A DNA stretch of 64,000 bases from Lingula anatina (taxonomy: Eukaryota > Animalia > Brachiopoda). Shown here piece by piece: positions 1-64,000 of this stretch (positions are counted from its first letter, which is position 1; each line of letters opens with the position of its first letter). The stretch spans positions 13,578,001 to 13,642,000 of the forward strand of contig CM120640.1 of the NCBI GenBank assembly GCA_051362555.1, in the 5' to 3' direction. The notes under the pieces were generated by a model. That model searched no databases, had not been told where the DNA came from, and was given only the letters and a program-made list of their open reading frames with translations. The position numbers and the translations under genes are program-made.

Positions 1-3000
1 TTTAAAGCAGAAGTCTAGATCTGTGAAGAAGATGTTGCCAGAGCACTGAAAACATCTCCTGTATGCATAGTCACATTTAACACTAAATATAGAAAAACAC
101 AAATAAAAACAAGTAATTGTGTAAATCACAAAAATAACCATGAAAAAGAAACCTTGCCTGATTGCCTTCATGTCCTTGAATAGACATTTCCCCAAAATAT
201 ATGGTGCATCCTCAGGTGTAGAGGCCACATAGCGCAGTAACATATCTCCTCTCTTTGGATCAATATCATTGTTCTCAAGAAGGGATATGTTTGCACTGAT
301 CCTCTTACCATTACCATGGGTTTCAGAATCCTAAAATGTGAAATGTTTTGAAAATATATTCCTTCCTGCATTTTGCATACCACTTGTTATAACTTTTTAA
401 CACAATATTATAGACACTCAGTGACTGTAATGACTATCTTTTAAAATAAAACTTTATAATTCTAATTTATGGAAGAGGGTGATTAAAAATGATATGCTAA
501 ATATTTTTTTCTCAGCTAAAATGTTAATTCTGATCTTATCTTTTATAAGATGAATGCAAAAAAATTTGGACTTGCTTGATTATGCCGTTACACCTTATAC
601 CTTATAGAGCGCTTGAAAGACTGCCTTGTACACTGGCTCCATCTGTGCCCCACTGGTCTCCGCTGCCTTTACTATCTGCTGCAGCCATTTCTTCCTGGCT
701 TCACCACGAACCCGGTCTGTGTAGGAGCGCTGTGATACAAAACATTTTGCTGTCAATTATTCACTCAGTTTTGAAAAATCATCTATCTTGGTTTTTAAAA
801 ATGCAGGTGCTTCATCTAATGCTTTACATTCTGCAATTTTCACTTGCTTGCATTATTACTATATAATTTATTAAGGCTGAAACAAAAACCTAACTGAAAA
901 TTCACTTCAATTACAAGTGAAATTTTACTCACAAAACAAATATTCATTGTCAAAACATACCTCAACACTTGATTCCATAAAGTCAACCATGTAATCAAAC
1001 TCATCTGAGCCTGGGATTTCATCTGCCACTGCTGTCACAAACTCACGGAACTCTCGTTTGCTCAAACGATTGTCAGTTTCATCCTTGCGTAATTTGGATT
1101 TCACTATAAGAAAAATCAAATGCACTGCACTACCTTAATATCTTTATTTAAATATTGCAATTAATTCTAACTAAACCATGTTCTTATGAGCAGCCATGTT
1201 CTTATGAGTTAAAAGATATTTTTTTCTGGATGTTTATCCTACAAATACTTCAAATGAATTGGTGTTTTGAGCAAACGTTTCTGCATGTTGTTTCAAAAAT
1301 GAACTCTACACTCACCCCTGCGCACCGTTTCCTTCTCCATTCCGTCCTTATATTTAGACAATATTGTTTCAATCTCATCCATGTCGAGATATCCTGAACC
1401 ATCATTGTCCCACTTCTCAAATAATCCATCAACTCTAGTCTTACGCTTAGCAGTTACATGTTCTCTGTGAGCCTAAAAAATATGTGAATGAAATATGAAC
1501 AACGTTATCTCAAAACACTAATAAAAAACATTAGAAGAAACAATCTACGCTCAATACTCTATGCAAATGACTCTTTGTAAATGCAAGGTTTTTGTGTTAA
1601 AACAACATGTCCATTATCTTATTTTTAGCCAGGGTTTCAAACTACAAAAAATTGCAATTCTTCAAGAAAGAATGAAATTCCCACAGATAGGAATAGTAAA
1701 TGAAATACTTTTTTAGAATTACCAATTAAATTTTAAAAAGACAAATGAATAAATTAAAAAAAAAAAAAACAAAAACAAACATACAAACCTTGAGCAACCT
1801 CTCTCTCTTTTCTTCCTCCGTCTCCATGTATCCATCCCTGACATAGCGCACCAGGCTGTTGAAGGCCTCCATGCCCGGCTCATCTCCCAGGAAAGTTTCA
1901 ATGAGGTTGACAAACTGAGACACATTAAGTGAGGTTTCATCAAAGGCAGAAGCCTGAGACATGCTCCCAGTGCCTCGTGTCTCCAGAGCTGAAGGTAAGT
2001 AAATAAAACATTATGTCTCAGCTGGAAAATTTATCACAGATACTCTTTTTTACCCTGAAGATAACTATATCAAGAAATTAAATGAACAATATTTTTTCTA
2101 TCAAAATCACTTACAATGAAGTAAATACTGGTTTCTATCAATATTATAAACAATGTAGAAAGAACTATAGAAGGATACCTTTCCTTTCCTCATCAAATCT
2201 AGTTCCTTCAGCAAAAGTAACACTCTGCCTGGTTGGTGGGGGTCTGTCAGCTGTAGGGGGTGGTGATGGAAGACGAACATCATCTTCAAAGGCATCTGTA
2301 ACACAAAATGTTTTAAACTCTAGTAAGACATGGGGAAAATAATAAAGACATGGGAAATTCATTTGAAAGTTGGTGATGTGAAGTAGTCACAGCCAATGCT
2401 ACAATATTCAAAAATAAAATAAAGGCACAAAAAACAAAATAATATTAAAAGACAAAAGTTCTAACCATATAACAAAAATGACAATGACAATGAGAAACTA
2501 ATTAAATGAGGTAATTACATGTTTCAGCTTTTTTAAAACATGTTATCAAAGAAGTGAAAACATGTTATCAAAGGCAATAATCACTGCTTATTTAAGCTGC
2601 CTCTTACAATCTACAAAAACACAAAAAGACTGTAAAGCATAGCAAAATTGTCAATGCACTGGCGAATCTATGATGAGATAGAAATAAGCTGAAATATTAT
2701 AATAATGTTATATGCTGGTGCTTGAAATAATCAACAAAGAGTGAAAGTGCATGGTTAGATGTGCATCTACACTTGGTTGGATGTATGCTTAAAACCTGAA
2801 AGAAAAAAGTCTAAATCTGTATTAGCAGAAGCTACTGTAGGCACATCATACAGTCTAAGTGTTAGTGTGCTTGCTACTGCCAGTTCACACAGGTCTACCT
2901 TGTCCCTCTGTTTCTGCTTCATCTTTCTCTTTTTCTTCGACATTGGCAGAAGATTTTTCCTTGTCAGAGACAACGGCTTGAGGGGGAGAGGTTTCTGGAG

Positions 3001-6000
3001 CAGAGGTAGGTTCGGGTGCAGAACCAGCAGTAGTTTCAGAAGCTACGGCTGCTGTGTCATCTGTGACAACAGTAGGGATGTCAGAAACTGGTGCAGCTTC
3101 ACTTGGAGCAGTAACATTTTCTGCTGGTTTCCCAGATTCTTCTGTTTCCTCTTCCTGGGTACTTGCTTGTTCTACAGGCTGTTCAGGTACCTCTTGTGAT
3201 GCTGGTTTTGCACTTTCTTCTGTCACCTGTTCTTCAGTTTTTGCTTGCTCACTTGGTTGTTCAGTGGTGGGCTCCTTGGGTTGGTCCTGTTCTGAAGGTT
3301 TTGCATCCCCTTCTTGTACCTTTTCTTTAGCAGCTGCTTCAGGCTTTGCTTCTGTTACTGGCTGGTCACTAGGAGGCTCTTCAGTGGTTTCAGCTGTCCC
3401 CTTTTCCTCTGTAACTGCCTCTCCTTCCTTAACATCTGCAGTTTCTTGCACTGTTTCATCCAATTCCTTTTTGTCCTCTTCCTTTTCTGCAGCTGGGTGT
3501 TCTTTTGTTTCAGCAGATTCCTCAGCTGTTTCCCCCTTACTGCTTTCTTCAATATTTTGTTCGCCTTCCTTAGTAACAACCTCTTCTCCTTCAACCTTTC
3601 CCCCCTCAGCCCCTGTCTCTTCAGAGGACTCATTTTCCTTTTTCTCTGTTTCTGAAAGTTTTGCCACATAATGATTACCTTTTATCTCAGAAATTATTCT
3701 TATTCAATTTTGTTGGTGAATTTTAATTTTCTATTGAAAATAAAAAATGAAATATCAAAATGAAAATACAAATACTCCTTTTCTGATTTCTTCTTATTTT
3801 AAGTGCTAGTGGAAATTTGTTACCTTCAGTGACCTTAACTTCTGGGTTTTTGACATCTGAAACAAATTAAAACAGGACTTTATTAAAAAAATTGCATGAA
3901 AATACAAGACTTACTGTGACATATATTTAGAAAATCTCATCAAATTTCAGTTATCAACAAATTGCAATTAATCTACTCATTTCAATAGACAATAATAATT
4001 TTAAAAAACGTCCATCAACACTATTCACTCAAAACAAACCTTCAGTTTTTTTCTCTGTCCCTTCGTCTTGCTTTTCTTCTGGCTTTGGAGATCCCTCCTC
4101 ATTGACCTCTATGGAGTTGTTAAAGAATTTAGGATCTGCTAAATCTTCATCATCACTGTAAGTGCTCTCTATCTCATCCACCTCAACCACAGGCCCTACA
4201 AACAATTGGTTTTAAAGTATAACTTCATATTTGGTAATTTTGTTTACTTAACTACAGACAGGGCATAACATTATTTCAGGAAATAAAACTGACACAAAGT
4301 TAACTTTTTCTGCAGTAATAATCTAAATATAAAATAATAGTAGTTTTCCACAAGTTACTTTAAAAGAGAAGAAAACAAAATGAATGATCAACATTTTAAA
4401 ACAACAAAATTCAAAACTTACATTTCCTTGGATTTCTCAGGTATATTTTATAGCTCTCTTTGGCCTGGTCAAAATACCTTTCAAACAAGCTAAGGATTCT
4501 GTGACGATCAACAACTCCCACCTTCAAAAGAAAAACAATGTAAACAAATGTTCCCGCTAATCACAGTATTGCCAAACAATAAATTATCAAAATAAAAGTA
4601 ATAAATAATCGAAATAAATCCATCAATGAAATCATTAGACAAAAGAGCTCAATGGTACACACTTTTAAGCAAGCACCTACTTGTTTTTATCATGATATAT
4701 CACATATCAACATACCCCACTTGTATCACATGCAATGAAGAGATGGGTGAGCGCCATTCTTCTCTGCTCTCTCTCAGCAGCCAGGCGATGGGCAGTAGCA
4801 CAGCGTTGTAAGTGGAGCATAAACTGGTCGAATATTTCACTGGGCATTCCTTCAACATACTTGGAAATGTACTGTAAAAATACAATAACATTAAATGATT
4901 TTCTCTTTAAACACAATATTAAATTTGAAATTCAATTTACAAAATTTAGAGGGTTTTTTTTCATGGAGACTTATACAATAAACTTACTGCAGAAAATTCT
5001 TTGAGGGACATGGTTTTTCCTGTTTCATCTGTGGGTTCCAGAGGATGGCTAAACTGTCCAGCCTTCTTCAACTCCTCAGGGAGATTATCCACGACCTCCA
5101 GGAATGAACGCAAGGCACTCTGGAGCTGTAGGAAAATAGCAGTTTTAAATAACAAGCAGCAATAGATTTTTAAAAGATAACATTGAAAATTGTTGTTTTT
5201 ATTTCTACCAAACATCTTTATTTATCAAACCTAAGTAAAAAAATATAAAGAATCCTTTTCATAATTCTGTATTCTGAAATCTTCATTTCTTAATTTCACC
5301 TCAGGTCTCATTTATTATTTTTTGTATATCTTTTAATTCAAATATGAAATTTGGTTAGATGTCAAATTTAATCATTGAATTGAAATTATATCATGGTAAT
5401 GGTATCTTAAGACAAGTGAAAAACAAAATGTGAAGATCTTACCAATGACAATTCAACTTTGCCATCACTAAGATTCCATTCAGAAAACTGATTCTTAAGA
5501 GCATCTTCCCTTCTGGCCTTTTCTTTTTTCTTCTGTTGTTCAGCAAATTCTCTCTCTTCTCTCTTACGCTTTGCTTCAGCTTTAATCTTTGCGAGTCTGC
5601 AAAAAGGAAATGACAATACTTCCATTATACATCAGCATAAGAAAGATTTATCTTGAGGATTAATCAAGCATAAACCAACAAGCATGTTATCTACTTGGTG
5701 GCCCGATAAAAGACAAAACAAAACAAACAAACAAAAAAAATGAATGATAAAGCTAATCATATGTCAGTATAAATACTCAATTACTGTAGAGTTACCTGTT
5801 TTCTTCCAGATCAAATAGTTCTCTTTTCAGTTGATCAGATACGTCTCTCAAACCTCGAGTATATGGAGAGGCTTCTGAGAAATTACTGTAACGTGGATTG
5901 TTTCTCATCAGATACTGTGCCAAATAATTAATAGGGTTAAAATTTGGATCTTGTTCCTCTTTTTCTGCTAGTCCTCTTTTATCCACCTCGAGCAACAGCT

Positions 6001-6388
6001 TCTCCATACCCAATATCATAGTGGGTAGCACCTTGTCTACTAAATACACCCTTGTCTCCACTGTAGCTTTGTTGTCACTCAGCCATTCTTTAACAAGAAT
6101 CTCCACTGGGATTTTTCTTACAAGTTTCTTTGCTTTGTCTTTACTGATGTGTGTCTTTTCTTTCTTCTCTTGACGAAGCTCAACAAGTTTTTTCATCATC
6201 TGCATTTCATGATAGCGTTTCCACTTCCGAACTGCACTGTGAACTACTGGGCGTGCATAGTCTGGAGTTAGCTTATTGGGACTTCTTGGAGGAGATACAC
6301 GGCCCATTTTTGTAGGACTAGGTGTTGTCCTATAGCCAGGTGTTCTTGTCCTAGCTCCAGGAGGGGAACTATGGGCTACATCTGCCAT
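1..6388 (-). CDS. EFCAB5: EF-hand calcium-binding domain protein 5-like, multi-exon; 3' part continues beyond the left edge
   Basis: First coding exon 5796-6388 (MADVAHSS...ETRVYLVDKVLPTMILGMEKLLLEVDKRGL...FNPINYLAQYLMRNNPRYSNF) matches the recalled EFCAB5 N-terminus. Further GT-AG exons at approximately 5443-5596, 4988-5126, 4702-4872, 4421-4521, 4040-4195, 2898-3677 (acidic), 2178-2296, 1788-1988, 1333-1473, 959-1103 (EF-hand-like DETDNRLSKREF), 605-730 and 250-329. Putative non-coding exon 1 with donor at 7150. Confidence 0.8.
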
Positions 6389-7198
6389 GTCTATTATTGT
6401 TGTAACATCCAGCCACTATGCTCTGAAAAAAGAAATTGCATTTTGAACTAACTATCTTAAAACTGAATTTTTTAAAATTATGCTTAATAATAGATAACTA
6501 ATATTTCACATGTTCTAAAATACAAATACATACACTTTTTAAATTAAAAATTGAATTTCTGATTACCCAGAAGTTTTATATATGGGGCTTTAATATTTCC
6601 AACAAACAGAAATAAATCTACATGTACCAGAAAAAATTTCAAAGAAAAAATTTCAACCAGAAGATATACTGATTATAAAGTTAATTGCACAACTGCAGAA
6701 CAGTTGTTTTGTAACCCATCAACAGGGCACTGAAAAATATAGTCATACATTTTCTCCAGAATATACAGTATAGCCCAGAACTACATGTACAGTAGAAGTG
6801 TAGAGTCAGTTCCAGCAACATCAATGGAATTTTTCAAAACACTAAAAGCAGAATGAACTGAGTCTGTGCTCTCTCTCTCTTTTTTTCGTTGCGAATACAC
6901 CAGTATTGGGAACTATAACTTATAAGGACAGATACAGATGGAGACGAGTGCGGGAATATTGTCTGCAGTCAGTCAGAAAACAAAATTTCAGAACATTTAC
7001 AAATATAGTCAATACCAAGCCAACAACAGGGTCGTTTCTGAGGGTTTAACATTACATTTGTACATGATTGTGACATTGAATAACTCAATGAATGTTAACT
7101 TTGTTAACTAAAATATCAATTATCAGCATATAAGGAATATATACACTTACCCCGTTTAATAAGGTATATGTACTCAAGAGATAAAGCAGCTCTCAGCA

Positions 7199-7256
7199 GT
7201 TGCTATGGGAAGCACTGACCTAGTTTCAATTTCCGCTTTACATTGCGCATGCGTCA
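7199..7256. promoter_or_regulatory. Bidirectional promoter elements: RFX X-box-like GTTGCTATGGGAAG (7199-7212) and NRF1-like TGCGCATGCG (7244-7253)
   Basis: Motifs read directly in the ~230 bp between the EFCAB5 non-coding exon donor (7150) and the SSH ATG (7384); locally CpG-richer. Confidence 0.5.
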
Positions 7257-7383
7257 AAGCGAATAAACCTCAACATGGTGGATAGGGAAGTTGGGGCTGT
7301 TGTTTAATACCAGCATCATTGTTTTATATTTGTGCATCCGATTGGATTTGCGACGCAGCCCACTATACCGTGTGGTTCTAAGG

Positions 7384-10300
7384 ATGGCACTGGTTACAGT
7401 ACAGCGCTCTCCAAGTCCGAGTAATGTGGCAGAATCGGTAAGTTTTTACTTCTTTACTGCTCAGCCTTTGCACACCCAGTCGACAATGTCATGGACATTG
7501 TCACGCTCGGCTGTCACCGAACTTACCTTGATTGGTAAATAAATCTAAAAGCTACGTAAAACGATTTTATAATACTACATTAATCTACCGTAGTAGAGAT
7601 TACACGATCAAAATCGATATAATATTTTAACAAATTTATTGAAATCTCCTTGTACGCCAAATGCCTATGTGATTTGGTGTTTACCGAAATGTAAAATAAT
7701 GTAAATGATACACGTTGCTTGCAAAACAATAACTGTGATTACCTGCATTAAAAATTCAAAGAAAACATAAACAGCCCTCAACCCGCATACCATTCCCAAA
7801 TCCTCCTCTGCTACATTGTCCCATTCTTAAAATCAACATTTGTCTTAACATAAATGACCTATGAATTTAAACACATCACTTGTTGCATAATTGCCATTAA
7901 ATATTGATCATCATCATCATCCTTCGCCTTGAGCAGAATTGCAGCAGCAAGATGCCTAGACCAGAGTTGCTTCTGTCTCATTATTCCTACTAGTAGCATT
8001 TCATTATGTTGCTCACCAGTGTCATTCATGATGGTGTCTGAGTAGGAGTGCATTCAGAACAAGTTGATCTGCAGACTAACAGACCCGCAGACTAAGGCTT
8101 CGTTCACATGCAATGTCTATTTTCTATTTTCTATTTTCGGTATGTCTTATGATCACGGTCTGTGCACTGAATATCCCGCCGCGTAATTACTGGCAGCGCG
8201 AGCCAGTTACTTATAGTAACTTATAGTAACTGGCTCGCGCTGCCAGTAATTACGCCGCGGGATATTCGGTGCACAGACCGTGATCATAAGACATACCGAA
8301 AATAGAAAATAGAAAATAGAAAATAGACATTGCATGTGAACGAAGCCTAAATATGGCCAACCCACTTAAAAGCGATGCTGCTAATCCCCCGATGGTCTTC
8401 CCAACCCACATGCACCTTCGCTGCAGGGGCCCAGCAATTAAACCTCAGAGCTGAAATTTAATCCATTTGATGATGTGTGGGGAGATGAGGAAACCATCAG
8501 GGAATTAAGCAGCTTGCTGTTAAGTGGGGTTGTCCATATTTAGTCTGCGGATCAGTTAGACTGTGGGTCATCTTTTCTGAGTGCATTCTAGGTTACAGTG
8601 GGTCTGCTTTGATGATGGTTGATCTAATGTGTGGGCACAGGGCCCAGCAAATTGTAGTCATCTTTTCCTAATAATGATTGATAAGGTGGTAAATTTTTTT
8701 ACACATCTGTGTTAAGAATATGGTATTTTCAGCTGATATTCAGTACTATTCTTAATAGTTGTGTGTTACAACCATCTGTGTTGTTTTTCAACTTCGTAGT
8801 GATGCTCCAAGTTTCTGGAACACAAGTGATGGTCCAAGTTTCTGGAACACTATAGCAAAATGCTTTCAACAAAAGCTTGAAAGACCTTAATATTTTTATA
8901 CTTACTAGTAATTTTAGACATAATTTCTGAACTTATTTGAACGCTTCTCACACTTATGATTTTTCTTTTTCTTTGATCTTATGAAATCTTTTGAGGGGTC
9001 AGTGATATATTGGAACCAAGATATTTGAATTATTCAATTTGGTAATGTTTTCTAGTTCTATACCTGTTAGTGTCTTGATCTTGGTCTGGTAAAATCTTGA
9101 TAAGGTAGTGGAAGTCATCTCTCCCATCCCACCAGGGATGGCATCTTAGACAGCAATACAAAAGTAGCACATTGTGCTTAAAGGACTTAAATCTTTAGAG
9201 TCAAAGATAACCAGAAAAATATTCACAGATAAAATGTCAGCTTTTATTTATTGCTGCACTGTACACTCTCTTGTCTGCCATTATTTCTGACCCCACTAAA
9301 TCCCACTTGATTGTCAGGCCATTTATTAACACTACCCATAGGTCTTTTAGCACTAAAACCTATACTAGCCACACTCATGAATGAACCAGCACTACCAACA
9401 AGTATGAATGTTAGTGCTAGGTATCGCTTTATTGGTGCAAAATAATTTTAGTAAATGCCTAATCCGTTTATAAGGCCCGATTTTAGCCAAAGTGGCAAAG
9501 GGTTTTTGCAGATAATTTTTATTGCTTTCTTAATGTTTTCATGATGGAGGGGAAAAAATGAAAAAGATTGATTCAATATTTATTGAAATGAAGTTTAGCT
9601 AAATGATGCCTTATTTGTTAATTTTTACTTATTATTTTTGTTTCAACTTTTATCTAGATATTTTCTCTTTTCTGTGCAGTCCCATGTTTTTTGTTTACAG
9701 TGGGATGCTTGATTGACAAAAGTAAAAAATAACATATCTTCTAAGTAGATATCTTCTTGCCCTTCAAAATTAAGTATTCTTCTTTTGTCTGCATGTAAGT
9801 CCCAGTAATTTGGTATTATGTATTTCTTTTTACTATTTAACAAATCGTTATCAGTTTTGTTGCTAATGATATAGTTGCATAGATTGATATGAAATTTATT
9901 TTTACTCACCATAATACCTCTATCTGGAGTTTAACCAAGTCATTTGTTTGTCAGTCATAGGTCAGGTATTTGATCAACATTGTGGATCATAAATTTCAGT
10001 TTATTTTATATGGCATGACAGGACTATGATAATGTCTCCATGCCCACAGTGAGATTTATGTTGCTGTTAATTGGAAAGTGACTGGGACAGCATAATCCAG
10101 TGTGAAAAGTTTTAGTCCCTGACCTAAATGCTGATATTGAAAAGTAGGGTGGGAGGTGGTGTTTTGATATTACATCACTAACAACAGTAGCTTATCAGTT
10201 GGCACACTTATATAGTGAAAACATGTAAACAGGAGGAAAGAGGGGAAACCGTTTTTCACTGGGTTTTACCATTGGCTACTGTGATAGTTTACAGCTAAGA

Positions 10301-13300
10301 AAGTTGAGACTTGGCATAATGTTTCATTGGCTATGGTTGGAATTCCATTGTGCTATCCTTTGTTAGACAATACTCACATATCAGCCTCAATGGAACGCTT
10401 CATCTGGAGGATCTAATGTTGTCACTGTAACAAGATGGATGGATGTCTGCAACTGAGTCCATGTTAAGTTAAATAATGTTTTTGCTTTATGATTAGCTTG
10501 ATAAGTTCTTTTTTTTGCAATTAATTTAAATTTAAAGTACACACAGGTATATGTATTGAAAAAAAATTGGAACATTTTTTTTATCTTACAAAAGAAATAC
10601 CTGAGATATATGGAGAAACATATAAACATTCTTTTGGTACTTGTCACACCTAACCTGGTTAAGGCTTCGACAGGAAGGGGGGGGTGCAGTTAAATTGGGA
10701 ATGCTGTAAACATCGGGGATTTTTTGCCCTCTATAATATTCATTATATTGTTTACTCTGAAATAATGAATGTAGGTCTTAAGTTGAATAATGACGAAGTT
10801 GGTGTTAAGAGTTGATCCATGTATGAAAAATTAAATTTTAAAGTTGTCATCTTTACAAAAAAAGTAATAAACAGGGCCTCAGTTGTGAGAAATGGAAAAT
10901 AAGAGAGAAGAATGCTTTATTGGAGTAAAATGTCAATACATAGATGTCATACGAGGTGACAACGACTACACTGTATGCACGTAAGGTGATGGCCACCTTG
11001 CCTTCCTGGCCCTGTCTGGTAGTCACCTGTTGTATGTGGTATAGAAGAGAATCTGGACTGTTATTTTTTGTTTGATGAACTTTTAGAAGAACACCAAGTA
11101 AAATATAGGCAGAAAGTGTATTTAATAAGAAAAAAAAAATCAAACTTTTGTCAGGCAAGTGATCCTCTAGCTAGTCACTTTTGTTTGTGGGCAAGTATGA
11201 ATTAGTGGCCCAACCTCAGAGAGTACTTGTGCAGGGTAAGTAACACAAATAGGTATGTCAAGCTCGCAAGGATTGGTGGTATGGATATAATTAACACTTC
11301 CTCATTTTATCCTGTTTTATATTGACAAATATTTTGATTTCAACTCCATTTGACTTAGACTTGTGATCATCTACCCTATTATATAAATAAAACCAATGAT
11401 TTTGCTGTTTTATTCTTAAATTTTATCAGTTTTTGACATGCATGTTGACTGTCGTTATCTTTATTGCCACACATGTGATATGATGGTCCCTGGATCATAT
11501 GAAATGGTCACATGTTGGCATATATTGGCAGCTGGGAATCAGATTGAGTCTATGGCCACATTCAGAACAGTTTGATCATTGGATTAACTGATCAGTGGAT
11601 GAAATTTGGCAGACCCATTTGAAAGCAAAGCCACATAATCCCTTATTGGTCTCTTCGCCTGCCACACCACCATCCCTTCAAGGGCCTAGGAATTAAATCT
11701 CAGAGCTGTTTTAATTTAGCTTTAATTGATAGGCCCCTGCTGGGCTGGTGAGTGTGATGGGGAGGGGGGAGAAGAGACAATAAAGGGATTGTGCGACCTA
11801 CCTTTCAAGTGGGTCTGCCATATTTGAACTGCAAGTCAGTGAGTCCGAGGATCAAACTGACCTTAATGCAGCCTATGTAGGAACAGGTATAACCTTCACT
11901 TCTATTCAGACATGCAAGATGCTTGACCCGATTCATTTATTGTCAAATGAAAAAAAAATTAAAACAAAAAAAAAACAGCTTAATGTTTATTATTACAATG
12001 TAATTAATACTCTCTTAAAGGTTTATAAAACTTTTATTCAGTAACCATTTACACTTTTGTAAAAAGATATTTTTTTAATTAATGGTTAATAACTTTTTGT
12101 CCTGAATTTTGCTAACTTTTCTTTTAATCAATGATATCCCAGGAGAAAACCTAAAGAAAATGTTGTTTATAATGAAAAGTTATCTCAGAAAACATTTATA
12201 CCAATCTTTTTAACAAATGGTTTATACAAAATACACAAACTTCAGTAGTTCAACTTTTTAATTTTTATGGACAGGTGCATTTGTCTGGACATCCAGCCAT
12301 CACCTGGGTCTGTCACCATTACTGTTGTAGTTGTCATAAATAATAAATATTGGCAAGTGTTTTTCTAGGCTTTTTGTTTAAAAACAGTTAAGAAAAACAG
12401 TGCTACTTATTTTTTCTTAAATTTACAGGAATGATTCACCAGACTAAAATAGAGTTCAAAAACCAGCCTTTTTAAATTATTTTTTCCTGAAGTTATTTTA
12501 TGGGTTTTTCTGAAATCACCATTCTCCAGGTGTGTACTAGTTGCATTTTATGAATGTTGGCAGTGAGAGTGATGACATTATTTAACACCCCATTTCCATA
12601 GATTTTTAGATCGATCTATCCCTGTGGGGAGTCTCACTAGATTACTATCAGCTTGGCTGGCTTAAGCGTCTGTCCCGCCTACTAAAAGCTGTAAAGAGGT
12701 AATTAACTATGGTGTCCGCTCGACTGACTGCAATTTAGCCTGAACCCTCAGGGAGTTAGGTCGATCTAAAACTTAATCTTTAGATCGATCTAAACCTCTG
12801 GGAAAGCACCCTAAAATTGGTGGTGATTATGCTGTTAATCATTTTGTAGTATTAAAATCAAAATTGACAAATACATATTGTGTGCACTTCATTGTGAAAT
12901 TGGTTCATTTTTTCCACTGTTCAAATGCCACTGCTTCTATCAGTTTTGTCATCTATATGTCTGTCCATTTGATATCTTTGCTGTTTTACTTTGGAAGTGT
13001 TTCAGCACAGAGGAGACCAAATTCTATAGACTTAAAACTGGTTGCACATTATAATGCCACTGAAGCCATTTCTAAATATACATTATCACTAACCAGCCAA
13101 AAACATAAATAGTTTTACTGTTGGTTTGAGTTGTAGGTATTTCTGAGGCTTGGGTGTCCACAAATGGGCTGTCAAGACTCATCAGGTTACTGTACTGCCA
13201 CTTGCCTGCAGTAGTCTACAATTGTGTAACTACCACATGCCACTCTCTTCCATTGAAACCAGGTCTCTACTTTCCTGGGGCGGCATATTTGCTGCATAAG

Positions 13301-16300
13301 ATATAATACACCACAGGGCTAACTTTTTCATTATTTTTTTCTTATGCAGAGAAATAGCAAGGCAGGTTGGAGGTTTTTATTTAACTTAAAGTTTTATAAT
13401 ATATACAGGGAAGCTTTGCTAGCATTCATTTGAATTGGCACCTTAACGGTGTTAATGAATTTGAAGTCAAGTAATAGATTTAAAAAGTTATTCATGAAAA
13501 AATTAGAAAACATGATTAATTTCTAGAAAGTATTTGTTAAAACGAAGTATTGAGAGAGTGAGAATCTAAGGCTTCGTTCACATGCAATGTCTATTTTCTA
13601 AATTCTATTTTCTATTTGCGGTATGTCGTATGATCACGGTCTGTGGCCTGAATATCCCGCGGCGTAATTACTGGCAGCGCGAGCCAGTTACTTTAAGTTA
13701 CTATAAGTAACTGGCTCGCGCTGCCAGTAATTACGCGGCGGGATATTCAGGGCACAGACCGTGATCATACGACATACCGCAAATAGAAAATAGAATTTAG
13801 AAAATAGACATTGCATGTGAACGAAGCCTAAGGTGTTGCTGTTGTGTGTGGTACTAAGAATAGTACCCTAATTTACAGTAGGGCTGTTGTGCACACGTGT
13901 TTTTAACACCAGATCACCATCCTTTGATTTTAAAATGATGAATTTAAACTTACCAAGGATTTTATATTTATATTATGAGGCAGGCATTATATGCACTACC
14001 AGTTAACTTAAAGATCAGATTTAATTGGCATCATTTTTGTTAAAGCTTCAGTATCCTGTCTTGATATATAAATGATATTGCACACATGCCACGTAGAAAA
14101 TGATGGCAATTCAGTATACCGTTTTAATCAGGACATTACATTGTTGTAAACCTAAATCAGAAAGCGAAAGAAAGGAAATAATTAAGATAGCACATTCAAA
14201 AGATATATTCTGAAATGTTGGTGTGACATGACACACTCTTTACCAATGGTAAATCACAGGATTTAGTTTATCTGCAAATAGAGAGTCAAAGTATTTTCAC
14301 TGATTTGTGCCACTGTGCCCTTTGTAGAAGTCTGTTTTGTCAAATTATGATGATATAATCTTGTCGTATTTTTTCCACAATTAAACCTATTTCTCTTCAT
14401 ATTTTAGGAGCCTAGTGATGAGGTGGACCCTGCCAAGTCGCCTACAAGGCAGAGAAGGTAGGTGTGAGATTTTTGTCCATGTGGCAGAAAAAGCTTACTT
14501 AAAGTCATTTTATAAAATTGTCAATTTGCAAGGTGTTAGAAATGTACTAAATGCTCATAATATGTGTTTAACAAGGTGCTAAATATTTCAGTAATATATT
14601 TTACATGGTCTTTGAGATTAATGTCGTTATGCTTATCCAGATGTAACTTCATGGATTTTAGTGGTGACCAGAATTACCATGAGCATTTAACAAGTTGGTT
14701 AATGTAGTTTTATGCAGTATGAATTTTTATTTAAAGGCAAAGGGGCAGAGATTTTGTAAATAATACAGTTCTGTGATTGTTTACCAATATACCATGTTCA
14801 CATTATTTAGACTACTTTAGTTGGTTTAAAACATTAAAATTGGAAATAGTGGACAAAAAGTTGGAGGATGGCAAACATTTCATTGATATAGAAAAAAAAT
14901 AAAAATAATAATAGCATTCATCCAAGATTTGGATTTGAAAGTTTTTTGAGTGCATTGAAAAAGTGAAAGCAAAAAGCATGAAACTCTGTGCTCCAAGAAT
15001 GTCATCAGAGAAAGCAATACAACAGTGACATACAAAATACATTGTCCAGTGAACTATAGAGCTTTAAAAAAAAGAAATTAAGTATATCCATGGATAGTTT
15101 TTATTTGTTGCCACAGGTATGGACCCTGGGTGGCATCATCTGGTTCAGGAACCGTCAGTGTTAAATCTGTTATACTTGGGGCTTGTATGTCTTGGACAGC
15201 TTTTACAACAGTGGACTAACTAAAAAGCTTGATGTCTAATCTGCACTGTATATATTCCCCATTGGGAAATATTCAAGTGGGTCGGCCATATTTGACCCAC
15301 GGACTAGTTAGTCCACTGTTCTGAATGCGGCCTTGGAAATGGTGTAGTAATACTTGGGCAGGACTTTCCTTTGGATGGTGGTATCAGGGAGTACAAATAG
15401 ACAAGATTGGATGATTGCACAATTTCAAAGGCAGTCCCACCACATCAGATATGTTATGTGTTTGTTTTGCATATTTCTTTTCAACTTTCTTTTAATACAG
15501 GATGATAATATGGCTCTATAAATATCACTATTTTCATTTTGTTAATAAGTTTTCCATTATTATTTAACAAATTTTGATCATTTCATACTATTGTTTTCCA
15601 ACATACCATCATTAAGAAATTCTTATCACATTTGCCATAATCTGCCAATCAGAAACAACAATTACACAAAGTTAAGTCCAACTTGAATATCAGGTTCATA
15701 ATATTTATCCACCCACATTCAAGGTTTTTTTTAACCTGTCATCTACACTTTAATATGACAACAAAGTAGTCTGCTTTCCAGTGCAGTTTTGTTTCTCAAA
15801 TGAAACTACACTTTGGAATGAAACAAACTATGATGTAAATAAACAACATGACCAAATAAAGACAAAAGCTTGATGTACCCTTGACTTGTATCAGGAGAGA
15901 CCAAAACAGTAATTACCACCTTTTCTGAAATGCAAAAAGATTAGGTCAACATTGTTAGCAGCACCCTGCTTCAGTTAAAGAGGTAGCTAAAATTGTGGTG
16001 GTTTTGGTAAAAAAATGCATTCAGTTGATTCAGAATGGTTTAGATATGGATTTCATTGTACCCTACTATGCACAATCCTTTATAAAGCAAAGTTTATACC
16101 ACAATCCATAAAACCCTCATTTCTCCTTATCTAGTCTTGTGATATCTCTTTTTCTTTTGGTTTCTGCCCAGATTTGAGTTACCTGACGGGGATATTGCAG
16201 TAGGACGTTTTTACTGGTGCTTTGACAAATTTTGTCTGTAGTCAGTATGAACAGTTTGGTTTTCATGTGGTTTTGGTGGTAAAGGTGTTGGTTCCTGTTT

Positions 16301-19300
16301 CCTCCAAGATATTGCTGTGGCATTGGTTTATGTATATAAACTTACCACTGGAGTGATTAAGTATCATCATTAGCCCAGCTAGTATGCTGCCCCAACTGAT
16401 CATTTTGTTTACTTGCAGGTCCCGAGGTGCCTTGAAAAAACTGCGTAAACTCTTTCACACCCTGCGTTTTGTTAATAAATTACGGTGAGAGTAGAGGCAG
16501 TTAGCAGGCTAGCAAGCCATATTTTTGCTTAAACTTATTTTATAGAACTTCTGTTTTTACTAACCTATTTCTGCTAATTATAATTTGCCAGAGCTCATTA
16601 TTAACATTTTCCCCAATGCTTTTATTTGCAGAGGACCAAGTCACAGATATACCCACTTTATTTCTATGAAATATCTTGATGCAGTCATGGTGAAAACTCT
16701 GAATGTATTACTGGTCATTTAGACAACCTAAAATCCCTATCTTGCTTGTCCTGCCAAGATTTTGCCATCTAAATAGTTCTTTAATTATTTCATATAATAA
16801 AGTAATTCAATGGTATTGGAGTGCATTACAGTTATTAAAATGGTCCCTTCACAAAAATATAATCAGGACTTAATAAAAAAAATTGGTGTTCATAAAAAAT
16901 CAAATGTCCTTTAAAGTGATAAATATACGGACATGCGAAGTTGAGAAATGGAAAATATTCCTGGTTTTTATTGCTGGTTCGATTAAAACATGATTTTCTT
17001 CAAAATTGCCATCCAAACCTCAAAGTATTTGTAAGCATGTACCTGGTGACTGGCAAGTTTAACCATGACTGCTGATGTCTTCCATTTTTTTAGCTGAATA
17101 TTCTGAGGCCCTTCATCTTGACTGAATATTTGACCATTTTTTTCCTCTGAAATTAATTAGATTGAAATATTATATTATATATTATTTATGCCAGCCTTTC
17201 AGTTTTTGCTTTTAAATTTCCAAAATTTGTTTGAACAATTTCTCTTAAAAAAATTATCATACTATACTCAACTGTGAAAAGGTCCAAAAGAGCCAGCCCC
17301 TGCATGAACTAGTTTTCTCCGTGTCTTAACATTTATAGCATGAGTATGAATGATAGGGCATGAACTAAGCTGTGAAATTAAAGACAAACAAGAGAAACAA
17401 AATAATTATAAAAATATTATGTTTTAACATGTTTTTAGCATTAAAAGGGCACTGTAGATACGAGTGGTAACCATGTTGCATCGTATGGGAATATCACTGT
17501 TGACATGTTGAACAGACTACAAACCTATCTGAAATGTGTTAGAAGCTAGGTATCTTGGTTTTAGGCTAACTGTGGTTTCTAAGTGGTATATTAATTCATA
17601 AAAATTAGAGAAAGGCAAAGTGTATGGCAAGGCTGGTTTGACTGCTTGCATTAACCTCACTGAGTGATTGTTCTTAGTACTATCCATGTTTTTCTATAAA
17701 AAGGGCCATAGTGGTTTGGCGTAATTTCAGGAGCATTGATGAATTATTATGTATAGTATATACCTGTATGTGAGCAAGAAATAGATTGGAATGACAATTA
17801 ACATGCTTCCTGGTAATATTGCACTGCTAGGAATTATGAAACTAATGGTATTTGTTCAACAGTAAATGAAAGGCATATGTTGTGTGTAGAATTAGCTGGT
17901 CAAATGACTTAGCCATGACATAGCCATAGTTGCTTATTGTTCTGCTTTAAATCTTAATCTTTCTGTATCGCTAAAATGATTTGATTAGTTGGTACCAGAA
18001 CACATCAGAATGGTTTAGTTGTGACTTTGTTCTGCTGTTGAAGAAGAAAGAATGCTCTTCATCATCCTTAAGGATGTGTCAGTAAAGAGTAAATATAGTT
18101 CACAATTTATTTGAAAATGACTGAACACTTTATACCATGAATAATTCAAAGATGCTCCACCAGTGTAATATGTTATACAATTGTGACATTAATGGGCATA
18201 CATATCAATATTTCAGCTTCAGTGAAAGTTACTTTGCTGTCAAAGGTGCTGCTATGATACTACCCCAACTAGAAGGCAGGCGCAGTATAGCCAAAGGATC
18301 ACATGGAGGTGAGGAACTAGCTTTGTTGAAAAAATATTAGGCCATTTCCTACTTATGTGCATATAAAATGTCTCCTAAATTTTGGAGTTTTCTATTTTGT
18401 AATTGTTGATATAAGAGGATGTGTATTTTTTTTCTAGGAGATATCCAGAACCATCTCCAGGCCATGTTTTATCTTCTTAGACCACAGGACACAATCAAAG
18501 TAGTGAGTAAAATGGTTCAAACATTTTACCTTTCTCAGTTTTTGGTCTTTGTTTCTAGATAAAAACAATACAGTCCCAAGTATTATTTTAAATTAATAGC
18601 TTATCAAACTTTCGTAAGTCTGTCAGAAATAGCATGTTTTTGTCAACTTTTCTTTACAGGCTGTGAAGTTAGAAAGTTTATTCCCTGACAGAAATCGCTA
18701 CCTTGTAATAGTTTCCACCAATGGCCGCCAAGACACGGAGGAGAGCCTCATTCTGGGTATTGACTGTAATGACAAAGCCACTGTGGGTTTGGTGCTGCCC
18801 GTATGGGCCGATACCAAGGTCAGCCTGGATGGAGATGGGTGAGTGAATGATGTCACTACTACATAAGTTCATAACTGTAGCCTTTTAGAACTGAGTCATC
18901 TTTTAGGACATTTTAATACTGGATTCATAAAACATACTGCATTAAAGGAGAAAAGGAAATGCTATTGCCAAAAGAAACAATGAATTCCAGTATTTACTGC
19001 TTTGTTATCTCATAAACAATCTTCATGCATTTGTGTTTACTTACATATTAGGCACCCATTCTAAATGCAAAAATATATGCTTATTCAGAGAATTGGATGC
19101 TAATTCGTTTTATATTCTTCAGGGGGTTTAGTGTTACATCCAATGACAGACACCACATATTCAAACCAGTCTCAGTGCAAGCTTTGTGGTAAGTGCAATG
19201 TGCACTGTTTATGTGAGTACATATTTTATGGAATTTCAGATTTAAGCTGGTCTCCTATACTTTCTGTTGATCTTTGATGTAGACGTTTTATATGTGGCTC

Positions 19301-21227
19301 AGCTGACGCAATTTGCCATATACACTGTAGGCATTGCCTGAGATGGATTATCATGTCATTTGGTTTTATCAGTAGGGAGAGTACAATTTGGTTAAATTTC
19401 AGTTGTTGCTTCACTTCTTCAAATATGACATAGATAATATAGATGATATCATATGCACATAGTAGTAGAGCACTGATTAATCCTACTTACTGCCTTATAT
19501 ACTTAAAATATGTGTTTGTTGTGGAAAAAACTGGTGAATATTTTGTAGTAAAATTTATCCACTTGGGATGATGTGAAGTTGAGCTGATGTGGTCAGTTGG
19601 TCACATGTCAAGCTTGCAACACATTGATTGGTCAAAAGAGTTGGTAGCAGGGTAAAATTGCAACTTTTTCATGACTAAACACTATTTAACATAATATATA
19701 GCTTCCTCTTCGTGTAAACAAAATTTTGTACTATTCCAACCGTTTGATCAATTTGAATCTCTGTGCGCTTTTTTCCCCTTAGCAGCAGCCTAATAAGGTT
19801 GAAAGGTTTTTACTTTAAGTTTGAATTTCAATTGATGCATTGGATTGTATTAATCCTATGAGCTAGGTAATTTTAGTGGAAAAAGTGGACCAGATATGCG
19901 ATATTACCATTTATTTCTTCATGTATTATTTTCAGGTCTGCTTTGCAGTGTCTCCACAAGGCCAGTGAGGTGGCCCAGCAGCACACTTACTACCCTCATG
20001 GTCTAACCCACACCTGGGTGGGCTTCTATGATTCCATCATACAGTCTGACAGGTCATGCCTCAGTGAATGGTAAGTGCAGGCTCCTCGTATGTCTAAATA
20101 CAAATGACTAATTTAAATTATGATTTTACATGACATATAATTCATATACAGTGATATTGAATTTTACTTTGGTCTTTGAGTGAAAATATCTTTCAGTAAA
20201 ACATTCTGCATATAAGTGTTGGACAGTTAGATTTTTTTGTAATGCAATAAAATTGTTTTGTAAAAATCTATGGATTCTGATCTCTGCCAGCATTAGTCTT
20301 ATCATCTGGGTTTGACATGGACAAAGATTACATGAAATTGTTTACTACCCTTAAAGTTTTTTGTTGATTGGTAAGAATCTAAGAAGGTTATGAGCTGATG
20401 CCTATAAATGCTATTGGAAGGGGGAAATATGTATGGGACCTCCAAATGTCACCTATGTTATTATGTCAGTTTTATGCTGATATATGTTTTTTGTATCTGT
20501 GTCAGTTTTAACTGGCTTGTTTTCATTTTTATGTCTGTTAATTTTAAAATTTTATAATTGATCGAATAAACATTTGTCATTAGTTTTAATGAATTTTTTA
20601 AAACTAAGCATAGAAAATGAAAATTTATGAATTTGAAATGACTTAAATACCTCAATTTTTAAGGCATGCAATGGAAGACATTGACTTTACCCGTCCAAAT
20701 TCTCCACTGTTGACATTAGGAGAGGAACGAAATGATACAGAGAGACAAATTAAAGTGAAACTAAAGGAGATCATGTTAACTGTGGACCTGGAAGAAGTAA
20801 CTAGTAGATATGTGAGTATTATAGAAGTAGTTGTCATACATGAACAAATACCTACACACACATGCACACACAGTAACTTACACACATTGCTCTACACACA
20901 TTCTTTCATGTGAGTTTTATATTTCTACAAGCTGTTTAATTAAATATTATGAAGTATTGATGGCTTTTTTGAGTTTGGTATTGTTGGTAACAAAAAATGG
21001 TTGTGCTAAACAGAGGGAATATTTGCTATTTTTGAATATTTCCAGCTGCGATTGCAATTGGAAGAAAAGCTGAAACAGAATTTGAAAGATTACCGTGGCT
21101 ATATTGATGAGCAGTGCCTTATAATCATGGGACAGCTGGATGCTCCATCAAAGATTTTTGACTACCTTTACCTGGGCTCAGAATGGAATGCTTCCAATTT
21201 AGAGGAATTGAAGAAAAATGGGTGTGT

Positions 21228-21318
<91 letters not shown>

Positions 21319-24300
21319 TATTTTTCTATTGCTTTGTTTACTTCTCACACTGACAATTTATTTTTCCAACAATTTAGAAAAGAATCATTGCCTGTTTGTT
21401 TTAGCACATTCATATTTGGTTTTCCTTTTCAGGGTTGGTTTTATTCTAAACATCTCAAGAGAGATCGACAACTTCTTTCCTGGTGTATTTGAATACTACA
21501 ACATTCGTGTGTTTGATGTAGAGGAAAGTGATTTGCTCAGATACTGGGAGAAAACTTACAAGTTTATTTCCAAAGCCAAGTAAGAACACAATTAGGCTGA
21601 TATCAATTTATAAAATAACAATAATTGAAATTCCAAATATTGGTTGATAATTGCCCTCTCAGACATTTTTACAGAAAGACTAATATAAGCAAAATTAAGA
21701 TTGATTTTCCTGGTAAATTTTCAGTGTCAAAATCATTGCAACAAAATTCTGAGGCTTTATTTAGGATTTTAAAGTAGTGATTCAATAGAAGGTGATGTTA
21801 AAATTGTAGAAATAATACCATTTTCTTTTTTATGCAGGAATTCAGGTTCCAAGTGTCTTGTTCACTGCAGAATGGGGATCAGTAGATCATCTTCCACTGT
21901 AAGTGAAAAGCAAATGAAGAATTAATTGATATCTATGTCTTTAGATTGTCATATATGTGGTGGTCAAGTCAGCCGAAATTGATTGATTGTTGAACAAGCA
22001 TGACCAACCCAAATATTGAAGAAATTGGGATTTCTATTATAATTGTCAGGAAAAAATTTTAAAATGACCCAGAAATGAAAACAATTGTTTTCTTTTTTCA
22101 GGTATACCAGGCTGTGTAATGGGTTTTTATACCTCAGATTTGTATAAATATCTTATTTCATTTTAGGTTACTGGAAGTAGCCTTTTCCAATTTGTTTCTT
22201 AATTGTGGTTGCAGTATTTTTTTATTTGATATGTGAATTAAAGAGCTTTTTCTGTACTTGTTGTTTAGATTGACAACTTGTGTAAAATACTAGTCAAAGT
22301 GTTTAAGAAGGTATATAGACATTGTTTATGACTGTAGATAAAGTGGGATCATATTATCAGTGTTCACTGGAGTTTGCCTGTATATGTTTAAATGGATCAA
22401 TGGGAATAACTTTTTATCTGTAAATACTTGATAGCTTCTTTGCATTAGTTGTATATTTTTTTTACAGTTCAAAATCAAGGTTTTGATTATTTAAATAATC
22501 TGATTTTAATACCAATTTTTCTGCAGGTTATAGCATTTGCTATGAAAGAGTATGGCTGGTCTTTGGAAGAGGCTCTGAAGTATGTCCAGAAAAAGCGTAG
22601 CATTGCAAATCCTAATTCTGGCTTCTTACACCAGTTAGAGATCTACCAGGGTATACTTGATGCAAGGTGAGCAAGAGGCAGAGGTCCTATCATTTTCTTT
22701 TTGAAAAATTCTTTTTAGTGAATATGATAAAGGAAAAGAAAGTCTATGACAAAACTTCATTGTTCACTCCTAATGTGTGAAAGCATGTATGAGTATGTGA
22801 AGATCATTATATCCTTCCTATATTATAACACTGAATTTTTCTCTTTTAAGAGCTAAAACATCTCATTTCTGGTTAGAATACATATAATTTATTTTATGAC
22901 ACCTTAAGTCTTAGTTGTATCTGTTTACCATCTTTGACTCATGCACCTTCAGCAAACAAAGGCACAATTCCTTATGGAGGTCAAAGTCTGAAAACAACCT
23001 TAACAATCTGTCTGTACTTCGACGGGAAGAGGAAGAAGAAGAAGAAGAAGAAGATGAGGAGGAGGAAGAAGAGCTTGAATTACCTGGTGCAGAAAGCCCT
23101 TATTTGCAGGTACCCACACTGCATCCTAGGTCTCAGTCCCGTGAAGAAAAAAAGGCATCATGTATTCTCAGAGGTAAGTATTTAGAAAAGTATGTGTTCA
23201 GAAAAGGGAAAATGTGTTAAAGACCTCTCTGCATACAGCTGTTGGTCACCAAATATAAGTATGTTTTACTTTCCCTCACTTTAACATGGTGCTTAGATGA
23301 CAAAATATGTATACTTGCATGAAAATAGATGGCAGTGCTAGAAATAAGTGCTGGCCTTGGCCCAGTGATTCTCCAGCCAGGTCAGAAGAATGACCTTAGT
23401 CCAGTGCTGATGAACCGCATTAAAATAGTGCATTAAGTGTGCACAAGTGCAAGATATTAGTTTCTACAGTTATCTTTCCCAAATGGCTGTACACAAAAGT
23501 TAAGTCAATATTCAAACTTTTAGACTGGTAGATATCAAATGAGACCAGTAACTCTTGAGATCTACTGACCCAGTGTCCAGTGAACTTACTTTTAGCACTG
23601 GGATGGGTTACAGTGGGTGTAAGATTCTGGGAAGCTACAACATGTCAAATATTATAGTGGAAATACTGATATACCTACAGTTATGCTGGTCTGCTTCTTT
23701 TAAATGTTTAGTCAACTGTCATATCATGTTTATTTTACTTGTCGTCTGTTTTAGATGACAAAATGACTTATACCTCCGTTGTGCATACTCATCGAAAAGT
23801 GAGACAGAGGAAAAGGAAAAGTTTAGGGTAGTTTGAATTGGGTAAATGTGGTACTTGTTGCACTCATGTTGTGCATGTCACAGGTTGTGCCTTTCACCTC
23901 TACAGTGTTTCTGTTTACACAGTGTAGACATGCTAGAAAATGTTTGTAACTGCAGGTAGATAAGAATTTGAATGACTGCCCGTTTGGCATGGCCATTCAT
24001 ATTTTATTACTAGCTAGTGCAATTATTTTCTTTTTTTTAGGCATTTTCGTGTCAGATGATTACCTTTTTTTTCCCCTTATAAGAATCTGTTGCATCTTCT
24101 CTTCTTGAATGCATAAACACAGACATTGGTCTTGTATGTGATCTCCTGCATGAAGTATGAAGTATGCACAACGAGGAATGAGCAGCTGAATTTGATACCA
24201 AAATTCTCAACCAATTCATGTAGTGATTAGTAGATAGTTGAACTTAAAATTTTGTCATCTTGTCTACTGTTGGTTGTGCTGTTTGTGTAGCAGTTCTGCG

Positions 24301-27300
24301 GAACGTGCATGTTAGACTGATTTCTCTTCGTCGTTCATCTGAATAGCTAGAGCCTGCATCAGAGTTGAAATATATGTACACTGTGTATTTGAACCAACAT
24401 GGCACAAATCTGATGAATATCCCTGCACTTTTTTTGACACTTTTTTTTCTGTGGCCATGGGTTTGCACAATCTTTAGACCATTTGTGTGAGAAAGTGAAT
24501 ACTTTGGGCATTGATAGACCCATCACAAGAGATGTGGGTGGGCCTATTTAGTGCAGCTTCGCTATGATAAAGTTGAGGGGAGCTATTGTCATGTCAAGCA
24601 TTTGGTGTAGATATGTATCTACCATGGAGAAGTTTTTTAAGTGAAGAATGTGCAGTTATATGCAAGTTGGGAATTATTCCTTTGTTCTATGTATAGTACT
24701 TCACATTGCCCAACATGTGTCATCCACAACATTTTCACAAAATTTCTGTAAGATGTTGATTTTATTTTACTTACACTACAAAAAAAAAAAAAAAAAAAGC
24801 TTAACCTCACATTTTTAAATGTCACAGACAGCAAGGTTAGAGGGTCTTTTTTTAGAGGGTCTTTTTAGAGCTTGATTCATATTATTGACAACATCTGCTT
24901 AAAGTTGACATTCTGAATTATAGTAATAGTGTTTCATATTTTACATCTCAGCTTTTTGACATATTTCAGACCAACAACATCCAGAAGCCCTAGAGGCCAA
25001 AGACCTAGATAGAATGAACTTAGCTAAATTTGAGATGGATGTTGAACTTAGTTCCCGAAGTGCAGACTCTATGGATGAAGTCTTCCCTGATGAACCATCT
25101 CCAACTGCAGCAGGTCCAAGTGGATCGAATTCTTTTGAAATGAGTGCTGCATCTCAGACAAAGAAATCTGTGTCACAAGGTGCCTCTCAATCTCACTCTA
25201 TCTCTGATGATGACCAAGATTCCAGTGATAGCGAAAGTAGTTCTGAGTCTTTGTCAGATAAAGAAACAGATGACAGTTCACTGTGTAGTGATTCTGATGT
25301 CTCAGAAAAAGGTGCTACTGGCTTGTATCAAGTTGCCTCTCTCCATGCCACATCCATACCTTCCTTTCAACAAACTAAGCAGAAACCTCATAGAAAGATG
25401 TTAGGAGAAATTCCAGAAGATAAACGTCGCAGTTTGGCTCCTCAGTCCAAGTGCCAGCCACAGACTCCTGTAAAACGAGTGAAAAGTTTGCCCAACTTGG
25501 AGGAGTTGAGGCGGCGTCTGAAGAGGCCGCTTCAGCTGTCCTTGGCCTCAAGGCCATCACGGTTTTCTGGTGTTAGGCCCGACAACAGCTGGATCAAATC
25601 AGCACCTGAGACACCAGAAGCTGAAGAAACTGAAAGGCCAACATTTCAGACCGAGTCTTATGACAAAAAAACATGTGAAGACACAGATGAAGTGAGCTCT
25701 GTGTCTGTTTCAATTACAGACAGTGACGTTACTCCTGCTGATGCTGTCTCTGATAAGTCAGATTTGAGCAGTGACAGTGAAGAAGAAATGCCTGGAAATG
25801 CTGACAGTAAAGAAAATGTGAAAATCAAGGACAGTGATACTGTTAATGCAAACCCAGATGTTGGGGCCTTATACCATTATGAAAAAGAACAAATACCATG
25901 GAATCCAGGTGCAGTGAAAAAACACCGCCAGGTGATTGAAGAAAGTTCTGTTCGACATTCTAGTGTCAGCTCAGACAGTGGCAGTAATAGCATGCACAGT
26001 TCATTATCTGGCAGCAAAGAGAAACTTGTGAAAATCAACATTGTGATAGATGAGCCTGAATTTTCAAACAATTTATTAGCAAACTCTGAAAAAGCAGTAG
26101 ACAAAAAGAATGCTTCTGAAAGAGAAATGGATTTGGATGAACCAGCTTGCAAGGAAACGTTAGTGGACAGAAATGCTGTGATTGGCATGAAGGGTGCTCC
26201 AGCCACAGACAGTGCTTATACACCTGAGGCTTCCCTGCAACAGCAAGATGCTCCTGGGAGTGTCTATGAAGAGGAGGAGATTGCCCTGACCCCTGGATTG
26301 GTAAAGAAAACTACACAAGAAATTGAAGAGAAATACGGGTGAGATATGGCAAATGATGTAGAGGGCATTGATCCTAATTATTGCAGCAGATTCTGAATAA
26401 AAATACTCAAGATAAAATGACCTCTTTTTTTGTAATATGTATTAGTTCATAGAAAATTTAAATGGAGTAACTTCTATATTGGAGTTCTTATTACCTGTGT
26501 AATTGTTTACTTCCAGGAGTTTATCTTATAATGTAACAGCCCTGTCTTTGGCATCTGGGAAGCCAGGCCTGTCTGCAGACTTTTTAAGGACACCGGGAAA
26601 GGGAGTGCAAAGGTCCTCCAGCTTGAGAGTGCAGAGAGTGACACCTAAAGTCACCTTAGACAAGGGGAAGAAGACCTATTCTCCAATATTGACACCTCAA
26701 GAAGCAAAGAAAGGACAGAGAAAATGCAATTTCCCTCTACAAAGTACCAATACAAGTATCCTAGATAGTGCAACTTCAGATGCCACACCAATAGCTCAGG
26801 GTAGTGGTGTGAGAGATGAGACCAGTTTGCCTGTTTTCAAAATAGGACAGGAAGAGGTTCCACTTGCGCCTGGATTGGTGAAAAAACAAACCACGGGTAA
26901 GTTCACATCCCTAGTGCTACGGAATAATGGCAATGAATACAAAGATCCATGTGAAGTACACATTCAACAGCACAATCAGATTATTTTCACAAAAAATTCT
27001 TTTGCTGATTGGTGTGTGAATAATTGCCAGTTTTGAAATCTAGTTTCACTTTTGCTGTCTAATTGTCGAAACTTGAGAAAATTATCTTCCTGTGTTTTTC
27101 AGATTATGAATCTCTGTCATCAGAAACTTCTCAGAGGGTAACACCTGCTCCTTCAGTGCTGACAGAAACTACTGAAGACGTCTCAAAAGATAACCAAAGG
27201 GCATTGGTGGGAAGTGTAAAAAAGCAAACAGAAGAAATAGAAAAGAAATATGGTGGAGCTGCCCTAGACGACCAGCAGAAAACATCCACCACTGCTGATG

Positions 27301-28412
27301 AAGTTGCACTCCCAGCTTATAAGGAGTTAGAAGATGACATCCCCTGGGCTGTGGGAACTGTAAAACAACACAAAGAAGCTCTCGAAAACATCTCTAAAGT
27401 CGCTACAAGCCATGGTTCTTCAGGACTTGCCAGAGCAGATAGCATTGGTGAGATGAACAATAGATATAAAATGAACAAGGAGACATTAGGTCTTATCAGA
27501 GCCATTGGGAAACATTTGAGCGAAAGTCCACCAGAAGAACCACAGAACAAAGTCAAAAAGGTCACCAGGAATATAGAACTTAAGTGGGGTATATACAAGA
27601 AAGACTTGCATCCAGTAAAATCCCTGAAAGGCTCTTTAGATGGTGAGAGAGGTTGCTCCAGTGTAGGGCCAGTGGGAGAGGCTGCCAAAGCTAGTCCAGC
27701 CTCTTTAGATGCATCCTGTGATCAGCCCTCATCCAGTGGTGGAGTATCTGGGAAGGAGTTTTCTAGAACTTCAGTAGGTGGCAAAAAACAGATGGTGCTT
27801 CTAGGTGCAAAGGATGAAGATGACAGTCAGGGGACAAAGGAAGGTGTTGCTTCTGCCACGCCAGTAACAGTGAAGAACTTGGTGGGAAAATTTGATGTGC
27901 AGACTCCAACCATTTCTGAATCTTCTTTTTCCGGGGTGCTCCATGACAAGGAAAAACTGTCATCAAGTGGTGGTCAAGTTGAAATGATGAAATCTGTTGT
28001 GCCCAAGAGTAAGGATCAAGCTAAATTGCAGTCAGAAAAAGAAAGTGTAGCTGCAGTGCAGCAGACCACTGGTCAATCTGACCTCGTAGATAGTCAGAGG
28101 CCATCTGGGTCAAGATCCAGATCATCAAGACCTGCCAGTCTGGCATCTGCAATACCTTATAAGAAAGCTGCTGGTGTTGTATCATCAGTAAAGCAGAGGC
28201 CAAAATCTTGCTCTGATGATAGCTATACACACGAACTTTCCTTGACGCCCACAGCTGGTGCACCACAACTTGCAAGTGCCTTGAAAAATTCTGAAGACTT
28301 TGCTCAATGTCCATGGAAAAAAGACAGAAAATTACAGGGACGATCACATCCACTGACCAAGCTTGCTGAACAACAGAATATTAGAAATAATCCCTTTTAT
28401 AGTACAATGTGA
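7384..28412 (+). CDS. SSH: Protein phosphatase Slingshot homolog (cofilin phosphatase), multi-exon
   Basis: Exon 1 MALVTVQRSPSPS (7384-7437); FSESYFAVKGAA (from 18217); DEK-C-like region IKVKLKEIMLTVDLEEVTS; DSP domain LYLGSEWNASN and catalytic HCRMGISRS (~21865-21890); C-terminus GRSHPLTKL...NNPFYSTM resembles the vertebrate SSH2 end. Confidence 0.95.
8046..8588. mobile_element. Older palindromic MITE (family B, GAGTGCATTCAGAAC-type ends), interrupted by a family A MITE
   Basis: Imperfect inverted arms, TAG on both flanks (8043-45, 8589-91); related copies at 11554 and 55494. Confidence 0.7.
8096..8347. mobile_element. Near-perfect palindromic PIF/Harbinger-type MITE (family A), copy 1
   Basis: GGCTTCGTTCACATGCAATG...CATTGCATGTGAACGAAGCC, TAA duplicated on both sides (8093-95, 8348-50); almost entirely self-complementary. 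Confidence 0.9.
11554..11873. mobile_element. Degenerate palindromic MITE (family B-related)
   Basis: GGCCACATTCAGAACAGTTTGATC...GATCAAACTGACCTTAATGCAGCC, TAT on both flanks, internal GGCAGACCCA/TGGGTCTGCC arms. Confidence 0.65.
12586..12811. mobile_element. Degenerate MITE (family C, TAGATCGATCTA motifs)
   Basis: TAA on both flanks, subterminal AGATCGATCT palindromes, similar to 57150-57374. Confidence 0.55.
13570..13828. mobile_element. Near-perfect palindromic PIF/Harbinger-type MITE (family A), copy 2
   Basis: Same termini as 8096-8347; TAA duplicated (13567-69, 13829-31). Confidence 0.9.
15180..15332. mobile_element. Truncated family B MITE remnant
   Basis: TTCAAGTGGGTCGGCCATATTTG...GTTCTGAATGCGGCC matches the right arm of the 11554 copy; left boundary uncertain. 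Confidence 0.45.
21230..21318. repeat. (TC)n(CA)n compound microsatellite in an SSH intron
   Basis: Seen directly. Confidence 0.95.
23333..23600. mobile_element. Possible non-autonomous DNA element with CAGTGCTA...TAGCACTG termini
   Basis: CAGTGCTAGAAATAAGT versus ACTTACTTTTAGCACTG imperfect inverted ends; no clear target duplication. Confidence 0.45.
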
Positions 28413-30310
28413 TTTAGATAAATAGTAGACTACGTGGGTTGTGGACAAAAGTGCTACTTGGCTGTGGAAAGGTCTTGGAGAAACACTTTGGCTCAAGACT
28501 GGTTTTAGAAAGGGATTTCAGCCCAAAAGTTAGTCTCACTTTGGAATAAATCTGCAATTGTTCAGGACTAATGAAGTACCTTCTGGTCCAAAACAGTTTC
28601 AATTTCTTTCTTGGTATGAAACAAGCATTTATTTTTATTAGACTGCTACAGAATTAGTAAGGTCAAGTAAGACCTAAAATTTTGATCTTTAATGAAACAG
28701 GCCATTTTTAAAACTTTCCTCTAACAGAAAAATATTTTAGTATAATAATGGTGCTTTTCAAAACCTGGAAAAACTTTCTTTTTCATATTTCTTTGCAACT
28801 GCTTCTAACAGTAATGAAGTCATTACCAGAAGATATTTAAGTGAACAAGTCTGAATTCTAAGTCACAGCACAAAATATACAATCATATGATATAGTTGGG
28901 AATTTTGATTGTTATGCCAATGTACATAATTTGTTGGAATTAGAATTTTTGAGGCTAGTAAAAGTGCCTTATTCATTGTGTACAGCTGCCAATTCAACTA
29001 TTTATTTAAGAGCTTATATTCATTAAAACCCTTACCATTGCTTATTTCACATGATTTTTATCTATTTTATTTATCAGGTAATGATAATTATTTTAATCTC
29101 GTTAACAAAATGATAAAATTATTTTGTTGGTTTGAGCTTACTGATTTGAAAGTTTGCTTTACACTGGGAAGCTCCTGTTGAACATTAACTTTGTAAATAG
29201 AAGCCGGCTGTAGTGGATTTGGTGCGATCATTACATACAGAAACAGACCAACAAATGAAATATGGACACCACAAAGGAATTCAATCTCCAACTGGAGTAG
29301 TTGCCAGCCTTTGTCTAAGCACTGTGAAAGATCAAGTGGGGGTTTAGTTTTGCACAGGAGCTTGACTTCACAGACAACAATAAGGCTATAATACCATATT
29401 TTGAAGGTTGCCAATTTGTATAAATCATTTATTACTATCTGGGCTCTTTGTCTCTTAAGATTGAACACACTTCATTGAGATGTTTTTGGCCATCATAACA
29501 TGCAAGTGCATACAATGGTATTAAGAAGGGATGGTAGGACACGCATAAATAATATCTGAAGAAAAATTTTATTTAGTTGATTACCGAGTTACAAAAGGGA
29601 CTTGATAATGGTTACTGTAATGATGCAATTTTTTAAAGTCATTGAGAAGAATGTACTTCTAGTGAGGACAATTTAATAATAAGACTGATGAAATGTATAG
29701 TTGTTTAGGAAACATTCTTTCCATTTTTATGTAATGGTGTAATTAAGGTCTGCTCAAACTGGTTGGTGCAAAGTGCAATTCGGTGATATTGGAAATAAAA
29801 GACTACAAACTTTTTTGTGTTTTACTGAGACTACAAAAATACATGCATTTCTTGGTAAAAATGAGATAAAAATTATGCAAAATGTTACACATAGAAAATG
29901 TACTCTGTATATAACATAAGTTTTCTATTATAAATGTAAGTGTCTAACATGAGGACAAAACAGAAAAAGAGTAAAAATCTATTATACCTTGACATTTGCA
30001 TTGTGGAATTTCGTCTGGCTATTAGCTTTTTTCTTTAACATGATAGAAAAAATGCCTAAACTTGTAAGGTTATCATAATTTCTCTCTTACATGCAATCAA
30101 ATGTTGCCCAACCCCCCCCCAAACAAATTTTTTTTCTACAAACCCCAAAAAACATATCTCAGGTTTCAAACTGTCTGATACTTTGACCTTTTACAACATG
30201 GCCACCAAACTTTTAAATTGAGTACACAGATAATAAATATGTTAATGTCACAAAGAGAAAACATCTAAGAACGAGTATTTTAGGCTTTTGCTTCAACTGA
30301 TTGTCCAAAG

Positions 30311-33300
30311 TCACACAGTATGAGGAACAATGCCTTCATGGTGAAATCCATCCTGGAAAATAAAAGAAATAACAGACTTTAAAAAAATGTGACTAAATAG
30401 GTTCAGGTTCACTAGCTGAAAAACCTGTGCAAAAGTCAGGCATGTTATAGAACATGAAAACAAATCGAGATTAAACACAACTCTGATGTTACAACAGAAC
30501 GCACAGAAATGTAATAGTCAAACTCGGCATTGTAAATATTTCTGATACTGTTATACATCTGCAGAAGCATCTGAACGTGTTGAGCGAGTTCTGTGACAAA
30601 TAGCATATGGAGGTCAGTACAAATAAAACAGAAGTCATGGTGTGTAAGAATGGAAGACCTCTACATAAGTATGTAGAGTTTTACTAAAAGAGAAAAAAAC
30701 TTGAGGCTGTATCATATTATAAGCATCTTGGGTACTGGTATCAACACGTATTAATTGGTAATTTACTCTACTAAATAATGCGACTAAGGCTCCACGAGCA
30801 ATCACAATGCTTAGATGTTTTGAGAAAAAATGTGGGAGATAAGCATATAATGTAGCCTTTCAAATCTTTGATAGCATGTTTTTTCCCATTTTGTTATATG
30901 GTGCAGAGATATGGGGAACCAATTATGTTGAGGTGATTGAGAAAGTGCAAATCAAATTTTATATTTCTTAGGTTTACCAAGTTCTGCATCAAATGCCACA
31001 GCCATAGGAGAGTGTGGAAGACTACCTCTGTTGGTGCACACATAGCATTAAATACTGGTTAAAATTATAATGTATAGGACCAGATGGGTACTCGAGGCAA
31101 TATTACCAGATGTTATATAATCTAGAGCTGTCTAGTACAATGACATGGACCAGTAAGGTGTGTTATGGTTGTCACAAGAGATAGGAAATGTTGAACACTT
31201 TTAAGTGAGTTCACTCAGTGGTTGAAGGACACTGCGTTTCAACAGTGGTCAGCTGATGAGAAGGGCAATAATTAGCTGATTAGCCACAATAAGTGAAAAA
31301 CTTAATAATGCGTTAAATGTGTTAAATGTGGAGCGCTATTTTACTATGATTACATAGTGGAAGATCAGAAATGCCTTATCACGGCTCAGAACATCATGCC
31401 ATGATTTGAAAATCAAGAGGGTAGACATCAAAATATAGATCTTGAATTAAGACACTGTGATTATTGCTGCAATGCTTATAAAGAAGCATGCATAGAGGAG
31501 GAGTACCATTCCGTGCTTGTGTGTCTACAGAGCCAAATATATCTCCAGCATTCAGGCAAACATATTCAACTTTTAAGGGTTCATGATATCTGAACATGCA
31601 ACTCGATTAACAAACTTGTCAATGTATGTGTATATGTGTGAGTGCTTCAAACTAAGGGATATACAGAAGGCATAAATTTGACTCCTGTTATTGTTATGTA
31701 ATATAGGCTAGTGGCCTAAATTTACAAAATAAACATTATTATAATATAGTAGTCAAACTGCCCACCTGACCAAATTCCGATTCTTCATGGTTATCTCCAT
31801 AAAAATGCTTCTCCAACAAGTCATTGGTGTGTTCTCTGATCTCAGAGTTATTGTGATATTCTAAACTTTCCAGTCCTGACAATCCATTGTTTTCTTCAAA
31901 CATCTCTTTACCCTGAATAAACAACAAGGAAATGTCTCAAAATTATAAGTTTCTTCAACTAATACTTCAAAACAAAGTAAAAACACTGTTTTCCTAGTAG
32001 TTAGATACACATTTAGTAATTACAGATCAGTGAATGCTTACATTTGGCCCAGGCATTATAGCATATAAGACCTCTACTCTTGAACTTTTGAGGTTTTAGA
32101 TTCCTTAGACCCCTTCATTCATCCTAACTGTTATATAAATTGTAACTGTATGTAATTGGAAATTAAAAAGCACACACCTTTGGTAGTAAACGCAGTACCA
32201 TTTCACTAAATCCTAGAGCCAAGTTGACCGCTTCAAGATCTGACACTTTCAGTAAACTAAGCATCCCTGGTAGACACCCTTGGTTCACCAATGCCTGGCA
32301 AAACTCTGCTCCTTGACAACTTATATTGCACACACAGAAAGCAGCCTAAAGAGAAAATGAAGAAACTATTTCTCTATTTTGAAAGTGTATAAATAGCCTT
32401 CCTTGCATATCTTGTTAAAATTACCAAGACTAAAACTCCAGACGTAAATGCCAAACACATTACTTGCAAACCTCTTATTTGACTGTTTACATTAAATTTT
32501 TCTGCACTATCAGCATCAGACTTTTCATATTACCTCTTTCCTAATATCAAAAGAATCCAATAGAAGAAAAACCAACTGGCTGAGTAACCCATGATTCATT
32601 ACTTCAAGGCATACACTTCTTGTACCTACAAAGACAATAAAATGTTTTTTTTACCAAGCGAAACAAAGGGGAACAAAAAAATATTGCTAAATGAAAATAC
32701 CAACAAGAAAAAGAGGCTCAATGGCAGTTAATGCTTTTAGTACAAAAAAATGTAAATTATGTTAACATTAGGAATGAGAAAATACAATTTTTTGATCCAG
32801 ATTGCTAACAAAAATGAAAACAAACACCCAGATACAATGAATACCAGCCTTACTGGTTCCATGTAGATAAAACTAAAAGCCACTCCTCCTCACCTGTAAT
32901 GTTTGATAACAACCACAAGCTCTCTTTCCTGATGTGCCTATGCTGTGATTTCAGGTATGTTAGTAGTGCAGTGAAGAAACCCTCATAATGACACACAGCC
33001 AAGCTGAAGGTGTCTGGGCCACTACATATATTTCCCAAGCAACGTAAAAGTGGGGTTATTACCTGCAACAGCATGCACATTGTGTGGGATTTGATGCATT
33101 CGTCTTAAATGAAACTGGTTTAACCCATGAGACATGTTAATAACTACTAAAACAAATACATTGTTATCAACTATTATCTGTAGAATGAAATGTTTTAATA
33201 TGATGAGTTGATGGCTATTTTGTATCTGAAAGAAATGTTTGTTAACAGTCTAACAAAAAAAAAAATCACCTTCATTTTTCATTTTTTTGTAAACCCCATA

Positions 33301-34419
33301 CCTGTGCATTTCCTGCGTGGTCCTGTGATAAGGCAATCAAAACTGGGACTAGCTTTTGTAAGGTGGGCTGACATAACGATTCTTCATGGTCACCACTAAA
33401 AACAAAACATTGAAACGGATAAGAATCATCGACAACAGATTACATCATTCACTTTGTACCTAAGAAATCATATGGTTATTTAAAAAGGCCAGCTGCTAAA
33501 GCCAACAAGTGAACAAAAAACCTGTATCAGTTTATTAATTTTTTATAAATATGTACCCTCATGTAATGGCAATATGTACGGTACTGTGTCTGTACATAAA
33601 AATGGGACACAAAAACTTACAAAGCAACCAAGTAGGTAAGAACCCAAGCAGCTTCTGATGTCACATCAAGGCAGTTTTCTTCACTTTTGATATGCTGCAG
33701 TACAAGTGGAATTATTCCCAGGTCTAGAAGATCTCTGAAAAATAACAAATTGTGTTAGTCTTCATCTGACATACATCTGTTAAAGTGCTAAAAATAACTA
33801 GAAACAAAGTACTACAACAAAATCATCAAAAATTGTCAATTAGTTTACCAAGTCAAACAATGATAACCAATTATGAAAACGAAATGGAGTGAAGATTGCA
33901 GCTAGTTATTTGTTCCACAGAGAATGTACATACTGGGTGTTGCTCTCTGCCCATCTGACCATATTAGACAATGCAAAGGCTGAGCTCTGGACAACATGTG
34001 GGGATGGAGACTGAAATAAAAATGTCCGTGACAGAGTAACCTTATACAAGCGACAGCCATTCAATTAAAAAAAAACAAAAAAACAAATGCAACATCACAG
34101 ATCAAGTCATTTAATGAAGTTCATTTATTACAGGTATCAGCCAAACGATTGAGAACACAAGTTAAGTAAAATATATAATAAACAGATCCGTACCTTCAGT
34201 AAGTTAACCAGTGGAAGGAGAACTCCTTGTGCTTTTAACAAATCTCTGCACTCTGGTCCATCTCCTGCCATGTTTCCCACAGCCCAAGCACACTGGTCCT
34301 GAACAGCACAATAATATCAGAACATGTCAATGTCTATCTATCTTGACTTTATGGAAAGGATGTACACATTATTAATGTCAAGCAGACACAAAAACACACA
34401 TATGAGCATTTATATATGC

Positions 34420-34474
<55 letters not shown>

Positions 34475-34477
34475 TTA

Positions 34478-34512
<35 letters not shown>

Positions 34513-36431
34513 AATAAACTGATCTGCTAAACCAGGAAATTGGTTGGTAAGTTTTACTATCATATTTCATCATTGGCACAGCACAACAATGCATGCATAC
34601 AAAACGTTATAGTATCACTATCTTGTCAAGCTTTGATCTTTGATGTGTACTACATAATGTAAGGAATTTGGTAAAATTTATGAGCATCATGTAATTGGCA
34701 AGTATTTGACTCTGGGAAAAGAATTTAATTGGTACCTGACATTATGAAAGAGTTTTGAAGACTACATATGACAATAAAATAGCCAGGTTGAATAGGACTG
34801 ATAACACGAGTAGTGAAGCTTAGAACACTGCCTTTGAGCATCAGCTGCACTGATGTTAAAAGCTTTTGAAGATCATAAAGGTAAATAACAATTCAATGAC
34901 CTGTAGGTGTGGATTGCTGCCACTGAGATAAGTGATGAGATATGGAGCAGCAGCTTTGGTAGCCTGCAGGGCTTGCTCATGTGTGCCTGCAGCTATGTTG
35001 GTCACACACCATGCTGCCTCCATCTGCAGATCTGAATCATGGCCACTCAGCACTCCTACTAAGTGCTGCAGAGCATTGTCAGTTCTGGGCAATGAAAAAA
35101 AAATGTATATAATAAAATGTATGTACACATTCAACAAGACATTTTTTTTGTCATTGATACAAAAAATTGCAATATGCCCAATCATAAAAATTGTTGCATA
35201 AAAATGTTAACAATTTAGACTAGATCAAAATTTAAAAGCTAAGTATAAAGAAACACAGATTTCAATTTCCAACCAACTCTTATGAATTTGAATTTCTTTC
35301 ACTTGAGTAAATAAATGATTTCATTCAAATTCTGCCTCACCTCATAAAGTCCTCTATAAACACACTTCCCTGAGAAAAAGCCTTCCTCAATATTTTAAGT
35401 GAATCTTTGACAGATGAATGATCTTGCAAAAATGAAGCACATGCTGTTTTCATCTGAAAATGAAAAGGCTCACATCTGTCACTATAAATGTCAAACAGCT
35501 GTTGTGTCATAATTATCAGACCCGTGGCCAGCCATTTCAAAAAGGGGGGGGAGGGGGACTTTTTTCTGAAAAAGCCTTGAACATGAAACCATTGTTCATC
35601 TGGATCAAATTTTACCGAGAGCTGACCATTTTCTGGCAAAAAGGGCAGTTTGTTCAAACTCCGAACTCTCCCTTGGCTACATTCCTGCTTATAAAAACTT
35701 GTAGGCTGTAGCATATAATGAAAATTTGTAATTATGTCTTTTAAGGGGTTGAAAGATACCGAGGAATATACATATATCTGATTCACAAATTACATATGAA
35801 AATGACATATATTACACTGCAAAAGGGCAAATCAGAAAACATAGTAGTACTACAATATGAATTTAGAATTACCTGATCCAAAGTAATTTCAACTTCTTCG
35901 TCTGCATTATCTAATCTCACTCTCTTGGCATCTAGGGCCTTTGCCTTTCTACTTTTACGTAACTCTAGAGTAGAAAGAAACTTTTTAAATGCAACATTTT
36001 CAAATTTCTAAATTTATTAGAAAAATCAAGGGTGGAATCTTCTGTGAAGTTAAACAACTATCAAAACAAAACAAAGGCAGCTTTAATAATAAACCTTGGA
36101 TACCGTGCCCGAGAATGAAACATTTTATTCCAAAAATAATTTTGTTTGAAATAACTTACCATAAATATTGTCTGGATAGTGAGAGATGAGTGTTAAACCT
36201 ACTGTCGCCATGAATTCTACTGTTCGCTTTAATGCGATTAGTTAACAGAGACCAATGGCATGACTCATATTGGCATTCTCAAGCAATGACTGCAATTTGT
36301 CAGAACAAATCCAAACAAAGATGACATACACGTCTAATTTATTTATTCTTACCAATGTCTTCTTGTCTTCGTCTGTCACGAAGATCATCAGGAGTATGTG
36401 AGTGGTGTTTATATTGCTGTCGGTGGTCCAT
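30311..36431 (-). CDS. TMCO6: TMCO6-like / importin-alpha-related armadillo-repeat protein, multi-exon
   Basis: Exon 1 36353-36431 MDHRQQYK...DDLRDRRRQEDI plus exon 2 35873-35964 ELRKSRKAKALDAKR (IBB-like); ARM repeats LQMEAAWCVTNIAAG, DQCAWAVGNMAGD, PLLRCLGNICSG, IRKESLWLLSNIT; probable last exon 30311-30352 (otherwise stop at 31739). Confidence 0.8.
30560..31737 (+). mobile_element. Decayed 5'-truncated non-LTR retrotransposon (RTE-X/CR1-like ORF2 3' end)
   Basis: Frameshifted remnants LNVLSEFCDK*HMEVSTNKTEVMV, FDSMFFPILLYGAEIWG, IEKVQIKF, IGECGRLPL, IKYWLKL, LSRLRTSCHDLKIKRGRH; ends in AATAAA...TTATT. Confidence 0.75.
34421..34511. repeat. (AAT)n followed by (ATT)n: inverted microsatellite pair
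   Basis: Seen directly in a TMCO6 intron. Confidence 0.9.
35517..35688. mobile_element. Possible short non-autonomous element (CAGACCCGTGGCCAG...TTGGCTACATTCCTG)
   Basis: Imperfect inverted termini with G-run and C-run subtermini; a similar end lies at ~54880-54911. Confidence 0.4.
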
Positions 36432-37113
36432 ACCGTCAAGATTTTATTATAATACTAAAAGGACGCAAGAAATCCCGTGGGCGCTGCCATCTTGAATTGT
36501 TTTACCTTATGCTTGAAAATTAAAGAAAACAATGTACCCATTTGTCGAGAGGCACTGCAATACAATTCTCAGTGAATCATAAGATCCCAGTTAATTGAAA
36601 AATATTACTTTACCTAATAATATCTATACCTCTGCTGTTCATAGCAAGAAAAACAATAGTAGAACATTTAAATTCCGGCTTGGATCAACTGTGGTAAAGC
36701 GCTTATTTCAACTTGGCCATCTTGTCTGTGTACTTCACTTGTCACAGTCTCAAATATCAACACCATGGTAAGTTAGTCAAAGAGGCATTGATTGAACATA
36801 GACTTTGAGTCTATTTTACAGACCTTATCGTACATCGTCTCATCTTTTTACTAATCGGAGCCGAAGGTTAATATGAAACGATGCTTTTTCTAAATTTTAG
36901 ATTGGTCACTAACATCACGCTCGGCTGTCACCTTGATTGGATAGTAAGCGATTGTCGTAAAATCGCTAAATGATATAAAAACCGGGTGCATAAACTTGGA
37001 AACCACCTAGGACAACCTTGGACTGCCACATTAATCCAATACAATGCAAAAATAAACTATAACAAGTGGTTAAAGCCTTCAAACCGAATGTCGTAAAGTC
37101 CCCATATACCTCC

Positions 37114-37968
37114 ATTCGCCTTATTCATATAGACCATAATCCTTTGCGCGCAACAGGAGTTCCGGTATTTTTTTCCCATAGCAATTCTATAGACGCGTGA
37201 ATTAAATGCCGCACAGGTAAGTGAAAAATGATTATTTAATTTCAAATAAAATAGATATGAATAAAACTAATATTTCTCCTCATGATTATCACATTTTGCC
37301 ATGAAATTAGTCGTTTTTTAATAATTTTTTTTTATTTAGACGATAGGCTGACTTGGAGCGCATTTGCGCACCGCAGTGTGTTAGATGTGTTGAGAGGAGA
37401 TTGCGTTCGTGCTTGTCTTGTTTGACCCATTTTTAAAGTCACGTTGGTTTGTTTTGATTTTCTGCGAGTCCGATATGAGTCGGATGTCCATTTTGTAAAC
37501 CATAGCCAGGCCAAATTTACCCAACTTCCAGCAAGAGAGCCGTGAGTGAGACACTGAGAGGAATTGTGATATGTCAGGAAAGTCGTATACCCATTTATCT
37601 TTATGTTACCATATGTCAGTTGTTCCGTTATTTTTAGACCAAAATATTTACATTTGTTTGAAAGTATATTAGATATAGTAAGAGTGTCCCATTTTTAAAA
37701 TAAGAAGAAAAGGGTAATTCTGGTCAGAACAATATGTCTGATAAAGGCAAATAAATTCAGCGCTTCCACTATCATGCTTGTGGGCTGATTTGATAGTTGT
37801 CGGCGCCACTAGCTTGATTTTAGTGGTACATTGTTTTGAGGCAGTGGACATTAGTCAGGACAGGTGGCAGTGAAATATCACAGGAGAGCAAGCTCAGTGG
37901 TAGAGCGTTCACCTTGTGTGGAAGGTCTTGGGTTCGATTCCCAAGCTCTCCCTTTTCCAAAGTTACCA
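37114..37968 (+). repeat. Left terminal inverted repeat, 855 bp including the AT
   Basis: Reverse complement of 44250-45104; mirrored coordinates always sum to 82218; four mirrored ORF pairs in the ORF track. Confidence 0.97.
37883..37952 (+). ncRNA. tRNA-like Pol III unit in the left TIR (cloverleaf with 5-nt anticodon loop; possibly Thr-TGT derived)
   Basis: Acceptor GGAGAGC/GCTCTCC, D stem GCTC/GAGC, anticodon stem TTCAC/GTGGA with loop CTTGT, variable AGGTC, T arm TTGGG-TTCGATT-CCCAA, B box GGTTCGATTCC, TTTT immediately downstream. Confidence 0.8.
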
Positions 37969-38265
37969 ATAGCCTACCAGTAACTGCATGCATTCCTGTC
38001 CAATACTGCATATTCATGCTCTCAAACAGTTATTTTAAATTGCGTACAATATTTAATTGTATCTTCTTTCAAATAGCATACATTGCTGAGCTACAAAGCA
38101 AATGGCAAAAAATTTATCCATTATATATTAGCATATCTTGGTTTAATATCTTTAATTCTTAATATATTTATAATACTAAATGTGCTCATCTTGCCCTAAA
38201 GTCTACTTTATTTTGTACCATCATTTTGCCATAATTTTCTACAGGGAATAAAGTCATTCAGAATA

Positions 38266-40193
38266 ATGAAAAAGGCATATGTGGGCGACTACTGCTGCGT
38301 GCCTGGATGCACAAACTCCCGTGGGAAATGTAATCGGGAGGGGCAAGCAATTAGCTTTTACCAATTCCCCAAAGATGTGAGCCGCAAACACAACTGGCTG
38401 TGCCACATACCTGTTGAGAAGGATTTTACACCTACTACATCCACAAGGATATGTTCTGTGCATTTTGCAGGAGGTATATATAATCAGCTTAAATGTCTGT
38501 CACACAATATACCAAATCAACTAGGGGGTAAAGAAAATTATCCTCTATCAGCTATACTAGGTGTGACAGACATTAAAGCAATTTATTTGATAGCAATTTA
38601 ATGAGATTCCCCAGGGAGTTATACTGATCCAGATGGATCAATCTAGGCATGAGATAGGGAAGATGATCAATTAATTAATTTTTTTATGGATCAATCTAGG
38701 CATGAGATAGGGAAGATGATCAATTAATTAATTTTATTATTATTATTATTATTTATTGCGGTTCAAGTACATTTTTTAAAATGACTATGACCTAACAGTA
38801 TATATTATATAATCATATAACTAAAATTACAATAGTAAATTACAATATTGTTTATACAATAACTGCAATCAGATTTTGCAATTGCAGTATACGCTCAGTT
38901 ACTTTGGTTGATATATATAATTATATTTACTCATTTACAGGTAGAAAAAATGATGACCCGACTCATCCAAGCTACTCACCAACTATTTTTCCCAATAGTT
39001 CCTCAAAGCCCCGCACAACAAATAACTCTTTATCTGCAAATAGGAGCTACAACCAAAAGCCAAAACATATTTTCAGGAAAAGATCATCAACTGGCAGGCA
39101 AGCTGCTGGCAGGCCAAAAGTTGCCAGACTTTTAGATTGTCTGAATGAAGCAGGAGATCATGATTATTATACAACAAATAAACAACAAAATTTAACAAAA
39201 ATTCAACAATTGGAAAAAGAGGTAACTGAATTGAAAGAGCAAATTTCTGATTTAAAAGGAAAATTTCTTCGTTTGGAAAATATAAAAGATGATGACAGAA
39301 AATTTCAGTTTTGGACTAATTTGCCAAATTTTTTAGTTTTTTCTTCATTATGCGATTACTTAAAAACAAGAACAGATTCAAATAATTTATGTTACTGGAA
39401 TGGAGAGGCCACAAACACAACAGGGATGACGTCTAAAAAAGGGCCAACTAGAAAATTTACATTTGAAGAAGAATTTTTTATGGTTTTAGTTAAATTAAAG
39501 ACAGGAAAATTTAATGAAGACATTGCTCAAACTTTTGATATAAGCACAGGTCATTTTTCGAAAATCTTTACAACATGGATTAATTTTCTGAGCAATGAAC
39601 TTAAAACCTTATTTGAAATGAAATATTCAACAGAAGAACAACCTAATTGCTTTCAATCATTTGACAATTTAAAAATTATTTTAGACTGCACAGAACTTTT
39701 ATTACAAAAATCATCATCACTTGATTCAAGAAAGAGCACATTTTCAAATTATAAACATCACGATACAGTGAAATTTCTTGTTGGCATATCACCAAATCTT
39801 GCCGTGAACTTTGTGTCCAGTGCATGGGGTGGCAGAGCTTCAGACAAGCATATTACCCTGAACTCTGAGCCACTCCTGCATGGACTCAAGAGGGGGGATT
39901 TGGTGATGTCTGACAGAGGTTTCACTGTATCTGATGAATTGGAATTTCAAGGTGTAAAGATCGTAATGCCTGATTTTAAGGGAAGAGAAAGAGTGCAATT
40001 CACAAATGCCGAATCAAATAGATCAAACAAAATTTCCCATGCAAGAATTCACGTAGAAAGGATCATACAAAGAATTAAGACATTTCACTTATTAGAACAA
40101 ATTGTTAAGTTAAATATGTTTGACCTATTTGAGCAAATTTTTGTTGTTTGTGCTTACCTGACAAACTTTCAGTTACCAGTTATAAAGAAATAA
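38266..40193 (+). CDS. THAP + HTH + DDE (DDE_Tnp_4/Harbinger-like) transposase, 2 coding exons (38266-38473, 38941-40193), 486 aa
   Basis: THAP CCVPGC...FYQFP...W...ICSVHF completed across a phase-1 intron by YSPTIF; coiled coil; FEEEFFMVLVKLK helix; catalytic ILDCTE, MSDRGF, RIHVERIIQRIK; no stops. Confidence 0.92.
38633..38735 (+). repeat. Tandem duplication with 53-bp period in the transposase intron
   Basis: ATGGATCAATCTAGGCATGAGATAGGGAAGATGATCAATTAATTAATTTT occurs twice. Confidence 0.9.
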
Positions 40194-40725
40194 ATAATTC
40201 CATTCTTATTTAGTTTATTTATTTTTAGTTAGCATTTTTTGTGATTAATTGTCTTTTTCAATAATGAATTCTTGCATGGGAAATCAAGTCCAGTTATTCA
40301 GCATTACAGTCCAGACTAAGAGCACACCAAAGTTCAGTAAAATTTTGTATTTGTAAATCTCCAAGAAAACCCACTTTCAGCTTAAAATGCAGAATAATCC
40401 AGGCAAGGCAAGTTTGATTACAGTCAGTTTTATTCAAATATGTATGTGGTCAGGTTGAAACTGTATTTATATTTGTCATAGTGGTGATTTCACGGCCAAA
40501 CTTCATTTTAGGAACTTCCACATTTAAATCAAATTAAATCAACATTTGGTAAAGATCATTCAGATGCCTCTTTTATAATGACATTATATGAATCTGTTAA
40601 TGTATGTTATTCATTGAAAAAAACTAACCAAGTTTAAAAGGGTATTTTCAGTTTAAAAAGGATTGAATAACTTTATTTATGGCTTCAACCCCAAGTTGGA
40701 GTTTAAAGCAGTCTGACTTAAATTA

Positions 40726-41140
40726 TGTTGAAGGTCTCTAGTAATATGTCTTTATTCTGTTAATTGGCTTCAATATCTCTGACTTGTTTTAGGAATCACT
40801 GTAATGTATTTTGTGTGTATCAGTATATAAGGAGAAGAACTTTGTATTAGAGACAGAGAGAGATTGGGGATCAGAGCTCGGAGTGAGTTTGGTCAGTCAA
40901 ACCGATAGCTGGATTGTCCCTGCTGTCTTAGGAGACTCCAGATCTCTCAACCAGAGAAATAAACGTAAAGATCAGTCATTTGTAGTTGTTCTCTGGAAAA
41001 CATATTACTGCTGTTGTGTTACCTGTTGGAGAAGTAAATCAGACCAAAGTGTCCCGTGATATATTCATCAAAGGAGAATTCTGCAGACTACTGTAATATC
41101 ATTTCCTGTCAGAGATGTAATGCAGACTTACATCTCAACA
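40726..41140 (+). mobile_element. Probable solo LTR inside the transposon
   Basis: TGTTGA...TCAACA inverted ends, internal TATATAAG (~40825) and AATAAA (~40958); flanks ATTA/AGTA (3 of 4 match). Confidence 0.6.
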
Positions 41141-41712
41141 AGTAATTTTAATATTTTTGAAATATGAACATATTATAAGATTGTATAATAAAGGTATGGG
41201 ATTGGTATGTTACTACATTGTTAAGAAATGCCATTTTCAGCCAGTAATTTATTGTACATCCCAATTAGTCATTTGAGTACATACATATAGTATTGGAATA
41301 GAATAAAATTTTCATGTTTGTGTACTCAACATTTGTATTTTTACATCATTTAAACTGTTATTGTAATTGACTTTGTAAAACACTGTATTTTATCATGAAC
41401 TGTTCAAGTCCTTAAATAAACTCATTAAGGAGGAAATTGCAATTACTCCTCAAATCTTCATATAAATGCATGTTACCAAACTTTTTGTAAATACATTATG
41501 AACAAGTTTAGGAATTTATGTATATGTTGACATGATGGTGATTGAGGTTGGGTATAATGATTTAATATAATTATATAAACAACCATTCTCAATATGAAAG
41601 TACTACACCAATATGTGCACATATTTTGTAATGTTCTATATACATCACATAATTACACTGGGAATCATTTCCCAATATTGGTTTTGACCAATTCAGTAAT
41701 CATTTTCATTCC

Positions 41713-43584
41713 CTAACACATCTTGGGCATTTTGTTCTTATTGTTCCAGCTTAAAATATTCGGCACTATATATTGCTTAAAAAAGCTTACACAACCAGGT
41801 AATAATTTTTTTTGGCAAAATTCAGCATTATACCCAACCTCAATCACCATCATGTCAACATTTGTCCAAATTACAAATTCACATTTATTCAATTTTAGAA
41901 TATACATCAATGCCTGAACTTGTTCATAATAGCCCTCTGTTGAGAATGGTTTTAGCATAAAATTGCCATCCAGATACCTTATCTTACCACATTTTATGGC
42001 ATCTTTCACCATCATATTCCTGCATGAATATGGACACTTAATTTCTAACACTCTCTCAGAATGGCAGCTACATGTTATTATTCCATCTGGACTGCCTCTT
42101 ATATATGGATAGTCTTCAGCAACAACTAGGCCTTTCTCATTAATTGACAAGTTTGTGTGTTGCTTCTTCTGTTGTCTAAGGTACTGATCTCTTGCCTTCT
42201 TTTCATTACTAATCCCCCACTTAAGTGATGGTACTGTAGTATAAGGGATATTGTCTTCAGAGCATTCTCTCCCCATGATGGCAGTAATGACCGATTTGCA
42301 TGGGGGTTTCTGCTTTTCAAATGTGCGAAGAATGGACCCCATCCTTGAGGCTGTAACTGCACCCCTTCTTTGCTGGTGCCACTCAGGGTTCTCTCTCTGG
42401 CCTCTTGTGGATTCCTCAATCTGATGAATTTCATTTTCACTAAATTTTATTGATTTTACAAAATTTTCAACTTGATCGTTAATGCATGCATCTGCATCAT
42501 AATCACAATTATGAGGATGGTCAAAAATTGGTAATGGTAATGCAGTGACAGTAACTTCATTGTCAAATAAAATTGAATTGTCATTTTCTAGGTGTGTATC
42601 AAAGAGAATAGAATCTGGAATTTTATTTGCATTATGGAGATTTGCTCCCAAAAGATGTACTGCAGGACAATATTGTCCTATGTGATGTGTGGCATTAAAA
42701 AGGCTCGCCCTCAACTTTAAAATGTCATCTTTTGAAGGTGGTTTTTGCTGTCGTATGACCTGTCCATAGTCGTCAGGGGTCCTCTGCATGCTGCTCACAT
42801 TCTTTTTTATAGGAAGATGAGACAGCAGTGATGGACTTGCAGAGGACCCTTTAGGCTCCAGCCACTCGCACAGCAAGGAGGTGCTAGCTGTTATGTCCTC
42901 CTTGACTCCACTTGCAACTAGGTCTGCAACCCTAAATAGTGTTGCCCCTATATGGCCACATGTCAAGGAATAGCCTACAGAACAGGTACAAAACCCACCA
43001 CATGGAATGGCATTGATTTTGTTTATAACAACAAAAACCACCTTTACATCCTCAGAAATTGTTGATTGAGAGGCATTGCAATAGGCCCTTATTATACTAA
43101 AAAATTTCAAATCTGAACATTGGCTATAACGAACAGAATGCACAGAATCTTTTAACTGATACGGGCGAGAGAGTTTGTAGGTTCTTGCACAATCTGCTGT
43201 GATGACTTCTGTATTTAAAAGATATCTTTTTATGTCTGACACATCTATATCTGGGATGTTTAATAAATTCGTTGAAAAGTCATTTCGTGTACAGAGCTTT
43301 TGGGGACTGACATTTTGATGAAATTCTTGGAATTGTTCGTCAGATAATTTTACTCCTGGGTGAAGTAATGAGTCCTTTGTTTTGAACCCTGTAGTTGACA
43401 GTCCCAATATGTCACACAAAAAAATGCACCTTGCCTTTTTTGGGTAGTGCACTGCAATTTGGTGCTTCAAACATAATTTTTTTAAGGTCTCTGCTTTCAG
43501 TGCAAATACTTCTGTGCATGATCTTGGTTGTAATGTCACAGTATCTTCTTCGGTCTTGCTTTTAGTTTTCATCTCCCCAACCAA
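41713..43584 (-). CDS. SWIM zinc finger + YqaJ/lambda-exonuclease-like protein (transposon second ORF); first ATG at 43572
   Basis: SWIM CTCSVGYSLTCGH; YqaJ motifs TRGQ...WHQQRRGAVTAS, WGISNE, GSPDG, LEIKCPY, YYEQVQ; open for ~620 aa; splice acceptor at 43585-86. Confidence 0.9.
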   Translation of the reverse strand: MVGEMKTKSKTEEDTVTLQPRSCTEVFALKAETLKKLCLKHQIAVHYPKKARCIFLCDILGLSTTGFKTKDSLLHPGVKLSDEQFQEFHQNVSPQKLCTRNDFSTNLLNIPDIDVSDIKRYLLNTEVITADCARTYKLSRPYQLKDSVHSVRYSQCSDLKFFSIIRAYCNASQSTISEDVKVVFVVINKINAIPCGGFCTCSVGYSLTCGHIGATLFRVADLVASGVKEDITASTSLLCEWLEPKGSSASPSLLSHLPIKKNVSSMQRTPDDYGQVIRQQKPPSKDDILKLRASLFNATHHIGQYCPAVHLLGANLHNANKIPDSILFDTHLENDNSILFDNEVTVTALPLPIFDHPHNCDYDADACINDQVENFVKSIKFSENEIHQIEESTRGQRENPEWHQQRRGAVTASRMGSILRTFEKQKPPCKSVITAIMGRECSEDNIPYTTVPSLKWGISNEKKARDQYLRQQKKQHTNLSINEKGLVVAEDYPYIRGSPDGIITCSCHSERVLEIKCPYSCRNMMVKDAIKCGKIRYLDGNFMLKPFSTEGYYEQVQALMYILKLNKCEFVIWTNVDMMVIEVGYNAEFCQKKLLPGCVSFFKQYIVPNILSWNNKNKMPKMC

Positions 43585-44249
43585 CTAAAATAAAAACATG
43601 AGATTTCTATACTAGTTGTGACAGACATTAAAGCAATTTATTTGTAACAGGAAGCATTAATTAGGGCAGGGGAAGAGGTTTAGACAGTAACAACAAGAGA
43701 TCAATGTTTGTACATGTGTACAATTAGGGATAAAAAACTAGACCCTCACCCTAGACCTTTCATAATGGGTAAATGACAACAATGAACTTGCTTTCCTTAT
43801 GATTTTCTTCTTTGCATTTATTCTGCCTTATATTCAATACCGGATAACTACTAGTACTAGAATAATTTCATAAAATCAGACAGGGAAAAATCACACAGGG
43901 AAAATATAATCTGCTATACTCAAGTAAACATATCAAGAAAGGTTCAACTATCAATTGTCCTTTACCTAGTAGACTAAGTTAGCATATCCTAACCACTTTC
44001 AAATAAATAATGATGCTTTTCAGAGTGGAAACCTCCATGCATGCAATACATGTTCAAAGTACAACATACTTACAGATCCTGTACACCATGGGCACCTTGA
44101 GAGGAAATGATCATAAAATGGACAAAATGTTTTCTGTACTAATATACAAGTATAAATGAAAAACAATACTCTATATGATACAAATATATTTTAAAATTTG
44201 ATACTGTTTGAGGGCAAATGTAGGACAAGAAGGTAGTTATTTAAGTAGC

Positions 44250-45104
44250 TGGTAACTTTGGAAAAGGGAGAGCTTGGGAATCGAACCCAAGACCTTCCAC
44301 ACAAGGTGAACGCTCTACCACTGAGCTTGCTCTCCTGTGATATTTCACTGCCACCTGTCCTGACTAATGTCCACTGCCTCAAAACAATGTACCACTAAAA
44401 TCAAGCTAGTGGCGCCGACAACTATCAAATCAGCCCACAAGCATGATAGTGGAAGCGCTGAATTTATTTGCCTTTATCAGACATATTGTTCTGACCAGAA
44501 TTACCCTTTTCTTCTTATTTTAAAAATGGGACACTCTTACTATATCTAATATACTTTCAAACAAATGTAAATATTTTGGTCTAAAAATAACGGAACAACT
44601 GACATATGGTAACATAAAGATAAATGGGTATACGACTTTCCTGACATATCACAATTCCTCTCAGTGTCTCACTCACGGCTCTCTTGCTGGAAGTTGGGTA
44701 AATTTGGCCTGGCTATGGTTTACAAAATGGACATCCGACTCATATCGGACTCGCAGAAAATCAAAACAAACCAACGTGACTTTAAAAATGGGTCAAACAA
44801 GACAAGCACGAACGCAATCTCCTCTCAACACATCTAACACACTGCGGTGCGCAAATGCGCTCCAAGTCAGCCTATCGTCTAAATAAAAAAAAATTATTAA
44901 AAAACGACTAATTTCATGGCAAAATGTGATAATCATGAGGAGAAATATTAGTTTTATTCATATCTATTTTATTTGAAATTAAATAATCATTTTTCACTTA
45001 CCTGTGCGGCATTTAATTCACGCGTCTATAGAATTGCTATGGGAAAAAAATACCGGAACTCCTGTTGCGCGCAAAGGATTATGGTCTATATGAATAAGGC
45101 GAAT
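44250..45104 (-). repeat. Right terminal inverted repeat, 855 bp including the AT
   Basis: Reverse complement of 37114-37968. Confidence 0.97.
44266..44335 (-). ncRNA. tRNA-like Pol III unit in the right TIR (identical copy)
   Basis: Exact reverse complement of 37883-37952. Confidence 0.8.
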
Positions 45105-45401
45105 AGAGACAATAAAATAGAGTCAGCTTGTGAAACAAAAATAAACCAACTTAAACATAATAATCGAAATAAAATACTGCCGGGCATCGGAGCGGCCTAA
45201 AACTTGGCACGCTTACCGCAAATACTGCAGGCTACATCATCCCGTCGCTCGTTTGTAAATTCCGTGCATGGCATACGCACAATCAAACCGTATATCCAAA
45301 TTGCACCTCTGATGTTTAAATTGGTCCTCTCTACAATCCAATTCAGGAAATGACGTAACCGCAGAGGTCGCATTGTCCAATTGCATGGCTTCTTTTTCAT
45401 A

Positions 45402-48400
45402 ATGGTAGGTTAGAGCGTGACTAACATGAAAATGTTATAACTTAGACTACACCATTTGAAATAAAACCACGCAGTTCAGTTTCTAATGCGGGCACCTGAT
45501 AGGTTTTATAATGATATCCCAGTTACACGTATAACGGTATTTGGTAAAATATTCTCTGAATACAGTTCTTCATGTTGCCCATTTGTGTAAGTTGCACTAT
45601 TGGTGGAAGGGGGCGTGGTTATTTCAATACTGGGTAGTCATTCTGCTGTATCTCCTCCTTGGTTGTCTACAAGTTAGGTTGCTGTGAAATGATACACAGG
45701 CTGTGCTGAACAAATTTCTGAATTCCAGAAGTATACATTGGAAATTGTTTCCTATCGGACACAAATTCTCAAATAATCAAATTGGCCATGCAGCTTCTTT
45801 TGTACAGCTAAGATCTAATAGATCTTAGTGTACAGTAATTTCTTTTATGCGGTTATTTACTTCCTGGCAGGAAAAATATTGTGTCAATATTTGACCTAGC
45901 TTGTGCATTCAAAAGTCCATTTTTGGTTTCATTTGTGGTGTTTAATTTCATGGTAGCTTTGCTGGTAGCCATCATGATGGATCTTACCTTAATCTTGGCT
46001 CTGTCAAGTTTAGTAGGCTAAAACAGTCCAGTTTCAATGGAAATTAGTATGAATAATTCAATACAAATGCAATACATGTAATACAAATTAAAATTAAAAT
46101 TTCACTTCAAACCAATCCCTATACAATGATCTAACAACTGTCTTTAAAAAATTAAAATGTGCGATTTAACACCTACTTTACGTATGTTTAACCAAAACTG
46201 TATACTTTATTTGATTTTAATTTCTGAACTATTAGTCAAAGAAGAGGGGATTAAGCCTTGAAGAAAAAAGAACAAGGATGATGGAATTTTTCTTTGAAAA
46301 GGTACGTACCCTTGCATGTTATTGTACTTTGAGTGTAATATTTAAAGGTATTTTATATGTCCAACTCATAAATCAATGCTCAACCATGATTGAGGCAGGT
46401 TATCATTTTGAGGATCTGAACTGGGAAAGATAAAGTGTATTGCCCTGCAGGATATCTTAGGCCTTCAGCCAGAAATTTCCAGACACTTTCGCTATAAAAC
46501 CAACATGTTTCTTTAAGATGGTATAGAACCTAGACCAAATTTTAATTCAGATTGTGTTATTTTTTTATCAATTATTAATTTTTCTCTATAGAAAAAGTTT
46601 GGAATGTTTTATAAGTAGGCAATATGTTGATCAATATCAAATGGTCATTTTTTTTTTCAATTCTGAAATTTATTACAACCATGTTATTAATCTTTATATT
46701 TAATGTACTTAGTTCCACAACAATTTTTTCTTCAATTGCAGAAAGACTGTTTCCAGTTAAAGGAACTAGAAAAACAATGTCAAAAAGAGAAAGGGATCAC
46801 CTCAATGTCAGTAAAAGATGTTCTTACCAGCCTTGTTGATGATGCTATGGTGGATACAGACAAAATAGGAACTTCAGTTTACTTTTGGGCTTTTCCAAGT
46901 AAAGCCAGTCAAAATGTAAGTATTAGTTTATACGATTAGCATGTGAGTTACTAAGGCAAAGAATGACATAGTTTATATCTTGAATTATAAAATATGTCAG
47001 AATTGAGTTTTTTTTTTTCCAGAGAAAGAGAAAATTGAACGATCTTGGCAAAAATTTAGAAGAGTTAGAAAGGAAAAAGAGTAACTTGGCAAATGCTATT
47101 TGCAAAGCAAAGATGGGGAAAGAGGAAAGCGTAAGTAACCTTAAGTTTCCAACCACTTTGTAGGTTTTGAACTTTTGAAGGGTCACTCACATGAAGTCAA
47201 AACTCACATGGTGTAATACAAAAACTCAAGTGTATCTTTTATTGAGTTAATTCACCTTATATCTGTCACCTCTCCTAACTGATTTGGTTCTTGTCTCCAG
47301 GAATCTTTATTGTCAATTATGTCTCAGTAATGTTTTTTTGATATACCCGATATACCATCTCATTTTGTGCTGTAATCTGTCTAGCATATAATAATAATAT
47401 TTATTTTCTTATATAGCGCATTCCATTTTTTACATTTCAATGCACTTTACAAATAATTAAAAAGTCTAAAAATAACAATACTAAAATACTTTAACATTTA
47501 CTGATAAAATTAATTAATTAAAGAAAGCAGAGAAAATTTATTGATATAACTTTAAAATACTACTAAAATTAACCCAAGCTCACTCTTAATAAATGATAAA
47601 CAACTAAAAGGTTTAAAGGAACACTAACCATAAAATTCTTTAAAAAGATGAGTTTTAAGACAGGCTTTAAAAGTATTATATAAATAAATAAACATTGACT
47701 AGTTTAGATTCAGCAGTCAGTTTACTAGTATGGTATGCCGAAATGAAAATGAATGATGTCTAGTAGAGTTTTTGTAATATTTCCCTTAAAAAGAGCAACA
47801 TATGAAGACTTGAGTATTATATGTAATTTCAATGATAGTAAATACGTACACCAAGTACTTCATACTATCATTTAAAAGTTTGGCCTGAGAGGTGTAAGAA
47901 AGGGAAAACTATTACTATAGGTAATGTCTCCCTTAAGAGCCTTGCTTTTTCAATACTTATATAGAGTATTTGTGCAATACTTCATTCTAATTCTAAAATT
48001 TCCAATTATTTTAAGAATAACAGCAACTTCCTGCTTGTAGGCTGACAGAACCCAGGTCCTTGCAGATCTATCCAGAGCTCAAGATGAAAGAGACAAATTG
48101 CGATTAGAAGTTGATAAATATAAAGAATGTGACCCAGAAGTTTTAGAAGCTATGAAGAAAGAGGCACTTATTGCCAAAGAAGCTGCTAACAGATGGACAG
48201 GTACAACATATCAGATCTCATTGATGTGATTGCTGATGCAAAATTGCTTAGATGGTTTGGTTACAAGAGGTCTTAAATGTTGGAATATGTAGTCTGTGTT
48301 GGGAATGGGGAAATAAAAAATCAGGTACTTTTATATGAGGGGCTTTATCATTCTGAATTGGGAAAGACAATTAGATTTGCAGGACCATATGAAAACAAAA

Positions 48401-48649
48401 AATTATGACTTTGCATCAGTTTCAAGCAAGGATAATTGGTATATCCAGCATAAATTATGAGGATGAAGATATGAATAAGACAAGAATTGCATTGTCATTT
48501 ATGTAATTTCTTTATTGTGATACATATTTTTTTTTTTTTCAGATAATATCTTTGCCACAAAATCTTGGATCAAAAGAAAATTTGCTTTTGAGGACAGTGT
48601 AATTGACAAGCAATTTGGAATACCAGAAGACTTTGACTATTTAGAGTAA
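45402..48649 (+). CDS. MND1: Meiotic nuclear division protein 1, 205 aa
   Basis: ATG-only exon (45402-04; alternative candidate 36765-67), then 46236-46301 [15 protein letters not shown], 46742-46915 ...[15 protein letters not shown], 47023-47130, 48041-48200 ...EAANRWT, 48543-48649 DNIF...[11 protein letters not shown]; 618 nt in frame. Confidence 0.95.
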
Positions 48650-48821
48650 AATTTAAAACTGTCAATATCCAGTAGAGAACAGTTCATTGAATATTTCTTT
48701 CATCAGATGCCTAAGTTACACAAAAAGCACAGAATAAACCTTGAGACTTTCTTAATAATTTATTCTGTCCTCTAATCAGTTTAAACACATTTAATCTGTA
48801 ATGCAAAACCTGACTGTTCCA

Positions 48822-49255
48822 TACCCTCTACCAGGGCGACAGATTGATTTTTCACAAGATATTCACAGATAAGTCTCTAGATAAACAGACAGACATTTGG
48901 CTCTGTCACCCCATGCTACAATCTCAAGGCTGATTACATGGCTGGTAATTGTTTGCATAACTGCGCAGGCACTGCCACTTAACAGACCCAATCTAAGTAC
49001 CCTTGACAGCAATCAAGACAGTGAATCGCTTTGACCTTAATCACTTTCTCTTTAGTGACAGATAAAAATAGCCCCTTAGTAACAGCTTGTTACTTCAGAT
49101 TGAAGTTAACTGAGGAATATCCTGTAGTAGCTCCCTACAGAGTGGGCACACTGCTATATGCGTGCAGGCAGATTAAATTGCTTTCCTCTGGCCAAAAGCC
49201 ACAGGGTGCTGTTTTCAAGATTTCCCTTTCATATCTGCCACCCTAGTAGAGGGTA
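48822..49255. mobile_element. Degenerate MITE-like element downstream of MND1
   Basis: TACCCTCTACCAGGGCGACAGAT versus ATCTGCCACCCTAGTAGAGGGTA inverted ends. Confidence 0.55.
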
Positions 49256-49939
49256 ACTGATCCATCTTCTAGTCTGAGGGAATATATGGCCACAACTACA
49301 TGTACCCTGCTTTAGGAAGGGTGAATGCAAGTGAATAATCACTGCATACCAAGGGTGGAATGTTCCAACATGCTGACTGGTTCCAATCACAATACACATC
49401 TCTAGTATTAGTGTAAATTACTTATAAGTCATGGAAAAATAAAAACAAATAGCAGTATTTATAAAACCTTCCAAACAATTCAGGAAATTTACAATATCCT
49501 GAAACTGAACCTGTAAATCAATTTGGCTTAATGCACAGTAAATTACCACATTAAAATTAAGACATAAATTGCCTATTCTAATATACAAGAAATTAATGAG
49601 TACTGTTATTTTTGCTTTGGCACTTGAAAGAACTATCTTGGGTTATTATTAAATGAGTATTTTTTATTTGAAACATATTGAAATTTTAATATGATATGCA
49701 CATTTTATTCCTTTAAATTACAAATGGTAACAAACACTTTCACACATTACACCAAATAATCTGGGACTGATCAAAAGTTTGGCCCCTGGGAGGTACAATG
49801 CTCCTGTGGAATTCATTTCAAAACAGTGTCACCTGCTTTAAATATATAATATAGTAAATATATGCACCATGTTGTTTTTGCACTCCTTTTAATGGCGAAA
49901 GGCTGCCACAGCATGTTGAGACAGTTTTTGGAAATGCCC

Positions 49940-50852
49940 TCATTGCTGTTGAGTCCTCCTGTTGGGCCGTATAGGTCGATATAGATACACAGCCACAATT
50001 ACATACAATGCTGCCAAGCCCAGAAGCACTCCTAGTGTCAGACCTACAATCCAATAATATTTGCCATAACGTTATTATAACATTCAATGCATTTAAGAGT
50101 TTGCTATTGCATGGAAGCAAAATGATGTAGCTGGGAAACATAATTGGCTATACCAAGTACAAAGAAATATATTTTTTTACTTTCAAAATCTAGTTTCTTG
50201 TGATAAGTGAGGTTTATCTTAACTAACAAAATATTTATGATTGGGATTATTTGTCATTACAGTGTTTTAAGGTAAATGAATTGGTTCTTACGGTCCGTTT
50301 TATAAGAAATTGTAGCATTTGCACTTCATGTGAACCATTGCTGGTAAAATGTTAATGAAAAAAAAATTCTAATATTGGATCTTACGTTGAAACACAGTTC
50401 ATGACATTCCAACCTTACTGAAAAGCCTTCTTCAAGTGAACTGAATCTGATTTGTCACTTTTGTCATGTGGTGACAGTCTGTGAAAGATGTCTCCCAGGG
50501 CCTGATCCCACAGATGTGGTAGTTGGTATCTCAGCTAGTCTATCACCATGTTTGTTGAGGTTAGGTTTGTTCAATCTGGTGATTAATGGCCTCCCACTCT
50601 TCTGTCACCATGTAAGGCCAGTGACAACTAAAATCAGTTCACCTGTAGAGGGTCTTGTGATAAGGCTGAAGCACTGTAATCTCCATTTCAACAAAAAATC
50701 CAGATTTTTTTTACATTATCTCAACATAATAAGGCTGGATGAAGCCAAACTTTTAACTTGATATTACTAGCACAAAGTTCACCTAGTTTTTGTTTCTTCA
50801 GCACTTCAATAACATTATTTCCATGTTCAGGATCACTCGCTATCCCGATCAT
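49940..50852 (-). CDS. Candidate 57-aa single-pass membrane microprotein (exons 50783-50852 and 49940-50043)
   Basis: Phase-1 splice gives MIGIASDPEHGNNVIEVLKKQKLGLTLGVLLGLAALYVIVAVYLYRPIRPNRRTQQQ*; upstream donor GTAAGT at 51028 and acceptor at 50908. Confidence 0.4.
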
Positions 50853-51409
50853 ATCTTGATCAACGCGTTGTTGTGGTATGTTGAATTTCTTTTTTGTTTT
50901 CAAACACCTGAATTAAAAAAATGAGTGACAGCATTGTGGATTATGTAGTACAGTAATGTACAAATAAAAGTTTTTATCTTCTTTTTCTTTAATTGCCACT
51001 TGGGATAATATGTATTTTTCTTACTTACGTGAATATTTGCCTCTGGAATGTTGAAAATAATTAAACCAGATCACTTAAACTGGGCCAAAATAAACGTTAT
51101 CGAACAGGAAGGCGAGAAATTTCTGTATGCTTCCTAGTTGACCTAGTTTTCAAATAGGTCATCGACAGGCTCGCAGTTTCCGTTCCATTTTAGTTTATTT
51201 ATTAGTATATTTAATAAAATATTTTTAGAGAAAATAATTCACGTAAATTTAATTTTTAAGAATATATTTTTTCATTCTACGCTTGCATAAAAAAGTGAGC
51301 AATTTTAAGACAAGAGAAGGAAAACGGTTTGCATCTGTCTAACCCTTTTTTGCCGTGACCAGTAGAACGTAGGTTGTTCCAAGGACGAAAGTGACAGATC
51401 CCTTCCAAT

Positions 51410-58880
<7,471 letters not shown>

Positions 58881-61190
58881 ATTCTTGACCTGTCATGTTA
58901 CATTGCCATTATTGGCTTGTGCAAGGTTTGAGTGCAGTTCTACATTTATTTCTATGTTATGTTTCAAGCACATTTTTTCTGGATTAAGCAGACTATCAGG
59001 TAATAAAAAAACAAAAACTTAAAGCTAGGTTTGTTATGTGATATTCGGTTGTGCTTAAGAATATTCATGAAAATTAGATCCCTACTTCTTTGGCATCTTG
59101 TGGAAGGTTTTGTTTAAATCTCATCTTGGCTTTGCCACAACTGGAACTGGCAGCATTCTTTACTAGCTCTATGGCTGCACCTAAACTAGTATTTCTCAAG
59201 ATATTAATAATGATTGTCCCCCCCCTCCCAAACACACACACCAAGAAACATATTAGAAAAACCCTATTTTCCAAAATGTGTGGATCTAATTTTCATGCCT
59301 TTCAACGGAAGCTGTCTATAGATCCAATTAAACTTTAACTTAGTTGGCTGGAAACAATTATATAAATTTATTTCATTTAAAGCTGGCTCTTTTCATGTTT
59401 TAAGCTGATGTTTCATTTCTACAAGCAGAAAAAGTTTATTTTGAGATGCATTATCATAACATTTCACTTTTTACCAGAATTTAACAGTCATTTTCTCCTG
59501 TTTCTGCAAAATATACATCAATTAATGTAACTTGATGGCTTTGAATCAGCATTCTTGTAACTTTGTTGTGACAACAATGTGGTAGGGAGGCAAGAATGCT
59601 CAAAAGCAGTAAGGTAAGGTGTAATTTTATAAATAAGGTTTTTTTAATATCCTTATCATTAACAATATTTTTGGCTTGCGTTTACCATTTCAGGAGCTAG
59701 TTCAGTACCATTTATTTAAAGCATTACAAGATTATCAAAATATTTTGAATTATACAAAGAATTTGATGCCAATTTTTAATTTAATTGCAATTTTTTTTCT
59801 GGCTGATATTTCCATGTAAAGGTCATTTTCTCTATATGAAATTGTTACTGTACAAGATGTTATATTTTCAAGTATGTCTTTTTTAATTAAAAAAAATAGT
59901 ATTTAGGATTATGTCCTCATACTTGTTCTACACTATAGACAGTAAAACATTGATCTGACCTAGTCACCTACTGATGATTAGGTTATAATTGTAAAAAATG
60001 AAGAATTAAGGAATAGATTTTTACCAAAGAACTGTGTATTAATATGAAATACAGAGTTTATTCAAGGTCAAAATTTTCAGTCATCAGTCTTTTTTTTCAG
60101 TTACCTAAATTGTATTAAAATATATATGTATATCAAAGTAGTTTATGCTTGTATTTTTCAAGTGTTATTTTTTTAATATTCAGTAAACAATATTTATTTC
60201 TGAGTCAACTAATAACAACCTATCAAGAAGAAATGTGTGAAACTAATGTTTGTTAATTTCAAAACAATTGTGATTGCACCGCAATTTTTGCAGCACACTC
60301 TGCTTTTGTAACTCACACCATTTGATATTGACTATCATTTGTCCACAGTACACAACTGAACAATTTGTCATGTTAAGATTTAGTGTGATGGCCATCCCTG
60401 TCATGTCAAGACAAGGCTAGTCATTAAGGCCACTTTCCTGGTGAAGTATTTTATCAATTCACATTGTGAGATTATATGACATTATTCAAGGAGTAAATGT
60501 TCAAAATGTAGTCTAGTAAATTTATTTATAAGTTTTCAGCATATGTGAAATAGCATTTCTAGACCACATTAGATGCTGTTAAGTTTTACAGGTGTTCATT
60601 TTTAAGTTGAAAGCAGGCAGTCAACAGGTATTCTGAATTAGTTTCATTACAAACATAATGTCTGCTGCATGCATGAGTAAATAGTTGCTTCTCGCTGTTG
60701 TGATGCTACTTTAATTGGTATCAATGCATTGTATGAATGCCACAGTGTCAAACTCACTGCTCATCATTGTAAAGAACCAAGATTAATAAAGTAATACTAG
60801 ATATTTGAAAAAGTCAACAATAAGTTTTGTTTTTCTTACAGAACACAATCCATACATATTTCTTTACATCGTTACTATTGAGTGGAAAAATCAGTTTGGT
60901 GGAGGAGATTTTGCTTGCCCTGACTGATGTACAAGTCTGCATTAAGAAGACCAACAAGAAAACCATCACCTTAAACAACCAATGATTATAATACAACAAT
61001 GGAATGGAACAGGACTTGACAAAACTGGAATGAAAGAAAGGAAACCTTTTGAAACTTTGCTATAGCAATGCCAAAGGAAGATGTTTTAGTGTTTTTTCCA
61101 CTGATAGTTGCTATTATTTTTGTCAAAATTTTTATGTCCGGTTGTAGGCACTAAGGGAGTCATTTTTCTCATGCAAACAAATATATCATA

Positions 61191-61768
61191 TATTTTTCAT
61201 TTTATCTTTAACCCCCCCCCCCCCTTCCCCCGCTCACAGCATATCTTCATCTGAGAATCGTTCGCGTAATATCCTCAGGACTTTGTTCGCGATGTAAGAT
61301 CGTCGGAGGGTGTTCGTTCGCGAACCAAGCGAGACGAAAAGACAATTTTCATATCATCATCGGGAGATCGTTCGCGATGTAAGCGAGAATAAAATGCACT
61401 TTTCATATTAGTTCAAGGGAACTTCGTTCGTGGAAGATCGTCACCAGGAGATCATTATTTTAACCCCCCTCCCCCTTTGAATTTTATAAATAATATGTAT
61501 TTTTCATTTTATCTTTATACCCCCCCCCTTCCCCTTCCCCGCTCACGGCATATCTTCGGCGAAGAATCGTTTGCGTAATATCGTCAGGACTTTGTTCGCG
61601 TAAGATCGTCAGAGGGAAATCGTTCGCGATCCGAGTGAGACGAAAAGGCAATTTTCATATCATCATCGGGAGATCGTTCGCGATGTAAGCAATAATAAAA
61701 TGCAGTTTTCATATTAGTTCAAGGAACTTAAATTGCAGATGATCGTCAGCGGGAGCAATTATTTTAAC
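61191..61768 (+). repeat. Two diverged tandem copies of a ~307-bp CpG-rich unit
   Basis: Copies start at 61191 and 61498; poly-C head; recurrent (ATC)GTTCGCG motif. Confidence 0.85.
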
Positions 61769-62620
61769 TGCCTGTAAATTTTTAGGAAGTTACAGATGGT
61801 AATTTTAGAAGGCCCGACTATCCTGGGAAAAGCCCTGCATGCAACAAACTTTGCCAAGTGCGTAATTTTTTTTAATATGTCGCATCCAGGTTATGATGCA
61901 AGGTTGTAATTAGGCTTATCTTGATCCTTCTCCTCTAACAGGAGGTATGTTTCTTACCGAGAAGATAATTCTCAACATATTTTCAGGTACAGTAAGTTAA
62001 ATATAACTTAAAAGAGATGCACAAATAAATAGATAATTATTTACCACCAGAAAATGACTTAGGAAGTTGTAATAAATATCCTACAATATAGGAGGGTCAA
62101 AGATAACACCCGCTAAGGATAAAAGCACAAAGGCAGGATTTTTGAAAATTTCGTCATACCCAGGAGTCGGGGAGAGGTAATTTTGAAAAATCAGTCGGAT
62201 TTACATAATTAAAAATATTAATTAATTTTTAAGTGACGAAATTTTCAAGACTTTACCGTAAATCTGACAAAAAACTCAAAGAATTAAATATAGGACAAAA
62301 ACCTGTATTTCCACAAGAAATAAAAAAATCTACATCTTAAAATAAAGTATACTTTACCAACATTTTTGATACTATATCAGATTTGTTTTTGGCAGTTGTA
62401 AATTAAAATTTTCCATGAAATCAATGAATATAATAGTTGTCAAGTTTCAAAGTTTTTTAGCTGAACAATAACCCTGCCTTGTTGAACTCTGCATAAATAT
62501 TCTTCTTAAAAATGTATCGTTAAAGCCATAAGGACGTTTGCTCACTATTTCTTCTGCATAGGCAGTTTTATTCTGAGATTTTAAAATGTTCCTTTAATAT
62601 CACCAATGTTTTTGTTTTGT

Positions 62621-63942
62621 TCAGCTATCAGCTGTTGGCTCCTCTGCTGGTGGCTCATAAGCTTGAAGCTAAAATGATAATTAAAATAGATACATCACTA
62701 ATTTGAGCACACTTGCCTTAGCGAATAGAAGACAAGACTTGTTGGTAAATTTTCATAAACCTGTACTTGACCATTACTGTACACTGCTCAATTCTAACTA
62801 CTGAACAAATATGACACAACAGAATACTAGTAAGATGAAATTAGCCTACTTTTGCTTTGAGGTCACTGTTTTCCTCTGTTAGTTGTTCTACTTTCTGACG
62901 TAATTCAGTGACTTCCAGTTTTAAGGCCTCCACATCTGCAGTCTCTGGTCCACCACTTCCTAAATGGTGCTTCAGAAAGCTTAGATATATCAAGGAAATC
63001 AACATTTTTTTGTTGTTTTGGTTGGTTTTACTTTTATTAAGAATAATTAAACCTATATCAAAATTGGTACTACCTATATCAGAACAAGAACAAAATGTAG
63101 AAATAAAACATGCCATTTAAAATTCTTTTAAGTACATGTGTACATTATTAGTGCCCCTGTGCAACAGTTCCAAAAATATGAGGGCAAGTTAATTCATGAC
63201 TAAAGAGTGACATCTTGTACTGTCTCTGCTGTAATCACTTATCATTTGTGAACAAGCCATTTAATTTATAGGCAAAAACTGTCAGCCTACAACAATCAAA
63301 TGCATACATTATTTACATAAAGCAATCCCAAAAATACATTTAGACCTGCAAGAAGGACAGCTCCCATGGTTTGTTACATTGAACACACATTTCACATTTA
63401 ATTTATTCAGCACTCACAAACTTCAACAAAAAAAGGATACTCTAGTGCATTATTTGGCTTCTCAGGTTCTTCATATAGACCAACTAAAACTGAAAAAAAA
63501 AAACATAATATTGTTTAATACTGGAAAAACGACAAGTGTCTCATTTTTCAAATATTTCCATTTGCCCAATATTCACGCTTACAAGTACATACCCATGGCC
63601 CTGGAGGCATGTTAATTTGATTGCATTCAGCAAGAGTCCCTGTGGAGTAAATGTGCAGTAGCTATTGGGACCTGGCTCATTCTGAATGACCCAAATGCCA
63701 AACTGCAACATTTGTTGTTGTTGAATTAAAAACACTATAGTAGGCTCTTCAGTTTCATTTATAAATATTCTTGAGTCTCTACAAATTTCAAGATTAATAT
63801 AAGGCATTTACCTGATAACACAAAAAGATTGAAATATATGACAATGAGTAAACATGTTTCTATAAATACCTTTTGTTAAGGCATCCAGAACACCTGCCTT
63901 TTCCAGGTATTTTCTAAACTCTTCCCTCTTAGAATCTGCAGC
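62621..63942 (-). CDS. MYCBP: c-Myc-binding protein (AMY-1) homolog; first exon lies beyond the right edge
   Basis: Exons 63870-63942 AADSKREEFRKYLEKAGVLDALTK, 63441-63489 VLVGLYEEPEKPNNAL, 62850-62979 DFLKHHLG...LKAK, 62621-62668 LQAYEPPAEEPTADS*. Confidence 0.95.
62980..63440 (-). other. U12-type (minor spliceosome) GT-AG intron in MYCBP
   Basis: 5' splice site GTATCCTTT; branch site TTCCTTGAT about 10 nt before the AG; no polypyrimidine tract. Confidence 0.88.
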
Positions 63943-64000
63943 CTGAAATTAATTTATCCAAGTTTTAAAGGCAGTGTTTATAAAATAAGTACTTGACAAT

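Follow-up and report, generated by a model that had tools for sequence, protein, structure and literature searches.

An ISL2EU-related transposon of Lingula anatina with identical 853-bp terminal inverted repeats as candidate promoter-leader regions for two convergent genes

ISL2EU transposons of 25 families have terminal inverted repeats (TIRs) of 6-259 bp, which usually start with GG, and prefer the target A|AT|T, according to the available text of Han 2015 (PMC4482050). For their second protein (YqaJ), the accessible part of the literature reports no test. Spy, the sister clade of ISL2EU, has TIRs of 9-1,474 bp, the meaning of which is left unexplained in the accessible part of its description (PMC4122938). 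In the sections available for maize MuDR, the TIRs are about 215 bp long and their promoter activity was shown by experiment (PMC3440606), while Galileo TIRs are described as extending by recruitment of internal sequence, with conversion proposed (PMC3573991, available text). Both long TIRs, as in Spy, and pairs of convergent genes driven by promoters in the TIRs, as in MuDR, are already known. An element in the window, a stretch of 64,000 nucleotides from L. anatina (contig CM120640.1, positions 13,578,001 to 13,642,000; position 1 is its first letter), was compared with these systems.

The element, its target and its genes

The transposon spans 37116-45102 (7,987 bp) and contains two convergent genes.

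37114..37115, no strand: left AT; either a duplicated target or, under blunt insertion, the target A followed by the terminal T
37116..37968, + strand: left TIR, 853 bp
38266..38473, + strand: transposase exon 1, THAP (Pfam PF05485, E 1e-12)
38941..40193, + strand: transposase exon 2, HTH_Tnp_4 and DDE_Tnp_4 with D318, D394 and E442 (Pfam, above cut-off)
40032..40284, + strand: 20-bp perfect inverted repeat, coding end 40032-40051 and 3' flank 40265-40284
41495..41930, - strand: inverted duplication of YqaJ coding end and 3' flank, 36 bp perfect (41826-41861 and 41524-41559) plus 31 bp at 90%
41713..43572, - strand: SWIM-like and YqaJ exonuclease gene, 619 aa (Pfam YqaJ, E 6e-17)
44250..45102, - strand: right TIR, 853 bp, same as left, with 0 differences in the X4 contigs
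45103..45104, no strand: right AT, from sequence and empty site

Alignment of both TIRs bore out the inverted repeat of 855 bp that the first-pass annotation had described (37114-37968 and 44250-45104, including AT), with 0 mismatches and no indels. The AT at both ends and the inner ends TCGCC...GGCGA were likewise confirmed, and without the terminal AT the identity is 853/853. Empty sites reading ...CCTCC AT AGAGAC were seen in all seven sequencing runs examined, and the exact AT junctions on both sides agree with them, which backs AT at the target. Either AT is duplicated at the target or insertion is blunt at A|T; sequence cannot separate the two. The empty site of this element is C-AT-A, not A|AT|T.

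The insertion lies in a host repeat, likely in intron 1 of an MND1-like gene.

36765..36767, + strand: likely end of the first exon of the host MND1-like gene, ATG|GTAAGT (inferred)
36908..36915, no strand: left 8-bp duplication of the host repeat, ACTAACAT, from sequence; repeat reads start at 36916
36916..37113, no strand: host repeat, left part; about 515 bp, CACGCTC...GAGCGTG, the insertion target
45105..45427, no strand: host repeat, right part to 45419, then 8-bp duplication 45420-45427

The ATG|GTRAG at 36765 is the sole one in 36401-46236, and the predicted exon 1 joins in frame with exons 46236-46301 and 46742-46915. Pfam Mnd1 matched 46742-46912, and no spliced read was listed for exon 1. 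The ATG|GT found at about 45402 falls inside the host repeat and was therefore not accepted as exon 1. This repeat is very high-copy, with a contig depth of about 150,000-205,000 compared with about 90-110 in the flank.

The transposase (486 aa) is identical to L. anatina NCBI XP_013380134, and its residues D318-K341-D371-D394-P413-R438-E442 fit the PHIS pattern as given in the available text of PMC4122938. The THAP-HTH-DDE gene had been called uninterrupted; it is free of stops but contains one intron. The hairpin between coding end and 3' flank was rejected as a positionally conserved feature: of 29 scored related transposase loci it occurs in 5, which belong to two families, at differing positions, and of 14 related YqaJ loci in none.

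Gene 2 has the PD-(D/E)XK residues, and SPDG and EIKCP were found. Of the SWIM-YqaJ product proposed at first, YqaJ was identified by Pfam, whereas SWIM is present as the pattern CxCx8CxH, which is kept in homologs; no Pfam match to SWIM was obtained at E<=0.1. The ISL2EU-type gene content thus found support in Pfam. The claim of an intact transposon agrees with the identical TIRs, but gene 2 misses a Cys-rich tail that 6 of 9 aligned homologs have at the C-terminus, so the element may be neither fully intact nor autonomous. The NCBI model of gene 2 has 358 aa and starts at M262, and therefore does not back the predicted 5' structure.

Termini, predicted leaders and other copies

37116..37166, + strand: lineage-conserved terminus with TC start, shared with relatives
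37131-37148, + strand: Staf/ZNF143-like site in the left terminus (4 of 18 mismatched here, 1-3 in relatives)
Within 37154-37166, other strand: CCGGAA, which we take to be an ETS core
37217..37339, + strand: predicted leader intron 1, CAG|GTAAGT ... TTTATTTAG (GC 0.19; no read support)
37340..37541, + strand: predicted non-coding leader exon 2, with donor GCC|GTGAGT at its end
38235..38244, + strand: predicted splice acceptor 21 nt upstream of the transposase ATG (by eye; slightly below the pyrimidine cut-off of the scan)
43585..43601, - strand: predicted splice acceptor 12 nt upstream of the YqaJ ATG (splice signal)

Ends of relatives were found by similarity to the end in the window, so other end types were missed; ATTC was not a criterion. 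All 7 distinct ends, from 10 of 34 related loci, start with AT|TC; they have a common 53-bp terminus, which contains Staf/ZNF143-like and ETS-like motifs. Five matches with 4 mismatches (L012, L017 twice, L020, L023) were without ATTC and were dropped as ends. Scored with the Staf/ZNF143 consensus in the available text of PMC5006282, the relatives have 1-3 mismatches in 18, and none of 3000 random 60-mers from the window beat 3. The match of the window itself is weak, its 4 mismatches being equalled by 123 of 3000 random 60-mers. The Staf-like motif may be merely a THAP binding site. Of 9 aligned ends, 3 have A as the base outside AT, and the flanks differ among relatives.

Only two of the 34 loci (L010, L011) are complete, and their TIRs are 53 bp long, imperfect (79% identical) and without tRNA. 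Since the only complete relatives are of this kind, the long cassette is likely derived within the Lingula family and not a hallmark of the TC-ended lineage. Of the distinct lineage with a module TIR suggested by the first-pass annotation, the ends unlike the GG of described ISL2EU were upheld, but the TC ends and the 53-bp motif are shared by a wider lineage. Among viral contigs a relative was encoded in none of 157 candidate stretches, and four short terminal motifs were absent from three supplements of PMC4482050.

GTRAGT occurs twice inward and not once outward in the TIR. The order donor-acceptor-donor on the inward strand, a pattern chosen post hoc, was reached in 0.12% of 5000 shuffles, and relatives L013 and L028 likewise have end, donor, acceptor and ATG in this order. 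The leader exons were inferred from the splice signals and these relatives, and each TIR is likely the promoter and leader of the facing gene. RNA was covered by 5 of 9 runs (6-25% of each), with splice joints listed from at least 3 reads. No joint between TIR and gene was listed in these runs, all of them shallow; the THAP-DDE intron, although supported by the NCBI protein, was likewise unlisted, so the depth is too low to test the leader. The functional expression module claimed earlier has predicted splice signals but no such joint in the five runs. In X15, 8 reads lie over 37566, beyond the proposed donor at 37542. In these shallow runs, reads in the TIR were directed inward in X12 and X15 and outward in X13, without any splice joint. 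RNA over gene 2 was below 1x in X12, and X15 had none. The CpG richness of the outer TIR, which at 1.19 ranks in the top 2.8% of windows, says little, as the host repeat equals it (1.0-1.17).

Other copies were followed in DNA contigs from 2 of 11 DNA runs (X1, X4), in which the flanks of other copies are not visible. Contig depth, by the tool's own warning, is not copy number; in X4 it was 371, 443 and 629 for TIR contigs, free of differences, and 161 for the interior (2.3-3.9 times), and in X1 it was 591 (one bin) versus 252. In both runs the YqaJ-side contig breaks off after about 30 nt of TIR sequence, as a two-copy repeat would require. One X4 contig (depth 87.8) departs from the window at 36915 and another of equal depth starts at 45451, so host repeat and element are likely absent from this locus in X4. 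Since X4 has the same TIR at raised depth, seemingly without this insertion, the long TIR is probably common to the family and was recently mobile, rather than being an assembly error; recent mobility and long TIRs in other copies were thus both supported. X4 differed at 0 of about 785 TIR bases versus 4 of the adjoining 664 (Poisson P 0.009; against the whole interior, P 0.17). A likely sister element, with 31 of 311 DDE bases different, is represented by contigs of depth 107 and 86. They are found together with a diverged TIR-like contig of double that depth (219 and 164), not physically linked to them, a pattern which suggests an older two-copy architecture.

We favour, with a probability of about 0.6, a recently mobile two-gene element with homogenised ends, in which a single type of promoter-leader drives both convergent genes. 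One end was likely copied onto the other, giving TIRs identical over 853 bp, and growth from about 53 bp likely occurred by repair templated by the other end, as proposed for Galileo. The terminus would combine the end signal of the transposase with a housekeeping-type promoter containing the Staf/ZNF143-like and ETS-like sites. Transcription would begin in each TIR, and the transcripts would splice two leader introns up to the acceptors before the two ATGs, with predicted joints 37216>37340, 37541>38245 and 44677>43584. With the ends copied, both genes would share one promoter and one non-coding leader, as in MuDR. The tRNA-like unit described below would likely bind Pol III machinery without decoding.

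The tRNA-like unit and alternative explanations

37883..37956, + strand: left tRNA-like unit, facing inward; core 37883-37952, T4 37953-37956
37890-37900 and 37931-37941, + strand: A box (A replaces U8) and B box of the left unit
44262..44335, - strand: right copy with T4; core 44266-44335

A tRNA-like gene in both TIRs, as first annotated, was borne out by Rfam (53.1 bits). Each unit sits in the second predicted intron and has four stems with all 21 cloverleaf pairs intact. Pol III type 2 units have an A box, a B box and a T run; with one change in the A box, a perfect B box and T4 directly behind, the predicted unit fits this layout. A tRNA gene used in translation has U8 and an anticodon loop of 7 nt. 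Here position 8 is A and the loop has 5 nt, and from its letters the unit looks unfit for translation. U8 is also found in the Rfam consensus. The B-box pattern had 7 matches in 145,051 bases, none of them in a leader. Rfam matches to mir-BHRF1-2 and SpF10 were well under the cut-offs and were discarded. A narrow, exact-term literature search found no tRNA genes in DNA transposon TIRs.

Over the 13 bases with which the unit begins, X4 had no other contig at >=90% identity (bin 44323-44419 at the TIR depth of 371.4), so the unit seems neither a fresh capture nor a young SINE. A tRNA-derived SINE, which would have a high copy number and a body behind its head, was rejected, as T4 follows right after the head and no extra X4 depth appeared on the 5' end at 90% identity, a test which older diverged families escape.

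The unit was probably just carried along; selection for a job is quite conceivable at somewhat below even odds. As a more specific proposal, which we regard as unlikely, the unit would be maintained in the cassette by selection. At the inner edge of each TIR, bound TFIIIC or Pol III would keep silencing that originates in the gene bodies from reaching the promoter; alternatively, RNase P would cleave the unit, and read-through transcripts would be severed before folding into an 853-bp hairpin. Stems, B box and T4 are kept, in contrast to U8 and the anticodon loop, the unit does not resemble a fresh capture or young SINE, and the TIR stops 16 bp beyond it. CpG is about 1.2 outside and 0.06-0.43 inside, and the lack of X4 differences within the TIR points the same way. 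However, CpG already falls at about 37560, ahead of the unit, and a single sequence offers no covariation to compare. The search of related elements for long tRNA-bearing TIRs, suggested earlier, found tRNA in 0 of 34 loci, most of them short, and the two complete members have short TIRs. No reads covered the unit in the five RNA runs, although such libraries would lose a 70-nt RNA. Doubtful as a whole is a wider version, in which a TC-ended ISL2EU lineage with Staf/ZNF143 and ETS promoters as termini would have full expression cassettes as TIRs in Lingula, with a domesticated non-decoding tRNA (TFIIIC boundary or RNase P site) against silencing, and conversion would still be keeping the two cassettes identical in sister families that differ by 10%.

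Alternatively, the long TIR could be a neutral repair accident: one overwrite in a copy that stayed mobile, with gene 2 on another promoter or barely expressed. The Galileo extensions (PMC3573991) and the wide range of Spy TIRs without a known meaning (PMC4122938), as far as the available text of both goes, agree with this, as do the other short inverted duplications within the element and the scarce RNA of gene 2. Both genes, however, have an acceptor close before the ATG, the terminus motif was not recognised nearer to the genes than the TIR, and the doubled TIR-like depth beside the unlinked sister contigs suggests an older two-copy layout. We regard such an accident as improbable. An assembly artefact or one-off rearrangement at this locus is very improbable: a collapsed or mis-joined repeat would give 100% identity and no single contig spans the element, but in two samples from different studies, one likely without this insertion, the depth ratio is 2.3 or more and the contig breaks at the inner TIR edge, and both exact AT junctions match the empty site.

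Comparison with described systems

Being low-copy and recently mobile, with defined ends and target, the element is a usable substrate for transposition assays. On the favoured reading of one promoter-leader at both ends, the MuDR solution of a single TIR promoter for two convergent genes seems to have arisen again in another superfamily, and a reason is offered for the long TIRs of PHIS elements, unexplained in the available part of the Spy paper (PMC4122938). A working tRNA-like unit would make this a DNA transposon shielded by Pol III machinery. By its conserved 53-bp end, a TC-ended subgroup can be recognised.

The following comparisons hold for the available text of the cited papers. With MuDR (PMC3440606) the element shares two convergent genes; promoters and starts lie inside the TIRs of MuDR and would do so here. 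MuDR belongs to another superfamily, has TIRs of about 215 bp, and a tRNA unit is not mentioned. Galileo, of the P superfamily (PMC3573991), likewise has extended TIRs (0.3-1.2 kb), but it has one gene, TIRs that vary among copies and contain tandem repeats, and mostly defective copies. Spy (PMC4122938) shares long TIRs, and its blunt A/T insertion would also fit the ends of the element. Spy has one gene, no THAP, the target AAA|TTT and GGANNNNG ends; with two ORFs, THAP and no AAA|TTT target, the element was excluded from Spy. It resembles ISL2EU in the THAP-HTH-DDE transposase with PHIS spacing, the second gene YqaJ, the target AT and the animal host. It differs in the TIR (853 bp, more than 3 times the longest reported), in TC instead of the usual GG ends, in the target C-AT-A instead of A|AT|T, in size (8.0 kb versus a mean of about 4.8 kb) and in the tRNA-like unit of each TIR. 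Placed by these features and not by transposase clade, the element is filed as an ISL2EU-related variant rather than a canonical member.

Structure, insertion site and recurrence

The structure of the 7,987-bp element, its target, its recurrence and its conserved terminus are shown by the data. When the two terminal inverted repeats (TIRs; 37114-37968 and 44250-45104) were aligned, they were identical and gap-free over all 855 bp, and what the first-pass annotation had observed by eye was confirmed. The insertion site is a very high-copy host repeat of about 515 bp (36916-45419 minus the insert), flanked by the 8-bp duplication ACTAACAT. Other copies of this host repeat carried the empty site CCTCC AT AGAGAC in 7/7 runs examined. 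AT is therefore duplicated, and the element extends from 37116 to 45102 with TC...GA ends; the same sequences would equally suit ends TTC...GAA inserted bluntly between A and T.

Including the duplications (36908-45427) the host repeat is MITE-like, with 7-bp inverted ends, and lies near the 5' region common to a TMCO6-like and an MND1-like gene. It likely sits in intron 1 of the MND1-like gene, with no spliced read listed for this placement. Further palindromic or MITE-like repeats were present in the window at 8088-8355, 13566-13832, 55493-55778 and 56597-57150, two of them related copies.

Three assembled TIR contigs of DNA sample X4 showed no differences from the window, at depths of 371, 443 and 629, whereas the interior stood at 161 and the flank at 88; DNA sample X1 gave 591, 252 and 109 for TIR, interior and flank. 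Contig depth does not give a copy number, so "about two copies" is an approximation. The interior contig stopped about 30 nt inside the TIR in both samples. An X4 contig of depth 87.8 parted from the window at 36915, 54 letters before its own end, and one of equal depth was found at 45451, which fits a chromosome with neither host repeat nor element. From the TIR and flank contigs together, X4 likely carries the element at another site, with its TIR doubled there too. The host-repeat insertion is likely polymorphic and the element likely younger than it, in keeping with the youth claimed earlier.

Contigs differing at 31 of 311 bases in the DDE region (39815-40125) were also found, and a diverged TIR-like contig (37566-37702) occurred at 2.05 and 1.92 times their depth in the two samples. 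The DDE-region contigs likely come from a sister element at 10% divergence, and the doubled depth of the TIR-like contig, to which they are not linked, hints at lasting homogenisation. In X1 and X4, terminus part 37117-37175 (mirror 45043-45101) also occurs in a repeat of higher abundance, which may be a related non-autonomous family; in front of one of its X4 contigs stands GAAAATGG, which would parse as A AT GG, as at canonical ISL2EU ends.

The two genes

Coding features of the two convergent genes
38266-38473, + strand: THAP exon of gene 1, spliced to the HTH-DDE exon
38941-40193, + strand: HTH-DDE exon, second exon of gene 1
43572-41713, - strand: gene 2, 619 aa, YqaJ domain (Pfam)

The 486-aa product of gene 1 was identical to NCBI XP_013380134 (Lingula anatina), which backs the splice model. 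Pfam domains THAP, HTH_Tnp_4 and DDE_Tnp_4, and a residue spacing like the PIF/Harbinger group (PHIS) pattern in PMC4122938, agree with its annotation as a THAP-HTH-DDE transposase. The THAP intron contains a small MITE-like 93-bp hairpin (38487-38579), of which 38 bp reappear in the predicted gene 2 leader intron (43607-43644); next, at 38633-38738, another host repeat stands as a 53-bp tandem pair.

Gene 2 had been called an uninterrupted SWIM-YqaJ gene. The YqaJ part is borne out by a domain with acidic and lysine motifs, but SWIM is represented by a CxCx8CxH pattern with no Pfam call, and the C-terminal Cys-rich tail of 6/9 aligned homologs is missing. At the stop, but in another frame, 7 residues resemble the end of this tail, with an E-value near chance. 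Compared with the window, the NCBI model of gene 2, XP_023930360 (358 aa), has a single residue change, L345V (42538-42540), whereas the transposase is identical.

Behind both genes (40032-40284, 41495-41930), the coding end recurs 75-190 nt after the stop in inverted copies that are perfect over 15-36 bp, as it does behind the transposase in two related families (L005, L006, L008, L009, L018); direct repeats, used as control, reached 7-14 bp. Such copies could fold mRNA ends into hairpins.

Contents of the inverted repeats

TIR features and acceptors
One in each TIR, facing inward: tRNA-like unit, 70 nt
37217, + strand (inward): perfect donor, predicted from sequence
37217 to acceptor 37339, + strand: AT-rich intron of 123 nt, predicted
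37542, + strand: second donor, predicted
38244, + strand: acceptor just upstream of gene 1 ATG, found by eye
43585, - strand: acceptor just upstream of gene 2 ATG, predicted

The tRNA-like gene reported in each TIR was recovered: 21/21 stem pairs form, one of them G-U, and a perfect B box is present, with T4 directly after the unit. With A at position 8 and a 5-nt anticodon loop, the unit is unlikely to serve in decoding. In the minimum-energy fold three stems were kept and the anticodon arm was shifted (z -2.3). No further copy of its 5' end was found in X4 contigs at 90% identity; the unit is represented by a single sequence. Directly behind the transposase gene of a related locus, L013:3365-3450 resembles a tRNA-derived head and contains a B box; ARAGORN makes no call on it, and it is probably a SINE.

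The donor-acceptor-donor order on the inward strand occurred in 0.12% of 5000 shuffles, in a test picked after the fact. The order end-donor-acceptor-ATG recurs in L013 and L028, while in L001 and L010/L011 the genes start near the element end. These ordered signals favour the proposed leader exons, but the five RNA runs examined, out of nine available, listed no TIR-to-gene splice joint, nor the THAP-DDE intron. TIR reads ran inward in RNA runs X12 and X15, at up to 4.1x (strand taken from spliced host-gene reads), and eight from X15 spanned 37566, beyond the proposed donor at 37542. In X13, with strand by assumption, they ran outward, and three lacked 203 bp through a deletion, not a splice. 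The outer TIR was no richer in CpG than the host repeat.

Relatives, mechanism and known systems

A metagenome scan reduced 211 candidate stretches to 34 related loci. Ends were found in 10 of these, representing seven distinct sequences, all of which begin AT|TC and have a 53-bp block in common. Both ends were present only in L010 and L011, which are two sites of a single family, of 7.4 kb with both genes convergent and 53-bp TIRs at 79%; none of the 34 loci had a tRNA. The TC ends thus mark a lineage, and the long TIR with the tRNA unit is likely a derived state of the family to which the window's element belongs. The earlier interpretation is partly supported: it stands for ISL2EU-type content, AT target and the same TIR elsewhere, but not for the long TIR with its tRNA-like unit as lineage mark. 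Molluscs and a nemertean carry such gene pairs on common contigs, judged from equal contig sizes. At L011:7501-7665 right and left ends join head-to-tail through a single AT (...CCGA AT TCGCG...), for which a tandem dimer, an excised circle and an assembly loop are candidates.

An ETS-like CCGGAA core, altered in L034, adjoins a Staf-like site in the 53-bp block. The relatives' blocks have 1-3 mismatches to the Staf/ZNF143 consensus YWCCCRNMATSCMYYRCR as given in PMC5006282; the window's match has four, and 123 of 3000 random 60-mers do as well. A Staf site alone is described as sufficient for transcription in human cells (PMC3082894). The block could equally be a THAP binding site.

One end probably overwrote the other in repair, as is proposed for Galileo (PMC3573991); overwriting would give both genes a single promoter and leader in common. 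In narrow literature searches, no paper turned up that treats tRNA units within the TIRs of DNA transposons or a Lingula ISL2EU; Repbase, Dfam, subscription journals and supplements may include the family. For MuDR one promoter layout for both genes is demonstrated (PMC3440606), which would be the arrangement here. Long TIRs are known from Spy, to 1,474 bp (PMC4122938), and from one Harbinger family with a 1,042-bp TIR in 2,116 bp. Protein content and AT target are alike in ISL2EU and the window's element, but the element shows none of the GG start, A|AT|T target and TIR of up to 259 bp given for ISL2EU by Han et al. 2015. With these three end traits lacking, the element, first called ISL2EU-like, is filed as an ISL2EU-related variant.
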